From the NCBI GenBank assembly GCA_029862975.1, contig JAOTWP010000004.1, positions 7,392-71,391 on the forward strand: a stretch of 64,000 nt of DNA, in the 5' to 3' direction. The stretch is from Acidobacteriota bacterium. GTDB lineage: Bacteria > Acidobacteriota > Thermoanaerobaculia > Multivoradales > JAHEKO01. Position numbers and translations under genes: made by a program. How positions within the stretch are numbered: the stretch's first letter is position 1; each line of letters starts with the position of its first letter. The notes below the pieces were generated by a model. It ran no database searches and was not told where the DNA came from. It worked only from the letters and a program-made list of their open reading frames with translations. Below are positions 1-64,000 of the stretch, piece by piece.

Positions 1-819
1 AAGGGCCCTCTCCATCGCCCGCATCAGCACCTCGAGCCCCTCGTCGGTGGGATCGCGGAACAGCACCGCGATCTCGGGCGAGCGGATTGCGAGAGCCGCC
101 GGCAGCGTCAGAATGCCGTCCCGCACGTCCTCCTCGCCGCCGCCGCCGAGGGCCACGGCGCCGCGGACGTCGCCGACGTCGTCGCAGCCGTGATAGAGCG
201 TGCCGAGCAGGGCGCCGTAACGCCGCAGCGTGTCGTCGCGGGTCCCGAGGCAGGCGCAGGTCTCGAACATCGAGCCGGTGTCTTCGCCGGCGAGGTGACG
301 CCAGTCCTCGACCCCGAGGGGCTGCCGCCGCAGCCGCCACTGCAGGCATTCGGCCACGCCCAGCCGCTTGAACAGGTCGGAAATGAGCGCGATCGCATAG
401 GGGTCTCGGTGCAGGATCTCGAAGACGTGGGCCGTGAGGTAGCCGCCGGTCATGAGCGCCGGCAGCAAGCCGAATCGGCAGTGCAGGGTGAGCTTGCCTC
501 GTCGATGGCGCGAGCGATCGAGAATGTCGTCGATGATCAACGAGACGTTGTGCACGATCTCGAGTGCCACCGTCGAGCGCAGGAGCTCATCGTCGACCGG
601 CTCCTCGGACATGGCGCGGTGACAGGCAAAGATGGTCACGGGGCGGAAGAACTTGGACTCGCCGAGGAACTGCCAGTCCAGAAGGCTCTGTACCTCGGCG
701 TCGCTCTCGCGGAGGATCTGCGCGATCAACTCCCTGAGCTGGTCCAGCTCGTCCTCGAGATCGAGTGCACCCAGCAAGCGTCTGGAGGTGGCGGCGGCGC
801 TAGCCGGCGCGACCGTCAC
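1..819 (-). CDS. polyprenyl (isoprenyl) diphosphate synthase family protein; 3' end runs off the left window edge
   Basis: Absent from ORF track (no stop in window). My minus-strand translation from GTG at 819 gives ...[25 protein letters not shown]... (first DDxxD + RRG) and ...[12 protein letters not shown]... (second DDxxD). GGAGG lies ~7 nt upstream of the GTG. Confidence 0.8.
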
Positions 820-864
820 GCTTCGCCCTCCCGCAGCACGTCCTGTCGGCCCCGGCCCCGGGCG

Positions 865-1233
865 CTACGGCTTTGCGCGCACCGATCGCTTCGCCTTGGG
901 ACGCGCCGCACCCTTCTTGCCCGACGCCCTCGATTGCTCGGACTTGCCGAGCTCCTCGATGAACCGTTCGGCGGCCTGCCGCGGCAGATCGGTCATCGCG
1001 CGCAGGCTCACGCGACTGGCCTCGCCGATCTCCATGAGGAGGCGATTGGCATCGGACGGATTCCTCCGGATCTCGCCGAGGCGGCTGCCGGCATCTTCGC
1101 TGAACTTGGAGGCTTGCTCCACCCAGGCGCTCCAGAAGTCGATTCCGGCCCTGAAGGCAGCCAGCTGGACTTCGACCACGTCCATCAGGACGTTCTGCAC
1201 ATCGGCGTCGGATGTCGACTTTTTCTGGGCCAT
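865..1233 (-). CDS. small helical protein with Lys/Arg-rich C-terminus (phasin-like by composition only); 'P5' of the unknown operon
   Basis: 122-aa ORF with GC3-rich codons and GGGAG 7 nt upstream of the ATG. N-terminus is amphipathic-helix-like ([33 protein letters not shown]). Tail is [18 protein letters not shown]. No family recognised. Confidence 0.6.
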
Positions 1234-1267
1234 GGTTCACTCCCGGCCGGCGTCGCCGGCCCCTGCT

Positions 1268-1984
1268 TCACCTCTTGCTGGTGCGCGAGGCGCTGCGGCC
1301 GGCGCCCTTCTTGGCCGCCGTCTTCTTGGCCGCCGTCTTCTTGGCTGCCGTCTTCTTGGCCGCCGTCTTCTTGGCGGTTGTTGTCCTGGCCGCAGGCCTC
1401 TTGGGCGTCGTCCGCTTGCGTGTAGCTCTCTTGGCAGTGACCTTCCCGGCCGGCGCCTTCTCGGGGGACACCTCGGCGGCCTGGCTCGCCGTCGCGACAC
1501 CGTGCAAACGCCGCACGACGATGGCAGCCGAGGCTCTGGACACTCCGGGCACCGTGAGTGCGCCGCGATAACCGACCCCGGCCTCGAGCCGCGGGTCGAT
1601 CTTGCCGAACACTCGGACCACCGTCTGCTCGCTCGAACCCAGGCTCACCCGTGCGGGCTCGAACTCGAGCAGCTGCTCGATCTCGTGGCCGTCGGGATCG
1701 ATCAACGGCGAGACCACCACGTCGGCCGCCACCCGTCGGGATGTGTTGTTCTCGACGAGGAAGAAGCCCTGGGCCTCTCGACCGGCCTCGGCTTCGAGCA
1801 CCAGCGCGGCAGCGCGCGGCGCCGCCGGCGGTGTCTCCTCCTCGCCCGCCACGCCTGTTTTGGCGAAGGCGGAGCTCACCTCCTTGAGGTAATCGGCCGA
1901 CAGCCTCACCAGGCCCTGGTAGAAACGCAGGCCGCTTTCGACATTGCGCCGCAGGAGATCGCCGAGATCCGGAACGTCAGCCAT
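1268..1984 (-). CDS. hypothetical protein 'P4': N-terminal helix + beta-sandwich-like core + histone-H1-like KKTAA repeat tail
   Basis: 238-aa ORF whose ATG overlaps the upstream stop by 8 nt (ATGGCTGA). Core ...[26 protein letters not shown]...[10 protein letters not shown]. Tail [27 protein letters not shown]. Confidence 0.7.
1305..1394 (-). repeat. about six tandem 15-bp units (plus-strand gtcttcttggccgcc) encoding the KKTAA repeats of P4
   Basis: Direct reading: cccttcttggccgcc / gtcttcttggccgcc / gtcttcttggctgcc / gtcttcttggccgcc / gtcttcttggcggtt / gttgtcctggccgca. Confidence 0.9.
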
Positions 1985-2558
1985 GAGGGTCTGCCGGGGT
2001 CCCCCGCTCGCGGCAGGAGCGAGGGCAGTAGAAGTGGTCGTACCAGTGATGGATGTAGTCCGGACAGTCGTCGATTTCCACGACGTGGCAACAGGCTCCG
2101 CCCTGGTCGCCGACCGAGACGGTCCACCGCAGGTAGTGCTCCCTGCACCCCCGGACCCAGATCAGGGCTTCGAGCTTCTGGCCCGCGGTGGCGTCGGGCG
2201 CCTTGAGGGTTGCGGTCACCGTGCCCCGCTCCTTCGCCCCCAGCGCCAGACTCGTCGGCTGGATCGACACGCTGCCGGCCGCCGATCCCGCAGCAGAGAC
2301 CTGGTACAAGCGGCCGGTGGCGTCGCAGTTGGTGATCTCGATCTTCAAGGTCGCCACGCTGCCCGGGCAGACTTGGCTCACCACCTCCCCGGCCGACTGC
2401 GGCATCCAGCACGGCTCCGGGATGTCGCAGGAGTTCTGCTGCTCGTTGCCCGTCATGACGGCGAGCAACTCGTTGCCGAGCTGGGCCTGGGCGTCGAGCA
2501 GATTGCGGATCGCGTCGGCCAGGCCCTGCATCGACTCACCGCTCAGAATCGAGTTCAT
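1977..2558 (-). CDS. hypothetical protein 'P3': N-terminal helix, beta-sandwich-like core, Cys/His-dense C-terminus
   Basis: Real start is the internal ATG at 2558 of track ORF 1977..3470, overlapping the upstream stop as ATGA. 193 aa with 10 Cys. Tail [34 protein letters not shown]. Confidence 0.7.
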
Positions 2559-3301
2559 TGTTTCCTCCGGCGCGCGCTCTTTTGCTTGCTCTTTTCGAGA
2601 ACCCGGACCTCGACTCGCTGCTTGGCGTAGTCGAGCGACAAGAGACCGCGGTACAGGCGCCCGCTCACCAGCTTCGCGGGCAGGCGCAGGGTCAGCTCCA
2701 GATCGTGCACGTCTCCCGGCTCCAAGCGCCCCGATCCTCGGCGGATCCGCACCCGGGCGTTGCCGCCGTGACTCTCCGCCAGCTCGTCGAGGAAGCGATC
2801 GATGCGCCGTTCGCCACGCTCGAGCCGGGCCTCGATCACTCTCGAGATCACTTCGTCCATGCCCTTGACCGGAAACAGGCCGAACGCCGAGCTCTCGGGG
2901 ACCTCGACGGCGACGTTGCCCAGGTTGGCGAGCGCGAGGGTCAAGTCGACGCTCGCTCCCGCCTCGGCCTCGATCGAGGTCCGGGAGGGGAAGAACCTGA
3001 GCTGCCGCTCCGGTTGGATCTCGACTACGATCGGCTGGCGCGTCTCGCCGATCTCGGCAGAGCCCCTGTAGGTGCCGGGCGCCATCGTCTTGGGGACGCG
3101 CAGCCTCAGCCGGGTGAGGCCGAGCCCGCGCACCGGGGCGGCGCGGGCCGTAAAGACGTCGCCGACGCGAGAGCCCCGCGGCAGCTCGAGGCTCAGACGC
3201 ACGTCGCCCGACAATCTCGGGTCCAGCTTGACCACCGTCGACAAGGCCCTCGGAGCACCACGGAAATGGATGGTCTCCGGCCTCTGAGCCGTCCTTGCCA
3301 C
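2555..3301 (-). CDS. hypothetical protein 'P2': two beta-sandwich-like (CARDB/NEW3-like pattern) modules, basic C-terminus
   Basis: In-frame GTG at 3301-3299 shares one nt with the upstream TAG (TAGTG). Motifs ASVDLTLALANLGNVAVEVP and LEPGDVHDLELTLRLPAKLVSGRLYRGLLSL. Tail [12 protein letters not shown]. Confidence 0.65.
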   Translation of the reverse strand: MARTAQRPETIHFRGAPRALSTVVKLDPRLSGDVRLSLELPRGSRVGDVFTARAAPVRGLGLTRLRLRVPKTMAPGTYRGSAEIGETRQPIVVEIQPERQLRFFPSRTSIEAEAGASVDLTLALANLGNVAVEVPESSAFGLFPVKGMDEVISRVIEARLERGERRIDRFLDELAESHGGNARVRIRRGSGRLEPGDVHDLELTLRLPAKLVSGRLYRGLLSLDYAKQRVEVRVLEKSKQKSARRRKQ

Positions 3302-3753
3302 TAGCCTTCCTCGAGCCGCAGGACCCCGGCGGGAGCCGTCCCCGGCGGCTGGCTCTGGCTGGACGGCCCACAGACCTCGCACGGGTTGGGACGGTAGGGC
3401 TCGGTGATGATCTGGGCCTCGCCGCAGAGGCGCACCTTGGCCAGCTCCATGCCGAACAGGGAGAGCCCAAGGGCGTAGTTGGCCGGCAGATGGGCGCGGA
3501 CCGAAGGGATCTCCTTCAGCCGGGCGTTGATCTCGAGCGGCCGGATCTCGATCGGGGTAAGCGTCACGGTCAGCGGGTCGACCCCGACCTCGATCTTGTC
3601 GAGCGTATCGACGTGGATGTGGTACTCGGAGGGGATGCCGTCGATCGTCACCGGCCCGACCGCACCGACGCTGGCGACGGTGATCGGAGTCACCGTAATG
3701 GGTGCGACTTCGTCGACGTCGACGTGGTAGACATCAGGCAGCTCGACGCTCAT
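3301..3753 (-). CDS. hypothetical protein 'P1': acidic, V/I/P/T-periodic N-terminal two-thirds, Cys-containing C-terminus
   Basis: 150-aa ORF with GGAGG 6 nt upstream of the ATG. Sequence VYHVDVDEVAPITVTPITVASVGAVGPVTIDGIP...PLTVTLTPIEIRPLEI. No family recognised. Confidence 0.65.
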   Translation of the reverse strand: MSVELPDVYHVDVDEVAPITVTPITVASVGAVGPVTIDGIPSEYHIHVDTLDKIEVGVDPLTVTLTPIEIRPLEINARLKEIPSVRAHLPANYALGLSLFGMELAKVRLCGEAQIITEPYRPNPCEVCGPSSQSQPPGTAPAGVLRLEEG

Positions 3754-3781
3754 GGTGGCCTCCGTGCCTTGTCGGTAGTGC

Positions 3782-3814
3782 GTTTATCTTTTCACCGGCC
3801 TCTGTTTCCGTCAA
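3782..3814 (-). promoter_or_regulatory. weak candidate internal promoter / AT-rich patch upstream of P1
   Basis: Minus strand reads TTGACG (3814-3809), then GATAAA at 3788-3783. The spacer is ~20 nt, so the match is poor. It is the only AT-rich patch in the 107-nt KAS-P1 gap. Confidence 0.2.
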
Positions 3815-3860
3815 GGAAGTCCCGACTCCCAGGCGCCCCTGCCCCCGAAGACCATCGCCG

Positions 3861-5111
3861 TCAGTCATCGAAACGGCCGACCACGAGCACTCCGTTGGTG
3901 CCGCCGAAGCCGAAGCTGCTCGACAGCACCGTGGCCAGGGGAAGCTCCCTCGCTGCCGTCACGAGCGGGAGGTCCGCGACCGCCGGATCGGGCTTCGTGA
4001 CGTTGATCGACGGGGCGACGAAACCGCGCTCGAGCATGCCGATGCAGAAGATCAGCTCGAGTGCCCCGGCGGCGCCGATCGGGTGGCCGGTCATCGACTT
4101 GGTAGAGGAAAAAGGGGGCACACCGCGCCCGAACACCTGGCGCAAGGCCTTGAGCTCAGCGACGTCACCGTGCCGCGTCGAGGTGCCGTGGGTGTTGACA
4201 TAGTCGATCCTCGAAGGCTCGACTTCGGCGTCGTCGAGGGCGAGGCGCATGCAGGCTGCGGCCTGGTCGCCCTCGGGCTCCGGAAGAACGAGGTCGAAGC
4301 CGTCGGAGTTGGCACCGAAGCCGAGAATCTCGGCCCGGATCCTGGCGCCGCGAGCACGGGCGGCCCCGAGCTCCTCCAAGACGACGATGCCGCCGCCGCC
4401 GCCCATCACGAAGCCGTCGCGGCCCTGGTCGAAAGGCCGCGAAGCCTGCTCCGGGACGTCGTTGTAGCTCGTCGACAGAGCAAGGCGCAGGGCCTGGAAC
4501 GCAACCGCGACGAGCTCGCTCACGTCCTCCCCTCCGCCCGCGACCGCCCGGTCGAGCCGGCCCTGGCGGATGAGCTCGAATGCGTGGCCGATGTTGTGGG
4601 CCGAGGTGGCACAAGCCGACGCGATCGAGTAGCTGCGGCCGCGGATCGCAAGCAGGCTCGCCACCGCGGCGCTGGCAGAGCTCGACATGCAGCGCAGGAC
4701 AGTGTACGGGTCGATGCGGCGACTTCTGGCCGAGAGATAGAGCTCGGCCGCGCGCCACACCGAGTCGATGCTGCCGACGCCGCTGCCGACGATGCAGCCG
4801 GTGCGCGGATCGGCGAGCTGGCCCGGCTCGAGGCCGGCATCGGCAACGGCGTCGCGGGCGGCGAGGCAGCAGAACAGAGCCGCGTCGGACATGGCGGGAA
4901 CGAGCTTCTTGGGCAGTCTCGCGGCGGCCTTCTTCTCCTCCAGGTGGTCCACCGCGCCCGCGACCCGACTCTCGAGCCCCAGGTCGGCGCGCCACTCGGT
5001 CATGCGGCGCACGGCGCTCTTGCCGGCTCGCAGCGCCTCCAGAACGGACTCGTACTCATGCCCCAGGCAGGAGACCAGGCCGACGCCGGTGACGACCACG
5101 CGGCGGTTCAC
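3861..5111 (-). CDS. beta-ketoacyl-ACP synthase, KAS I/II (FabF/FabB-like)
   Basis: 416 aa. Cys-His-His triad contexts: SIASACATSAH, YVNTHGTSTRHGD, SMTGHPIGAAG. GTG start overlaps the ACP stop (GTGA). Confidence 0.9.
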   Translation of the reverse strand: MNRRVVVTGVGLVSCLGHEYESVLEALRAGKSAVRRMTEWRADLGLESRVAGAVDHLEEKKAAARLPKKLVPAMSDAALFCCLAARDAVADAGLEPGQLADPRTGCIVGSGVGSIDSVWRAAELYLSARSRRIDPYTVLRCMSSSASAAVASLLAIRGRSYSIASACATSAHNIGHAFELIRQGRLDRAVAGGGEDVSELVAVAFQALRLALSTSYNDVPEQASRPFDQGRDGFVMGGGGGIVVLEELGAARARGARIRAEILGFGANSDGFDLVLPEPEGDQAAACMRLALDDAEVEPSRIDYVNTHGTSTRHGDVAELKALRQVFGRGVPPFSSTKSMTGHPIGAAGALELIFCIGMLERGFVAPSINVTKPDPAVADLPLVTAARELPLATVLSSSFGFGGTNGVLVVGRFDD

Positions 5112-5383
5112 CCCGCGGCGTTCCCTTTCTCGCGGCTCGTCTTGCCACGGACGAGCCCGACCACGTCGCCGACGGTGACGAAGGCCCGCAGCTCCGCGTC
5201 GTCCACGACAATGTCGAACTCGTCCTCGAGATCCATCGCCAGAGTCACCCCTTGTAGCGAACTGAGCCCCAGATCGTCACGCAGTGTCGTGTCGTCGGCG
5301 ACCTTCGCCGGCTCGAGCCTCCGATCCGAGGCTTCGAGCAGCCGCGCGACGACTCTCTCTCTAAGGCCTGCGGTGTCTTGGAT
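5108..5383 (-). CDS. acyl carrier protein, atypical; start codon uncertain (no in-frame ATG/GTG/TTG; ATC at 5383-5381 preceded by AGGAGGGGG)
   Basis: Not in ORF track. My translation: IQDTAGLRERVVARLLEASDRRLEPAKVADDTTLRDDLGLSSLQGVTLAMDLEDEFDIVVDDAELRAFVTVGDVVGLVRGK... This has ACP length and a DLGxxSL-type phosphopantetheine site. Confidence 0.65.
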   Translation of the reverse strand: MQDTAGLRERVVARLLEASDRRLEPAKVADDTTLRDDLGLSSLQGVTLAMDLEDEFDIVVDDAELRAFVTVGDVVGLVRGKTSREKGNAAG

Positions 5384-5868
5384 GACCCCCTCCTGGCGCG
5401 GCGCAAGGACCCCCGTCGGCTCGACGGATCGGGTGTTGCCTTCGGTCCGGCCAGTCTAGCAGCGCCAATCCCGCCGGCGGCCGACGGTCGCCGAGCACGC
5501 CCCCGGCCCGAGAGCGCGATCGTCGGCCACGAAGTCCTCGCCGACCTCGAGACCCACTACGGCTTACGTCGCGAGACGCCCTCGGTGGCTCGGCCGTCGG
5601 GTCCGAACGCGCGCTCTGGAGGCCCGAGTTCTCGCCTCTTCCCTGCTCGGAGCACCTGACCGCGCATCAGCACCAGACCCGAGTCCGCGCCCTGGTCCAC
5701 GAGATCGAGCGCGAGACGGCATCCTCGTTCCCTCTGTGCCCCACCGGCTGAGAGTGGAACTGCGCCCTAGCGCAACGGGGAGCAACGGAGTTTGGGCGTG
5801 TAGTACCGGACCACTTGCCTCCCGTTGTGGCACGCCCTGTAACTGCTTGATTCGAACGGCGAGAGCAA

Positions 5869-5945
5869 TGGTGCGGCTGGGAGGACTCGAACCCCCGACC
5901 TAGAGTTTAGGAAACTCCCGCTCTATCCACCTGAGCTACAGCCGC
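5869..5945 (-). tRNA. tRNA-Arg (anticodon CCT), CCA encoded
   Basis: Reverse complement GCGGCTG-TA-GCTC-AGGTGGATA-GAGC-G-GGAGT-TTCCTAA-ACTCT-AGGTC-GGGGG-TTCGAGT-CCTCC-CAGCCGC-ACCA folds as a cloverleaf. Anticodon loop TTCCTAA. Confidence 0.9.
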
Positions 5946-5960
5946 CCGTGGGACCGGGGA

Positions 5961-6620
5961 TTATACGTCGCCGGCGGGGGTCGGCGGGGGGGGCTGGTGG
6001 TCGCCGGTGCGGTGCAGGAAGCGGTTGACGAGCCAGAAGCTGCCGACCAGCAGGACGACGAAGGCGATCGTCAGGACGTTCAGGTACTTCTCGATAAAGA
6101 GCTTGGCCGGCTCGCCGATCCACCAGATGAGGCCGGCGACGGCGAAGAAGCGGGCGCTGCGGGAGAGGATCGAGGCGAGGACGAAGATCTTGAAGTTGAC
6201 CTCGAAGGTGCCGCCGGCGATGGTGAAGATCTTGTAGGGGATCGGGGTCAGGCCCGCGATGCCCGTCGCCCAGGCGTTGTAGCGGTCGTAGAGCTTCTTC
6301 ACCGCCGCGATCTTGCGCTCCGCGAAGAGGCGGTGCAGCACCGGGCGGCCGCCGGCGTAGCCGATGCCGTAGCCGAGCATCCCGCCGAGGACTGAGGCGA
6401 CGCTCGCGATCGCCGCGAACCACAGCGCCGCCGACGGCCGCACGAGGCAGAGAGCGATCAGCAGGACGTCCGGCGGGATGGGGAAGAAGCTCGACTCGGC
6501 GAAGGCGATCCCGAAGAGCGCCCAGGCGCCGCCGGGGCTGCCGGCGAAGGACTCCACCCAGTCGAGCAGGCCGGCGAGGGTCCCGCTCAGCCAGTGCCAG
6601 AGGTTCTCGAGCATGATCAC
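5961..6620 (-). CDS. DedA/VTT (SNARE-associated) family membrane protein
   Basis: 219 aa, multi-TM. FAESSFFPIPPDVLL and GYGIGYAGGRP motifs are typical of DedA/YqaA. GTG start overlaps the pcm stop (GTGA). Confidence 0.8.
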   Translation of the reverse strand: MIMLENLWHWLSGTLAGLLDWVESFAGSPGGAWALFGIAFAESSFFPIPPDVLLIALCLVRPSAALWFAAIASVASVLGGMLGYGIGYAGGRPVLHRLFAERKIAAVKKLYDRYNAWATGIAGLTPIPYKIFTIAGGTFEVNFKIFVLASILSRSARFFAVAGLIWWIGEPAKLFIEKYLNVLTIAFVVLLVGSFWLVNRFLHRTGDHQPPPPTPAGDV

Positions 6621-7273
6621 TCCTTGTCCCAGCCGTGGCGGCCGACGAGGGGGACGAACCGGACCTCCTCGCCGACCCGCCGCCTGACGGTCTGGGCGAG
6701 CTTGTCGTAGTCGTAGACGACGAGCTGCTGCACGTCGCGGCCGCCCTCGGGGATGACCAGCCGGCCGCCGGGCGCGAGCTGCGCGAGCAGCGGCCGCGGC
6801 GCGGCGGGAGCCCCGGCCGCCACGAGGATCCGGTCGTACGGCGCCGCCTGGGCGAGTCCCAGGGTGCCGTCGAAGGCCTGGACCTTCACGTTGTCGTAGC
6901 CGAGATCGCGCAGGCGGCTGATGGCCTCGCGGGCCAGTCCGGGCACGATCTCCAGGCTGAAGACGCGGCGCGCCAGCTCGCCGAGGATCGCCGTCTGGTA
7001 GCCGGAGCCGGTGCCGATCTCGAGCACGCCGTGCTCGGGCTCGACGGCGAGCAGCTCGGTCATGCGGGCCACGACGGAGGGCTGGGAGATCGTCTGCGCC
7101 TCGCCGATGGGCAGGGCGTGGAGGCTGTAGGCCTGCGAGCGCAGGTGCGGGCGCACGAACCGGTGGCGGGGTACCTTGCCCATGGCCGCCAGCACCCGGG
7201 CGTCGCGGACGCCGAACTCCTTCTCGAGACGGCGCACCATCCGCCGCCGCTGATACGCGAACTCGGAGGCCAC
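6617..7273 (-). CDS. pcm: protein-L-isoaspartate O-methyltransferase
   Basis: C-terminal part of track ORF 6617..7798. GEAQTISQPSVVARMTELL and VLEIGTGSGYQTA motifs. Candidate starts: TTG 7279 (TTGA overlap with the surE stop), GTG 7273, ATG 7240. Confidence 0.85.
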   Translation of the reverse strand: MASEFAYQRRRMVRRLEKEFGVRDARVLAAMGKVPRHRFVRPHLRSQAYSLHALPIGEAQTISQPSVVARMTELLAVEPEHGVLEIGTGSGYQTAILGELARRVFSLEIVPGLAREAISRLRDLGYDNVKVQAFDGTLGLAQAAPYDRILVAAGAPAAPRPLLAQLAPGGRLVIPEGGRDVQQLVVYDYDKLAQTVRRRVGEEVRFVPLVGRHGWDKE

Positions 7274-7275
7274 GA

Positions 7276-8028
7276 TCAACCCACGCTCGTGAGCTGCTCC
7301 TGGAGCCAGCGGTAGGACTCGATGCCCCGGTAGTCCGTCAGATCGAGATGCAGCGGCGTGATCGAGACGTAGCCCTCCGCCACGGCGTCCTGATCCGAGC
7401 CCTCGCTCTCGTCCCACACCGGCTTGCCGGCGATCCAGTAATACTCCCGTCCCTGCGGGTCGAGCTTCTGCACCACCGACTGCTGGTAGCGGCGGCGGCC
7501 GAGCTTGGTGAGCCGGACGCCGTGCGGCTCGGAGGCGGGAAAGTTGACGTTGAGCAGCAGGTCCTCGGGGAGCTCGTTGCGCAGGAGCACCTCGACGAGC
7601 CCGGCCGCGAAGTCGGCGCTGCGCTCGAACGAGAACGACTTCGCGACCTCCTGGCTGAAGGCTACCGAGGGGATGCCCATGAGCGTCCCTTCGAAGGTCG
7701 CGCTGACCGTGCCCGAGTAGGTCACGTCGTCCCCCAGGTTGAGCCCGAAGTTGATTCCCGAGACCACCAGCTCCGGGGGCGTGTCCTTGAGCAGCCACAA
7801 GAGGCCCAGGCTCACGCAGTCCGTGGGCGTGCCGTCGACCGAGTAGACGCCGTCGCCGATCTCGCGCAGGCGCAGGGGGCGATGCAGCGTCAGCGCGTGC
7901 CCCATGGCGCTCTGCTCGCGGTCCGGAGCGACGACGGTCACCTCGGCCAGCGGCCGCAGCCTGGCCGCGAGGAGCTTGATCCCCTCCGAGAACACGCCGT
8001 CGTCGTTGGTCACGAGAATGCGGGTCAC
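7276..8028 (-). CDS. surE: 5'/3'-nucleotidase SurE
   Basis: MTRILVTNDDGVFSEGIKLL N-terminus, 250 aa. Conserved surE-pcm adjacency. Confidence 0.9.
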   Translation of the reverse strand: MTRILVTNDDGVFSEGIKLLAARLRPLAEVTVVAPDREQSAMGHALTLHRPLRLREIGDGVYSVDGTPTDCVSLGLLWLLKDTPPELVVSGINFGLNLGDDVTYSGTVSATFEGTLMGIPSVAFSQEVAKSFSFERSADFAAGLVEVLLRNELPEDLLLNVNFPASEPHGVRLTKLGRRRYQQSVVQKLDPQGREYYWIAGKPVWDESEGSDQDAVAEGYVSITPLHLDLTDYRGIESYRWLQEQLTSVG

Positions 8029-8918
8029 GAGCCGCCTCCCTTTACGTCCCCGCCGGCGGGGAGGTACTTCCCGACGATCGGCGCCAGCCGCTCACGGGCC
8101 GCCGCCGAGACCGCGGCGGGGTCGGAGATCAGCGCGTAGCGCAGGCTCCCGGCCCACGGGCAGGGCGCGGCCGGGTCGATGTCGCGAACGGCCCGGCGCA
8201 CGATGTCCTGCGCCATCGCCGCGTTGCGATGCAGCACCTCGAGCACCCCGACCACCTCGACGTCGTCCTCCTCCTCGTGCCAGCAATCGTAGTCGGTGAC
8301 CATGGCGAGCGTCGCGTAGGACATCTCCGCCTCGCGGGCCAGCTTCGCCTCCTGCAGGTTCGTCATGCCGATGACGTCGACCCCCCACTGCCGGTAGATT
8401 CGCGACTCGGCCCGGGTCGAGAACTGCGGCCCCTCCATGCACAGGTAGGTGCCGCCGTCGTGCGTGGTGGCCCCGGCGCCGCGGGCCGCCGCGAGGAGGA
8501 TCTCGCGCAGCTCTTTGCACACCGGGTCGGCCATCGACACGTGGGCCACGATGCCGTCTCCGAAGAAGGTGTCGGCGCGGTGGCGCGTCCGGTCGAAGAA
8601 CTGGTCGGGCACGACGACGTGGGTCGGCTCGTAGCGGGCCTTCATGGAGCCCACGGCGCTGACCGAGAGCAGCCACTCGACCCCGAGCACCTTGAACCCG
8701 TAGACGTTCGCCCGGAAGTTGAGCTCCGAGGGCATGAGGCGATGGCCGCGGCCGTGCCGGGCCAGGAACGCCACCCGGCGCCCCTCGAGATCGCCGATGA
8801 CGTAGGGATCCGAGGGCGCGCCGAACGGCGTCTCGATCACCCGCTCGTCGACGATCTCGAGGTCCCCCATCGCGTAGAGGCCGCTGCCGCCGATCACTCC
8901 GATCTTCACCTCGCTCAC
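8025..8918 (-). CDS. mtnP: S-methyl-5'-thioadenosine phosphorylase
   Basis: 297 aa. IGVIGGSGLY, FLARHGRGH and VIGMTNLQEAKLAREAEMSYA are typical of the MTAP/PNP family. Confidence 0.85.
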   Translation of the reverse strand: MSEVKIGVIGGSGLYAMGDLEIVDERVIETPFGAPSDPYVIGDLEGRRVAFLARHGRGHRLMPSELNFRANVYGFKVLGVEWLLSVSAVGSMKARYEPTHVVVPDQFFDRTRHRADTFFGDGIVAHVSMADPVCKELREILLAAARGAGATTHDGGTYLCMEGPQFSTRAESRIYRQWGVDVIGMTNLQEAKLAREAEMSYATLAMVTDYDCWHEEEDDVEVVGVLEVLHRNAAMAQDIVRRAVRDIDPAAPCPWAGSLRYALISDPAAVSAAARERLAPIVGKYLPAGGDVKGGGS

Positions 8919-9907
8919 GGACTCCCCTCCCCCCTCCGGGCCTCGATCGCGGAGCGGATCTCGAGCGCCGTGGCCAGTGCCCTTCTCCCCTGGACGCCGT
9001 CGACCAGGGGAACGCTCTCGCCGCGACAGGCGGCGAGAAAGTGGCGCAGCTCGACCTTCAGCGGCTCCGCCGGCTCCACCGGCAGGACCAGGGGCCGGAT
9101 CGCCCGGTCGCCGCCGTCTCCCACCAGCTCGTAGCCCTGAATCGACTGCGCGTGATAGTCGAGCGAGTAGTAGCTGCGGTGCAGGAAGACCCGCAGCCGC
9201 CGGGTCTGCTCGGCCGAGACCCGCGAGGCGGTGAGATTGGCGACGCAGCCGGATTCGAACTCGAGGCGGACGTTGGCGATGTCGATGCGCTCGGAGAGCA
9301 CCCGGACCCCGGTCGCCCGGACCTCGCGGATCGCCGAACGGTCGATCGCCTGCAGGATCTGCAGGTCGTGGATCATGAGGTCGAGAACGACGTCGACGTC
9401 GAGGCTGCGGGGCTTGAAGACGGCCATGCGCTCGATCTCGACGTAGCCCGGCAGCTCCCCCACGGCCATCAGGGCCTGGACCGCCGGGTTGTAGAACTCG
9501 ACGTGCCCCACGGCGAGCACCCGGTCGCCGGCCGCGGCGACGAGGGCGTCCGCCTCCCCGAGACCGGGCGCGATCGGCTTCTCCACGAGCACGTGGAGCC
9601 CGGCCGCGAGCAGGGGCATCGCCACGGCGTGATGGTCGACCGTGGGCACGGCGACGACGACCGCCTCCGCCCGCCCGGCCAGCTCCGCGGCCGTGGGCAG
9701 CGCGACGGTTCCGTGCTCCGCGGCCAGCTGCCGAGCCACGTCGGCGCGCAGGTCGACGATGCCGACGAGGTCCGCCTCGGGCAGCTCCGCGAGGATCCTC
9801 ACGTGGTGCCGTCCCAGCGCCCCGGTACCGACGACGCCGACCCGCAGCGGCGCCACCGACGCGGCTGCTACCGCCTCGGCTGCCACGGACTCAGCTGCCA
9901 CCGCCAC
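8915..9907 (-). CDS. Gfo/Idh/MocA family NAD-dependent oxidoreductase (GnnA-like position in the lpx cluster)
   Basis: LRVGVVGTGALGRHH Rossmann N-terminus and VLVEKPIA motif. The start may instead be the GTG at 9856, which would remove the Ala-rich extension and the 17-nt overlap with lpxA. Confidence 0.75.
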   Translation of the reverse strand: MAVAAESVAAEAVAAASVAPLRVGVVGTGALGRHHVRILAELPEADLVGIVDLRADVARQLAAEHGTVALPTAAELAGRAEAVVVAVPTVDHHAVAMPLLAAGLHVLVEKPIAPGLGEADALVAAAGDRVLAVGHVEFYNPAVQALMAVGELPGYVEIERMAVFKPRSLDVDVVLDLMIHDLQILQAIDRSAIREVRATGVRVLSERIDIANVRLEFESGCVANLTASRVSAEQTRRLRVFLHRSYYSLDYHAQSIQGYELVGDGGDRAIRPLVLPVEPAEPLKVELRHFLAACRGESVPLVDGVQGRRALATALEIRSAIEARRGEGSP

Positions 9908-10712
9908 CTCGGGTCCGCCGGCTGCCAGGCGGGATCCTGATGACGCCGCGCTCGCTCGCGGCGACGAACGCGACGAGCTCGTCGACCTCGGGGCAGCCCC
10001 CGTGCTCCGCGCGCATCTTCTCGAGCGCGTGCGCGGGCGCGAGGCCGCCCCTCACGAGCACCCGGAGCGCCGCCGCCAGGCGCGCGATCGTCTCGCGGTC
10101 GAAGCCCTTGCGCTCGAGGCCGATCGTGTTGATGCCGTAGACCGCGGGCCGGTGGCCGACCGTCTTGACGAAGGGCAGCGCGTCCTGGGTGATCACCGAA
10201 TAGCCGCCGATGTAGGCGTGCCGGCCGACCCGGCAGAACTGGTGCACGGCGCTGAAGGCGCCGATCACGGCGTCGTCCTGGACCTCGACGTGGCCCGCCA
10301 GGGTCCCGCCGTTGCTGAAGATCGTGCGGTCGCCGACGTGGCAGTCGTGGGCGACGTGCGAGTAGGCCATGAAGAGGTTGTCGTCGCCGATGGTGGTCAC
10401 GCCGCCGCCCTTGCCGGTGCCCCGGTGCACCGTACAGAACTCGCGGAAGGCGTTGCGGTCCCCGACCTCGAGCCGGGTGGTCTCGCCGCCGAACTTCAGG
10501 TCCTGGGGCTCGAAGCCTACGCACGCCAGGGCGAAGACGCGGTTCTCGCGGCCCATCACGGCCGGGCCCATCACCTGGGCCGCCGCCCCGATCTCGGTGT
10601 CCTCGCCGAGCACCACGCCGGGACCGACGATCGCGTGAGCCCCGACCCGCACCCCGGCGGCCAGCTCGGCCTTCGGATCCACGATCGCCGTCGGGTGAAT
10701 GAGACCGCTCAT
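9891..10712 (-). CDS. lpxA: acyl-ACP--UDP-N-acetylglucosamine O-acyltransferase
   Basis: 273 aa. MSGLIHPTAIVDP start, hexapeptide repeats, and a C-terminal helical domain (INTIGLERKGF...). Confidence 0.9.
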   Translation of the reverse strand: MSGLIHPTAIVDPKAELAAGVRVGAHAIVGPGVVLGEDTEIGAAAQVMGPAVMGRENRVFALACVGFEPQDLKFGGETTRLEVGDRNAFREFCTVHRGTGKGGGVTTIGDDNLFMAYSHVAHDCHVGDRTIFSNGGTLAGHVEVQDDAVIGAFSAVHQFCRVGRHAYIGGYSVITQDALPFVKTVGHRPAVYGINTIGLERKGFDRETIARLAAALRVLVRGGLAPAHALEKMRAEHGGCPEVDELVAFVAASERGVIRIPPGSRRTRGGGGS

Positions 10713-10731
10713 CGCACCAGCCCGCTCGCCG

Positions 10732-11178
10732 CTAGCGGTCGACGAGCGCCGAGGCCATGGTGGCCTCGGCCGCCAGTTGGCCGTCGACCCTGGCCTCGCC
10801 GCGCAGCTTGCAGTAGGTGTCGCGCAGGCGCAGGATCTCGATCTCGTAGTCCAGGCGGTCGCCAGGGACGACGGGCCGGCGGAAGCGCGCCCGGTCGATC
10901 CCCGTGAAGTACATCAGCTTGCCGTCGCTCTCCTGCCGATCGTGGAGGGTCAGGATCCCGGCCGCCTGGGCCATCCCCTCGATGATCATGACCCCCGGCA
11001 TCACCGGATGGCCCGGGAAGTGGCCGTTGAAGAAGTCCTCGTTGGCGGTCACGTTCTTGTAGGCCCGGATGCGCCGCCCGGGCTCGATCTCCAGCACCCG
11101 GTCGACCAGCAGGAACGGATACCGGTGCGGCAGCACGGAGGTGATCCAGCGGATGTCGTATTCGTTCTCGTCGCTCAC
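10732..11178 (-). CDS. fabZ: 3-hydroxyacyl-ACP dehydratase FabZ
   Basis: [13 protein letters not shown] and [15 protein letters not shown] motifs. GTG at 11178 overlaps the lpxD stop (GTGA). The track ORF's N-terminal extension is discarded. Confidence 0.9.
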
Positions 11179-12224
11179 TCTTCTTCCTCGCCCCGGCCGT
11201 CGCCCGTCACCCGCCGCCGCGCCGCGCGCTCCAGCTCGAGGAGCCGGGCGCGCAGCTCGCCCAGCCGCCCCACCAGGGCCTGCTGACGGCGCCACTTCGC
11301 CAGATCCGTCGCCGGAATGCCCGCCACCCGGCGGCCCTTCTCGACGGCCTGCAGCACCGCCGACTTGGTGGCAACCACCACGCCGTCTCCGATCTCGACG
11401 TGGCCGATGATACCCGACTGGGCGGCCACCGTGACCCGGTCGCCGAGGCGAGCGCTGCCGGCGAGACCCGCCTGCGCCGCGAGCAGGCTGTGGCGGCCGA
11501 CCCGCGCGTTGTGGCCGACCATCACGAGATCGTCGATCTTGGTGCCCGCGCCGATCGTCGTGTCGCCCAGAAGCCCTCGATCGACGGCCGAGTTGGCCCC
11601 GATCTCGACGTCGTCCTCGAGGACGGCGCGGCCCAGGTGCCGCAGCTTGTGGTGCCGGCCGCCGCTGGTGGCGAAGCCGTAGCCGTCGCCGCCGACGACG
11701 ACCCCCGAGTGCAGGATGCAGCGCGACCCGACGACGCTCCTGGCGTAGAGGGTGACCCGTGCGTGCAGGAGGCAGTCGTCCCCGACCGAGCAGTCGTCGC
11801 CGACCACGGTGTGCGGCCCGAGGACGCAGCGCTCGCCGATCGTGGCGCGCTCGCCGACGACGCAGTAGGGGCCTACGCTGGCCGTCGCGGCGACCGCGGC
11901 GCCCGCCGCCACGACGGCCGTGGGATGGACCCCCGGCGCGGGGCCGGACGGCGGCGCGAAGAGCTCGAGCAGCCTGGCCAGCGCGAGGTAGGGCTCCGCG
12001 ACGACGATGAGGTCCCCCTCGAGCCTGGCGGCGGCGTCGCCGCCGACGAGGAGGGCTCCCGCCTTGCTGGCGAGGGCGTCGCGGAAATAGCGGGCGCTGG
12101 TGAGAAAGGAGAGATCCCCCGGGCCGGCGGCCTCCAGGGTGGCGAGCCGGCGCACGACGCGCGCCGGGTCGCCCCGGACCTCGCCGCCGAGCAGGCCGGC
12201 GAGCTCGCCCAGGGTCCGCCTCAA
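11175..12224 (-). CDS. lpxD: UDP-3-O-acylglucosamine N-acyltransferase
   Basis: TTG at 12224 gives [19 protein letters not shown], a typical LpxD N-terminus, followed by hexapeptide repeats. The upstream part of track ORF 11175..12740 overlaps skp and is rejected. Confidence 0.85.
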
Positions 12225-12229
12225 GCTCC

Positions 12230-12796
12230 CTAGCCTTCCGGGAGCGCGTTGAAGCGCTCCAGGACCTTGTCCGTGATGTCGGCCCCGGGCGCGGCGAACA
12301 GGAGGCCGCTCTCCTCGAACTTGTTGAAGATCAGGGTGAAGCCCTCGCTCTCCCCGATCTCCTGGATCAGGGGCATGACCCGGTCCTCGATCGTCTTGAA
12401 CTCCTCCGTCTGCAGCTCCTCGATCTCGCGCCGCGCATCGTCCTGCGCCCGGCGCAGCTCGATCGCCCGCCGCTGCAGGTCGGCCTCGATCTCCTGCTGC
12501 TTGTCTTCGGACAGCGAGAGCCGCCTCGCCTCGAGGTCTTGCTCGATCGCCACGGCCGCGTCCCCCTGGGCCTCGAGCGCGTCCTGCTTCGCCTTTGCCG
12601 CCACCCGCAGCCGCTCGATCGCCGCGCGGCCCGACTCCGACTCGGTGAGAATCCGCCGCACGTCGATGACGGCGACCTTGCTGGGCCCGGAGGAGAACTC
12701 CTGCGCCGGCAGCGCCCCCGCTCCCCACACGCCGAGCCACAAGACCGCGGCGATGACGGCGACACGGCCCTGGGCCGGTCGTTCGATTGCGTTCAT
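12230..12796 (-). CDS. skp: OmpH/Skp family periplasmic chaperone
   Basis: ATG at 12796, signal-like [21 protein letters not shown], and a coiled, charged body. Sits between bamA and lpxD, as is conserved. Confidence 0.8.
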
Positions 12797-12902
12797 GACT
12801 TCCAGTTCCTCCAGTGGTTTTCCAGTGTTGCTCGAAGCGTTTCCCCGGGCGGCGATCCCAGACCGGTTCCCGGCATGGTATCCCCTCGCGAGCCGGCGAT
12901 CC

Positions 12903-15281
12903 TCAGAAGCCGGCCCCGACGCTGAATCGGAACGAGTCGAAGCGGTCGTCGGCGAAGGCATCGAGATTCTGCGCCCAGATGAACCGCAGCGGCGCCCCGA
13001 ACGCCGCGATGTTGACGCGCAGCTCGAAGCCCGACGTCCGCCGCAGATCCTCCAACGAGATCGTCTGGTCCTTGGCGAACACGTTGGCGGCGTCGAGGAA
13101 GGCGAGCAGCCGGAACGGCCCGCCGAGCAGCAGCTGATACTCGAAGTTCAGCTGCAGGAAGGAGTCGCCGCCGATCGGGAAGCCCTGCTGGTCGACCCGC
13201 GTCCTGCCGTCCTTCTCGCGCACCCAGATGGAGCGGAACCGGTGCCCGCGGAGCGTCGACTCGCCGCCCAGGTAGAAGCGGTCGTTGTAGAAGAGGTCTT
13301 CGCCGCCGAAGGGCTCGATGAAGCCCGTCTCCACGTTGACCGCGGCCACCGTCGTGAAGCGGGTGCTCGTCACCGGCTTGAACAGGCTGAAGGCGGCGCG
13401 CGGCCGCACGAAGTTCGAGCTGCCGCCGAGGACGCCCCCCGCGTAGTCGACGCTGGCCTGGTAGCGCATCCCGCGGGTCGGCGTGAGGATGCTGTCGCGC
13501 CGATCGAGGCCGTAGAGGAGCCGCATGGTCGAGACGTCGCGGGAGAACGACTGCGTCACGAGCTCGTTCAGGCCGTCGAACTGGCTGCGCTCGTCGATCG
13601 AATCGAAGCGGGTGTAGCTGGCGGAGAGGGTCGTGAACAGCGTGAGGCGGCGCCCGTAGGTCAGGGTTCCGCCCTTCGTGTCCTGGAAGAAGTTCTGGCC
13701 GTCGAGCAGCTCGTAGTCGAGCTTGCGCTGGAAGACCTGCACGCCCAGGTTCTGCGGCCGGTCGAGCCACCAGGGAATGCTGTAGGACAGGTCGAAGACG
13801 TCCTGCCGGCGGCCCGACTGGAGCGAGACGGCGACCGTCTCGCCGCGGCCCAGGAAGTTCCTCGTCCGGAACTGGAGCTGCCCGAAGAAGCCGTCGACCT
13901 CGCTGAAGCCGCCGCCGAAGAGGAGCTCCGTCCGGGACCCCTCCTCGCCCTTGAGGAGCAAGTCCACGCTCTTCTTCTCGCTGTCGAAGTCGAAGGCCAC
14001 CGGCTCGTCTTCGTTGATCTTGAAGAACTCGAGCTGGCGAATCCGCAGGATCGAGTTGCGCAGGGCGCCGGAGCTCAGGATCCGGCCTTCCTGCACTCCC
14101 AGCTCGCGCCGGATCACCTTGTCCTTCGTCTTGACGTTGCCCTGGAACTCGATCCGCCCCACCCGGTACTGATCGCCCTCGTCGACCTTGACGATCAGAT
14201 CGGCCACCTCGCCGTCGCGCTCGACGAGCTCGGAATCGACGCGGGCGAAGAGGAAGCCCGTGTTGCGGTAGACCTCGCCGACGGCCTCGATGCCCTTGTC
14301 GATGACGCTCGAGCGCAGCCAGCCGCCCTTGGGCTTCTCGAACTGGCCCAGGAGCAGCTCGTCGCTGAACTTCTCGTTGCCCTGGATGGTGATCTCGCCC
14401 AGCTTCCAGCGCTGACCCTCCTCCACGGGGACCGTGATCACCATGCGGCGCTGCTGCTCCTTGGAGGTCGCGGCCTCCGGCCGCATCGCCTTGATCTCGA
14501 TCTTGGGATCGCCGATCACGAGGTTCTTGTAGCCCGCCTTCCGGTAGACGGTGCGCACGTTGTCGAGATCCGTCTCGAACTTCGCTTCCTCGAACACGTC
14601 CTTCGAGAGCAGCTTGGTGACGAAGCCGCTCTCCTTCGTCTTCTTCATGGCCCAGCGCAGGCGCCCGTCGGAGAACACCGTGTTGCCCTCGAAGTCGATG
14701 TCCTCGATCCGGACCTTGTCGCCCTCGTCGACGGTGAAGGTGACCCGCTTGTCGCCGCTGAGATCCTCGTCGACGACGTACTCGGCCTCGGCCAGCCGGT
14801 AGCCGTGCTCGGCGTAGAGCTCCTCGATCGCCGCCTTCAGCCGGTAGAGCTCGCCCTCGCTCAGCGGGTCGCCCTCGCGCGCCCGGATCGCGTCACGGGT
14901 GATCCGGTCGTTGATGTCCGAGCGCTGGAGCCGCTTGAGACCCTGGTACTCGACGGCTCCGAGAGTCGGCCGCTCGACGATCGCCACGCGCATGCTCACG
15001 CCGCCGGGCGCCGCCTCCGTCGCGATCGTGATGTCGTCGATCAGATCGCGCGACCACAGCAGGTGCACCTTCGCGTTGAGCGACTCCGCGGTCACCGACG
15101 CGCCCTCCTCGAGCCCGAGGTAGAAGCGCAGGGTCTGCTCGCTCAAGGTCTTCAGGCCCTCGAACGCGAGCTCCACGACCGGCTGCCCCTCGTAGCTCTG
15201 GGCGGCCGCGGGAGCGGCCGGGGCCAGCGTGCCGATGAGGCAGGCCGCGGCCAAAGCTGCACTCGCGGTGAAGGTCTTCAT
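12903..15281 (-). CDS. bamA: outer membrane protein assembly factor BamA
   Basis: POTRA-like repeats then a C-terminal beta-barrel ending ...FRFSVGAGF. Start chosen at MKTFTASAALAAACLIG (signal peptide) rather than the track ATG at 15335. Confidence 0.9.
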   Translation of the reverse strand: MKTFTASAALAAACLIGTLAPAAPAAAQSYEGQPVVELAFEGLKTLSEQTLRFYLGLEEGASVTAESLNAKVHLLWSRDLIDDITIATEAAPGGVSMRVAIVERPTLGAVEYQGLKRLQRSDINDRITRDAIRAREGDPLSEGELYRLKAAIEELYAEHGYRLAEAEYVVDEDLSGDKRVTFTVDEGDKVRIEDIDFEGNTVFSDGRLRWAMKKTKESGFVTKLLSKDVFEEAKFETDLDNVRTVYRKAGYKNLVIGDPKIEIKAMRPEAATSKEQQRRMVITVPVEEGQRWKLGEITIQGNEKFSDELLLGQFEKPKGGWLRSSVIDKGIEAVGEVYRNTGFLFARVDSELVERDGEVADLIVKVDEGDQYRVGRIEFQGNVKTKDKVIRRELGVQEGRILSSGALRNSILRIRQLEFFKINEDEPVAFDFDSEKKSVDLLLKGEEGSRTELLFGGGFSEVDGFFGQLQFRTRNFLGRGETVAVSLQSGRRQDVFDLSYSIPWWLDRPQNLGVQVFQRKLDYELLDGQNFFQDTKGGTLTYGRRLTLFTTLSASYTRFDSIDERSQFDGLNELVTQSFSRDVSTMRLLYGLDRRDSILTPTRGMRYQASVDYAGGVLGGSSNFVRPRAAFSLFKPVTSTRFTTVAAVNVETGFIEPFGGEDLFYNDRFYLGGESTLRGHRFRSIWVREKDGRTRVDQQGFPIGGDSFLQLNFEYQLLLGGPFRLLAFLDAANVFAKDQTISLEDLRRTSGFELRVNIAAFGAPLRFIWAQNLDAFADDRFDSFRFSVGAGF

Positions 15282-15377
15282 TCGGGTCGGCTCGGTCGGA
15301 TCGATGAACTCCGGCTGGCGGGCGGGTGCCTGCAAGAACCGGTCCAGATTCCGCGACGGGAGGATACCTGAAGATCG

Positions 15378-17814
<2,437 letters not shown>

Positions 17815-17822
<8 letters not shown>

Positions 17823-18570
17823 GCCTGTCGTCCCGCCCGGACTCGCCTCGCGCGCCCTCGGCTTCCTCGCTGTGATCCTCCCGGCGCGCCTCCTGGAAGG
17901 GGCTCAACCTGCCCGCCGCCAGCTCGAGGACTCTACCACAGCGCCTGGCCAGGCTCGGGTTGTGGGTGACCACCATGGCGGTCGTTCCGTGGCGCGCCTG
18001 GAGCCTCAGCATCAGGTCGAAAACGGCCTCGCCGCTGGCCGGATCGAGACTGCCCGTGGGCTCGTCGGCCAGCAGCAGCGGCGGCTCGAGAAGCAGCGCC
18101 CGGCACAGCGCGACCCGCTGCCGCTCTCCGCCCGAGAGGCTGCCCGGGAAGGCGTCGGCGCGGTCCTCGAGGGCGACCTCCGCCAGCAGCTCGCGGCCGC
18201 GCGCCTCGAGCTCCGCCGTTCCCAGGCCGCGGATCCGGCCGGGAAGGATCACGTTCTCGAGGGCGGTGAAGTCGGCCAGCAGCTCCTGGAACTGGAAGAC
18301 GAAGCCCAGCGTGCGGTTGCGGAAGCGCGCCAGGGCGCCGCCCTCGAGGCCGGCCAGCGCCTCGCCGCCGATCTCCAGGCTCCCCGCGTCCGGGCGGTCG
18401 AGGCCGCCCACGAGGTGCAGGAGGGTGGACTTGCCGCAGCCCGAAGGGCCGACGACGGCGACGAACTCGCCCGCCGCAACGTCGAGATCGACGCCGCGCA
18501 GGACCTCGATCGTCCGCGCTCCGTCGCGGAAGGTCTTGCACAGGCCGCGCGCCGTGACGGCTACGCTCAT
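17815..18570 (-). CDS. lolD: lipoprotein-releasing ABC transporter ATP-binding protein
   Basis: ATG at 18570 overlaps the permease stop (ATGA). GPSGCGKSTLL, LSGGERQRVALCRAL and LLLADEPTGSLD motifs. Confidence 0.85.
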
Positions 18571-19793
18571 CGCCGCAGCGCCTCCACGGGGCGCAGCCGG
18601 GCGGCGCGCCCCGCCGCCCAGATCGCGCAGGCCAGGGTCAGGCCGAGGCTGGCGCCGAGCACGGCGGCCAGATCGAGCGGCCGGATCTCGAAGGGCACGT
18701 GGTCGAGGAAGTAGACCTGGTCCGGCAGCCGCAGCACCTTCCAGCGGCCCAGCGCCCAGGCCGTGCCGGTGCCGAGCGCCAGCCCGGCCAGGCTCCCGGC
18801 GCCCGCCAGGAGCGCCGCGAGCCACAGGAAGACGCCGCGGATGGCGCCGGGGGTGGCGCCCATCGCCCGCAGCATGCCGACCTCGCGCCGTTTGCTGGCC
18901 AGGATCAGCATCAGGCCCGAGACGAGGGCCAGCACGGCGACGACGACGATGAGGAAGACGCCGAGGAACATCAGGCTCTTCTCGAGCCGCAGGGCAAACA
19001 GCAGCGCCCGGTTGAGGTCGCGCCACGTCCTCACGCTCGCGCCCGCGGGCAAGAGCGGGTCGAGCGCCGCCACCACGGCGTCGACCCGGTCCAGCTCGCC
19101 CGAGGACACGAGCAGCTGCAGCCCGCCGCGCCCGATGAGGCTCTCCCCCGCGGCCCAGGGCAGCGCCACGCGATCCTCCGTCTCCGTGCGGCCGCTCTCG
19201 TAGATGCCCGCCACCGGCAGCCGGCGGACCCGCGGCTGCGGGCCGAGCGGGGTCAGCGTGGGACGCGCCGAGGCGACCTCCACGAGATCGCCGGCCGCGA
19301 GGCGCCACTGGCCGGCGAGCGCGCTGCCGAGGTAGAGCCCCTGGGCGCGGCCGGCGACGCCGGAGCCGACGCCCGGGAAGAGGGCCGGCAGCTCACCGTC
19401 GAAGGCGACGAGACGGACCGGCCGGGCGCCGCCGCGGGCCATGAGCCAGCCGCGGCCGATCAGTAGCCGCTGGACCGAGAGCGGGCCCGCCACGCCGGGC
19501 ACCGTCAGCCCCTCGATGCCCGCCACCAGGGCGTCGACGTCGGCCTGCGGTCCCAGCTCGATCTCGATCTCGGGCGTGCGCCCGAGGATCTCGCCGCGCA
19601 GCGCCCCCTGGAACCCGGACAGGGCGGCCAGGGCCACGATCAGCGCCGCGACCCCCAGCGCGATGCAGCACGCCGCCGCCGTCGACAGGAAGCTCACGAA
19701 GGCGTCCTGGCGGGTGCTGCGCAGGTACCGCAAGGCGACCTGGAGCGGCAGCGGGAGCCCGCTCCCCCGCCGCCGGCCGGCGTCGGCGCTCAC
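18567..19793 (-). CDS. LolC/LolE-family (FtsX-like) lipoprotein-release permease; single copy next to lolD
   Basis: LPLQVALRYLRSTRQDAFVSFLS N-terminus, large periplasmic loop, and C-terminal FtsX TM bundle. Start proposed at the in-frame GTG at 19793. Confidence 0.8.
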   Translation of the reverse strand: MSADAGRRRGSGLPLPLQVALRYLRSTRQDAFVSFLSTAAACCIALGVAALIVALAALSGFQGALRGEILGRTPEIEIELGPQADVDALVAGIEGLTVPGVAGPLSVQRLLIGRGWLMARGGARPVRLVAFDGELPALFPGVGSGVAGRAQGLYLGSALAGQWRLAAGDLVEVASARPTLTPLGPQPRVRRLPVAGIYESGRTETEDRVALPWAAGESLIGRGGLQLLVSSGELDRVDAVVAALDPLLPAGASVRTWRDLNRALLFALRLEKSLMFLGVFLIVVVAVLALVSGLMLILASKRREVGMLRAMGATPGAIRGVFLWLAALLAGAGSLAGLALGTGTAWALGRWKVLRLPDQVYFLDHVPFEIRPLDLAAVLGASLGLTLACAIWAAGRAARLRPVEALRR

Positions 19794-19985
19794 CCGCCCC
19801 CCGGCGTCCGCTCTCGGGTCTCGAGCTCCCTCATCTTCCCTTCCCTGGCCGTCTCCGCCGGCGCCGCCCGGCGCCCCGCGCACGATACCCGATTTCCGCG
19901 CCGCGAGGCCGGCCCGATGCCCCGCTCCATGCCCGCCCGCGGAGCTCCGCAACGACGGCGGCGGGGACTGCTACGATACCGGCCG

Positions 19986-20537
19986 ATGGGAGCCACCCGG
20001 ATCGAGATCCTCATCTCGCAGCAGCGCATCGAGCAGCGCCTCGACGAGCTGGCGGCTGCCATCGACGGCCGCCACGGAGGCGCCGAGGCGATCACCTGCG
20101 TCGGCGTGCTCAAGGGCTCGCTCTACTTCCTCTCGGACCTGACGCGCCGCCTGACGACCCCCGTCGAGATCGACTTCGTCCAGATCTCGAGCTACCGCGG
20201 CACGGTGCGCGGCCGGCTCGAGGTGAAGCGCCGCCCCCAGCTCGACCTCGCGGGCAAGCCGGTGATCCTCGTCGAGGACATCATCGACTCGGGCTACTCG
20301 GTGGCGGCCGCCATCGACATCCTCGAGGAGCACGGCGCCGTGCGCCCGGAGGTCTGCACCCTGCTCGACAAGGTCCCGGCCCGCGAGATCGACGTGCCGA
20401 TCACCTACCGTGGCTTCGAGGTCGGCGACGCCTTCGTCGTCGGCTACGGCCTCGACCTCGAAGAGCGCTACCGCAACCTCCCCTACATCGGCGTCGTCCA
20501 CGAGGACGCGGCGCCGGCCCCCGCGGACGACGCCTGA
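19986..20537 (+). CDS. hpt: hypoxanthine phosphoribosyltransferase
   Basis: PRPP motif VILVEDIIDSGYS and GYGLDLEERYRNLPYIG. Start taken at ATG 19986 (MGATRIEILIS). Confidence 0.85.
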   Translation: MGATRIEILISQQRIEQRLDELAAAIDGRHGGAEAITCVGVLKGSLYFLSDLTRRLTTPVEIDFVQISSYRGTVRGRLEVKRRPQLDLAGKPVILVEDIIDSGYSVAAAIDILEEHGAVRPEVCTLLDKVPAREIDVPITYRGFEVGDAFVVGYGLDLEERYRNLPYIGVVHEDAAPAPADDA

Positions 20538-20556
20538 GGCAGGTCGAGGAGGACGC

Positions 20557-20937
20557 ATGCAGCTCTTGCACACCGACCGGGCTCCCGAGGCCATCGGGCC
20601 GTACTCCCAGTCCGTCGCCTGCGACGGCTGGCTCTACACCGCGGGCCAGGTCGCCCTCGACCCGGCGACCGGCGAGCTGGCGGCCGAGGACTTCGCCGGG
20701 CAGGCCCGCCAGGTCCTGCGGAACCTCGAAGCCGTGCTGACGAACGCCGGCTGCGCCCCGCGCGACGTGGTGAAGGCGACCATCTACCTGGTGGACTTCG
20801 CGGACTTCGCCGAGCTCAACGCCCTCTACGCCGCCTTCATGGGCGACCACCGCCCGGCCCGCTCCACCGTCCAGGTCGCCGCCCTCCCCAAGGGCGCGCT
20901 CCTCGAGATCGACCTCGTCGCCCGCATCCCGCGCTGA
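20557..20937 (+). CDS. ridA: RidA/YjgF family reactive-intermediate deaminase
   Basis: MQLLHTDRAPEAIGPYSQSV...ARSTVQVAALPKGALLEIDLVA. GGAGGA upstream of the ATG at 20557. Confidence 0.85.
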   Translation: MQLLHTDRAPEAIGPYSQSVACDGWLYTAGQVALDPATGELAAEDFAGQARQVLRNLEAVLTNAGCAPRDVVKATIYLVDFADFAELNALYAAFMGDHRPARSTVQVAALPKGALLEIDLVARIPR

Positions 20938-20938
20938 G

Positions 20939-20958
20939 CTCCGGCGCCGGCGCCGGAG
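20939..20958. terminator. perfect 20-bp GC palindrome between convergent ridA and the M23 peptidase gene (candidate bidirectional terminator hairpin, no T-run)
   Basis: ctccggcgcc|ggcgccggag is its own reverse complement. Confidence 0.4.
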
Positions 20959-20988
20959 AGCGGCTGTCTCGGCGATTCCGAGGTCGAG

Positions 20989-21675
20989 CTACTCGGCAGC
21001 GTAGGTTCGCCCGGCCTCCAGCCCCTGCGGGTTCGGATCGGTGTTCCGGAAGTTGACCGAGATCGACGAGCAGTCCTCTCCCGTGCCTTCCAGCCCCGGG
21101 AGGTTGGAGCACGGGTGGACCGAGAAGTGGAGGTGGGGAACCCCGCCCGTGTTGCCGGTGTCCCCACTGCGGCCCACCGGCGCTCCGGCAGCGACGAGCT
21201 GGCCGACCTCCACCAGGTTGCCGTTGCGGGTCAGGTGCGAGTAGAGCGCCACCGTTCCGTCCTCGTGCTCGATCGTGACGAGATTGGTGCGCGACCGATC
21301 CCCGTCCTCGGCGCCACCGAGCGAGTGAACGACCACCCCCGAGCGGGCGGCCGTCACCGTCGTGCCGATCGGCATCAGGAAGTCGTAGCCGTTGCTCCAG
21401 AAGCCGGAATGGCCGAAGCCGGAGCAGTTGGCCTGGCTGACGACGTACGCGGTGCCCACCGGGTAAGGAAGCACGTAGGGCGAGGACTGCCACGGGCCGA
21501 AGGGGCCGCAGACGTCGGGCTCGGCACGCGGCTCGGTCGGGCGAGAGTGGTCGCACGCCGCAACCGAAAGCAAGAGGAAGGCGAGCGGGACGAAAGCTAC
21601 CGTCCACGAACGAGGGTCGGGGGGAGCTCGATGCCGAGAGGCCGTACCTCGAGAGCCAGGGCGCATCGTGTCCAT
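20989..21675 (-). CDS. M23 family metallopeptidase, lipoprotein
   Basis: Lipobox LLLSVAAC and an HxH motif VPHLHFSVH. Start taken at MDTMRPG (21675); ATG 21666 is also possible. Confidence 0.75.
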   Translation of the reverse strand: MDTMRPGSRGTASRHRAPPDPRSWTVAFVPLAFLLLSVAACDHSRPTEPRAEPDVCGPFGPWQSSPYVLPYPVGTAYVVSQANCSGFGHSGFWSNGYDFLMPIGTTVTAARSGVVVHSLGGAEDGDRSRTNLVTIEHEDGTVALYSHLTRNGNLVEVGQLVAAGAPVGRSGDTGNTGGVPHLHFSVHPCSNLPGLEGTGEDCSSISVNFRNTDPNPQGLEAGRTYAAE

Positions 21676-21787
21676 CGGGTGTCCCTCCACCCAGAGACGC
21701 GACGTCCGCGCCGGGAACCCGCAACGGTACCTGTGGGGATGCACGGCTCCTGCGGGGATGTGCTGCGCGGGCTGCCGTGATCGCGAC

Positions 21788-23698
<1,911 letters not shown>

Positions 23699-23819
23699 CG
23701 CGTCCTCATCCTGCCGTTCTTCCGTAGGGGTGATACGGGCGTCGGCACCCGAGGTTCAACGCCCCCGCGACCCGCGCCGCGCCCGGGCCGGCAACCATGC
23801 ATGCTAGCGTACCCGCGCG

Positions 23820-26411
23820 ATGCGCCCGCTCCCCGTTGCCGTGCTGCTCGGAGCCGTCGCCGGGGCGCTCGCCGGCACCGCCGCCGCCACCAGCCTGCCG
23901 CCCGAGCTGCGCATCTACACCCGCGAGGCGGGACCGCATCGGGTCACCTTCGAGGATCTCCAGGCCGTCGGCCTCGCCGCCGCCGGCGTGCCGAGCCGCC
24001 TCGTGAGCCTCGAGAGCGCGGGCCGCACCGTTCCCCTCCACCTGCGGGACGGCGGCGACGGCGTCTTCGGCCCCGGCGACTCGTTCGAGTTCGCCGCCGA
24101 GATCCTCGCCGGCGCCCACACCTACTTCCATCCCTACTCGCGCCACAACGTCTACTGGCTGCGCTGGGACGAGGCCCGCGCCCGCCGGCTGCCCGACGCC
24201 TCCCCCCCGCCCTACCCCGCCTCCTCCCCCGTCACGACGCTCACCCGCCGGGTCCATCTCGAAGAGGACCGCCTCCTCATCCGCCTTGCCGCCGCCGACG
24301 TCGCCGGCGTGGCGGAGCCCGAGATCTGGTACTGGGGCAAGATCACCAGCCACCGCGACTCGACGCCGTTCCGCGTGCCGCTCGACCTGCGGGACGCCGC
24401 GGAGGAGGCCCGGCTCGAGCTGACCGTGGCGATGCGCGGCCTCTCGACGTTGCCCGCGGCCCAGCGGTCGGACCGCGCCCACGACCATCAAGCGACGCTC
24501 GCCATCGGCGGGATCCTCGTCGGCAACACGGCCTGGACGGGCAAACAGCCCCACCTGTACTCCGGATCTCCCCTCCTGCCGGCGGCCCTCTACCAGTCGG
24601 AGGACGTGACCCTGGAGATCGCGATCGCGAACCGCAAGATCGCCGACGCCAAGGTCGTCGACGTCGCGATGATCGACTTCGTGGAGATCGCCTACCCGTC
24701 CAACGGCCGCGTGGGGGCCGGCGCGGTGCGGCTCGACCTCGCGCCGGACTTCCGGGGCGGCGGCGTCGAGCTCGTCCCGGCCGCCGCCGGCGACCTCGTC
24801 GTAACCGGCCGCGAGCTCGGGTGGCTGGAGCTCCCGGCCGCGGCCGGGCTGCCGCTGCGGTTTGCCGTTCCCGCCGGCGAGCGCTCGCTCTGGGTGGTCC
24901 CCGCCCCAGCCATCGCCAGGCCCGTCGCGATCGAGGCGGACCGCCCGAGCGAGCTGCGGCGCTCCGATCGCCAGGCGGACTACCTCATCATCGCCCACTC
25001 CTCGCTGCTGGAAGCCTCGCGGGAGCTCGTCGCCCTGCACCGCGGCGCCGGCCTCACGGTCGAGCTCGTCGACGTACAGGACGTCTACGACGAGTTCGGG
25101 TTCGGCATCGCGTCGCCAACGGCGATCCGCGATTTCGTGGCCCACGCCTACCACGACTGGCGGCCGCCGCGGCCCCGCTTCGTGCTCCTCGTCGGCGACG
25201 CCAGCTGGGACACCAAGAACGCGACCGTGGACGAGGCCAACTACGCCAACTGGGTCGGCCACCAGCTCCTGCGGGGCGACCGCTTCGTCGCCAAGGACAC
25301 CGCGGACTACGACGAGGCCCGCCGCAACGACCGCAACCTGATCCCGAGCTGGAACTACCACACCGCGGAGGGGCACGCCGCGAGCGACGGCTACTACACG
25401 CTGGTTGACGGCGGCGACGACCTGCCGGATCTGGCCCTCGGCCGGCTGCCCGTCGCCAGCCCGGAAGAGGTGCGCGCGATCACGGCGAAGGTCAGAAGCT
25501 ACCTGGAGGCCGCTCCCCTGGGACCGTGGCGCGGCCGCCTCGTGTGGATCAGCGGCGCGCTGGCGAGCCATCAGGAGCGCTCGATCCTGCTGGCGGGCGA
25601 GCTCGCCGCCGCGGGCCGCGCGCCGACGGTCGTCCTGCCGGGCGCCGCGGCCCGTCCGGAGGACCGGGAGCGGATCGTCGACGCCCTCGACGACGGCAGC
25701 GTGGTGACCCATTTCATCGGCCACGGCGGCCGCTTCATCTGGCGCACCGGCCCTCCGGACCTCGCGGACCAGGTCGACCTCTTCGACCTCGACGACCTCG
25801 AGCGCCTGCGGCCGAGCGCCGCCCTGCCCGTCGTCGTGAGCGTCTCCTGCTACTCCGCCCCCTTCGACCACCCCAGCGCCGACTCCATCGGCGAGGCCTT
25901 CCTGCGCCTCCCCGGCCGCGGCGCCATCGCCTTCATCGGCGCCTCCTGGCGCAACGCGCCCCCCATGTCGCTGAGCCGCCTGCTCGTCGGCGAGCTGTCG
26001 CGGCCGGGCACGGTCGGAGAGGCGCTGATGCACGTCAAGCGGCAGATCGCCCGGCCCTACGTGACCCATCTCTTCAACCTGCTCGGCGATCCCGCCGTTC
26101 CCGTCGCGGCGCCGCAGCGCGCCCTCGCGGTGACCCACCGCCTGGACGGCGCCGGCCTCGTCGTCGCCTTCGAGCTTCCCGGAGAGGCGGTGGGAGGGCG
26201 GGTCGCGCTCACCTATCTCGACGCCGACGGCCAGCCGCTGGACGGCGAAGAGCTCGCCGCAGACTCGGCCGCGATCTCGGTTCGGCGTCCCCCGGACCCG
26301 CGGATCCGGACCGTCGCCGTCTACTTCTGGAACGACGAGACCGGGGTCGACGGCGCCGGCGGAACGCTGCTCGCGGAGCCGGCGCCGGCCGTGGCAGCCG
26401 GGCAGGGCTAG
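23820..26411 (+). CDS. peptidase C25 (gingipain-like) family protein, secreted
   Basis: Signal-like [23 protein letters not shown]. Catalytic-type contexts [13 protein letters not shown] (His) and [13 protein letters not shown] (Cys). Confidence 0.7.
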
Positions 26412-27439
26412 CCGGCGGCCAGGGAGGCGATCGCGTCGAGGGCGCGGCCGAGCCCCGCGTCGTCGACGTCGCGGTGGGTCACGAAGCGGATCCGGCGGCG
26501 GTCGATGGCCAGCGCCAGGACGCCCCGGGCGCCCAGCTCGCGCTGCCAGCGGGGGGCGTCCGCGACCTCGGCGACGACGATGTTGGTCTCGACGCCCTGC
26601 GGGTCGACCGCAGCATCCGGGCGCGCCGCCAGCGCCGCGCCGAGCCGCCGCGCACGGCGGTGGTCGTCCGCCAGCCGGGCCGGCCCCTCCGCGAGGGCGA
26701 CCAGGCCGGCCGCGGCGAGCACTCCCGCCTGCCGCATGCCGCCGCCGAGCATCCGGCGCACCCGCCGAGCCTCCGCCACGAGCTCGCGCGAGCCGCAGAG
26801 CAGCGACCCCACCGGCGCGCCGAGCCCCTTCGAGAGGCAGAACATGACGGCGTCGAAGCCCCGCGCCAGCGACGCCGCGTCGACGCCGAGGAACGTCGCG
26901 GCGTTGAAGATCCGCGCCCCGTCGAGGTGGGTCGGGAGGCCGTGCGCCGCGGCGACGGCCAGCAGGCTCTCGAGGCAGCGGCGCGGGTAGACCGTGCCGC
27001 CCGCCATGTTCGCGCTGTTCTCCACCGACAGCACGCCGGTCGGCGTCCGGTAGGGCTGGCCGGGGTTGACGGCGGCGGCCACGTCCGCCGCGTCCATGAG
27101 CCCGCGCCGCCCCGCCACCGGCCGCGGCAGCAGCCCCGAGAGGACGGCCATGGCCGCCATCTCCCACTCGACGACGTGGCTCGACGCCTCGCAGATCACC
27201 TCGCTGCCCGGCGCGGCGAGGACGTGGAGGGCGATCTCGTTGCCCATGATGCCGCTGGGGACGAAGAGGGCGCCGGCGGTGCCGATCCTCTCGGCCGCCG
27301 CCTCTTCGAGCCGCCGCACCGTCGGGTCCTCGCCGAAGGCGTCGTCCCCGACCTCGGCGGCGGCCATGGCCCGCCGCATCGCCGCGTCGGGCCGCGTTAC
27401 GGTGTCGGAGCGCAGGTCGACGACCGGGGCGGCGCTCAC
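26408..27439 (-). CDS. ltaE: low-specificity L-threonine aldolase
   Basis: GTG at 27439 overlaps the hemW stop (GTGA). [30 protein letters not shown] and [12 protein letters not shown] (PLP Lys) motifs. Confidence 0.85.
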
Positions 27440-28581
27440 GCGATCGCCTCCCGCCAGCCGAGGATCTCGCCCAGCACGGCGTTCGAGACGAGAAAGCCCC
27501 CGGCCGTGAACCGCACCCGCCCCGCCACCAGCTCGAGGTGGGGGCGGACGGCCGCCACCCGCCGGGCGAGCTCGGCCGGGGCCAGCGCCAGCCGCTCGGC
27601 GAGCCGCTCCAGCGCCAGGCCTTCGCTCAGCCGCAGCCCGAGGAAGATCTCTTCGGCGAGCGGGTCCGAGTCCTCGGCCTCTTCCGCCAGGGGGTCGGCG
27701 AGGTAGGCCGCGAGGTCGGCCGGCCGCCGCCAGCGGCGCGTCCCCACGCAGGAGTGCGCCGAGGGGCCGAAGCCGAGGAAGGAGCGGCGGCGCCAGTACT
27801 TGAGGTTGTGGCGGCAGCGCGCGCCGGGCCGCGCGAAGTTCGAGATCTCGTACTGCGCGAGCCCCGCTGCCGGAAGGCGCTCGGCGAGCCACTCGTAGCG
27901 CCGGCACTGGGCCTCCTCGGCCGGGAAGAGCCCGGGGCGGCGGCGGCGCAGCCCGTCGATCTCGCTGCCGGGGTGCACCTCGAGCAGGTAGACGCTGACG
28001 TGGTCGGTGGCCAGCTCGATCGCCCCCTCGACCGTCCGCCGGAAGCTCGCCGCCGTCTGGCCGGGGATGCCGAGCAGGAGGTCGACGCTCAGGTTGTCGA
28101 AGCCGGCCCCGCGCGCCCAGGCCACGCAGTCGGCCGCCCGCCGCGCGTCGTGGCGGCGGCCGAGCAGCGAGAGCTCGCGGTCGCACAGCGACTGCATGCC
28201 GAGGCTCAGCCGGTTGACGCCGGCCGCGCGGTAGGCCGCGAGCCGCTCGGGAGAGAGGTCCGAAGGGTTCGCCTCCATCGAGACCTCGCAGCCGGCCGCC
28301 AGCCCGAAGCGGCTCTCGAGCGCCGCGAGGACTCCCGCCACCTGGAGCGGGTCGAGCAGCGACGGCGTGCCGCCGCCCAGGAACACCGAGTCCGGCGCCG
28401 CCGCCCCACCGGGCGCCGCCGCGTGGCGGATCTCCCGTTCGAGGGCGGCGAGAAAGCGCTCCATGCGAGCGGCGTTCTCGCCGACGCGGTAGAAGTCGCA
28501 GTAGCGGCAGCGGGTGCGGCAGAACGGGACGTGGACGTAGAGCCCGAGAGCCTCGCGGGCCGGGGCCGGGAACGCCGTCAT
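27436..28581 (-). CDS. hemW: radical SAM heme chaperone HemW (HemN-like, oxygen-independent coproporphyrinogen oxidase family)
   Basis: ATG at 28581 (ATGA overlap). [16 protein letters not shown] CxxxCxxC motif and GGGTPSLL. Confidence 0.85.
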
Positions 28582-29564
28582 GGCGCCAGGTACTCCTCCT
28601 CGAGCTCGCGGCGCAGGCTCGCGGGCCGGCCGGCGGCCAGGTCTTCGACGACCCGGCGGCTCTCGCCGCCGAGCCAGGGCAAGACGTCGAGGTTGCCCTC
28701 GCGGGCCAGCGCCTCGAGGTCGTGTGGCGAGCGGTCCAGCCAGCGCGAGGCGCGCAGGAGCTCCTGCCCCGCCGCCTCGCTTCGCCCGAGCCCCAACCAC
28801 AGCTCGGCGACGTGGGCGAGCTCGGCGGCGGCGCGCCGCGAGAAGCGGGCGCGGGGGCTGCCGGCCAGCTCGGGCCGCCGCGGGAAGGCGCCGAGCCCGC
28901 GCCGCGCGGCCGCCCGCGCGAACGCCCGGCCGTCGGGCCGGCGGCCGTGGAACAGCGCCTGGTAGCCGGCCTCGTCCGTGAACTCGGCCAGCCGCCGGCA
29001 GTCGGCCGGCTCGAGCGCCAGCGGCAGCGGCAGGACGGTCTCGAGCCCCGCCCGCGCGAGAGCCGCCAGCCCGACCTCCCACTCGTCCGGATCGTCGGTC
29101 AGCCCCGGAATGAGGGGCCACACCGCCGCGCGCAGCGTCGTCTCGAGCTCGCCCAGCCGCCGCCCGCCGGCGACGAGCAGGGTCTCGAGGAGGTCGAGCA
29201 CGTCCTCCTCGCGGCCGCCTGCTTCGCCGGGCCGGCGCTGGGTGAGCAGGGGCACCGAGGCCCGCTCGAGCTCGCGGGCGACCTCGTCGCGCGCCGCCCG
29301 GTGCTCCTCGTCGACCGGCGGCAGGTAGACGAGATCGTCGACCGCTCGCGGATCGATCCGCGGCACGCCGCCCGGCCGCGCCGCCCCGAGCCGCCGCTCG
29401 GCCAGGTGGCACCACAGCCCGCCGGCGCCCGGCCACGACCGGGGGCAGCAGCAGATCCAGAGCCGCGCAGGATCGGGCAGGTAGCGCCGCAGCGCCGTGG
29501 GCCGCGGCTCCCCGCTCACGGCCCGGGTCCGCGGGGCGGGCGAGGAGGGCGCGCGCGGCGACAC
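28578..29564 (-). CDS. hypothetical protein (no family recognised)
   Basis: 328-aa ORF coupled (ATGA) to hemW and 16 nt downstream of ftsY, with coding-like codon usage. The N-terminal ~40 aa are uncertain. Confidence 0.55.
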
Positions 29565-29580
29565 CGGTCCACCTCCGCGC

Positions 29581-30546
29581 TCACCCCAGGAGCGCGGCGG
29601 CGAATTCCCGCGGCCGGAACTCGACCAGGTCGTCCGCCGCCTCCCCGACGCCGAGGTAGACGATCGGCAGCCGCAGCTCGCGGGCGATGGCGACGGCCAC
29701 GCCGCCCTTCGCCGTGCCGTCGAGCTTGGCCAGGATGATCCCGTCGACGGCGACGCTGCGCACGAACTCGCGCGCCTGGGCGACGGCGTTCTGGCCCGTC
29801 GTGGCGTCGAGCACGAGCAGGCGGCGCTGCTGCCATCCCGCGGCCTCGCGGTCGATCACCCGCTTGATCTTGGCGAGCTCGGCCATGAGATGGTCCTTGG
29901 TGTGAAGGCGCCCGGCGGTGTCGACGATCACCTGATCGACGCCGCGGGCGCGGGCCGCCTGCAGGGCGTCGAAGACCACGGCCGCGGGGTCGGCGCCCGG
30001 CCCCTGTTTGACGACGTCGACCTCCAGCCGCTGCGCCCAGAGCGTCAGCTGCTCCACCGCTGCGGCGCGGAAGGTGTCCGCCGCCGCCAGCAGCACGCGC
30101 TCGCCGTCCGCCAGCGCGCGGCGCGCCAGCTTGGCCGCCGTCGTCGTCTTGCCGACGCCGTTGACGCCCACGAGGAGCGTGACGAGGGGCCCGGGGCGGC
30201 GCGGCGCCGGGCGCGGGGCGTCCAGCAAGAGGAGGGCCATCTCGTCCACGAGGCGCTCCCGCAGACGCAGTGGGTCGAGCGCCTCGCGCTGCTTGACGTC
30301 CCGGCGCAGCTCGTCGACGAGCTCGAGCGCCGTCTCGACCCCGAGGTCGGCCGCGATCAGGCCCTCCTCGAGATGCTCGAGGGTCTCCTCGTCGAGCACC
30401 GCGCGCCCCTCGATCGCCGCCTCGACGCGGTCGAAGACCTCCGTGTGGGTCATCAGGAGACCGCGCTTGAGCTTGCCCCAGAAGGAGCTCTTGCGCCGCT
30501 CCGGGGCCGCCGACTCCGGCGCGATCTGCAGCCGTTCCTCGCTCAT
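29581..30546 (-). CDS. ftsY: signal recognition particle receptor FtsY
   Basis: LLVGVNGVGKTTTAAKLA, DTAGRLH and AKLDGTAKGG motifs. Confidence 0.9.
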   Translation of the reverse strand: MSEERLQIAPESAAPERRKSSFWGKLKRGLLMTHTEVFDRVEAAIEGRAVLDEETLEHLEEGLIAADLGVETALELVDELRRDVKQREALDPLRLRERLVDEMALLLLDAPRPAPRRPGPLVTLLVGVNGVGKTTTAAKLARRALADGERVLLAAADTFRAAAVEQLTLWAQRLEVDVVKQGPGADPAAVVFDALQAARARGVDQVIVDTAGRLHTKDHLMAELAKIKRVIDREAAGWQQRRLLVLDATTGQNAVAQAREFVRSVAVDGIILAKLDGTAKGGVAVAIARELRLPIVYLGVGEAADDLVEFRPREFAAALLG

Positions 30547-30598
30547 CAGGGGAGCGATGCTAGCAGGCCCGGCCGGCCGGCGGCGGCGCCGCCGGTCG

Positions 30599-32368
30599 CT
30601 AGTGGGACACCGACAGATCGACCGGATCGGGTTGGGCGGCCGGCGCCTCGGACCGCCCCGGCAGCTCGATGTCGCCGGCCTCGTGGGCGGCCATGAACGC
30701 CGCCACCACCCGGGCGTCGAAACGGCTGCCGACGAGCTCCTCGAGGCGGGCCAGGGCCGCGGCGGGCGTGAAGCCGCGCTGGTAGGGACGATCCGTCGTG
30801 ATGGCGTCCGCCGTGTCCGCCACGGCCACGATGCGGGTCATGAGCGCGATGCGGTCGCCGGCCAGTCCGTCCGGGTAGCCGGTCCCGTCGAGGCTCTCGT
30901 GATGCGAGCGGATGACCGGCACCACCTCGTGGAGCTGGTCGATCTGGCTCATGATCCGGGCGCCGATGACGGTATGGAGCTTCATCTGCTCGAACTCCTC
31001 GCGCGACAAGGTCGTCCCCTTGCGCAGGATGCGGTCCTCGACGCCGATCTTGCCGACGTCGTGGATGAGACCGGCGACCCAGGCCTGCTCCTGCTGGTCG
31101 CGAGCGAGGCCGAGGTGCGCGGCGATCGCCCTGCTGTAGCGCGCCACCCGCTCCGAGTGGCCGCGGGTGTAGGGGTCCTTGGCGTCGATCGCCGCCGCGA
31201 AGGCCTTGAGGACCCCCAGGAAGAGCTCGCGATTGAGCTGGGCGGCGTCCTTGAGCTGGGAGACGTACTCCTCGACGTAGCCGCTCATCAGGTTGAAGTT
31301 GCTGGCCAGGTCGTTGAGCTCGCGGCCCAGGTCGCTGCCCTCGAGCCGGCGCCCGAAGTTGCCCGAAGCCATCTCCGCCGCGCCGTCGCTCAAGCGCTGG
31401 ATCGGCTGGCTCAAGCGGCGGGCGAGCGACCCGGCGAGGAGGAAGGCCAGGCCCAGCAGGACGGCGGTCGACAGCGCCGCCTTGGCGATCATCTCCCGCA
31501 CCGGCGTGTAGGCCGCCGCCGCCGGCTTCTGGACGATGACCCCCCAGCCGGTCTCCGGCACCGGGCTGGCCCGCCCCAGGATGCGCACGGCGGAGCCGCC
31601 TTGGCGCAGGACGTACTCCTGGGTCATCGACAGGGGCGAATCGACGAAGTCGCGAACCAGCCGCGAGGTCGCGAGCCCCTGGACGGTCTGGGGGTCCGCC
31701 GCGCCCCACCACAGCATCGTGCCGTCGCGCTGGATGAGGAACACGGCCGCGTCCCCCTCGGCCTCCTGCTGGAAGAGCACCTCCATCGGCCGCAGGCGGA
31801 TCGCCGCTTCGACGAAGACCTGCGGCGCGCCCTCGGCGTCGAAGATCGGCACCGCGATCACCGTCAGCGGCGCGCCGCCGGCGGGCACGACGACGAAGCG
31901 GTAGGAGCGCCCGCCCGAGTCCACCGCGTCCTGGAAGGTCCCGTCCATCGCGGTCTGGACGGCCGGCGAGAGATCGTCCGGCGCCAGATAGGGACCGTTG
32001 CCGCCGCCGCTCAAGACCCGCAGGGCGACGACGTTGGGATTCGAGACGAGGAAGTCTTCGAGATAGCCCGCGAACCACGACGACCGCAGCTTGCCCTCGA
32101 CGTCGCGGACCGGCGGCGTCGCCAGCACCGCGCCGCCGAGCTGCTGCAGCTGGCGCCGCGTGGAGGCGAGGTAGCTCGAAAGCTCCACCGAGAGCGTCTC
32201 CGCCGCCCGCGTGAGATAGCTGCGCTCCTGGGTCTCCAGGATCTCCCGGTTCTGCTGGATCAGGAGGACGCTGCTCAGCGCCAGAGGCACGATCCCGACC
32301 GCGAGCAGGAAGACGAAGAACAGGCGGCTCAGCGGAGCGCGTCGCGCGATGTGGCGGAGAGCGGTCAT
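30599..32368 (-). CDS. HD-GYP c-di-GMP phosphodiesterase with N-terminal TM/Cache-like sensor and HAMP
   Basis: ATG at 32368 (MTALRHIARR...). Two TM segments flank a periplasmic domain. HAMP (SQPIQRLSDGAAEMASGNF), HDVGK, and HHESLDGTGYP. Confidence 0.85.
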   Translation of the reverse strand: MTALRHIARRAPLSRLFFVFLLAVGIVPLALSSVLLIQQNREILETQERSYLTRAAETLSVELSSYLASTRRQLQQLGGAVLATPPVRDVEGKLRSSWFAGYLEDFLVSNPNVVALRVLSGGGNGPYLAPDDLSPAVQTAMDGTFQDAVDSGGRSYRFVVVPAGGAPLTVIAVPIFDAEGAPQVFVEAAIRLRPMEVLFQQEAEGDAAVFLIQRDGTMLWWGAADPQTVQGLATSRLVRDFVDSPLSMTQEYVLRQGGSAVRILGRASPVPETGWGVIVQKPAAAAYTPVREMIAKAALSTAVLLGLAFLLAGSLARRLSQPIQRLSDGAAEMASGNFGRRLEGSDLGRELNDLASNFNLMSGYVEEYVSQLKDAAQLNRELFLGVLKAFAAAIDAKDPYTRGHSERVARYSRAIAAHLGLARDQQEQAWVAGLIHDVGKIGVEDRILRKGTTLSREEFEQMKLHTVIGARIMSQIDQLHEVVPVIRSHHESLDGTGYPDGLAGDRIALMTRIVAVADTADAITTDRPYQRGFTPAAALARLEELVGSRFDARVVAAFMAAHEAGDIELPGRSEAPAAQPDPVDLSVSH

Positions 32369-32399
32369 CGTTCGGGGCGGCCGAAGGCTGCCCGCCAGC

Positions 32400-33494
32400 C
32401 TAGCAGGCCGCGGGACTCTCCACAAAGGCGGCGAGCGCGTCGGCGACCTCGCTGCGGGGGAGCCGCGCGGCCTCCCAGGCGCCGACCCCCGTGGGCAGCA
32501 CCCAGACCGGACCGTCGTGGCGGGCCTTCTTGTCGCGCTCGATGCAGCGCAGCAGGGGCGCGACCGCGCAAGCCGGCAGGGGTGGCGGATCGAGCCGCGC
32601 GAGCAGCCCGCCCAGGCGGCGCTCGAAGCCGGCCTCGAGCCCCCGGCGGCGGGCCAGCGCAGTGGCGAACGCCATGCCGTAGGCGACGGCCTCGCCGTGC
32701 AGGAGAGCGCCGGGCGGGAGGCTCGCCTCGAGCGCGTGGCCCAGGGTGTGGCCGAAGTTGAGGACCCGGCGCTCTCCGTGCTCCTCGGGATCGCGCTCGA
32801 CGACGCCGATCTTGGCGCGCTGCGCCGCCGCCACGAGCCCCACCCGGTCGGCGCCCGCCGCGAGCAGGCCGTCGAGGGAGCGCTCGAGCTCGGCAAACAG
32901 CCGCGGGTCGAGCAGCGCCGCCGCCTTGACGACCTCGACCAGACCCGCCTTGAGCTGCCGCGGCGGCAGGGTCTCGAGCACGGCCGTCGCCGCCACCACG
33001 TGCCGCGGATGGTGGAAGACGCCGACGGCGTTCTTGGCGCCCGGCAGGCTGATCGCCGCTTTGCCGCCGACGGCCGCGTCGACCTGGGCCAGGAGGGTCG
33101 TCGGAACGTGGGCGAGAGGAACGCCGCGCATGTAGGTCCCGGCGACGAAGCCGCCCACGTCCCCAACCGCGCCGCCGCCGAAGGTGACGACCCGGCTGTC
33201 GCGCTTGCCGCCGCCGGCGAGGATCCGCTGCCACAGTCCGGCCGCCACCTCGGGGGTCTTCGCGGCCTCGCCATCCGGCACCGCGAGCACCTCGAAGCTG
33301 CTCGCGACCTCGGCCACGGCGTCGAGGCAGGCCCGGCCGTGCAGCTCCCAGATCGGGGCCGAGGTCACCACGAAGACGGCGCGGCCGGCCGCCCAGCCGG
33401 CGAGCGCCGCGCCCGCGAGCTCGCGCCCCCGCCCCACCGCCAGCTCGGTGACGCCTGTCGCGTGACGCAGCTCGAGGCGCTCGGCTTCGGGCAT
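32400..33494 (-). CDS. aroB: 3-dehydroquinate synthase
   Basis: 364 aa. GGGAVGDVGGF, LAQVDAAVGGK and NFGHTLGHALE motifs. Confidence 0.9.
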   Translation of the reverse strand: MPEAERLELRHATGVTELAVGRGRELAGAALAGWAAGRAVFVVTSAPIWELHGRACLDAVAEVASSFEVLAVPDGEAAKTPEVAAGLWQRILAGGGKRDSRVVTFGGGAVGDVGGFVAGTYMRGVPLAHVPTTLLAQVDAAVGGKAAISLPGAKNAVGVFHHPRHVVAATAVLETLPPRQLKAGLVEVVKAAALLDPRLFAELERSLDGLLAAGADRVGLVAAAQRAKIGVVERDPEEHGERRVLNFGHTLGHALEASLPPGALLHGEAVAYGMAFATALARRRGLEAGFERRLGGLLARLDPPPLPACAVAPLLRCIERDKKARHDGPVWVLPTGVGAWEAARLPRSEVADALAAFVESPAAC

Positions 33495-33507
33495 CCCGCG
33501 GGCCGCC

Positions 33508-35268
33508 TCAGTCGTCGGCCGCCGTCGTCGCGAGCCCCAGCTCGTCGAGCTGCGCGCCCTCGACGCCCGACGGCGCGCCGGTCATGAGATCGGCGGCCGA
33601 GGTCGTCTTCGGGAAGGCGATCACGTCGCGCAGCGAATCGGCTCCGGCCAGGAGCATGACGATGCGATCGAGGCCGAGGGCGATGCCGCCGTGCGGCGGG
33701 GCGCCGAACTCGAGCGCCTCGAGCAGGAAGCCGAAGCGCTCCTGCGCCTCGGCGGCCGAGATCCCGAGCAGCGCGAAGCACCGCTGCTGCATCTCGCGGT
33801 CGTGGATACGGATGGAGCCGCCGCCGAGCTCGTAGCCGTTGAGGACGACGTCGTAGCCGCGCGAGCGCACGGTGGCGGGGTCGCTGTCGAGCCGCGAGAC
33901 GTCGTCGGGGTGCGGCGCGGTAAAGGGGTGGTTCACGGCCTGGAAGCGCTGCTCCCGCTCGTCCCATTCGACCAGCGGGAAATCCGTGATCCAGCAGAAC
34001 GCCCAGGCGTCGTCCGGAATCCGCTCGTAGCGGGCCGCGGCGGCGAGCCGCAGCGCGCCGAGCGCCGCCGACGTCGTCGTCTCCGGACCGGCGGCGATCA
34101 GCGCCAGGTCGCCCTCCTCGAGCCCCAGGGCGGCGACGAGGAACTCGATCTCCGGCGCGGCGAGCACGTCCTTGACCTGGAAGACGCTCTCGCCGTCACG
34201 GCGGCGCAGGGTCAGCGCGCCCGCGGCGCCGTGCCGGCGGGCCAGCTCGACCCAGGCGTCCACCTCCTTGCGGCTGGCCCCGGCCGCGCCCGGAACCCGC
34301 AGGCCGCGGACGACGCCGCCCTCGGCCAGGGCGCTCGCGAAGGCCCGGAAGCCGCTCGCCGCCAGCCCGCCGCCCAGGTCCGCGATCGCCATGCCGAAGC
34401 GCAGATCGGGCTTGTCGGTGCCGTAGCGCGCCCGCGCCGCGGCGTGGGTCAGCCGGGGGAAAGGCCGCTCCACGGTGATGCCGCGGCGCTCGAAGAGCCG
34501 CACGAAGAGACCCTCGATCAGCGCGAACACGTCCTCCTCGGTCGGGAACGACATCTCGACGTCGACCTGGGTGAACTCCGGCTGGCGGTCGGCCCGCAGG
34601 TCCTCGTCGCGGAAGCAGCGGGCGATCTGGACGTAGCGCTCGAGGCCGGCGACCATGCAGATCTGCTTGAAGATCTGCGGCGACTGGGGAAGCGCGTAGA
34701 AGGAGCCCTTGTGGACGCGGCTCGGGACCAGATAGTCGCGAGCTCCTTCCGGGGTCGAGCGGGTGAGGATCGGGGTCTCGACGTGGAGGAAGCCCTGCTG
34801 GTGGAAGTACTCGAGGACGTCGAAGGTGACCTCGTGGCGCAGGACGAGATTGCGCTGGAGCTCGGGGCGGCGCAGATCGAGATAGCGGTAGCGCAGCCGC
34901 GTCTCTTCCGTCGCGTCGACCTCGCCCTCGACGTTGAACGGCAGCGGGGCCGACGGCGACAGGACGCGCCCCGCCGCCGCGACCACCTCGATCTCCCCGG
35001 TCGCCACCTTCGGGTTGACGGCCTCCGGCGCCCGCGCCGCGACCGCCCCCTCGATCTCGACGACCCATTCGTTGCGGGCCGGCGCCAGGTTGGACGCCGC
35101 CTCGGGGGCGTCCGCCGGGCGCACCACGACCTGGACGACGCCGCTGCGGTCGCGAAGGTCGAGGAAGATGACCCCGCCGTGGTCGCGGCGCCGGTGGACC
35201 CAGCCCTGCAGCTTGACCTGCCGCCCCACGTCTTCGACGCCGAGCGTGCCCGCTCCCGAACGCTTCAT
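33508..35268 (-). CDS. aspS: aspartate--tRNA ligase
   Basis: ATG at 35268. GWVHRRRDHGGVIFLDLRD, FYALPQSPQ, QIARCFRDEDLRADRQPEFTQ and GGGSIRIH motifs. Confidence 0.9.
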   Translation of the reverse strand: MKRSGAGTLGVEDVGRQVKLQGWVHRRRDHGGVIFLDLRDRSGVVQVVVRPADAPEAASNLAPARNEWVVEIEGAVAARAPEAVNPKVATGEIEVVAAAGRVLSPSAPLPFNVEGEVDATEETRLRYRYLDLRRPELQRNLVLRHEVTFDVLEYFHQQGFLHVETPILTRSTPEGARDYLVPSRVHKGSFYALPQSPQIFKQICMVAGLERYVQIARCFRDEDLRADRQPEFTQVDVEMSFPTEEDVFALIEGLFVRLFERRGITVERPFPRLTHAAARARYGTDKPDLRFGMAIADLGGGLAASGFRAFASALAEGGVVRGLRVPGAAGASRKEVDAWVELARRHGAAGALTLRRRDGESVFQVKDVLAAPEIEFLVAALGLEEGDLALIAAGPETTTSAALGALRLAAAARYERIPDDAWAFCWITDFPLVEWDEREQRFQAVNHPFTAPHPDDVSRLDSDPATVRSRGYDVVLNGYELGGGSIRIHDREMQQRCFALLGISAAEAQERFGFLLEALEFGAPPHGGIALGLDRIVMLLAGADSLRDVIAFPKTTSAADLMTGAPSGVEGAQLDELGLATTAADD

Positions 35269-35397
35269 GCCGTCACCCCGATCCTCCCCCGATTCTCGCC
35301 ACGCCGCTTCTCGCCACCCCGGCGGCCCGGATCGCGCGCTCCGGCGGCAGAAGACTGCGGGCTCCCTCGACGCTGCGCACGCGGCCGGACATCGGGG

Positions 35398-35403
35398 GAT
35401 AAT
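35398..35403 (+). promoter_or_regulatory. candidate -10 element (GATAAT) for the GT2-thioesterase operon
   Basis: gggGATAATAcc is the only AT-rich patch in the aspS/GT2 divergent gap, ~60 nt upstream of ATG 35464. The -35 match (TGCGCA) is poor. Confidence 0.25.
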
Positions 35404-35463
35404 ACCCGCTCGCCTGGTGGATGGCGACGCCGCGACGCAGCCGCGAAACCACCGAGACGGCCC

Positions 35464-36162
35464 ATGGCACCCACGATCGACGTCGTCATCCCGGCCTTCG
35501 ACGAAGAGGCTTCCCTGCCGCTCGTGCTGGCCGACGTCCCGCGCCCGCCCGTCCGGCGGGTCGTCGTGTGCGACAACCGGTCGCGGGACGGGACGGCGCG
35601 CGCGGCGCGCGAGGGGGGCGCCGAGGTCGTCGTGGAGGAGCGGCCCGGATACGGCAGCGCCTGCCTGCGGGCCCTGGCCCACCTGCGGGCGACCGGGCCG
35701 CCGGACGTCGTCGTCTTCCTCGACGCGGACCACTCGGACCACCCGGAGGAGCTGCCGTCGCTCGTCGAGCCGCTCGCCGCCGGCGCCGCCGACCTCGTCA
35801 TCGGCTCGCGCACCCTCGGCCGCCGGGAGCCGGGCGCCCTGCTGCCGCAGGCCCGCGCCGGCAACCTGGTGGCCTGCCTGCTGATCCGGCTGCTGTACGG
35901 CCACGCCTACACCGATCTCGGCCCCTTCCGGGCCATCCGCTGGCCGGCCCTCGAGAGCCTCGAGATGGCCGACCCCGATTTCGGGTGGACGGCGGAGATG
36001 CAGGTCAAGGCGCTGCGTCGCGGTCTGCGCGTCGTCGAGCGTCCGGTCTCCTACCGGCGCCGGGTCGGCGTCTCGAAGATCACGGGAACCCTCTCCGGAA
36101 CCGTCATGGCCGGCTACAAGATCCTGTGGACGGTGCTGCGCTACAGTTGGCCGCGCTCATGA
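35464..36162 (+). CDS. glycosyltransferase family 2
   Basis: ATG at 35464. IDVVIPAFDEEASLP and VVFLDADHSD (DxD) motifs. Confidence 0.8.
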   Translation: MAPTIDVVIPAFDEEASLPLVLADVPRPPVRRVVVCDNRSRDGTARAAREGGAEVVVEERPGYGSACLRALAHLRATGPPDVVVFLDADHSDHPEELPSLVEPLAAGAADLVIGSRTLGRREPGALLPQARAGNLVACLLIRLLYGHAYTDLGPFRAIRWPALESLEMADPDFGWTAEMQVKALRRGLRVVERPVSYRRRVGVSKITGTLSGTVMAGYKILWTVLRYSWPRS

Positions 36163-36590
36163 GCGCGCCCGCGACCTGCACCGTCGACATCGAGGTCCGC
36201 TACGTCGAGACCGACCAGATGGGCGTGGTCCACCACGCCAACTACATTCCCTGGTTCGAGATCGCCCGCACCCGCCTCTGCGGGGACACCGGCTGGCGGT
36301 ACGCGGAGATCGAAGAGCTCGGCTACCTGCTGATGGTCACCGCCGTCCAGGTGAAGTACCGCCAAGGAGCGCGCTACGGCGACACGCTGCAGGTCACGGC
36401 CCGCGTCGACGACGTGTGGAGTCGCGGCGTCAGCTACACCTACGAAGTGCGGCGCGAGGGCACGCTGCTGACGACGGGCAGGAGCGAGCACGTGTGGATC
36501 GACCGCGAGACCCGCAAGCCCACCCGCCTCCCCCCGGAGCTCGAGTCGGCGATGGAACGGCTCGCCGGAGCGGACGAGCCGCAGACGTAG
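36159..36590 (+). CDS. acyl-CoA thioesterase, 4HBT/YbgC family
   Basis: ATG at 36159 overlaps the GT2 stop (ATGA). IEVRYVETDQMGVVHHANYIPWFE hot-dog motif. Confidence 0.8.
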   Translation: MSAPATCTVDIEVRYVETDQMGVVHHANYIPWFEIARTRLCGDTGWRYAEIEELGYLLMVTAVQVKYRQGARYGDTLQVTARVDDVWSRGVSYTYEVRREGTLLTTGRSEHVWIDRETRKPTRLPPELESAMERLAGADEPQT

Positions 36591-36684
36591 AGCACGGGCG
36601 GCGCCGCGCGCGGTAGCGGCCGGCTCCGGCGCGGCAGGCCTCCTGTAGACTGCCGCTCGCCGCCCTGGTGACCGGGTCGACGCC

Positions 36685-37515
<831 letters not shown>

Positions 37516-37534
37516 GCTCCCGGAGCCGCCGCCG

Positions 37535-38737
37535 GTGTTCACCGACTTCTTCTACTTCCTGCGGGCCCGCGGCCTGACCGTCAGCCTCACCGAGTGGCTC
37601 ACCCTCGTCGAGGCGCTCGTGCAGGGCCACGCCCGCTCCGATCTCGCCGCGTTCTACTCCCTCGCCCGCAGCCTCCTCGTCAAGCGCGAGGCCGACTTCG
37701 ACCTCTACGACCGGGCCTTCGCCGCGTTCTTCGACGGAGTGGACGAGCACTTCGAGCTCGACGCGGAGCTCCTGGCATGGCTCGCCGACCCGGTGCTGCC
37801 GCCCCCGTCCGCGGCCGACCTCGACGGACTCGCGGCCCCGGATCTCGAGGAGCTGCGGCGGCTCTTCGAGGAGCGGCTGCGCGAGCAGAAAGAGCGCCAC
37901 GACGGCGGCGAGAAGTGGATCGGCACGGGCGGCGCCTCGCCCTTCGGGCGCGGCGGGGCCCACCCGGCCGGGGTGCGCGTCGGCGGGGCCGGCGGCGGCC
38001 GCTCCGCGGTGCAGATCGCCGGCGCCCGGCGCTTCCGCAACCTGCGCGCCGACCGCGTGCTCGACACCCGCCAGATCGGCCTCGCGCTGCGCCGCCTGCG
38101 CCGGTTGGAGCGCCGCGGCGCGCCCGAGGTGCTCGATCTCGAGGCCACCATCGACACCGCCGCCCGCAACGCCGGCGAGATCGACCTCGTCTTCGCGCCG
38201 GAGCGGCGCAACCACGTCAAGCTCCTCCTGTTGATCGACGTCGGCGGCTCGATGGACCCCCACGCGCGGCTCTGCGAGCGGCTGTTCAGCGCCGCCGACA
38301 AGGCGCGGCACTTCAAGCGCTTCGAGTACCGCTTCTTCCACAACTGCGTCTACGAACGGCTCTACACCGACATCGCGCAGTGGCGCGGCGCGCCGACCAC
38401 CGAGCTGCTGAGGGAGATCGACTCGACCTGGAGCGCGATCCTCGTCGGCGACGCCTGGATGAGCCCGTACGAGCTCACGAGCCCGGGCGGCGCCATCGAC
38501 TACGCGCACCGCAACGAGGAGAGCGGCCTCGCCTGGCTCTCTCGACTGCGCCAGCGCTGCCCGCAGTCGGTCTGGCTCAACCCCGAGCCGGCGCGCATCT
38601 GGCACGCCACCACGATCGATCTCGTCCGGCGGGTCTTCCCGATGTTCCCGCTCACCCTCGACGGCCTGGGCGAAGCGGTGGACGTGCTGCGCGGCAGCCG
38701 CCCGAACCGGCCGCTGCGCACCGCGTTTCCGGCCTAG
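37535..38737 (+). CDS. VWA domain protein (CoxE-like MoxR partner)
   Basis: GTG start 19 nt after the MoxR stop. N-terminus MFTDFFYFLRARGLTVSLTEWLTL, and a VWA MIDAS-type LLLLIDVGGSM. Confidence 0.8.
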   Translation: MFTDFFYFLRARGLTVSLTEWLTLVEALVQGHARSDLAAFYSLARSLLVKREADFDLYDRAFAAFFDGVDEHFELDAELLAWLADPVLPPPSAADLDGLAAPDLEELRRLFEERLREQKERHDGGEKWIGTGGASPFGRGGAHPAGVRVGGAGGGRSAVQIAGARRFRNLRADRVLDTRQIGLALRRLRRLERRGAPEVLDLEATIDTAARNAGEIDLVFAPERRNHVKLLLLIDVGGSMDPHARLCERLFSAADKARHFKRFEYRFFHNCVYERLYTDIAQWRGAPTTELLREIDSTWSAILVGDAWMSPYELTSPGGAIDYAHRNEESGLAWLSRLRQRCPQSVWLNPEPARIWHATTIDLVRRVFPMFPLTLDGLGEAVDVLRGSRPNRPLRTAFPA

Positions 38738-39384
38738 CTCCGGGGCCGGCGCCAGCGGCGGCCGAGCCAGAACCCGACCAGGGCCCCCACGAGGAGGGCT
38801 CCGAGGAGGGCTCCGCCGATCCCGAGCGCGGCCGCATCCAGGGCCGCCGTAGCCCGCGCCGTCAGGCCTTGCAGCCAGCCCCCGACGGCCTCGACGCCGG
38901 CGCGGGCCAGGCTCGCCCACCCGACGACGCGCCGCCACACCGGCTCGAAGACCGCCGGCGCCAGCCAGCGCAACAGCAGCAGGTAGAAGCCGGCGACCCA
39001 AGCGGTCTCGGCGACCGCCCGGAACGGGCGCAGCTCATGGCGGCGGCCGACGAGCACAGGCTCGCTCTGTCGCCGCAGGAACCGCTCCACGTACAGCCGG
39101 CTCACCTGCTTGATTCCCGACACCGCGCGGTCGGACCGTTGGTGCGTGAGGGCCGAGTGGACCACCCGCAGCACCGCGCCGAGCACCGCCCGAACCGCCT
39201 GCGGCAGCCAGAGCACGAGCCCCACCACCGCCCACACCGCGTTGGCCAGGGTGACGAGAAAGAGCTCCACCACCCCGGCGCGGCGTCCCCGCGGAGGGCC
39301 GCCGAGGGGTTCAGCGGCCACTGCCGCGTCGATGTCGCCGACCTCTTCCAGGAGGTCGATCGTGTCGTGATCCGAGCCGTCCAC
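38734..39384 (-). CDS. hypothetical membrane protein
   Basis: 216 aa with an acidic N-terminus and several hydrophobic segments (VELFLVTLANAVWAVVGLVLWL, AWVAGFYLLLL, IGGALLGALLVGALVGFWL). Confidence 0.55.
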   Translation of the reverse strand: MDGSDHDTIDLLEEVGDIDAAVAAEPLGGPPRGRRAGVVELFLVTLANAVWAVVGLVLWLPQAVRAVLGAVLRVVHSALTHQRSDRAVSGIKQVSRLYVERFLRRQSEPVLVGRRHELRPFRAVAETAWVAGFYLLLLRWLAPAVFEPVWRRVVGWASLARAGVEAVGGWLQGLTARATAALDAAALGIGGALLGALLVGALVGFWLGRRWRRPRS

Positions 39385-39470
39385 CGTCGGCCGAGCCTAC
39401 GCGGAAGCCCCCCTGCCGTCCATGGACTTCCGCACCCGGCGCGGACTCGACTCCGGTATCCTGCGCCTCG

Positions 39471-40664
39471 ATGAGACGCCTTCGCCTCACGACCGCCGGC
39501 GAGAGCCACGGCCCGGGCCTCCACGCGACGCTCGCCGGGATGCCGGCGGGCCTGCGGGTCGACCGCGCCGAGCTCGACCTCCAGATGCGGCGGCGGATGC
39601 ACGGCTACGGTCGCGGCCACCGGATGCAGATCGAGTCGGACCGCGTGGAGATCCGCGCCGGCGTGCGCGGCGGCGAGACCCTGGGCTCCCCCATCGGCCT
39701 GTGGATCGAGAACCGTGACTATGCCAACTGGCGCGGCGTCATGGGCCCCGAGGCCCTGGACGAGAAGCGCGCCGAGCTGCGCCGGCTGCGCGCGCCGCGC
39801 CCCGGCCACGCCGATCTCGCCGGCGGCCTCAAGTACCTGCGCCGCGACCTGCGCGACGTCCTGGAGCGCGCCTCGGCCCGCGAGACGGCCGCCCGGGTGG
39901 CGGCCGGCGCCTTCGCCCGCATGCTGCTCGCGGCCTTCGGCATCGAGATCGGCAGCGGAGTGCGCTCGCTCGGGCCGGTCGGCGCGGGGGCGCCGCCGCC
40001 GGCCTGGGAGGACCTGACGGGCATGGACGACGCCTCTCCGCTGCGGGCGATCGACCCCGCCCTCGAGCCCGCCATGATCGCCCTCGTCGACGAGGCGATG
40101 AAGTCCGGCGACACGCTGGGGGGGGCGGTCACCGTCGTCGCCCACCACGTGCCGCCGGGCCTCGGCTCGCACACCCACTGGGACGAGAAGCTCGACGGGC
40201 GGCTGGCCCGCGCCGTCATGTCCGTCCCGGCGGTCAAGGCCGTCGAGATCGGCGACGCTCTCGCCGCCAGCGCCGGCTTCGGCAGCGCCGCCCACGATCC
40301 CATCGCGCTCGACCCGAAGGGCGGCTTCTCCCGCCCGAGCAACCACGCCGGCGGCCTCGAGGGCGGCGTCACCAACGGCGAGGACGTCGTCGTGACGGCC
40401 TACAAGAAGCCGATCTCCACCCTGCGGCGCGGCCTGCCCTCCGTCGACCTCGACACCCTCGAGCCCCGCGAATCGCAGTACGAGCGCAGCGACGTCACCG
40501 CGCTGCCCGCCGCCGGGGTGATCGCCGAGGCGATGGTCGCCCTGGTGCTCGCCGACGCCCTGCTCGAGAAGCTCGGCGGCGACTCGATGACCGAGCTCCA
40601 GGCTCACTGGACCGCCACCCGCGCCCTGCAGGCCGAATGGCCCGGCGGGCGGGATTCCGGTTAG
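39471..40664 (+). CDS. aroC: chorismate synthase
   Basis: RLTTAGESHGPGL, RPGHADLAG and ERASARETAARVAAG motifs. Confidence 0.9.
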   Translation: MRRLRLTTAGESHGPGLHATLAGMPAGLRVDRAELDLQMRRRMHGYGRGHRMQIESDRVEIRAGVRGGETLGSPIGLWIENRDYANWRGVMGPEALDEKRAELRRLRAPRPGHADLAGGLKYLRRDLRDVLERASARETAARVAAGAFARMLLAAFGIEIGSGVRSLGPVGAGAPPPAWEDLTGMDDASPLRAIDPALEPAMIALVDEAMKSGDTLGGAVTVVAHHVPPGLGSHTHWDEKLDGRLARAVMSVPAVKAVEIGDALAASAGFGSAAHDPIALDPKGGFSRPSNHAGGLEGGVTNGEDVVVTAYKKPISTLRRGLPSVDLDTLEPRESQYERSDVTALPAAGVIAEAMVALVLADALLEKLGGDSMTELQAHWTATRALQAEWPGGRDSG

Positions 40665-40737
40665 GGCTGCGGGGGCTCGACCTGCCGGCTGGCGCCTCCG
40701 CCGCTCCGGCGGACGCTCTCATCCTTGCGATTTGCCG

Positions 40738-41208
40738 CTACGGCGCCGCCGGTGGCGGCGCGAGTGCATCCGCCGGCGCGGGCTCGACGGCCGGGTGGAC
40801 CCAGTCGAGGCGGCCGGCCAGAGCTCGGACGAGACGTCGATCGGCCGTCCAGAACTCTGCGCCGAGGTGGTCGGCCAGGGCCAGATAGTGGGCGTCGTAG
40901 GCGGCCGGTAAAGAGAAGCGGCGGCTGAAGCGGATCGCCTCCTGGTGGAGCTCCGCCGGGTCGAGGAGCTCGAGCGGCAGAGCGCAAGCCAGGCGCAGGA
41001 ACCGGTCCGCCGAGGATGCCTGCAGGAGCGACTGCCGCTCGTATCGATAGATGGCGTTGGTCACCTCGAACAGGAGGAGCGTCGGCGCCGCGATCCGCAG
41101 CCGCCGTCGCTGCCACTCCCGCCACAGGGCGCGCAGCCGGTCGCGGCGGGGATGGGCGACCAGCCCGACGACCAGGGAAGCGTCAACGCAGACCGCCGAG
41201 GTCGGCAT
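40738..41208 (-). CDS. vapC: PIN-domain toxin VapC
   Basis: 156 aa. VCVDASLVV N-terminus (first acidic PIN residue) and AAYDAHYLALA, typical of PIN. Overlaps the upstream antitoxin gene. Confidence 0.75.
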   Translation of the reverse strand: MPTSAVCVDASLVVGLVAHPRRDRLRALWREWQRRRLRIAAPTLLLFEVTNAIYRYERQSLLQASSADRFLRLACALPLELLDPAELHQEAIRFSRRFSLPAAYDAHYLALADHLGAEFWTADRRLVRALAGRLDWVHPAVEPAPADALAPPPAAP

Positions 41209-41488
41209 CTCGATCCTCGCGCATCGCGCGGATCACCTCGTCGGCCGGCGGCAGGGTGCGGCCCTCGAGGTCGCGATCGATCTCCGCGATGGTCTCGTCG
41301 AGCAGCGCCTCCCAGCTCCCGCCACTCTCCTCGAGCCGCCGCAGCCGTCGATACTCGGCGAGCGGCATGACCACCGCCTGCGGCTTGCCGTTGCGCTCCA
41401 CGAAGACCGTCTCGCCGCGGTCGGCGACGTCACGAAGCAACTCGCCGAAGCGGACCCGAGCGGAGGTGGCGGTGAGCGTCCTGGGCAT
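41183..41488 (-). CDS. vapB: Phd/YefM-type antitoxin
   Basis: MPRTLTATSARVRFGELLRDVADRGETVFVERNGKPQAVVMPLAEY. Start chosen at ATG 41488 because the track ATG 41521 lies inside the operator palindrome. Confidence 0.75.
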   Translation of the reverse strand: MPRTLTATSARVRFGELLRDVADRGETVFVERNGKPQAVVMPLAEYRRLRRLEESGGSWEALLDETIAEIDRDLEGRTLPPADEVIRAMREDRDADLGGLR

Positions 41489-41507
41489 CGAAAGACCCTC
41501 GCAAAAC

Positions 41508-41562
41508 GATTGATGGATCAATCACTCGATTTCACGATACGAGGAGCACCCAGGCTTGTCAA
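41508..41562 (-). promoter_or_regulatory. sigma70-type promoter plus palindromic operator of vapBC
   Basis: Minus strand: TTGACA (41562-41557), 17-nt spacer, TATCGT (41539-41534), then GATTGAT-cc-ATCAATC perfect inverted repeat (41523-41508). Confidence 0.65.
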
Positions 41563-41642
41563 GCCGGGACTCGACCCGCTGCCCGGTCGAACGAGAGTGC
41601 CTGGCGATTCGTGCCGCCGTCGCCGGGCGGGAAGCTCGCCTG

Positions 41643-42524
41643 CTAGAAGAACACCAGCGCCACGCCCAGGCTCATCAGCACGACGGCGACGATCTGGGCG
41701 GGGCGGATCGTCTCGCCGAAGAGCCAGCGGCCGAAGACCAGCGCCAGGGCGGAGTTGACGGCCCGGCGGATGGTCTCGACGACGCCGACCCAGGCGAGGC
41801 CGTAGGCCTTGAGCAGGAGCACGAGGGCGGCGAAGCCGACGACGGCCGAGGCCGCGACCGTGCCGCCGACGAAATGCCGGGGCCGCAGCGTCCCGGCTTC
41901 GCCGCGGACCAGGAGCCAGGCCAGCGCGCCGAGGCCGACGCCGGCGTTGAGCAGCGTGCCGTGGGTGTAGACGCCGGACGCGCCGACGGCGAGCTTGTCG
42001 AAGGCCGGCGTCACCGACCAGCACAGGGCCACGAGGATCATCAGCAGGCTGCCCTTCTCGCGCACCAGCGAGCGCCAGACCCCGGCCGGCGTCGCGCCCT
42101 CGCCGGGGTCGAAGTTGAGGGCGAAGGCGCCGACGACGGCGATGACGATGCCGGCCATCTGCACGGCGGACGGCAGCTCGCCGAGCAGCTGGATCGACAG
42201 CAGGGTGGCGAACACCGGGGTCAGCGACAGGAGCGGCACGGTGACCCCCAGCGAGGCGATCTCGAGGGCGCGCAGGAAGGCCACGTTGGCGACGATGTTG
42301 AGCGCGATGGACGCCAGGCCCGGCGCCCAGTAGCCGGGACCGATCGCGAAGCCCTCGCCGCCGGCGACCATGGCGACGAACAGCGGTACCTGGGCGAGCG
42401 CCAGCCACACGAGGAGCGCCGCCGGGGGCATCGACAGGGTCAGCCGCTTGCGCAGCAGGTCGAAGGTGGCGTAGAGGGCGCCGACGGACGCCGCCATCAG
42501 CATCGGGAGCAGGGATAGGTCCAT
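41643..42524 (-). CDS. EamA/DMT family transporter
   Basis: ATG at 42524. About 10 hydrophobic segments in a two-fold EamA-like organisation. Confidence 0.75.
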   Translation of the reverse strand: MDLSLLPMLMAASVGALYATFDLLRKRLTLSMPPAALLVWLALAQVPLFVAMVAGGEGFAIGPGYWAPGLASIALNIVANVAFLRALEIASLGVTVPLLSLTPVFATLLSIQLLGELPSAVQMAGIVIAVVGAFALNFDPGEGATPAGVWRSLVREKGSLLMILVALCWSVTPAFDKLAVGASGVYTHGTLLNAGVGLGALAWLLVRGEAGTLRPRHFVGGTVAASAVVGFAALVLLLKAYGLAWVGVVETIRRAVNSALALVFGRWLFGETIRPAQIVAVVLMSLGVALVFF

Positions 42525-42639
42525 GGGCGGCGATTGTAAGGGGAAACCGGAATCCCCCCAACTACCGACGAATGCTAGACTTTCCGCCCCCGCCCGGGAT
42601 GCCGCCCGGCGCCGGCGGCGGGCGTCCGGAAGACCGAGA

Positions 42640-44403
42640 ATGAGCCTCTCACCCGAGACCATCGCCGCGATCCTCGTGCGCCAGGAGGTGCTGACGGAAG
42701 ACCAGGCCTCCGAAGTGCACAAGGAGGCGCGCCTGCTGCCCAAGCGAGCCCGCAACCCGCGCGCCTTCGAGCAACGGGCGCTGTCCTACGAGCTCATCGA
42801 GCGCTGCAACTTCCCCAGCGTCGAGAGCCCCGGCAAGCCGCTGCGGGAGTTCGAGATCGCGCGGGCGATCGCTCGCGAGACGGGGCTCGAGTTCGTCCGC
42901 ATCGACCCCCTCGACCTCGACGCCGACCTCATCGAGTCCAAGATGTCGCGCCCGTTCGCCAGGCGCCACCGCATGATCCCGCTCGAGATGCGCAACGGCA
43001 AGCTGCGCGTCGCCTGCGCCGACCCCAACGACATCGAGGGCATCGACTCGTTCCGCCGCATCGCCGAGCGCGAGATCGAGCTCGTCGTCGCCTCGGAGCC
43101 GGACGTGCTGCGCGCGATCACCGAGTTCTACGGTCTGCGCCACTCGGTCAAGCGCGCCGAGAAGGACCTCGCGAGCGGCATCGACCTCGGCAATCTCGAG
43201 GCCCTCGTCAGGCTCAAGGACTCGAAAGAGATCGAGTCCAGCGACCAGCACGTCGTCAACGCCGTCGAGTTCATGCTGCAGCACGCCTACGACACCAGGG
43301 CGAGCGACATCCACATCGAGCCGAAGCGCGACTTCAGCCTCATCCGCTTCCGCATCGACGGCGTTCTCCACGACATCCAGACGATGCCCAAGCTCGTGCA
43401 CCGGGCCGTCGTCAGCCGCCTCAAGACCCTGGCGCGGATGGACATCGCCGAAAAGCGCAAGCCGCAGGACGGCCGGGTCAAGACCAGCCGCGCCGGCGAG
43501 GAGGTCGAGCTCAGGGTCTCCACCCTGCCGGTGGGCTTCGGCGAGAAGATGGTGATCCGCATCTTCGATCCCGCTCTCTTGATGCAGGATCTCGGCGAGA
43601 TCGGCTTCTACCCGGACGAGCTCGATCTCTTCAACGACTTCATCACCCGGCCGCACGGCATCGTGCTGCTCACCGGCCCCACGGGCTCGGGCAAGACGAC
43701 GACGCTCTACTCCGCGCTCAAGCAGATCGCCGGCCGCGAGCTCAACATCACGACGATCGAAGACCCGATCGAGATGGTCTACGAGGACTTCAACCAGGTC
43801 GCCGTCAACGCCAAGGCGGGCATGACGTTCGCCACGGCCCTGCGCCACGTCCTGCGCCAGGACCCCGACATCATCATGGTCGGCGAGGTGCGCGACACCG
43901 AGACCGCGGAGTACGCCGTCCAGGCGGCGCTCACCGGCCACCTGGTCTTCTCCACCCTGCACACGAACGACGCCCCGTCGGCGATCACCCGCCTGAGCGA
44001 CCTGGGGATCGAGCCCTACCTCGTCAGCTCCACCCTGATCGGCGCCGTCGCCCAGCGCCTCGTGCGCCGGGTCTGCCCGCACTGCACCCAGGATTCCCAC
44101 TTGACCGCGACCGAGGTCCAGGCGCTACGGCTCTCCGTGCCGCCGGGAAAACGGGTCAAGGTGAGGGTCGGCGAGGGCTGCTTCGAGTGCCGCGGCACCG
44201 GCTTTCTCGGCCGCACCGCCGTCTTCGAGGTCCTGCCCATCGACGACGCGGTCAAGCCGCTCGTCCTCGCCCGCGCCGATTCCTCGCAGATCAAGCGCGA
44301 CGCCGTCAACGCCGGCATGCGCACGCTGCGCCAGAGCGCCCTGCGGAAGCTGGCCGAGGGCATCACGAGCTTCGAAGAGGTCGTGCGCGTCACCTCCTTG
44401 TAG
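42640..44403 (+). CDS. GspE/PilB family secretion ATPase (type II secretion / type IV pilus assembly)
   Basis: ATG at 42640. Walker [11 protein letters not shown], Asp/His boxes, and a tetracysteine CPHC...CFECRGTG. Confidence 0.85.
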
Positions 44404-44447
44404 CCCGTAGCCCGTAGCCTGGAGCCTGGAGCCTGGAGCCTGGGGCC
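44401..44447 (+). repeat. two abutting heptamer microsatellites, (TAGCCCG)x~2.7 then (TGGAGCC)x3 + TGGGGCC, starting at the gspE-like stop codon
   Basis: Direct reading: tagcccg tagcccg tagcc tggagcc tggagcc tggagcc tggggcc. Confidence 0.9.
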
Positions 44448-44524
44448 CGGGGCAGGCAGGCCGGCGCTCCCGGCGCGCTCGGCCCCGCGGCGCTCCCCGC
44501 CGTCGTCTCCGGAGGCGCTGCGCG

Positions 44525-45370
44525 CTATTCGCCGTGGAAGCGCTCGTCGATGAGCTCGTAGGCCCGGCGCACGTCCTGGCCGGGCTCCACCACGCGGTTG
44601 AAGAGGCTGCGATAGGTCGACCGCAGGGTGTCGTGGTCGCCCTCCTGGAGGAGGCGGATCACCTGCTCGATCGCGCGCTGCGAGGTGGGGCCGTAGGCGG
44701 CGCGGGTGAACTCGCGCTCCAGGAGCACGAGGGCAAAGAAGAGGGGGTCCGAGGAGTGGTCCTCTTCTTCGGATTCTCCCCCTCCCGAGCGCGCGGCGGT
44801 CGTCTCGGCGGCGGCCGGCACCTCGGCGTCCTGGATGGCGCCGAGCCGCTCGGGGCTCAGGTCGTCGAGCTCCCGCAAGGTCTCGGCGAGGGCCTTCGGC
44901 GAGGCGTCGGGCGGCAGCTCCTTGGGCGTCTCGCTCGTGCCCAGCTCGCCGAAGAGCGGCAGCGCGCGCAGCTGGCGGGCGAAGCGCGAGAGCAGGAGGA
45001 AGAGCTCCTTTTCGTTGGCGAAGTTGCCGACGAGGCGCGCGTCCTTGCCGATGTCCAGCCGCCGGGTCTCCTGCAGCACGATGTTGGCCTGGGCCGAGTC
45101 CTCGAGGTGGATGGCCTCGGCCTCGACTCGCCAGGCGGTCAACGTCCCCTCGACGTAGCACGTGCTCGCGCAGCGCACCTCGACGGCTTCGACCTCCGCC
45201 ATGGGCTCGATCCGGATCGAGCCGTTGAGGGACTCGAGCTTGCGGTAGTTCCCGGAGTTCTGGATGACGAGATTCCCCGGCGTCGAGATCGACAGCTGCC
45301 CGTGGATGTCGACCTGGATGTCCGCGCCTTGCGGAATGATCATCGTCGGTGCTTCGCCGGGCATGGTCAT
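44525..45370 (-). CDS. hypothetical protein with bactofilin-like (beta-helical) N-terminal region, acidic linker and helical C-terminal domain
   Basis: N-terminus [30 protein letters not shown]...[42 protein letters not shown] shows the alternating hydrophobic pattern of the bactofilin fold. Assignment is by eye only. Confidence 0.5.
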
Positions 45371-45401
45371 CTCCTGTGGCTGCCAGTCGAGGAGGCGCAG
45401 G

Positions 45402-46472
45402 CTAGCGCCCGATCAACCGCGGCAGCGGCTCGTAGTCTCTCAGGTCCGGCGCCATTCTAGCGCGGACGAGGAGCTGCTCCTCGTCGCGCCAGCGATGATC
45501 CAGGATGTAGATTCGGGGATCGACGGGGGTGAACTCGCCGTCCTCCCCGAGGACCCGCACCTCGTAGTGGAGATGGGGGTTGGTGCTCCAGCCGGTGTTG
45601 CCGACGGTGGCGATGACGTCCCCTTGCGCCACCCTCTGGCCGCTCTTGACGAGGACCTCCTCGCAGTGGCCGAAGAGGGTGATGAAGCGCTCGCCGTTGC
45701 GCAGGGCCACGAGGTTGCCGTAGCGCCACCACGAGACGCTCTGCCGCAAGGGGTAACGGCCCGCGAACACGACGACCCCGGCGGCCGGCGCGTGGATCTC
45801 GGTGCCGGTCGAGGCGGCGAGATCGAGGCCCGGATGGAAGTCGCGCTCCTTCGTGAAGGGGCTGCGGCGGTTGCCGAAGGGACTCGTGAGCACGAACTCG
45901 TCGCGGTTCAGGGGGCTGACCGAAGGGGTCGTCAGCACCTGGTCGCCGTGGGCGCTCTCGAAGGACTGGATCTCGTCGATGAAGCTGCCGAGGACGCGGA
46001 GCTGCTCGCTGATCTTCGCCTCCAGGGTGCTGCCCCGGCGGATGGCGCCGGCGTAGATCGACTCCGGGACGCTGCGCGGCGCGATCGGATAGCCCTGCCC
46101 GGCCGAGGTCTCGTCGTTGCGCAGCCCGTACGTCGTATAGATGCGGTTCATCTTGAGGTGGAGCTCTTCGCTGGCGCCGTCGAGCGCCGCCATCTGCGCC
46201 GTCAGGTCCTGCAGCCGCTCGCCGTGGCGGGCGCGCTCCGCCACCAGCGACTCGTAACGGCTGCGGCTGAGCAGGTTGCCGACGACCTGCGGCGCCAGCA
46301 CCGCGTTGAGCCCCAGGAAGAGGACCACCGCCGCCGCCACTGCCGCCGCCCACCGGATCTGGCGCCGGGTGAGGAAGAAATACCAGACCCGGCGACGGAT
46401 GTCGCTGGGATGGATCTGGATCTCCAGCACGGTGCCCTCGGCGGGCTTGCGGGCGCTATTTGCCATGGCCAA
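45402..46472 (-). CDS. M23 family metallopeptidase, bitopic (cytoplasmic tail, one TM, coiled coil, LytM domain)
   Basis: TM AAAVAAAVVLFLGLNAVLA. HxxxD FHPGLDLAA and HxH NPHLHYEV. Confidence 0.85.
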   Translation of the reverse strand: MAMANSARKPAEGTVLEIQIHPSDIRRRVWYFFLTRRQIRWAAAVAAAVVLFLGLNAVLAPQVVGNLLSRSRYESLVAERARHGERLQDLTAQMAALDGASEELHLKMNRIYTTYGLRNDETSAGQGYPIAPRSVPESIYAGAIRRGSTLEAKISEQLRVLGSFIDEIQSFESAHGDQVLTTPSVSPLNRDEFVLTSPFGNRRSPFTKERDFHPGLDLAASTGTEIHAPAAGVVVFAGRYPLRQSVSWWRYGNLVALRNGERFITLFGHCEEVLVKSGQRVAQGDVIATVGNTGWSTNPHLHYEVRVLGEDGEFTPVDPRIYILDHRWRDEEQLLVRARMAPDLRDYEPLPRLIGR

Positions 46473-47325
46473 AGCGAAACCCTAGCATGTCGAGGCCGGC
46501 CGGTGCAGTGCCGGGCACCAATTCCTCGAGCAGGCGCTCGTCGGCGTGGGCGGCGACGAGCGAGCGCAGTTCGGCTTGAACCGCCGGATTTCCGGCGACC
46601 AGATTGCCGCTCAGCAGGAACCGGCCGCCGCCGTCGAGATCGGTCGCCCGCCCCCCCGCCTCTTCGATCATCAGGACGCCGGCCGCCAGATCCCACGCCG
46701 ACAGCCGGAACTCGAAGAAGCCGTCGTACACCCCGGCCGCCGTGTAGGCGAGGTCGAGGACGGCCGCGCCGCAGCGCCGGATGGCGCGGGCGCGCAGGAA
46801 CACGTCCCGGAACGCGGCGAGGTAGCGGTCGAGGGCGGCCCGCGCCTTGAAGGGATAGCCGGTCGCCACGAAGGCGCCGTCGAGGCCGGGGCGGCTCGAG
46901 ACCGCGAGCGGCCGCCCGTCCCAGACCGCCCCCGCCCCCCGCTCGGCCGCGAACAGCTGGCCGCTCGTGGGGTCGAGGATGGCGCCGGCGACCACCTCGC
47001 CGTCGCGCGCGCAGGCCACGGACACGCCCCAGACGGGCAAGCCCTGGAGGAAGTTGGCCGTGCCGTCGAGCGGGTCGACGATCCACAGGTGCCGCGCGTC
47101 GCCGCCACCCACGACGCCCTTCTCCTCGGAGAGGATGGGATGGCTCGGGAAACGCCTCGCGATCTCGCCGAGGATGGCGCGCTCGCTGGCCTCGTCGGCC
47201 TCCGAGACGAGATCGTGGGGCGCCTTCAGGCGCGCGCCGAGGTCGCCGGTGCGGAAGCGGGACAGCAGCTCCGCGGCGCCGGCGCGGGCGGCGGCGATCG
47301 CGGTGTCGATCAGGGAAGGGCTCAT
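46456..47325 (-). CDS. suhB: inositol monophosphatase family protein
   Basis: ATG at 47325. SEEKG, WIVDPLDGTANF and WDLAAG motifs. Confidence 0.85.
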   Translation of the reverse strand: MSPSLIDTAIAAARAGAAELLSRFRTGDLGARLKAPHDLVSEADEASERAILGEIARRFPSHPILSEEKGVVGGGDARHLWIVDPLDGTANFLQGLPVWGVSVACARDGEVVAGAILDPTSGQLFAAERGAGAVWDGRPLAVSSRPGLDGAFVATGYPFKARAALDRYLAAFRDVFLRARAIRRCGAAVLDLAYTAAGVYDGFFEFRLSAWDLAAGVLMIEEAGGRATDLDGGGRFLLSGNLVAGNPAVQAELRSLVAAHADERLLEELVPGTAPAGLDMLGFRFGHGK

Positions 47326-47372
47326 GGCGTGACCTAGGATCGCCGCCGCGCGCCGGCGCCGCCGGCGGCCGC

Positions 47373-48655
47373 TCACCCCGCCGGCAGCTCGACCGGCCGG
47401 CCGCCGACGATCGTCCCCACCGCCCGCCCGCGCACGGTCCAGCCCGCAAAGGGCGTATTGCGCGACTTGCTGCGGAAGGCGGCGGGCTCGACCGTGAGCT
47501 CGGCGTCGGGGTCGAAGAGCGTCACGTCGGCCACCGCGCCCACCCGCAACGTGCCGCCGGGCACGCCGAGCAGCCGCGCCGGACCGCTCGAGAAGAGCTC
47601 GACGAGCCGCGGCAGGGTGAGGATCCCGGAGCGCACGAGGCGGTCGTAGCACAGGCCGAGGTTGGTCTCGAGGCCGATGACGCCGAACGGCGCCAGCGAG
47701 AACTCGACGTCCTTTTCGTCCGGGTGATGGGGGGCGTGGTCGCTGGCGATGGCGTCGACGGTGCCGTCGGCCAGCCCCGCGAGCAGGGCGCGGCGGTCGC
47801 TCTCGCCGCGCAGCGGCGGGTTCATCTTGGCGTTCGGCGAGAACTCCGAGGTGGCGATCAGCTCGTCCGTCAGGAGAAGGTGGTGGGGGGTGACCTCGCA
47901 GGTGACGGCGAGCCCCTGCTCCTTGGCGCGGCGGACGAGACCGAGGGCGCGGGCGGTCGACAGGTGGGCGACGTGATAGCGCCCACCGTAGTCCTCAGCG
48001 AGCAGCACGTCGCGGGCCACGATGATGTCCTCGCCCGCCCCGGGCCACCCCGGCAGCCCGAGCCGCGTCGACCATTCGCCCTCGTGCATCACGCCCCCGG
48101 CCGTCAGCTCGAGGTCCTGGGCGTGCTGGATGACCGGCACGTCGAAGTGCCGGGCGTACTCGAGCACCCGCCGCATGAGCGCCGGGTTGGCCACCGGATA
48201 GCCGTCGTCGGAGACCGCCACGACGCCCGCCGCCACCATCTCTCCGATCTCGGCGAGCTCCTCGCCACGCTGCCCCTTGCTGGCGGCGCCGATCGGGTAG
48301 ACGCGCGCGAAGCCGTGGCGCGCCGCCTCCTTGAGGATGTGCTCGGTGACGGACGGGTTGTCGTTGACGGGCACGGTGTTGGCCATGCAGGCCACGGCCG
48401 TGAAGCCGCCGGCGGCGGCGGCCAGGGTGCCGCTCTTCACCGTCTCCTTGTACTCCTGTCCCGGCTCGCGCAGATGGACGTGCATGTCGATCCAGCCGGG
48501 CGTGACGACGAGGCCGTCGGCGTCGCGCACCGTCGCGCCGGCGGCGTCGATCCGCCCGTCGATCGCCGCCACGACGCCGTCCTCGACGAGCAGATCGAAG
48601 GGCCCGTCGAGGTCCTGGGTCGGATCGACCAGCCGCCCGCCGCGGACGAGCAGCC

Positions 48656-48659
<4 letters not shown>
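47373..48659 (-). CDS. pyrC: dihydroorotase
   Basis: [13 protein letters not shown] and a 428-aa amidohydrolase fold. Coupled to pyrB. Confidence 0.9.
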
Positions 48660-49596
<937 letters not shown>

Positions 49597-49600
<4 letters not shown>

Positions 49601-50229
49601 TCCCCCTCCGCCGCGCCCGCGGCCGGCCCGGCCGCCGAGCCGTCGTGGGGGATGACCTCGACGCCGTCTTCGCCGTCGGTCTGGGCGAAGCGGACCTCGA
49701 CGAGCTCGTCGCGCGCGGTCTCCACCGTCCGCCCGACGATGTCGGGCTGGATCGGCAGCTCCCGCAGGCCGCGGTCGATGAGCACCGCCAGGCGCACCGA
49801 GCGCGGCCGCCCGTAGTCGACCAGGGCGTCGAGAGCCGCGCGGATGGTGCGGCCGGTGAAGAGCACGTCGTCGCAGAGCACGACGATCCGGTCGTCGAGC
49901 GTGCCCGGCAGCCGGGTCTCCTTGACCACCGGATAACGGGCGACGGTCGACAGGTCGTCGCGATAGAGGTTGATGTCGAGCACGCCGCGGGGGATGTCCG
50001 CGCCCTCCATCTCGCGGATCTCGCGGGCCAGGGACTCGGCCAGGGGCACGCCGCGGGTGCGGATGCCGATGAACATCAGGTCCTCGACCCCGCCGTTGCG
50101 GTCGACGATCTCCCCCGCCATCCGGCGAACGACGCGCTGCATCTGCTCCGCGTCGAGAATCGTGCGCCGGTCCGCCACAGTGCCCTCAGCAACCGGCGGC
50201 ATGGTACGTCCCGCCAGCAGCGCTGTCAA
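49597..50229 (-). CDS. pyrR: bifunctional pyrimidine operon regulator / uracil phosphoribosyltransferase PyrR
   Basis: [22 protein letters not shown] motif, heading pyrR-pyrB-pyrC. The start may be ATG 50202. Confidence 0.85.
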
Positions 50230-50260
50230 TCGCGCTCCCGGGTTGCGCTGCCGCGCGCCG

Positions 50261-50311
50261 GGCTACAAGATGTTGTATCCCACGCGCGGGGGGCTACAAG
50301 ATCTGCTATCC
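50261..50311. promoter_or_regulatory. two 20-bp direct repeats (GGCTACAAGATgTtgTATCC / GGCTACAAGATcTgcTATCC), the first containing the palindrome TACAA-gatg-TTGTA, in the pyrR/smc divergent gap
   Basis: Read directly at 50261-50280 and 50292-50311. TTGTAT/TACAAG pairs spaced 16 nt give -35/-10-like hexamers on both strands. Confidence 0.4.
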
Positions 50312-50368
50312 TCCCCGGCGAATTCGAGCCCCGTTCCACGCCGCCCAGCGGCTCGCCCGGCGCCGTCC

Positions 50369-53300
50369 ATGCTCAAGATCCAACGCGTCCAGCTCTCCGG
50401 CTTCAAGTCCTTCCCGGACGACACGACCGTCGAGTTCGCCGGCGGGCTGACCGCCATCGTCGGACCCAACGGCTGCGGCAAAAGCAACATCGCCGACGCC
50501 GTCATCTGGGGCCTCGGAGAGCGCAGCGCCAAGAGCCTGCGCGGCGGCAAGATGGAGGACGTCATCTTCGCCGGCTCCGAGGGCCGCAAGGCGCTCGGGA
50601 TGGCCGAGGTCCGGCTCGACATGACGACGGATCCGGGATTCGAAGGCGCGGACGACGGCCGGCTGGCGATCACCCGCCAGGTCTTCCGCGCCGGCGAGGG
50701 CCGTTACTTCGTCAACGGCAAGCCGAGCCGCCTCAAGGACATCCGCAGCCTGCTCATGGACACCGGGCTCGGCCTGCGCGGCTACTCGATGATCGAGCAG
50801 GGCCAGATCGGCATGATCCTCTCCGGCAAGCCGCAGGAGCGCCGCAAGCTCCTGGAGGAGGCGGCGGGCATCACCCGCTACAAGGACCGCCGGCGCATCG
50901 CCGAGGTCAAGCTCGAAGAGGCGCGCGGCAACCTCGCCCGGCTCGACGACATCCTCTCCGAGGTCGGGCGCGCCGTGCGCTCTCTCAAGCGCCAGGCGGC
51001 CGCCGCGCGGCGCTACCGCGAGGCCCAGAGCCGGCGCGCGGAGCTGCTCCGCGCCGTGCTCCTGGGGCGCTGGTCGCGGGTTCACGGCGAGCTCGTGCGG
51101 CTCAAGCGGGAGATCGCGAGCCGGGTCGACCGCGAGGCCGAGCTCTCCGCGGACCTGCATCGCGACGAGGCGGAGCTGGCCGAGCGGCGGCGCGACGAGG
51201 AGGGCCTCACCCGCCGGCTGGCGGAGCGGCACCGCCGCGACTCCGACCTGGCGGCTCGCATCGAGGGCAAGCAGGAGTTCGTCAAGGGGGCCCGCCAACG
51301 GCGCCAGGAGGTGACCGAGCGGATCGCCGCCAGCCGCGGCCTGATCGAGAACCAGCGAGCCCGCCAGGCCGAGCTGCGCAACGAGCTGGCCGTCCTCGGC
51401 GACCGCGAGCGCGAGCTCGCGGCGGAGCTCGCGGCGGCGGCCAGCGAGCTCAGCCACGGCGAGAGCCGGATCACCGACGTCGCCCAGCTGGTGAGCGAGG
51501 CCGAGGCCCGCCTCGAGTCCACCCGCGGCAGCCTCCTGACGTCCTTGAGCGCGGTCAACGACCTGCGCAACCGCCTGCATCGCGAGCAGGTGGAGAGCGA
51601 GAAGGGGGAGCTGCGGCTCTCCCACCTGCGCTCGGCGCTCGCCGAGAACGCGAAGCAGGCGGCGGAAGCCCGGCGCGCCGCCGCCCAGGCCGCCGAGCAC
51701 CTCGCGGCGGCCGGCGCCGAGGCCGGCGAGCACGGCCGGGGCCTGGCCGTAGGGCGAGCCCGCCTCGCGAGCCTCGAGGAGGCCACGGAGAGCCGGCGCG
51801 AGCGGCGCCACGAGCTCAAGGACGAGCTCGTCGCCCTGGAGCAGCGGCGGGAGCTTCTGGCCGAGCTCGTCGCGGCGCGCCACGAGCGCCGGCGCCGGCT
51901 CGCCGAGACCCTGGCCGCGGCCGGCCTGCCCCGCGTGACGCTGCTCTCGGAACGGCTGCGGGTGCCCGAGGGCTGGGCGCGCAGTCTCGACCTCTTCCTC
52001 GGCGAGCTCGCCGACGCCGCGATCCTGCCGAGCGACGAGGACGGCCTGCGGCTCGCCCGCTTCCTGCGCGACGACGGCGCCGGCGGGCGCCTGATCCGCT
52101 CGCTCGCCGCGCCGGCTCCCGCTGCGCCCCTCGCCGACGCGGCCGTCCTCTCGCCGCTCGGCGCGGCCCTGGCGCTGCCTGCCGAGCTGGCCGCGGCGCT
52201 GCCGCCCGCCTATCTCGTCGAGAGCGCCGCCGACGCCGAGCGGCTGGCCCGCGCCCATCCCGGCGCCGCCTTCCTCGCCCGCGAGGGGCTGTGGGCGGAG
52301 GCGGGGGTCCTCCACGTCGCCGCCGACGGCGCCCGCCCGGGCCTCCTGGCGTCGGAGGAGGAGGTGGCGAGCCTCGAGGAGCGCATCCCGCCGCTCGGCG
52401 AGCGGCTGACGGCCACGGCGCGGGAGATCGACGAGCTCGCCGGCCAGGCCCGCGACTGCCGCGAGAGCCTCGTCCCCCTCGAGGAGAGCCTCGCCGCGTC
52501 CCGGGAGCGGATCGCCGTGCTCGAGGCGCGGGGCCAGGACCTGGCGGCGCGCGAGCGCCGTCTCGCCGTCGAGCGCGAGACTCTCGAGACCGAGGTTGCC
52601 GAGACCGAGCGCGAGATCGAGATCATCGCCGAGCGGCGCAGGAGCCTGCAGCTCGAGTTCACCCGCGCCGAGACCCGCCACGAGGAGCTCGAGCAGAGCT
52701 TCGACGCGCTGCAGCGGGAGGCGGGCGAGGCGCGGCGGCAGCGCGAGGAGACGAGCACCGCCGGCGCCGACCGCCGCGGCCGCCACCGGCTCGTCGAGCA
52801 ACGCCTCGAGTCGCACCGGCGCGGCGCAGAGAGGATCGCCGCCGAGATCGACGAGGTCGAGGCCCGCATCGCCGGCTGGCACCAGGAGTCCGCGACCCTC
52901 GAGGCCCGCAAGGCCGAGATCGAAGACGCGCTCGCCCGTGCCGAGGGCGAGCTGCAGTCGGCCCTCGAGGAGCGCGCCGTCTCCCAGGACGACCTCGCCG
53001 GCGCCCAGCGCGATCTCGACGCCAGGCGCGCGGCGTTGCAGGAGATCGACGCCCGCCTGGGCGTCCTGCGCGAGGAGCGCGACCAGGTGCGCACCGAGAT
53101 CGGCGACCTGCGGGTCGAGCGCGCGGCCCACGGCCAGGACGCCGAGCACCTGCAGGCCGAGTTCCACAAGGAGCTCGCCGAGGACCTGCCCGACATTCCC
53201 GCCGAGGCGCCGCCCAACCTGCCCGAGATCGAGGTGGACTTCGAGCGCTGCGAGGCGCTGCTCGAGCGCCTCGGCCCCGTCAACCTGCTGGCCGCCGAGG

Positions 53301-53896
53301 AGCATGCCGAGCAGGTCGAGCGGCTCGAGTTCCTCTCCACCCAGCGCGCCGACGTCGCGTCCTCGGTCGAGAAGCTGCGCGACACGATCCGCAAGCTCAA
53401 CGCGGAGTCGAGCGAGCGATTCCGCAAGACCTTCGCGGAGGTCAACGTCACCTTCTCGGAGACCTTCACGGAGCTCTTCCGCGGCGGCCAGGCCTCGATG
53501 CGCTTGCTCGACGAGGACGATCCGCTCGACAGCGGCATCGAGATCGTCGCCCGGCCGCCCGGCAAACGGCTGCAGAACCTGATGCTCCTGTCCGGCGGCG
53601 AGAAGGCGCTGACCGCCATCGCGCTCCTCTTCGGCCTCTTCCGCACCAAGCCCTCCCCCTTCTGCATCCTCGACGAGGTCGACGCGCCGCTCGACGACCT
53701 CAACACCGTCCGCTTCGTCCAGCTGGTACAGAAGATGGCCGCGGAGACCCAGTTCGTGATCATCACCCACAACAAGATCACCATGGAGGCCGCCTCCGTC
53801 CTCTACGGCGTGACCATGCAGGAGCGCGGCGTCTCCAAGCTCGTCGCCGTCGAGCTCGACGACGTCCACCCCCGCCAGGAAGCGCTCTCCGCGTAG
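50369..53896 (+). CDS. smc: chromosome segregation protein SMC
   Basis: ATG at 50369. MLKIQRVQLSGFKSF...GPNGCGKSNI, long coiled coils, and C-terminal LSGGEKALTAIALLF...ILDEVDAPLD. Confidence 0.9.
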   Translation: MLKIQRVQLSGFKSFPDDTTVEFAGGLTAIVGPNGCGKSNIADAVIWGLGERSAKSLRGGKMEDVIFAGSEGRKALGMAEVRLDMTTDPGFEGADDGRLAITRQVFRAGEGRYFVNGKPSRLKDIRSLLMDTGLGLRGYSMIEQGQIGMILSGKPQERRKLLEEAAGITRYKDRRRIAEVKLEEARGNLARLDDILSEVGRAVRSLKRQAAAARRYREAQSRRAELLRAVLLGRWSRVHGELVRLKREIASRVDREAELSADLHRDEAELAERRRDEEGLTRRLAERHRRDSDLAARIEGKQEFVKGARQRRQEVTERIAASRGLIENQRARQAELRNELAVLGDRERELAAELAAAASELSHGESRITDVAQLVSEAEARLESTRGSLLTSLSAVNDLRNRLHREQVESEKGELRLSHLRSALAENAKQAAEARRAAAQAAEHLAAAGAEAGEHGRGLAVGRARLASLEEATESRRERRHELKDELVALEQRRELLAELVAARHERRRRLAETLAAAGLPRVTLLSERLRVPEGWARSLDLFLGELADAAILPSDEDGLRLARFLRDDGAGGRLIRSLAAPAPAAPLADAAVLSPLGAALALPAELAAALPPAYLVESAADAERLARAHPGAAFLAREGLWAEAGVLHVAADGARPGLLASEEEVASLEERIPPLGERLTATAREIDELAGQARDCRESLVPLEESLAASRERIAVLEARGQDLAARERRLAVERETLETEVAETEREIEIIAERRRSLQLEFTRAETRHEELEQSFDALQREAGEARRQREETSTAGADRRGRHRLVEQRLESHRRGAERIAAEIDEVEARIAGWHQESATLEARKAEIEDALARAEGELQSALEERAVSQDDLAGAQRDLDARRAALQEIDARLGVLREERDQVRTEIGDLRVERAAHGQDAEHLQAEFHKELAEDLPDIPAEAPPNLPEIEVDFERCEALLERLGPVNLLAAEEHAEQVERLEFLSTQRADVASSVEKLRDTIRKLNAESSERFRKTFAEVNVTFSETFTELFRGGQASMRLLDEDDPLDSGIEIVARPPGKRLQNLMLLSGGEKALTAIALLFGLFRTKPSPFCILDEVDAPLDDLNTVRFVQLVQKMAAETQFVIITHNKITMEAASVLYGVTMQERGVSKLVAVELDDVHPRQEALSA

Positions 53897-53925
53897 CACC
53901 TCGCTGGCCTCGGAGGCGCGTGCCC

Positions 53926-54373
53926 AAAGTTGGACGGCCGGCTGTGGTGCGGAAGGTGGAAAGAGACTCCTGGTAAGAGCGGCACCTTCTGTTCCGCTCC
54001 GGGAGTCGCGACTGGCTCGGCGGTTTCGCGACGGTGGCACGGCAGCCGGCAGTAGGGTCCGGAGCACCGGGATCCTCCGCCAGCTCTTGCCGATTGGCCT
54101 ACGCGCAGACGGTCGTCGTCCTACCTGGAGTCTCTTGGCGACCCTCCGGAAAGCTGGACGGCCGGCCGTGGTGCGGAGGGTGGGAAGAGACTCCAGATAA
54201 GGACGGCACGGTCTGTTCCGCTCCGGGAGGCGCAGCGGGTCGACCGGCTTCGCGACGGCAGGGTGGTGGCAGTACGGTTCGGAGCACCGTGATCGGCCGC
54301 CAGCGCTTGCCGACGGGTCCAAGGGCAGAAGGTCGTCGTCTTACCTTCAGTCTTCTTGCGACCTTCCACGGCG
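53926..54373 (+). repeat. two tandem ~224-bp units (53926-54149, 54150-54373) filling the smc/hydroxyproline-gene intergenic leader; candidate structured RNA or MITE-like element
   Basis: Period is 224 nt. In my hand alignment roughly three quarters of positions are identical. Unit 1 has internal complementary arms: AAGAGACTCCTGGTA at 53961-53975 vs TACCTGGAGTCTCTT at 54122-54136. Confidence 0.85.
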
Positions 54374-54431
54374 CGCACCGTGCCCTTCGGCGCTGGCGGC
54401 GCTGCGGCCAGCGACGTAGGATCCGGACAGG

Positions 54432-55529
54432 ATGCCCTTGGATCTCGACGCCGCCCGCCGCTGGGAGCCGCCGGCTTCCTGGCGCCGCGTTCTCGTCGTG
54501 GACGCGCACACGGGGGGAGAGCCCTTCCGGGTGGTCGTGGAGGGCCATCCCGCCATTCCCGGCGCGACGATGCTGGCCAAGCGCAGGTGGGCCGAGGAGC
54601 ACGCCGACGCGCTGCGCCGGCTGCTCGTGCTCGAGCCGCGCGGGCACGCCGACATGTACGGCTGCTTTCTCACCGAGCCGGTGTCGCCCGGCTCGGACTT
54701 CGGGATCCTCTTCCTGCACAACGCGGGCTTTTCCACCATGTGCGGCCACGGCATCATCGCGATCTCGACGGTGGTCCTCGAAACGGGAATGCTGGCCAGG
54801 ATGCCGGCTGGGCGGACGCCGGCCGCGGGCAACGGCTTCGCGGAGCAGGCCCTCGACCTGGCCATCGACCTGGCCATCGACTCGCCGGCCGGCCCGGTGC
54901 GCGCGCGCGCCGCGCTCGAAGGCGGCCGGGTGGCGCGGGTCGCGTTCCGCAACGTCCCCTCCTTCGTCGTCGAGCTCGACGCCGCGATCGAGGTCCCCGC
55001 CTACGGCCGGGTGCGCTACGACCTCGCCTTCGGAGGAGCCTTCTACGCCGTCGTCAGCGCGCCGTCGGTCGGCCTCCAATGCACGGCGGAGCGCTTCGCG
55101 GACATCGTCGCCGCGGGCCGCGAGATCAAGCGGGCGATCGTCGCCGGCCGCGCGATCGAGCACCCGCTCGCGCCCGACCTCGGGTTCCTCTACGGCGTCG
55201 TCTTCGTCGGCCCGGCCGCGGACGCCAGCCATCACAGCCGCAACGTCTGCGTCTTCGCCGACGGCGAGGTCGACCGCTCCCCCACCGGCACGGGGGTGAG
55301 CGCGCGGCTCGCCATCCACCACGCCCGCGGCGACCTGCTGCGGGGCCAGGCCATCACCGTCGAGAGCCTCCTGGGCAGCACCTTCCGCGGCCGGGTCGTG
55401 GCCGAGACCTCGTGCGGCCCCTACCCGGCGATCGTCCCCGAGGTCGAGGGCAGCGCCACGATCTGCGGCCGCTACGAGCTCCTCCTCGACCCGGCCGACC
55501 CGTTCCCGCGCGGGTTCCTGCTGCGATGA
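54432..55529 (+). CDS. proline racemase superfamily enzyme with Cys/Thr catalytic pair: trans-3-hydroxy-L-proline dehydratase-like (LhpH-like)
   Basis: FSTMCGHGIIA (first catalytic Cys) and EVDRSPTGTGVSARLA (Thr where racemases/epimerases have Cys). Confidence 0.75.
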   Translation: MPLDLDAARRWEPPASWRRVLVVDAHTGGEPFRVVVEGHPAIPGATMLAKRRWAEEHADALRRLLVLEPRGHADMYGCFLTEPVSPGSDFGILFLHNAGFSTMCGHGIIAISTVVLETGMLARMPAGRTPAAGNGFAEQALDLAIDLAIDSPAGPVRARAALEGGRVARVAFRNVPSFVVELDAAIEVPAYGRVRYDLAFGGAFYAVVSAPSVGLQCTAERFADIVAAGREIKRAIVAGRAIEHPLAPDLGFLYGVVFVGPAADASHHSRNVCVFADGEVDRSPTGTGVSARLAIHHARGDLLRGQAITVESLLGSTFRGRVVAETSCGPYPAIVPEVEGSATICGRYELLLDPADPFPRGFLLR

Positions 55530-56701
55530 AGCTGCAGCTCTTCTCGGCCGCCGACGTCGCGGCGGCGCTGCCGATGCGCGAGTGCGTCGAGGTGACGAAG
55601 CGGGCCTTCGCCGACTTCACGAGCGGCCGGGCGCGCGTGCCGCAGAGGACGGTGATGGCGGTCGGCGGGGAGAACGTCCTGCTGGTGAAGCCGGCCTACC
55701 TGCCGGGGGGAGAGGGCGGAAAGGACTCCGGGCAAGGCGGGGACGGCGTCCTGCTCGTGAAGCCTCCCTGCCTGCCCGTAGGAGACGGTGGAAAAGAATC
55801 CAGGCAAGGCGTCGGGCGGGACGGTCCGCGCGCTGAGGGCCAGATCGGTGGCGGCACGGGCGAGGGCGATGCTGGCGAGGCCCGTGCCGGCCAGGGCGGT
55901 ACCGCCGAGGGCGGTGCCCTCGGAGCCAAGCTCGTCTCGTTCTTTCCCGGCAACGCCGCGCTGGGCCTCCCGGTCACGCCGGGCCTCGTCGTTCTCCTGT
56001 CGCCGGACACCGGCGAGCCGCTGGCGCTCGTCGACGGCACGTTCCTGACCGCCTGGCGCACGGGCGCCGCCTCCGGCGCCGCCACCGACCTCCTCGCTCC
56101 GCCCGGCGCCGCGGTCGCGGCGGTCTTCGGCGCCGGCGCCCAGGCCCGTACGCAGGTGATGGCCATCGACACCGTCCGCGCTCTCGAGGAGATCCGCATC
56201 TACTCCCGCACTCCGTCTTCCCTGGAATCCTTTGTCGACGGCCTGCAGGCAGCCACCCGCGCCACCCTGCGAGCCGCCGACTCACCGCGCGCCGCCGTCG
56301 TCGACGCCGACGTGATCTGCACCGCCACGACCTCGAAGACCCCGGTCTTCGCCGGCGCCGACCTGAAACCCGGCGCCCACGTCAACGGCGTCGGCAGCTT
56401 CACGCCGGCGATGCAGGAGGTCGACGTCGAGACCGTCCGCCGCGCCCGGATCTTCGTCGACTCCCTCGCCTCGGCCGCCGCCGAGCCCGGCGATCTGCTG
56501 AACGCGATCGCCGCCGGCGTCACCGCGCCCGCTCAATGGACCGAGCTCGGCGCCGTCGTCGCGGGCGCGGATCCCGGCCGCGGCGACCGCGAGCTGACGT
56601 TCTTCAAGTCCGTCGGCCTGGCCGTCCAGGACGTCGCGGCCGGCGCCGCCGTCCTCGAGCGCGCTGCGCTCCTCGGGCTGGGCAGGACGATCGACTTCTG
56701 A
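55526..56701 (+). CDS. ornithine cyclodeaminase / mu-crystallin family NAD(P)H reductase (candidate delta1-pyrroline-2-carboxylate reductase) with a ~75-aa Gly-rich insertion
   Basis: ATG at 55526 overlaps the upstream stop (ATGA). [26 protein letters not shown] Rossmann and [14 protein letters not shown] motifs. Confidence 0.75.
55676..55819 (+). repeat. in-frame 72-bp tandem duplication inside the OCD-family gene ([24 protein letters not shown] / [24 protein letters not shown])
   Basis: gtcctgctggtgaagcc... at 55676 recurs as gtcctgctcgtgaagcc... at 55748, a period of 72 nt. Confidence 0.85.
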
Positions 56702-56762
56702 GAGGAGGTGATCGGGCCCCGAGCGGCCCGGCGATCCGTCGCCCCGTGGCCGCTGCGGGCGT

Positions 56763-58169
56763 TCAGCCCGAGCCGTCGGCGCCCGCGGCCATCGTCGCCT
56801 CGACGTCGGCGACGGTCTTGGGGATCGGCCGGCCGAGCACCCGGTGCCCGTCCGCCGTCACCAGCACGTTGTCCTCGATCCGCACCCCGCCGAAGCCGCG
56901 GTAGGCCTTGACCGCTTCCCAGTCGACGAACTCCGCGAACTTCCCCTCGGCCGACCAGCGGTCGATGAGCTCGGGGATGAAGTAGATCCCGGGCTCGACG
57001 GCCACCACCCAGTCCTTCTCGAGCGCCCGCCCGAGGCGCACGTAGCTGACGCCAAAAAGCGGGCTGCGCCGCACCGTATCGTCGTAGCCGACGAGGTCTT
57101 CGCCCAGCGCCTCCATGTCGTGCACGTCGAGCCCCACCATGTGCCCGGTGCCGCACTGGAGGAACGCGGCGTGGGCTCCCAGCTCGACGGCCTCGTGAAC
57201 GTCGCCGCGGACCAGCCCGAGCTCCTTCAAGCCCGCCATCTGGGTGCGCGCCGCCGTCTTGTAGACCTCGAGGAAGGGCATTCCCGGCTCGACCGCGGCC
57301 GTGGCGTCGGCCAGCGCCGCGAGCACGATCTCGTAGATCTCCCGCTGCCGTGCGTCGAACGTGCCGTTGACCGGGAAGGTGCGCGTGATGTCGCTCGCGT
57401 AGCCCAGGGGCGACGTGGCGCCGGAGTCGTGCACCACCAGCTGCCCGGCCTCCATCTTGTTCCCGTGCGCGTGATTGTGCAGCACCTCCCCGCGCACCGA
57501 AAAGATGATCGGGAACGACACCGGCGAGCCGTGCCGCGCGTGGCACGCCTCGACCTTGCGCACCACCTCCCACTCGTAGAGTCCCGGCCGCGTGGCCCCC
57601 ATGGCGGCCGTGTGGGTGTGGAACGAGACCTCCACCGCCTTCTCGATCTCCGCCACCTCCTGCGGCTCCTTGGCCGCGCGTTGCGCGATGATCGCGCGCA
57701 CCAGCGGCTCCGAGACCTGCTCCGCCAGGGCGGCCGGTCCCACGCCGAGAACGGCCGCCAGCTTCAACGCCGTGTCGCCACGGTACGCCGGCAGCACGTG
57801 CACCAGCCGGCCCGCGTCGAGGGCGGCGTGCACGTCCGCGGCCAGCCGCTCGATGCCGCGGCACTGCGCCACCCCCACCCGCGCCCCGCGCTCCGCGAGC
57901 GCCGGGAGCGGCCCCGTCCACACGACGTCGTCGAGCGTCGGCTCGTGGCCGTAGAGGACCTCCTCGCCGCCGTCGAAGTCGATCGTCGCCGCCAGGTTCG
58001 CCTCGTCGAGGCCCCAGTAGTACAGGAACGTCGAGTCCTGCCGGAACGGATAGTGGTTGTCGCGATAGTTGAGGGGCGCCTCGTCATTGCCGAGAAACAC
58101 CGCCAACCCCGAGTCCATCCCCGCCGCCAGCCGCCGCCGCCGGCCCGTGTACGTGTCGACGCTGAACAT
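56763..58169 (-). CDS. pepP: Xaa-Pro aminopeptidase (M24B)
   Basis: Metal ligand contexts VHDSGATSPLGYASDITRTFP, GHMVGLDVHD, VEPGIY and VRIEDNVLV. Confidence 0.85.
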   Translation of the reverse strand: MFSVDTYTGRRRRLAAGMDSGLAVFLGNDEAPLNYRDNHYPFRQDSTFLYYWGLDEANLAATIDFDGGEEVLYGHEPTLDDVVWTGPLPALAERGARVGVAQCRGIERLAADVHAALDAGRLVHVLPAYRGDTALKLAAVLGVGPAALAEQVSEPLVRAIIAQRAAKEPQEVAEIEKAVEVSFHTHTAAMGATRPGLYEWEVVRKVEACHARHGSPVSFPIIFSVRGEVLHNHAHGNKMEAGQLVVHDSGATSPLGYASDITRTFPVNGTFDARQREIYEIVLAALADATAAVEPGMPFLEVYKTAARTQMAGLKELGLVRGDVHEAVELGAHAAFLQCGTGHMVGLDVHDMEALGEDLVGYDDTVRRSPLFGVSYVRLGRALEKDWVVAVEPGIYFIPELIDRWSAEGKFAEFVDWEAVKAYRGFGGVRIEDNVLVTADGHRVLGRPIPKTVADVEATMAAGADGSG

Positions 58170-58361
58170 CCGACAATCCTAACCCGTCCGGCACCCGGCG
58201 CGGCTCCCACCACCCCACCCGCCGCGGATGTTCGAGCCGGGGCGCCGCGAGAGCCCGCCGGCCTCCCGCCCGGTAGCGGCCTGGAAACCACCGCAGGGCC
58301 GCTCGCGACGGCGCCCGCCCTCCTGTAGACTTGAGGATCTGACCATGAAAGACCAGGGCAG

Positions 58362-61300
58362 ATGACCGCTTTCTCGAGGAGTCGGCGACGGTTGCCGATT
58401 CTCGTGACGGCTCTCGCGCTCGCCGGTCTCGCGGCACCGGCGCCGGCGGGACAGCCGCAGTACAGGTTCCTGCGGCCTTTCGCCGAAGAGCCCTCCGTGG
58501 TGTCGGTGCGCCATCTGCTGCAGGACTCCCACGGTTTCGTCTGGTTCGTTCAGCAGCGAACCCTCTATCGCTACGATGGCATCAGCGTCGTGCTCCTGGA
58601 GACGCTGGCCGACAACCACTTCACGGCGATGGCGAGCGACGCCGCGGGCAACATCTGGCTCGGCACCCAGAACGGCCTGATGGTCTGGGAGCGGCGATCC
58701 CAAGTGCTCGCTCCATGGCGCGACCCCGAAGACGGCACCGAGCTGCCGGGGCGCACGACGGGCCTCACGGTCGCTCCGGCGGGCCAGGTGTGGGCCGCCA
58801 ACTCCCTGGGCCAGATCGTCCGGATCGATGCGGCCACCCGGAAAGCCAGGAGCTTCCGGGCCGGCGAGATCGAGCCGACCGCCACGACCCAGCCGGCCAT
58901 CACGAGACTGCTCGCCACCGCAGCCGGCTACGTGTGGCTGGGCACCGCCGAGGGCGATCTCCTGCGCTACCGCCCCGCCGACGACCGGTTCGAGAAGGTC
59001 CCCCTGTCCGGGCGCCGCGACGAGGTCACCGCTCTCGCCACGGGACGCGACGGCCGGCTGTGGGTCGGCACCCGAAGCGGGGAGATCAGCCACGTCGAGG
59101 AGGGCGCCCCTCGCGAGCTGCGGACCGTCGGAGTGGCCTCCGGCCTGCGGCCGGAGCCGACCGCCGTCACCGCGCTGGCGGAGGATCCCCAGGGGCACCT
59201 CTGGATCGGCACCGAGAGCGGCCTCAAGATGCTCGCGCAGGGCGCGACCGCGGTCGAGGCGGTGCAGACGAATCTCGAGGGTCCGCTCGACCCCACCACC
59301 ACCGTCGTCCAAGCCCTCTCCGTCGATCGCAGCGGCGTCATCTGGGTCGCCGACAGCGACTCCGGCGTGTCGACGACGAGCACCCGCGCGAGCGCCTTCG
59401 AGCACTGGCTCGCCGGCACCGACGAGGGCCGTAACCTCGTGACCTCGATCACGGCGAGCAAGGACGGCTCACTGTGGGTCGGGACCTACAAGGGAGGGCT
59501 GACGGAGCGCCTGCCGAGCGGGAGGATCGTGCACCACGGACTCGCGCGAAGCAGAGAGGTCGAGGACTCCACGGCGATGTCATTGCTCGTCGACCGCCGC
59601 GACCGGGTCTGGATCGGGACGCTGCGCGGCGGCCTGAGCCGCTTCGACCGGGCCACGGGGCGATCCAAGGACTACTCGGAGAATCCGGACGACCCGACGG
59701 CGCTCAACAACAACACCGTCCTGTCGCTCTTCGAGCGACCCGACGGAACGCTGTGGGTCGGCACCTTCGACGGCGGGCTCAACCTGATGGATCCCGACCG
59801 CGAGTCCTTCCAGGCGCTCGAGCACGATCCGGCCGACCCGAACAGCCTGAGCGAGAATCACGTCCGCTCGGTGCTGGAGGACTCGCACGGCCGGCTGTGG
59901 GTCGGCACGAGAACGACGGGGGTGAATCTCCGGCTGCCGGGGCGTAGCGCGTTCCGGCACTACCGTCACGATCCCGACGACCATCGGTCGCTCGCCGACG
60001 ACACTGTCGTCGCCATTACCGAGGACCGCGCGGGGCGGATCTGGCTCGGCACCTACGGCGGGCTCGACCGGGCGGTCATCGAGGACGGCAACGTCTCCTT
60101 CGAGCACTACGGCGAGCCCCAGGGGCTGGCGGGACGCAAGGTCTTCTCGATCCTCGAGGACGACACGGGGTATCTGTGGCTGAGCACCGGCCAGGGCATC
60201 TCGCGCTTCGACGTCGCCAACGGCACCTTCACCAATCTCACCCGCAGCCACGGGCTGCCTCCCGGCGGCTACACCTACAACGCCTACGCCAGGAGCGCCG
60301 ACGGCACCCTCCACTACGGCAGCAACTACGGAGTCACCTCGTTCCATCCCGACGAGATCTCGTTCGAGCCGTACGCCCCCCAGATCGTCCTCACCGACGT
60401 TCTCAAGCTCAATCGCAGCGTCGGCCTGCCCTTCGACCACGACCAGGAGGTCACCTTCTCGCATCGCGACTCGCTCGTCTCCTTCGAGTTCTCGCTGCTC
60501 GATTTCATCAGTCCCGACGGGAATCGCTACGAGCACTTCCTCGAGGGCTTCGACGAGGGGTGGATCGATCTCGGCAGCCATCATCGGGTCAACTACTCCA
60601 ACCTGCCGCCCGGCAGGTACGTCTTCAGGGCCCGCGGCGCGAACCGGGAGGGCGTCTGGTCCGCCGCCGACGCGACCCTGGCCATCAGGGTCCTGCCGCC
60701 GCCCTGGGCGACCTGGTGGGCCTACGGCCTCTACACGGCGGTAGCCTGCGGCCTGGCGGTCGCGTACAGCCGCCAGCAGGCCCGCAAGCAGCGCCGCGAG
60801 GCGCTCTACACCCAACGCCTCGAGCGCGAGGTGCATCGGCGCACCGGAGAGCTGGCGTCCCAGAACGAGAAGCTGCGCTACGCCAACGAGCTGCTCGAGG
60901 TGGCGAGCGTGACCGACTCCCTGACCGGCGTGCGCAACCGCCGCTTCCTGCTCACGACGATCGATCAGGACATCGCCCTCGTCGACCGCTCGTTCGCGAG
61001 CGAAGCGGACGAGTCGCGGCAGGACTCGGCCTTCGTGTTCATCCTCTTCGATCTCGACGGCTTCAAGGAGATCAACGACCAGTACGGACACTCGGCCGGG
61101 GACCTCGTGCTCTTCCAGATCCGCGATCTCCTCAACCAGGCGTGCAGGAGCTCCGACACCCTGATCCGCTGGGGAGGGGACGAGTTCCTGATCGTCGCCC
61201 GGGAGGCCACCCGCGCCCACGTCGAGGCGCTCGCGGAGCGTATCCGCCAGTCCGTAGCCGACCACCTCTTCGACATCGGCACCTCGCAACCGGTGCAGCT

Positions 61301-61610
61301 GACCTGCTCTCTCGGCTTCGCCTGCTATCCGTTCGTGGCCGCCAACCCCCGTCTCTACGCCTGGGAAGAGGTCGTCGACATCGCCGACCGCGCCCTCTAC
61401 GTCGCCAAACGGCATGGCCCCAACATGTGGGCGGGCATCTTCGGAACGGAGCACACCGAGGAGACCCCGGTCGAGGATCTGCTCGTCATGATCAACGAGC
61501 GCCCCGAGCTGCTCGGCGCCGAGGGCAGCATCCGGCTCGTCACCTCCCGACCGACCCCCGCCCAGACCGACCTGCGTAGCCGCGGCGCCAAGAGGCAGCG
61601 CGTCTCGTGA
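58362..61610 (+). CDS. sensor diguanylate cyclase: signal peptide, beta-propeller (Reg_prop) repeats, Y_Y_Y domain, TM, GGDEF with I-site
   Basis: Repeated ...G.LW(V/I)GT..GL... units, GRYVFRARGANREGVWS, TM WWAYGLYTAVACGLAVAY, and RSSDTLIRWGGDEF (RxxD 5 aa before GGDEF). Confidence 0.85.
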   Translation: MTAFSRSRRRLPILVTALALAGLAAPAPAGQPQYRFLRPFAEEPSVVSVRHLLQDSHGFVWFVQQRTLYRYDGISVVLLETLADNHFTAMASDAAGNIWLGTQNGLMVWERRSQVLAPWRDPEDGTELPGRTTGLTVAPAGQVWAANSLGQIVRIDAATRKARSFRAGEIEPTATTQPAITRLLATAAGYVWLGTAEGDLLRYRPADDRFEKVPLSGRRDEVTALATGRDGRLWVGTRSGEISHVEEGAPRELRTVGVASGLRPEPTAVTALAEDPQGHLWIGTESGLKMLAQGATAVEAVQTNLEGPLDPTTTVVQALSVDRSGVIWVADSDSGVSTTSTRASAFEHWLAGTDEGRNLVTSITASKDGSLWVGTYKGGLTERLPSGRIVHHGLARSREVEDSTAMSLLVDRRDRVWIGTLRGGLSRFDRATGRSKDYSENPDDPTALNNNTVLSLFERPDGTLWVGTFDGGLNLMDPDRESFQALEHDPADPNSLSENHVRSVLEDSHGRLWVGTRTTGVNLRLPGRSAFRHYRHDPDDHRSLADDTVVAITEDRAGRIWLGTYGGLDRAVIEDGNVSFEHYGEPQGLAGRKVFSILEDDTGYLWLSTGQGISRFDVANGTFTNLTRSHGLPPGGYTYNAYARSADGTLHYGSNYGVTSFHPDEISFEPYAPQIVLTDVLKLNRSVGLPFDHDQEVTFSHRDSLVSFEFSLLDFISPDGNRYEHFLEGFDEGWIDLGSHHRVNYSNLPPGRYVFRARGANREGVWSAADATLAIRVLPPPWATWWAYGLYTAVACGLAVAYSRQQARKQRREALYTQRLEREVHRRTGELASQNEKLRYANELLEVASVTDSLTGVRNRRFLLTTIDQDIALVDRSFASEADESRQDSAFVFILFDLDGFKEINDQYGHSAGDLVLFQIRDLLNQACRSSDTLIRWGGDEFLIVAREATRAHVEALAERIRQSVADHLFDIGTSQPVQLTCSLGFACYPFVAANPRLYAWEEVVDIADRALYVAKRHGPNMWAGIFGTEHTEETPVEDLLVMINERPELLGAEGSIRLVTSRPTPAQTDLRSRGAKRQRVS

Positions 61611-63358
61611 GCCCCCGCACCCCGGAGACGCCGCCCCCGGTGCGGACCGCCGCGCAGCGCCAGCGGCGCAGCCGTCTCCTGCTCGTCTGCGCCGCTCAGG
61701 AGTCGAGCCAGGCGCTGAGCGCGCTGCAGGATCTGCCCGAGCTCGAGATCGTCGTCTGCACGGACAAGGACGCCGCCCTGTCCATGCTCGGGGCCGGCGG
61801 GATCGACCTCGTACTGCTCGAATCACTCGCCGACGGCACGAGCATGGCGGGCCTGTGCCGTGATCTGAGGGACGAGGGGCGCCCTCTCGACGTCGCCATC
61901 CTGGCCTTCGTCGACCCGGCGGCGGCGGGAGCCGTGGAGCTGGCGCTGGCGTCCGGCGCCTCCGACGTGATCGGGCTGCAGCCCGACCCGGCCCTGCTCG
62001 CCCATCGGGTCCGCCAGCTCGCGACCGAAGCCGCGGCCGGCACCTCGGCCCCGCGGGTCGACCAACTGACCGGACTGCCGGACCGGAAGGCCCTCCGGCG
62101 GGTCCTCGCGGCGCGCATCTCCGGCCGGCAGGCGGCGCGCACCGTCGCGGTCATCCTGCTGGACATCGATCGCTTCAAGAAGATCAACGACAGCCTCGGG
62201 CACGATTTCGGCGACCGCGTCCTGCTGGAGTTCGCGAAGCGCCTCGACGCCTCGCTCGGCGGCAACACCGCCGGCCGCGCGCTCGGCCGCTACGGCGGCG
62301 ACGAGTTCGCGTTGATGCTCGGCGACCTCGGTCGCGTCGGGGACGTGGCGCAGGCCGCGCGCAAGCTGCTCCGGGCGCTGGCCGAGCCGCTGGTCGTGCA
62401 GGGGCAGGAGATCTTCATCACGGCCAGCGTCGGAGCGGCGGTGGCGCCCGCCGACGGCGAGACGGCGGAGCTTCTGCTGCGCAACGCCGAGACCGCCATG
62501 TACGCGGCGAAGCGGGCCGGGCGCGACACGTTCAGGTTCTACACGGATCCGATGAGCGCCTCCGTGGGCCGCAAGTTCGACCTCGAGAACAAGCTGCGCC
62601 GGGCGCTGGAGCGCGACGAGCTCGAGGTCGTCTACCAGCCGATCGTGCAGGCGCGGCGCCAGACCTTGGTGGGCTTCGAAGCGCTGCTGCGCTGGCGCCG
62701 CCACGGCGAGCCTCCGAGCAATCCCGAGGAGTTCATCCCGATGGCCGAGGAGACCGGCCTCATCGTCGACATCGGTGAGTGGGTCCTGCGGGAGGCCTGC
62801 CTGCAGGGTCACGCCTGGAATCGCGCCGCCGTCTCGCCCGTCCGGGTCACGGTCAACATCTCGCATCGCCAGCTGCGCAGCCGTGGCTTCGTCAACTCGG
62901 TGGCCCGGGTTCTCGACGACACCGGCCTCGACGCCCGACTCCTCGAGCTCGAGATCACGGAGAGCAGCGTCGTCCGCAACGAGCGCGAGACGCTGACCGC
63001 CCTCCACCAGCTCAAGGTCCAGGGCATTCGCCTCGCGGTCGACGACTTCGGGACCGGGCACTCCGCCTTGAGCTACCTCAAGAAGTTCCCGCTCAACACG
63101 CTCAAGATCGATCAGTCGTTCACTCGCGGCATCACGACCGACGCCGACGACGCGGCGATCATCACGGCGACCATCAACATGGCCCACGGCTTGAACATGA
63201 CGGTCGTCGCGGAGGGCGTCGAGCTCGAAGAACAGCTCTACTTCTTGAGTCAGCACAAGTGCGACGAGGTCCAGGGCTTCCTCTTCTCCCTGCCGCTCGA
63301 TGCAGCCGAGGCCGGCCGGCGGCTGCAGCTGCCCACCTGGGGTCCCGCCTCGAGCTGA
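61607..63358 (+). CDS. degenerate receiver + GGDEF + EAL protein
   Basis: GTG overlaps the upstream stop (GTGA). RYGGDEFAL, FEALLRW, ELEITES, DDFGTGHS and VAEGVE motifs. Confidence 0.85.
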   Translation: MSPRTPETPPPVRTAAQRQRRSRLLLVCAAQESSQALSALQDLPELEIVVCTDKDAALSMLGAGGIDLVLLESLADGTSMAGLCRDLRDEGRPLDVAILAFVDPAAAGAVELALASGASDVIGLQPDPALLAHRVRQLATEAAAGTSAPRVDQLTGLPDRKALRRVLAARISGRQAARTVAVILLDIDRFKKINDSLGHDFGDRVLLEFAKRLDASLGGNTAGRALGRYGGDEFALMLGDLGRVGDVAQAARKLLRALAEPLVVQGQEIFITASVGAAVAPADGETAELLLRNAETAMYAAKRAGRDTFRFYTDPMSASVGRKFDLENKLRRALERDELEVVYQPIVQARRQTLVGFEALLRWRRHGEPPSNPEEFIPMAEETGLIVDIGEWVLREACLQGHAWNRAAVSPVRVTVNISHRQLRSRGFVNSVARVLDDTGLDARLLELEITESSVVRNERETLTALHQLKVQGIRLAVDDFGTGHSALSYLKKFPLNTLKIDQSFTRGITTDADDAAIITATINMAHGLNMTVVAEGVELEEQLYFLSQHKCDEVQGFLFSLPLDAAEAGRRLQLPTWGPASS

Positions 63359-63372
63359 CACCGCGCCCGACG

Positions 63373-63801
63373 ATGAGAATCGACGCCCGGACGGCCGCCA
63401 TCCTGCGCGACATCGCCGCCCACGAGCCCGTGAGCATGATCGTCGCGGGCGGCTGCATGCGGCCGTGCCTCGAGACCGGCGACCGGATCCGCGTCCGTGG
63501 CGGACGGATCTACTGGCCCGGTGACGTCGTCGCCTTCCACCGCGAGGACGGACGGCTGCTCGTCCATCGGGTCCTGGGCTACTTCCCGGGCCGCCGGGGC
63601 TGGTCGATCGTCGCCAAGGGCGACGGGCTCTCGCGGGAGGACGAGCCGGTCGCGCGCCGGGCCGTCATCGGGCGGGTCGTCGACCACCGCGGCCGCCCGG
63701 CGGCGGTGGGGGCGAGCCGGCGCTGCCGCTCGCTCCTCCAGCTCCTACGCGTCGCCCTCCGGCGCTCCCTCGGCCCATGGCGTTCGGCAACCAGTTCCTG
63801 A
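63373..63801 (+). CDS. small soluble S26B (SipW/Sec11-type)-like peptidase fold with Cys in place of the nucleophile Ser
   Basis: ATG at 63373. MIVAGGCMRPCLETGDRIRV aligns to the GxSMxPxxxxGD box, and GDVVAF...LLVHRVLG to the GDIVVF...VHRV box. Confidence 0.55.
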   Translation: MRIDARTAAILRDIAAHEPVSMIVAGGCMRPCLETGDRIRVRGGRIYWPGDVVAFHREDGRLLVHRVLGYFPGRRGWSIVAKGDGLSREDEPVARRAVIGRVVDHRGRPAAVGASRRCRSLLQLLRVALRRSLGPWRSATSS

Positions 63802-64000
63802 CGGAGCCGGCGCTCTTCCCCGCCCGCTGCGCCGGCCTGCCCGCCGGCGAGGCGCGGCTGGCCGTCGAGCTGCCCGGCGGGCCCTACCTGCTCGAGGGCC
63901 TCAGCGCCGGCCAGCACGCGGCGCTGGCCAGGCGGTACGGCGAGCGCTGCTCGAGTCCAGCGGCCGGCGCACGCGGCACCGAGCTCCGCGTCTTTCGCGC
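63777..64000 (+). CDS. hypothetical protein, 5' fragment (runs off the right window edge)
   Basis: Not in ORF track. ATG at 63777 opens MAFGNQFLTEPALFPARCAGLPAGEARLAVELPGGPYLLEGLSAGQHAALARRYGERC... with GC3-rich codons. Overlaps the previous gene by 25 nt. Confidence 0.4.
   Translation, partial: MAFGNQFLTEPALFPARCAGLPAGEARLAVELPGGPYLLEGLSAGQHAALARRYGERCSSPAAGARGTELRVFR

Follow-up and report, generated by a model that had tools for sequence, protein, structure and literature searches.

It was found that P1, P2, P3 and P4, encoded side by side near the start of the window (the whole 64,000-nucleotide stretch of DNA that was analysed), are a widespread and never-described set of four soluble proteins. 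The synthases found beside them, for polyprenyl here and for PHA polyester elsewhere, suggest a new scaffold or coat for fatty inclusions. As listed in Table 1, the genes make up two adjacent, separate units, an ACP-KAS pair and a P1-led operon. The latter would consist of P1-P2-P3-P4-P5, a polyprenyl diphosphate synthase (PPS) and a geranylgeranyl-reductase (GGR) homologue. The sequence-only reading had described a single eight-gene coupled operon, which was not borne out, while the minus-strand gene array and all of its junctions and gaps were confirmed when the coordinates were rechecked on the window sequence.

Table 1. Features of the ACP-KAS pair and the P1-led operon in the window
Feature	Position	Strand	Description
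ACP	5108..5383	-	91 aa; PF00550
KAS, beta-ketoacyl-ACP synthase I/II-like	3861..5111	-	416 aa; PF00109 and PF02801
Sigma-70-type promoter for P1 (predicted)	3786..3814	-	Inside the 107-nt KAS-P1 gap
P1	3301..3753	-	150 aa; hallmark of the system; without family
P2	2555..3301	-	248 aa; basic; beta-sandwich-like
P3	1977..2558	-	193 aa; acidic; Ig sandwich and Cys/His motifs
P4	1268..1984	-	238 aa; basic; Ig-like domain and Lys-rich tail
P5	865..1233	-	122 aa; helical, basic; type A accessory protein
trans-Polyprenyl diphosphate synthase (PPS)	1..819	-	PF00348; cut by the window edge

The ACP and KAS genes overlap at GTGA (5108-5111), which implies translational coupling, and KAS is separated from P1 by 107 nt. 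Start/stop overlaps also couple P1 with P2 (TAGTG, 3299-3303; the GTG start of P2 is at 3301, not 3303), P2 with P3 (ATGA, 2555-2558) and P3 with P4 (8 nt, 1977-1984). The 34-nt gap between P4 and P5 holds a GGCCGG-N5-CCGGCC hairpin (1245-1261) of modest stability (-19.7 kcal/mol, z -1.7) without a U tract, and the 45-nt gap between P5 and PPS holds GGGAGGG. On a 99%-identical contig, the array runs on beyond window position 1 into a 496-aa gene of the geranylgeranyl-reductase family (TIGR02032, 197 bits against a cutoff of 159). This gene, past the window edge, had been missed in the earlier reading.

The P1-led operon is predicted to be transcribed from its own promoter in the KAS-P1 gap. 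TTGACG (3814-3809) is followed, after a 17-nt spacer, by the extended -10 element TGa-AAAGAT (hexamer at 3791-3786). A simple consensus scanner run on the gap did not call this promoter. Of 80 sequences compared (79 loci plus the window), 56 have TTGAC between -150 and +30 relative to P1, whereas random stretches of 180 nt contain it in 10.7% of cases. These sites lie mostly at -49 to -82, with a TGnGATGAT-like -10 element about 17 nt on, and the spacer GGCCGGTG is common to the window and deltaproteobacterial loci. Since the promoter directly upstream of P1 is kept even where P1 sits within a larger cluster, separate and probably high expression is implied.

None of P1-P5 matched a family in Pfam, NCBIfam, PHROG or PADLOC, in agreement with the earlier failure to place them, and a hydropathy scan of the five proteins revealed no TM-like segment, as expected of soluble proteins. 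Their charges are complementary, P1 and P3 being acidic and P2, P4 and P5 basic. Residue conservation is only structural or basic in P2, P4 and P5, and takes the form of Cys/His clusters in P1 and P3. For P1 and P3, the invariant clusters are as compatible with catalysis as with a structural metal site.

P1 has short beta-strand repeats in its N-terminal part and a conserved C-terminal core with the consensus IPxIRxHLPADFxVGLSLLGxELAxVRLCGEAQVITEPYRPNPCExCG, in which three Cys residues (C110, C125 and C128) are invariant together with several Glu residues (alignment A2). Every one of its 394 homologues is labelled hypothetical and no Pfam domain was found among them; 242 clusters at 50% identity were counted among 1.84 billion representatives. 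With a pI of 4.6 and a GRAVY of +0.16, P1 is the most hydrophobic member of the set. No match was found in a sequence comparison with PDB, and the AlphaFold model is poor (pLDDT 54 overall), with nothing beyond a long beta-hairpin (residues 86-116) resolved.

A PapD/MSP-like Ig sandwich is common to P2, P3 and P4. In hhalign comparisons, P4 aligns with P3 (Prob 84%, E 8e-6) and its Ig domain with P2 (Prob 89%, E 2e-6), which upholds the beta-sandwich signature noticed earlier in the three proteins. P3, with 236 homologues, has an N-terminal helix and then the sandwich, flanked by invariant Cys/His motifs including GC..HYLRW; the invariant residues are C50, C138, D164, H171, D174, H175 and C182 (alignment A3), and a metal site is likely. 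Its AlphaFold model (pLDDT 83; helix 9-36, strands 54-164) matched PapD-like chaperones, VAP MSP and ASH/HYDIN domains of PDB in Foldseek, placing the modelled fold in the PapD/MSP class of protein-protein interaction folds. P2 has two beta-sandwich-like regions, the second of which carries an N-x-G-N motif and has a helical segment inserted. In P2, invariance is limited to Met1 and to Gly, Pro and Asn residues (alignment A5), which points to a structural role. Nothing in Pfam scored above threshold for P2 (best NPCBM_assoc, E 0.17). P4 consists of an N-terminal helix, a variable linker, an Ig-like domain ending in IPVVVRRR and a histone-H1-like Lys-rich tail (alignment A6). This tail is encoded by a 15-nt tandem repeat (1307-1375, 4.6 copies), contains five AKKTA repeats here and three in strain L001, and stays below threshold against HC2/H1-like models of Pfam and NCBIfam. 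P2 and P4 had no match when their sequences were compared with PDB.

P5 carries a conserved C-terminal KRxRxARAK motif (alignment A4), and most type A loci (see below) have its gene behind that of the reductase, on the opposite strand. In searches with P5, PDB returned designed helical bundles and no further relatives, and Pfam returned neither Phasin nor another family. A phasin homologue had been considered for P5 and was rejected: besides the missing Pfam match, P5 shows no similarity to a genuine phasin domain, and its homologues are all labelled hypothetical. The basic tails that had been noted in P2, P4 and P5 fared unequally, since the P4 tail is common though variable in its family and the P5 motif is conserved, while the P2 tail is not. 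By its motifs and relatives, PPS is assigned as a trans-polyprenyl diphosphate synthase of the type A subfamily. The full protein has 314 aa, the first 273 of them in the window (GTG start at 819), with both DDxxD motifs (DDILD and DDVGD), a PF00348 score of 96 bits against a cutoff of 27 and, as its closest solved structure, the T. maritima octaprenyl-PP synthase (E 3e-20). Its orthologues beside P1-P4 in type A loci are 53-70% identical.

Of the 74 informative genome loci (those with enough flank), which come from at least 11 phyla, 66 keep P2-P4 colinear with P1 and no more than 3.2 kb away from it; carriers include cultured Cellulomonas and Roseobacter cerasinus. Co-occurrence of P1-P4 is near-universal, usually beside a polyprenyl synthase. 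One of four recurrent modules accompanies the core in 72 of 80 loci. Type A (31 loci) brings PPS, GGR and P5. Type B (28 loci) brings a second polyprenyl synthase, four further uncharacterised proteins (Q1-Q4) and a SAM methyltransferase, sometimes with IspH (LytB) and GGR; Q3 is weakly CrtC-like and Q4 weakly SCP2-like, both below significance, and Q4 has a conserved C-terminal ExxLLxRLDLLP peptide. Type C (8 loci) has a 409-aa protein and SRPBCC. In the PhaC type (5 of the 80 loci, all from one class, the Alphaproteobacteria), a PHA synthase retaining the catalytic Cys and the motifs that hold Asp and His comes directly after P4. A type I PKS (KS-AT-DH) takes that place in one more locus (L013). 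Every one of these alternative modules makes or handles hydrophobic chains. In Thiotrichales type C loci, PPS has the look of a housekeeping IspB, so a neighbouring PPS does not carry meaning in every case.

The PHA synthases after P4 lend independent support to the analogy with inclusion coats drawn in the sequence-only reading, as does one fusion of the P1 core with Phasin_2, known from a single 1.9-kb contig on which the P1 part lacks a start codon. I tentatively propose, at a little under even confidence, that P1-P4 assemble by themselves, in the cytoplasm, into a scaffold or coat that serves a hydrophobic product, whether lipid or polymer; here it would be a saturated polyprenyl. The four proteins would be produced in a coupled, roughly stoichiometric manner and assemble in the cytoplasm, with the small, hydrophobic and beta-rich P1 as the abundant building block and the paralogous Ig-sandwich proteins P2, P3 and P4, with their N-terminal helices, as adaptors. 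Metal held by the Cys/His clusters of P1 and P3 probably locks the assembly, and the basic tails of P4 and P5 may contact an anionic partner such as the nucleoid, phospholipid or diphosphate head groups. The assembly would bind or enclose the hydrophobic product made on site by the linked synthase. In this genome, that product may be a polyprenyl of medium or long chain length, which the reductase would saturate; other lineages would use the same core with a PKS, a PHA synthase or a second route to polyprenyl.

It is also conceivable, though rather unlikely, that P1-P4 are a new metallo-enzyme complex that carries out a step (coupling, cyclisation or release) on polyprenyl diphosphate or another activated hydrophobic chain. 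The invariant Cys and Glu residues of P1 and the Cys/His/Asp invariants of P3 would then belong to metal or Fe-S centres for catalysis, with substrate binding left to the Ig domains. The clusters offer room for such an enzyme, because no UbiA-type transferase or terpene synthase that would consume polyprenyl-PP was seen in them, and their GGR, methyltransferase and CrtC-like protein are tailoring enzymes typical of biosynthetic gene clusters. However, a single reaction is hard to square with one core joined to chemically unrelated synthases for polyprenyl, polyester and polyketide. Moreover, no catalytic-type residues are conserved in P2 and P4, and the separate strong promoter for P1-P4 within the cluster suggests structural amounts.

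Ig-like sandwiches are known to bind lipids and prenyl groups. P1-P4 might thus move hydrophobic molecules through the cytoplasm instead of building inclusions, as a soluble chaperone or carrier whose Ig sandwiches hold prenyl or acyl chains in the manner of RhoGDI, PDE-delta and ML domains, or as a protein-lipidation system in which P1 is lipidated on a conserved Cys. I regard this as quite unlikely. The VAP MSP domains among the structural neighbours of P3 dock lipid-transfer proteins, and the type B and type C modules contain candidates for such proteins in Q4 and SRPBCC, respectively, but the SCP2 assignment of Q4 is not significant and RhoGDI, PDE-delta and ML domains are not among the top Foldseek matches of P3. 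The three invariant Cys near the C-terminus of P1 would suit lipidation, yet no protein prenyl- or acyl-transferase is present. PHA synthase makes a bulk polymer, and its linkage to the core is also a poor fit to a carrier.

The scaffold reading leaves the ACP-KAS unit aside. The identities of ACP, KAS and PPS given earlier hold, with Pfam and NCBIfam in agreement. ACP scores 37.6 bits with PF00550 (cutoff 20.8) and has the phosphopantetheine Ser motif DLGLSSLQ; KAS scores 146 bits with PF00109, 119 bits with PF02801 and 394 bits with NF005589 (cutoff 387), and shows the active-site motifs SACATS, NTHGTST and GHPIGAAG. ACP appears to have a non-canonical ATC start, its ATG having been lost. 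No ATG, GTG or TTG was found upstream of the phosphopantetheine Ser, and the ATC at 5383, preceded by AGGAGG, falls exactly opposite the ATG when aligned with a homologue (L091). A 1-nt indel relative to strain L001 lies just upstream of the ATC, which fits non-coding sequence there. Nine metagenome loci have ACP immediately before KAS, and in L091 the pair is followed by a FabZ-like gene.

That all the genes, really nine, nevertheless form one operon, in which ACP/KAS and PPS supply the fatty-acyl and isoprenoid parts of one specialised lipid packaged by P1-P5, is improbable. The genes share one strand, the 107-nt KAS-P1 gap holds no terminator-like site, and KS-type enzymes are found near P1-P4 in two other places (the PKS of L013 and, in P0269, a KS fragment that precedes P1). 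However, ACP/KAS was found in none of the 80 other P1-P4 genome loci, even in the closest type A clusters (L003, L006 and L089), and P1-P5, PPS and GGR were found around KAS in none of 16 KAS metagenome loci; the conserved promoter in the gap and the lost ATG of ACP also argue against it. The ACP-KAS pair is best seen, from its sequence and neighbours, as an ordinary-looking, independently conserved acyl-chain elongation pair outside the conserved P1-P4 system. Thus, the idea of a dedicated ACP/KAS was not upheld, and of the partners whose constant presence beside the core was put forward for checking, the polyprenyl synthase is the usual one and ACP/KAS is not.

The remaining alternative, a mobile four-gene cassette without a lipid role (in stress response, metal handling or the cytoskeleton, for example) beside which the synthases are chance or hitch-hiking neighbours, could draw on the movement of the core between phyla with varying accessory genes and on loci with no recognisable lipid gene close by (L021 and L108), but is very improbable given the recurrence of the four modules plus the PKS, their tight junctions to the core (in L058 the stop codon of P4 runs straight into the ATG of PhaC) and the type A PPS and GGR orthologues, which are 52-70% identical across phyla, specifically beside the core.

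As listed in the table below, every gene and junction that the sequence-only reading had placed in the minus-strand array at 1-5383 was confirmed. The window has a G+C content of about 70%, and its P1, P3, and P5 match proteins of one Acidobacteriota metagenome-assembled genome (locus tags OES32_012xx) at 100% identity. Two contigs are 99% identical to the window. In one of them (L001), the array goes on with the remaining part of the polyprenyl diphosphate synthase (314 amino acids in total) and a 496-residue FAD protein, after which the coding strand changes. The gene of this protein, a member of the geranylgeranyl-reductase family, lies past the window edge and was missed in the sequence-only reading. 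The hairpin in the P4-P5 gap was rejected as a terminator; it has a folding energy of -19.7 kcal/mol (z -1.7), no U tract, and no unusual stability. At the other end, the ACP-KAS unit is bounded upstream by a tRNA-Arg(CCT) gene, which was the sole match of an Rfam scan of window positions 1-7000. The neighborhood upstream (window 5961-9907; L001:1-7794) consists of housekeeping genes without an obvious link to the operon, in the order DedA, pcm, surE, MTA phosphorylase, Gfo/Idh/MocA oxidoreductase, and lpxA-fabZ-lpxD-ompH-bamA leading away from it. This neighborhood indicates a diderm host.

Positions of the array genes in the window and of related features at database loci
Feature	Position	Strand	Remarks
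ACP (acyl carrier protein)	5108-5383	-	GTGA overlap with KAS
KAS (beta-ketoacyl-ACP synthase)	3861-5111	-	107-nt gap before P1
P1	3301-3753	-	
P2	2555-3301	-	TAGTG overlap with P1; GTG start at 3301
P3	1977-2558	-	ATGA overlap with P2
P4	1268-1984	-	8-nt overlap with P3
P5	865-1233	-	34-nt P4-P5 gap contains GC hairpin
Polyprenyl synthase	start 819, truncated at window edge	-	45-nt gap with GGGAGGG before it
tRNA-Arg(CCT)	5869-5945	-	between DedA and ACP
Geranylgeranyl reductase	L001:13846-15336		496 aa; just past window position 1
Q4	L085:9355-9933 and homologues (alignment A9)		variable linker, then conserved C-terminal ExxLLxRLDLLP
C_409	L084:12486-13712 and homologues (alignment A8)		hallmark of type C; 58-89% identity, Gammaproteobacteria and Gemmatimonadota
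Type I PKS	L013:12456-16849		KS, AT, DH; apparently frame-shifted into two ORFs; polyprenyl synthase absent nearby
PHA synthases	L058:12236-14095, L044:12239-14023, L035:4721-6556, L050:5579-7372, L027:10962-11117		
P1::Phasin_2 fusion	L086:306-1145		single 1.9-kb metagenome contig; second phasin-like fragment upstream

Is the whole array conserved in other bacteria? P1 has 394 detectable homologues, all of them labelled hypothetical and none with a Pfam domain. When 1.84 billion representatives were searched exhaustively with a P1 profile, the matches formed 242 clusters at 50% identity, nearly all with lengths of 110-190 residues. Several long P1 'fusions' (P0269, P0307, P0329, and P0279) seem to be frame-shifted or mis-called ORFs of high-GC DNA and were set aside, except for a KS fragment. 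Homologues of P2, P3, and P4 follow P1 in the same order within 3.2 kb in 66 of the 74 loci having at least 2.3 kb of sequence beyond P1, and diverged proteins occupy the same positions in six of the eight remaining loci. By record title, the hosts of the P1-P4 core belong to Acidobacteriota, Actinomycetota (including cultured Cellulomonas strains), Gemmatimonadota, Chloroflexota, Dormibacterota, Fidelibacterota, Binatota, Eisenbacteria, Planctomycetota, and Alpha-, Gamma-, and 'Delta'-proteobacteria. A tblastn search of the PLSDB plasmids with P3 gave no match.

The ACP and KAS genes, which had been counted as members of the system, do not share this distribution. When all window proteins were compared by tblastn with 80 P1-encoding genome loci, ACP and KAS were found next to P1 only in the two near-identical contigs. 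A scan for KAS relatives yielded 16 metagenome loci (44-72% identity), and P1-P5, the synthase, and the reductase are absent from all of them, even where 4-6 kb of downstream sequence is available. An ACP was detected at nine of these loci, each time directly upstream of KAS, and one locus (L091) has the order ACP (with an ATG start), KAS, and a FabZ-like protein. The window KAS is a beta-ketoacyl-ACP synthase I/II with strong PF00109 and PF02801 matches, a score of 394 bits for NF005589 (cutoff 387), and the SACATS, HGTST, and GHPIG motifs of a Cys-His-His triad; it scores under the cutoffs of both the FabB and FabF equivalog models. The ACP scores 37.6 bits for PF00550 (cutoff 20.8) and has the serine in DLGLSSLQ, while all NCBIfam ACP models (including TIGR00517) stay under cutoff. 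Since no ATG, GTG, or TTG was found before the phosphopantetheine serine and an ATC (5381-5383, minus strand) preceded by a strong AGGAGG aligns with the Met (ATG) of a homologue, the ACP either starts at this ATC or has lost its start codon, and the protein may not be made. A 1-nt indel relative to L001 lies about 50 nt upstream of the ATC (5400-5460, minus strand), and it led a gene caller to lengthen the L001 ACP to 129 residues. An indel between the two strains fits a non-coding sequence upstream of the ACP.

The 107-nt gap between KAS and P1 holds TTGACG and TGaAAAGAT separated by 17 nt. A TTGAC box at a similar distance upstream of P1 is present in 56 of 80 sequences (the window and 79 loci), compared with 10.7% of random 180-nt windows, and is usually followed by a TGnGATGAT-like -10 element. 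The box is present even where P1 lies mid-way in a larger cluster. A simple promoter and terminator scanner returned nothing useful, and the promoter became visible only through the comparison across loci. The separate occurrence of ACP-KAS in relatives and the conserved TTGAC/-10 pair in the gap indicate that P1 heads its own transcription unit, although some read-through from KAS into P1 may occur.

Three types of partner modules were found with the core. Type A, at 31 loci including the window, consists of P5, a polyprenyl synthase, and a reductase (53-70% and 52-66% identity among orthologues for the two enzymes, respectively); its closest relatives in Planctomycetota, Fidelibacterota, and one gammaproteobacterium have the same seven genes and lack ACP and KAS. 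The conserved co-occurrence with a polyprenyl synthase proposed in the sequence-only reading was borne out. The window synthase scores 96.3 bits for PF00348 (cutoff 27), its two DDxxD motifs (DDILD and DDVGD) are conserved over 31 orthologues, and among solved structures it is closest to octaprenyl and nonaprenyl synthases. The reductase scores 196.9 bits for the geranylgeranyl reductase model TIGR02032 (cutoff 158.8) and far under the cutoffs of the MenJ, ChlP, and DGGGPL reductase equivalog models. It conserves VVGGGPAGS (FAD GxGxxG) and PREKVCGDF ((R/K)xKxCGD), and its nearest solved structure is the archaeal digeranylgeranylglycerophospholipid reductase of Thermoplasma. At its C-terminus, a conserved, Trp-rich stretch of about 100 residues (residues ~400-480; W...W.S...DP.WH..W..D...KW) extends beyond the usual fold and may be an interface- or partner-binding segment.

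At the 28 type B loci, the polyprenyl synthase is another one and is accompanied by a SAM methyltransferase, four more proteins without assignment (Q1-Q4), and sometimes IspH (LytB) and a reductase. Q1 weakly resembles P4 in one locus (L053). Q3 gave weak CrtC/DUF2804 signals and, in the PDB profile search, only a weak CrtC match (E 0.036), while Q4 gave a weak SCP2 signal and its profile search did not recover SCP2 structures. The layout of the Q4 end peptide resembles that of a cargo-loading or docking peptide; the helical P5 likewise has a conserved C-terminal KRxRxARAK. Type C (eight loci) has the 409-residue protein C_409 and an SRPBCC protein. C_409 is very rich in invariant His, Asp, Cys, and Trp residues and has no match in Pfam, NCBIfam, or the PDB; it looks like an undescribed enzyme. 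A polyprenyl synthase by the clusters of Thiotrichales was not counted as system-specific since it resembles the housekeeping IspB.

Other polymer synthases were also found next to the core. In one locus of an Acidobacteriota metagenome-assembled genome, a type I polyketide synthase begins 46 nt downstream of P4. A PHA synthase gene comes immediately after P4, in the same orientation, at five alphaproteobacterial loci belonging to three families; its ATG abuts the P4 stop codon in L058. These proteins are PHA synthases by PhaC_N (E 9e-54) and by their conserved WDNDSTR and SGHVQS motifs. Their lipase box is S-A-C-A-G-G instead of the usual G-x-C-x-G-G, with the Cys kept. With 557-590 bits for the class I model (cutoff 855) and 437-460 bits for class II (cutoff 623), they stay under both subfamily cutoffs, nearer to class II, and thus form a divergent subfamily. 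One metagenomic protein joins the P1 core, in frame, to a genuine Phasin_2 domain (E 2e-16). Since only one short contig carries it and, after an in-frame stop, its P1 part lacks a start codon, it is taken only as a hint; the fusion could be a pseudogene or an artefact of assembly.

The statement that P1-P5 belong to no named family held in Pfam, NCBIfam, PHROGs, and PADLOC, where none of the five scored above threshold; the PADLOC and PHROG models gave no sign of anti-phage defence or phage proteins. PDB sequence profile searches with P1, P2, P4, and P5 gave no meaningful match, and no TM-like segment was found in P1-P5. P1 (pI 4.6) is the most hydrophobic of the five and combines short, variable beta-strand repeats at its N-terminus with a strongly conserved core that contains invariant C110, C125, and C128; its AlphaFold model shows only a long beta-hairpin, with an overall confidence too low for a structure search. 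The P3 model (pLDDT 83; >90 for residues 50-150) has an N-terminal helix and an Ig sandwich, with PapD-like chaperones, VAP MSP domains, and ASH/HYDIN domains as the nearest Foldseek matches. Invariant Cys/His motifs, including one of 15 residues, surround the sandwich. P4 has the same helix-linker-Ig layout and a basic tail. In profile-profile comparisons, the Ig domain of P4 proved related both to its P3 counterpart (E 8e-6) and to the C-terminal half of P2 (E 2e-6), while the direct comparison of P3 and P2 was not significant (Prob 4%), so that these two are linked via P4 only. The repeated beta-sandwich signature noticed by eye in P2, P3, and P4 is therefore real. A two-sheet Ig-like sandwich is predicted for P3 from its model and for P2 and P4 through the profile link. 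No CARDB, NEW3, or Ig-like Pfam family reached its gathering score for P2, P3, or P4; P2 came to E 0.17 with NPCBM_assoc and P3 to 20.1 bits with Ig_VWA7 (cutoff 27), and P4 gave none. The conserved residues of P2 and P4 are Gly, Pro, Asn, and Arg only. Across the family, a basic tail is common but variable in P4 and not conserved in P2. In the window, a 15-nt tandem repeat (1307-1375) encodes five AKKTA units of the P4 tail, compared with three in L001; the copy number thus differs between near-identical strains.

P5 had been thought phasin-like. Pfam Phasin_2 (PF09361) does not match P3, P4, P5, or any of 24 P5 family members, the P5 profile has an hhalign Prob of 0.1% against the Phasin_2 domain of P0318, and no source names a P5 homologue a phasin; this homology was rejected. 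The N-terminal helices of P5 and P4 show no significant similarity.

What does the core do? The best-supported model, to which I would give slightly less than an even chance on sequence and gene context, is that P1-P4 form a self-assembling scaffold or coat. It is favored because the core is soluble and translationally coupled, consists of protein-docking Ig domains, has its own promoter, and largely lacks catalytic-type conservation. The last point weighs against an enzymatic role of P1-P4, for which the invariant Cys/His clusters of P1 and P3 speak and which seems unlikely. A carrier or lipidation role of the four proteins is, from their sequences, more unlikely still. The partner genes share the trait of making or binding water-insoluble chains (polyprenyl, polyester, polyketide, and lipid-transfer folds). 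With a scaffold or coat, the linked synthase would make the cargo of the window organism, a polyprenyl, and the reductase would saturate it. The fuller proposal, rather doubtful as a whole, is that a new class of bacterial cytoplasmic inclusion is coated or scaffolded by the conserved P1-P4, a portable four-protein kit with an isoprenoid cargo in the window organism. Lineages would attach the kit to differing synthases of hydrophobic polymers, and the window organism and most of the carrying Acidobacteriota, Actinomycetota, and Gemmatimonadota would have a bulk isoprenoid cargo (a saturated or methoxylated polyprenyl). A polyprenyl storage body is not known from bacteria, and the proposed inclusion would amount to one. 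The general idea of an inclusion or scaffold system in the sequence-only reading has gained independent support, such as the PHA synthase after P4, which is limited so far; its ACP/KAS and phasin-homology parts did not stand.

The nearest functional analogues are the coats of PHA granules and encapsulins with an isoprenoid cargo. Like the phasins PhaP, PhaF, and PhaM of the carbonosome, the core proteins are small and soluble, have helical N-terminal parts, and are encoded next to a polymer synthase, which in five loci is the PHA synthase itself; the P1::Phasin_2 fusion is a further likeness. The histone-H1-like tails of PhaF and PhaM anchor granules to the nucleoid, and P4 has a similar Lys/Ala-rich tail and P5 a conserved basic C-terminus. 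In contrast, the core proteins have no sequence homology to Phasin_2 or another phasin family, form a conserved, translationally coupled set of four based on Ig sandwiches plus a beta-hairpin protein that has Cys/His clusters, and are mostly tied to isoprenoid rather than polyester synthesis. As with family 2 encapsulins, whose cargo is a polyprenyl transferase or terpene cyclase, a protein assembly (predicted here from the genes) is genetically coupled to an isoprenoid enzyme, and conserved terminal peptides beyond flexible linkers (Q4 and P5) resemble cargo-loading peptides. The encapsulin cargo model NF041169 is the top NCBIfam match of both cluster polyprenyl synthases, although at 78.9 bits (window) and 164.6 bits (type B) it is far under the cutoff of 450. 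No locus has an HK97-fold shell gene, and P1-P4 have no PHROG or capsid similarity.

PapD-like, MSP, and ASH domains function in protein-protein docking and polymerisation. The P3 model superposes on those of pilus chaperones, VAP, and HYDIN with a Foldseek probability of 1.0 (for VAP MSP, a target-normalised TM-score of 0.63-0.64 and an rmsd of ~2.4-2.5 A), although the sequence identity is 9-19% and P3 lies outside the Pfam families. Moreover, the proteins here are cytoplasmic and bacterial, have extra N-terminal helices and Cys/His motifs, and lack an usher/pilin context. Archaeal-type synthesis of saturated isoprenoids and mycobacterial MenJ resemble type A in that a PF00348 synthase and a TIGR02032 flavoprotein are co-encoded. 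They differ in that GGGP/DGGGP synthase, UbiA-type transferase, and quinone genes are absent here and in that the reductase here has the Trp-rich extension. More loosely, P1 may be compared with the gas-vesicle protein GvpA as a functional analogy only: P1 is small, very hydrophobic, and highly conserved, has a predicted beta-hairpin core and its own strong promoter before the genes of accessory proteins, and spreads horizontally. Unlike GvpA, it has Cys clusters and N-terminal repeats, and it shows neither sequence similarity nor a Pfam match; GvpN/GvpF-type genes are also absent. Wherever membership in these systems could be tested, the module fell outside, and full-text literature searches, of incomplete coverage, turned up no account of these proteins or the cluster. 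Thus, the P1-P4 module, with its function a predicted one, was rated as lying outside the known kinds of systems.

Five to nine consecutive family-less proteins are conserved in order in at least 11 phyla, including groups abundant in soil and sediment (Acidobacteriota, Actinomycetota, and Gemmatimonadota), which means that a large part of common bacterial cell biology is unexplained. The presence of the same core by polyprenyl synthases, a PKS, or a PHA synthase points to a general machine for water-insoluble polymers. If this is true, bacteria would have a further, new type of inclusion, the saturated regular isoprenoids found in sediments might come from bacteria, and terpenoid or bioplastic storage could be engineered with new parts. 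Direct tests are possible in cultured carriers: Cellulomonas sp. Root930, McL0617, and ICMP 17802 and Roseobacter cerasinus.
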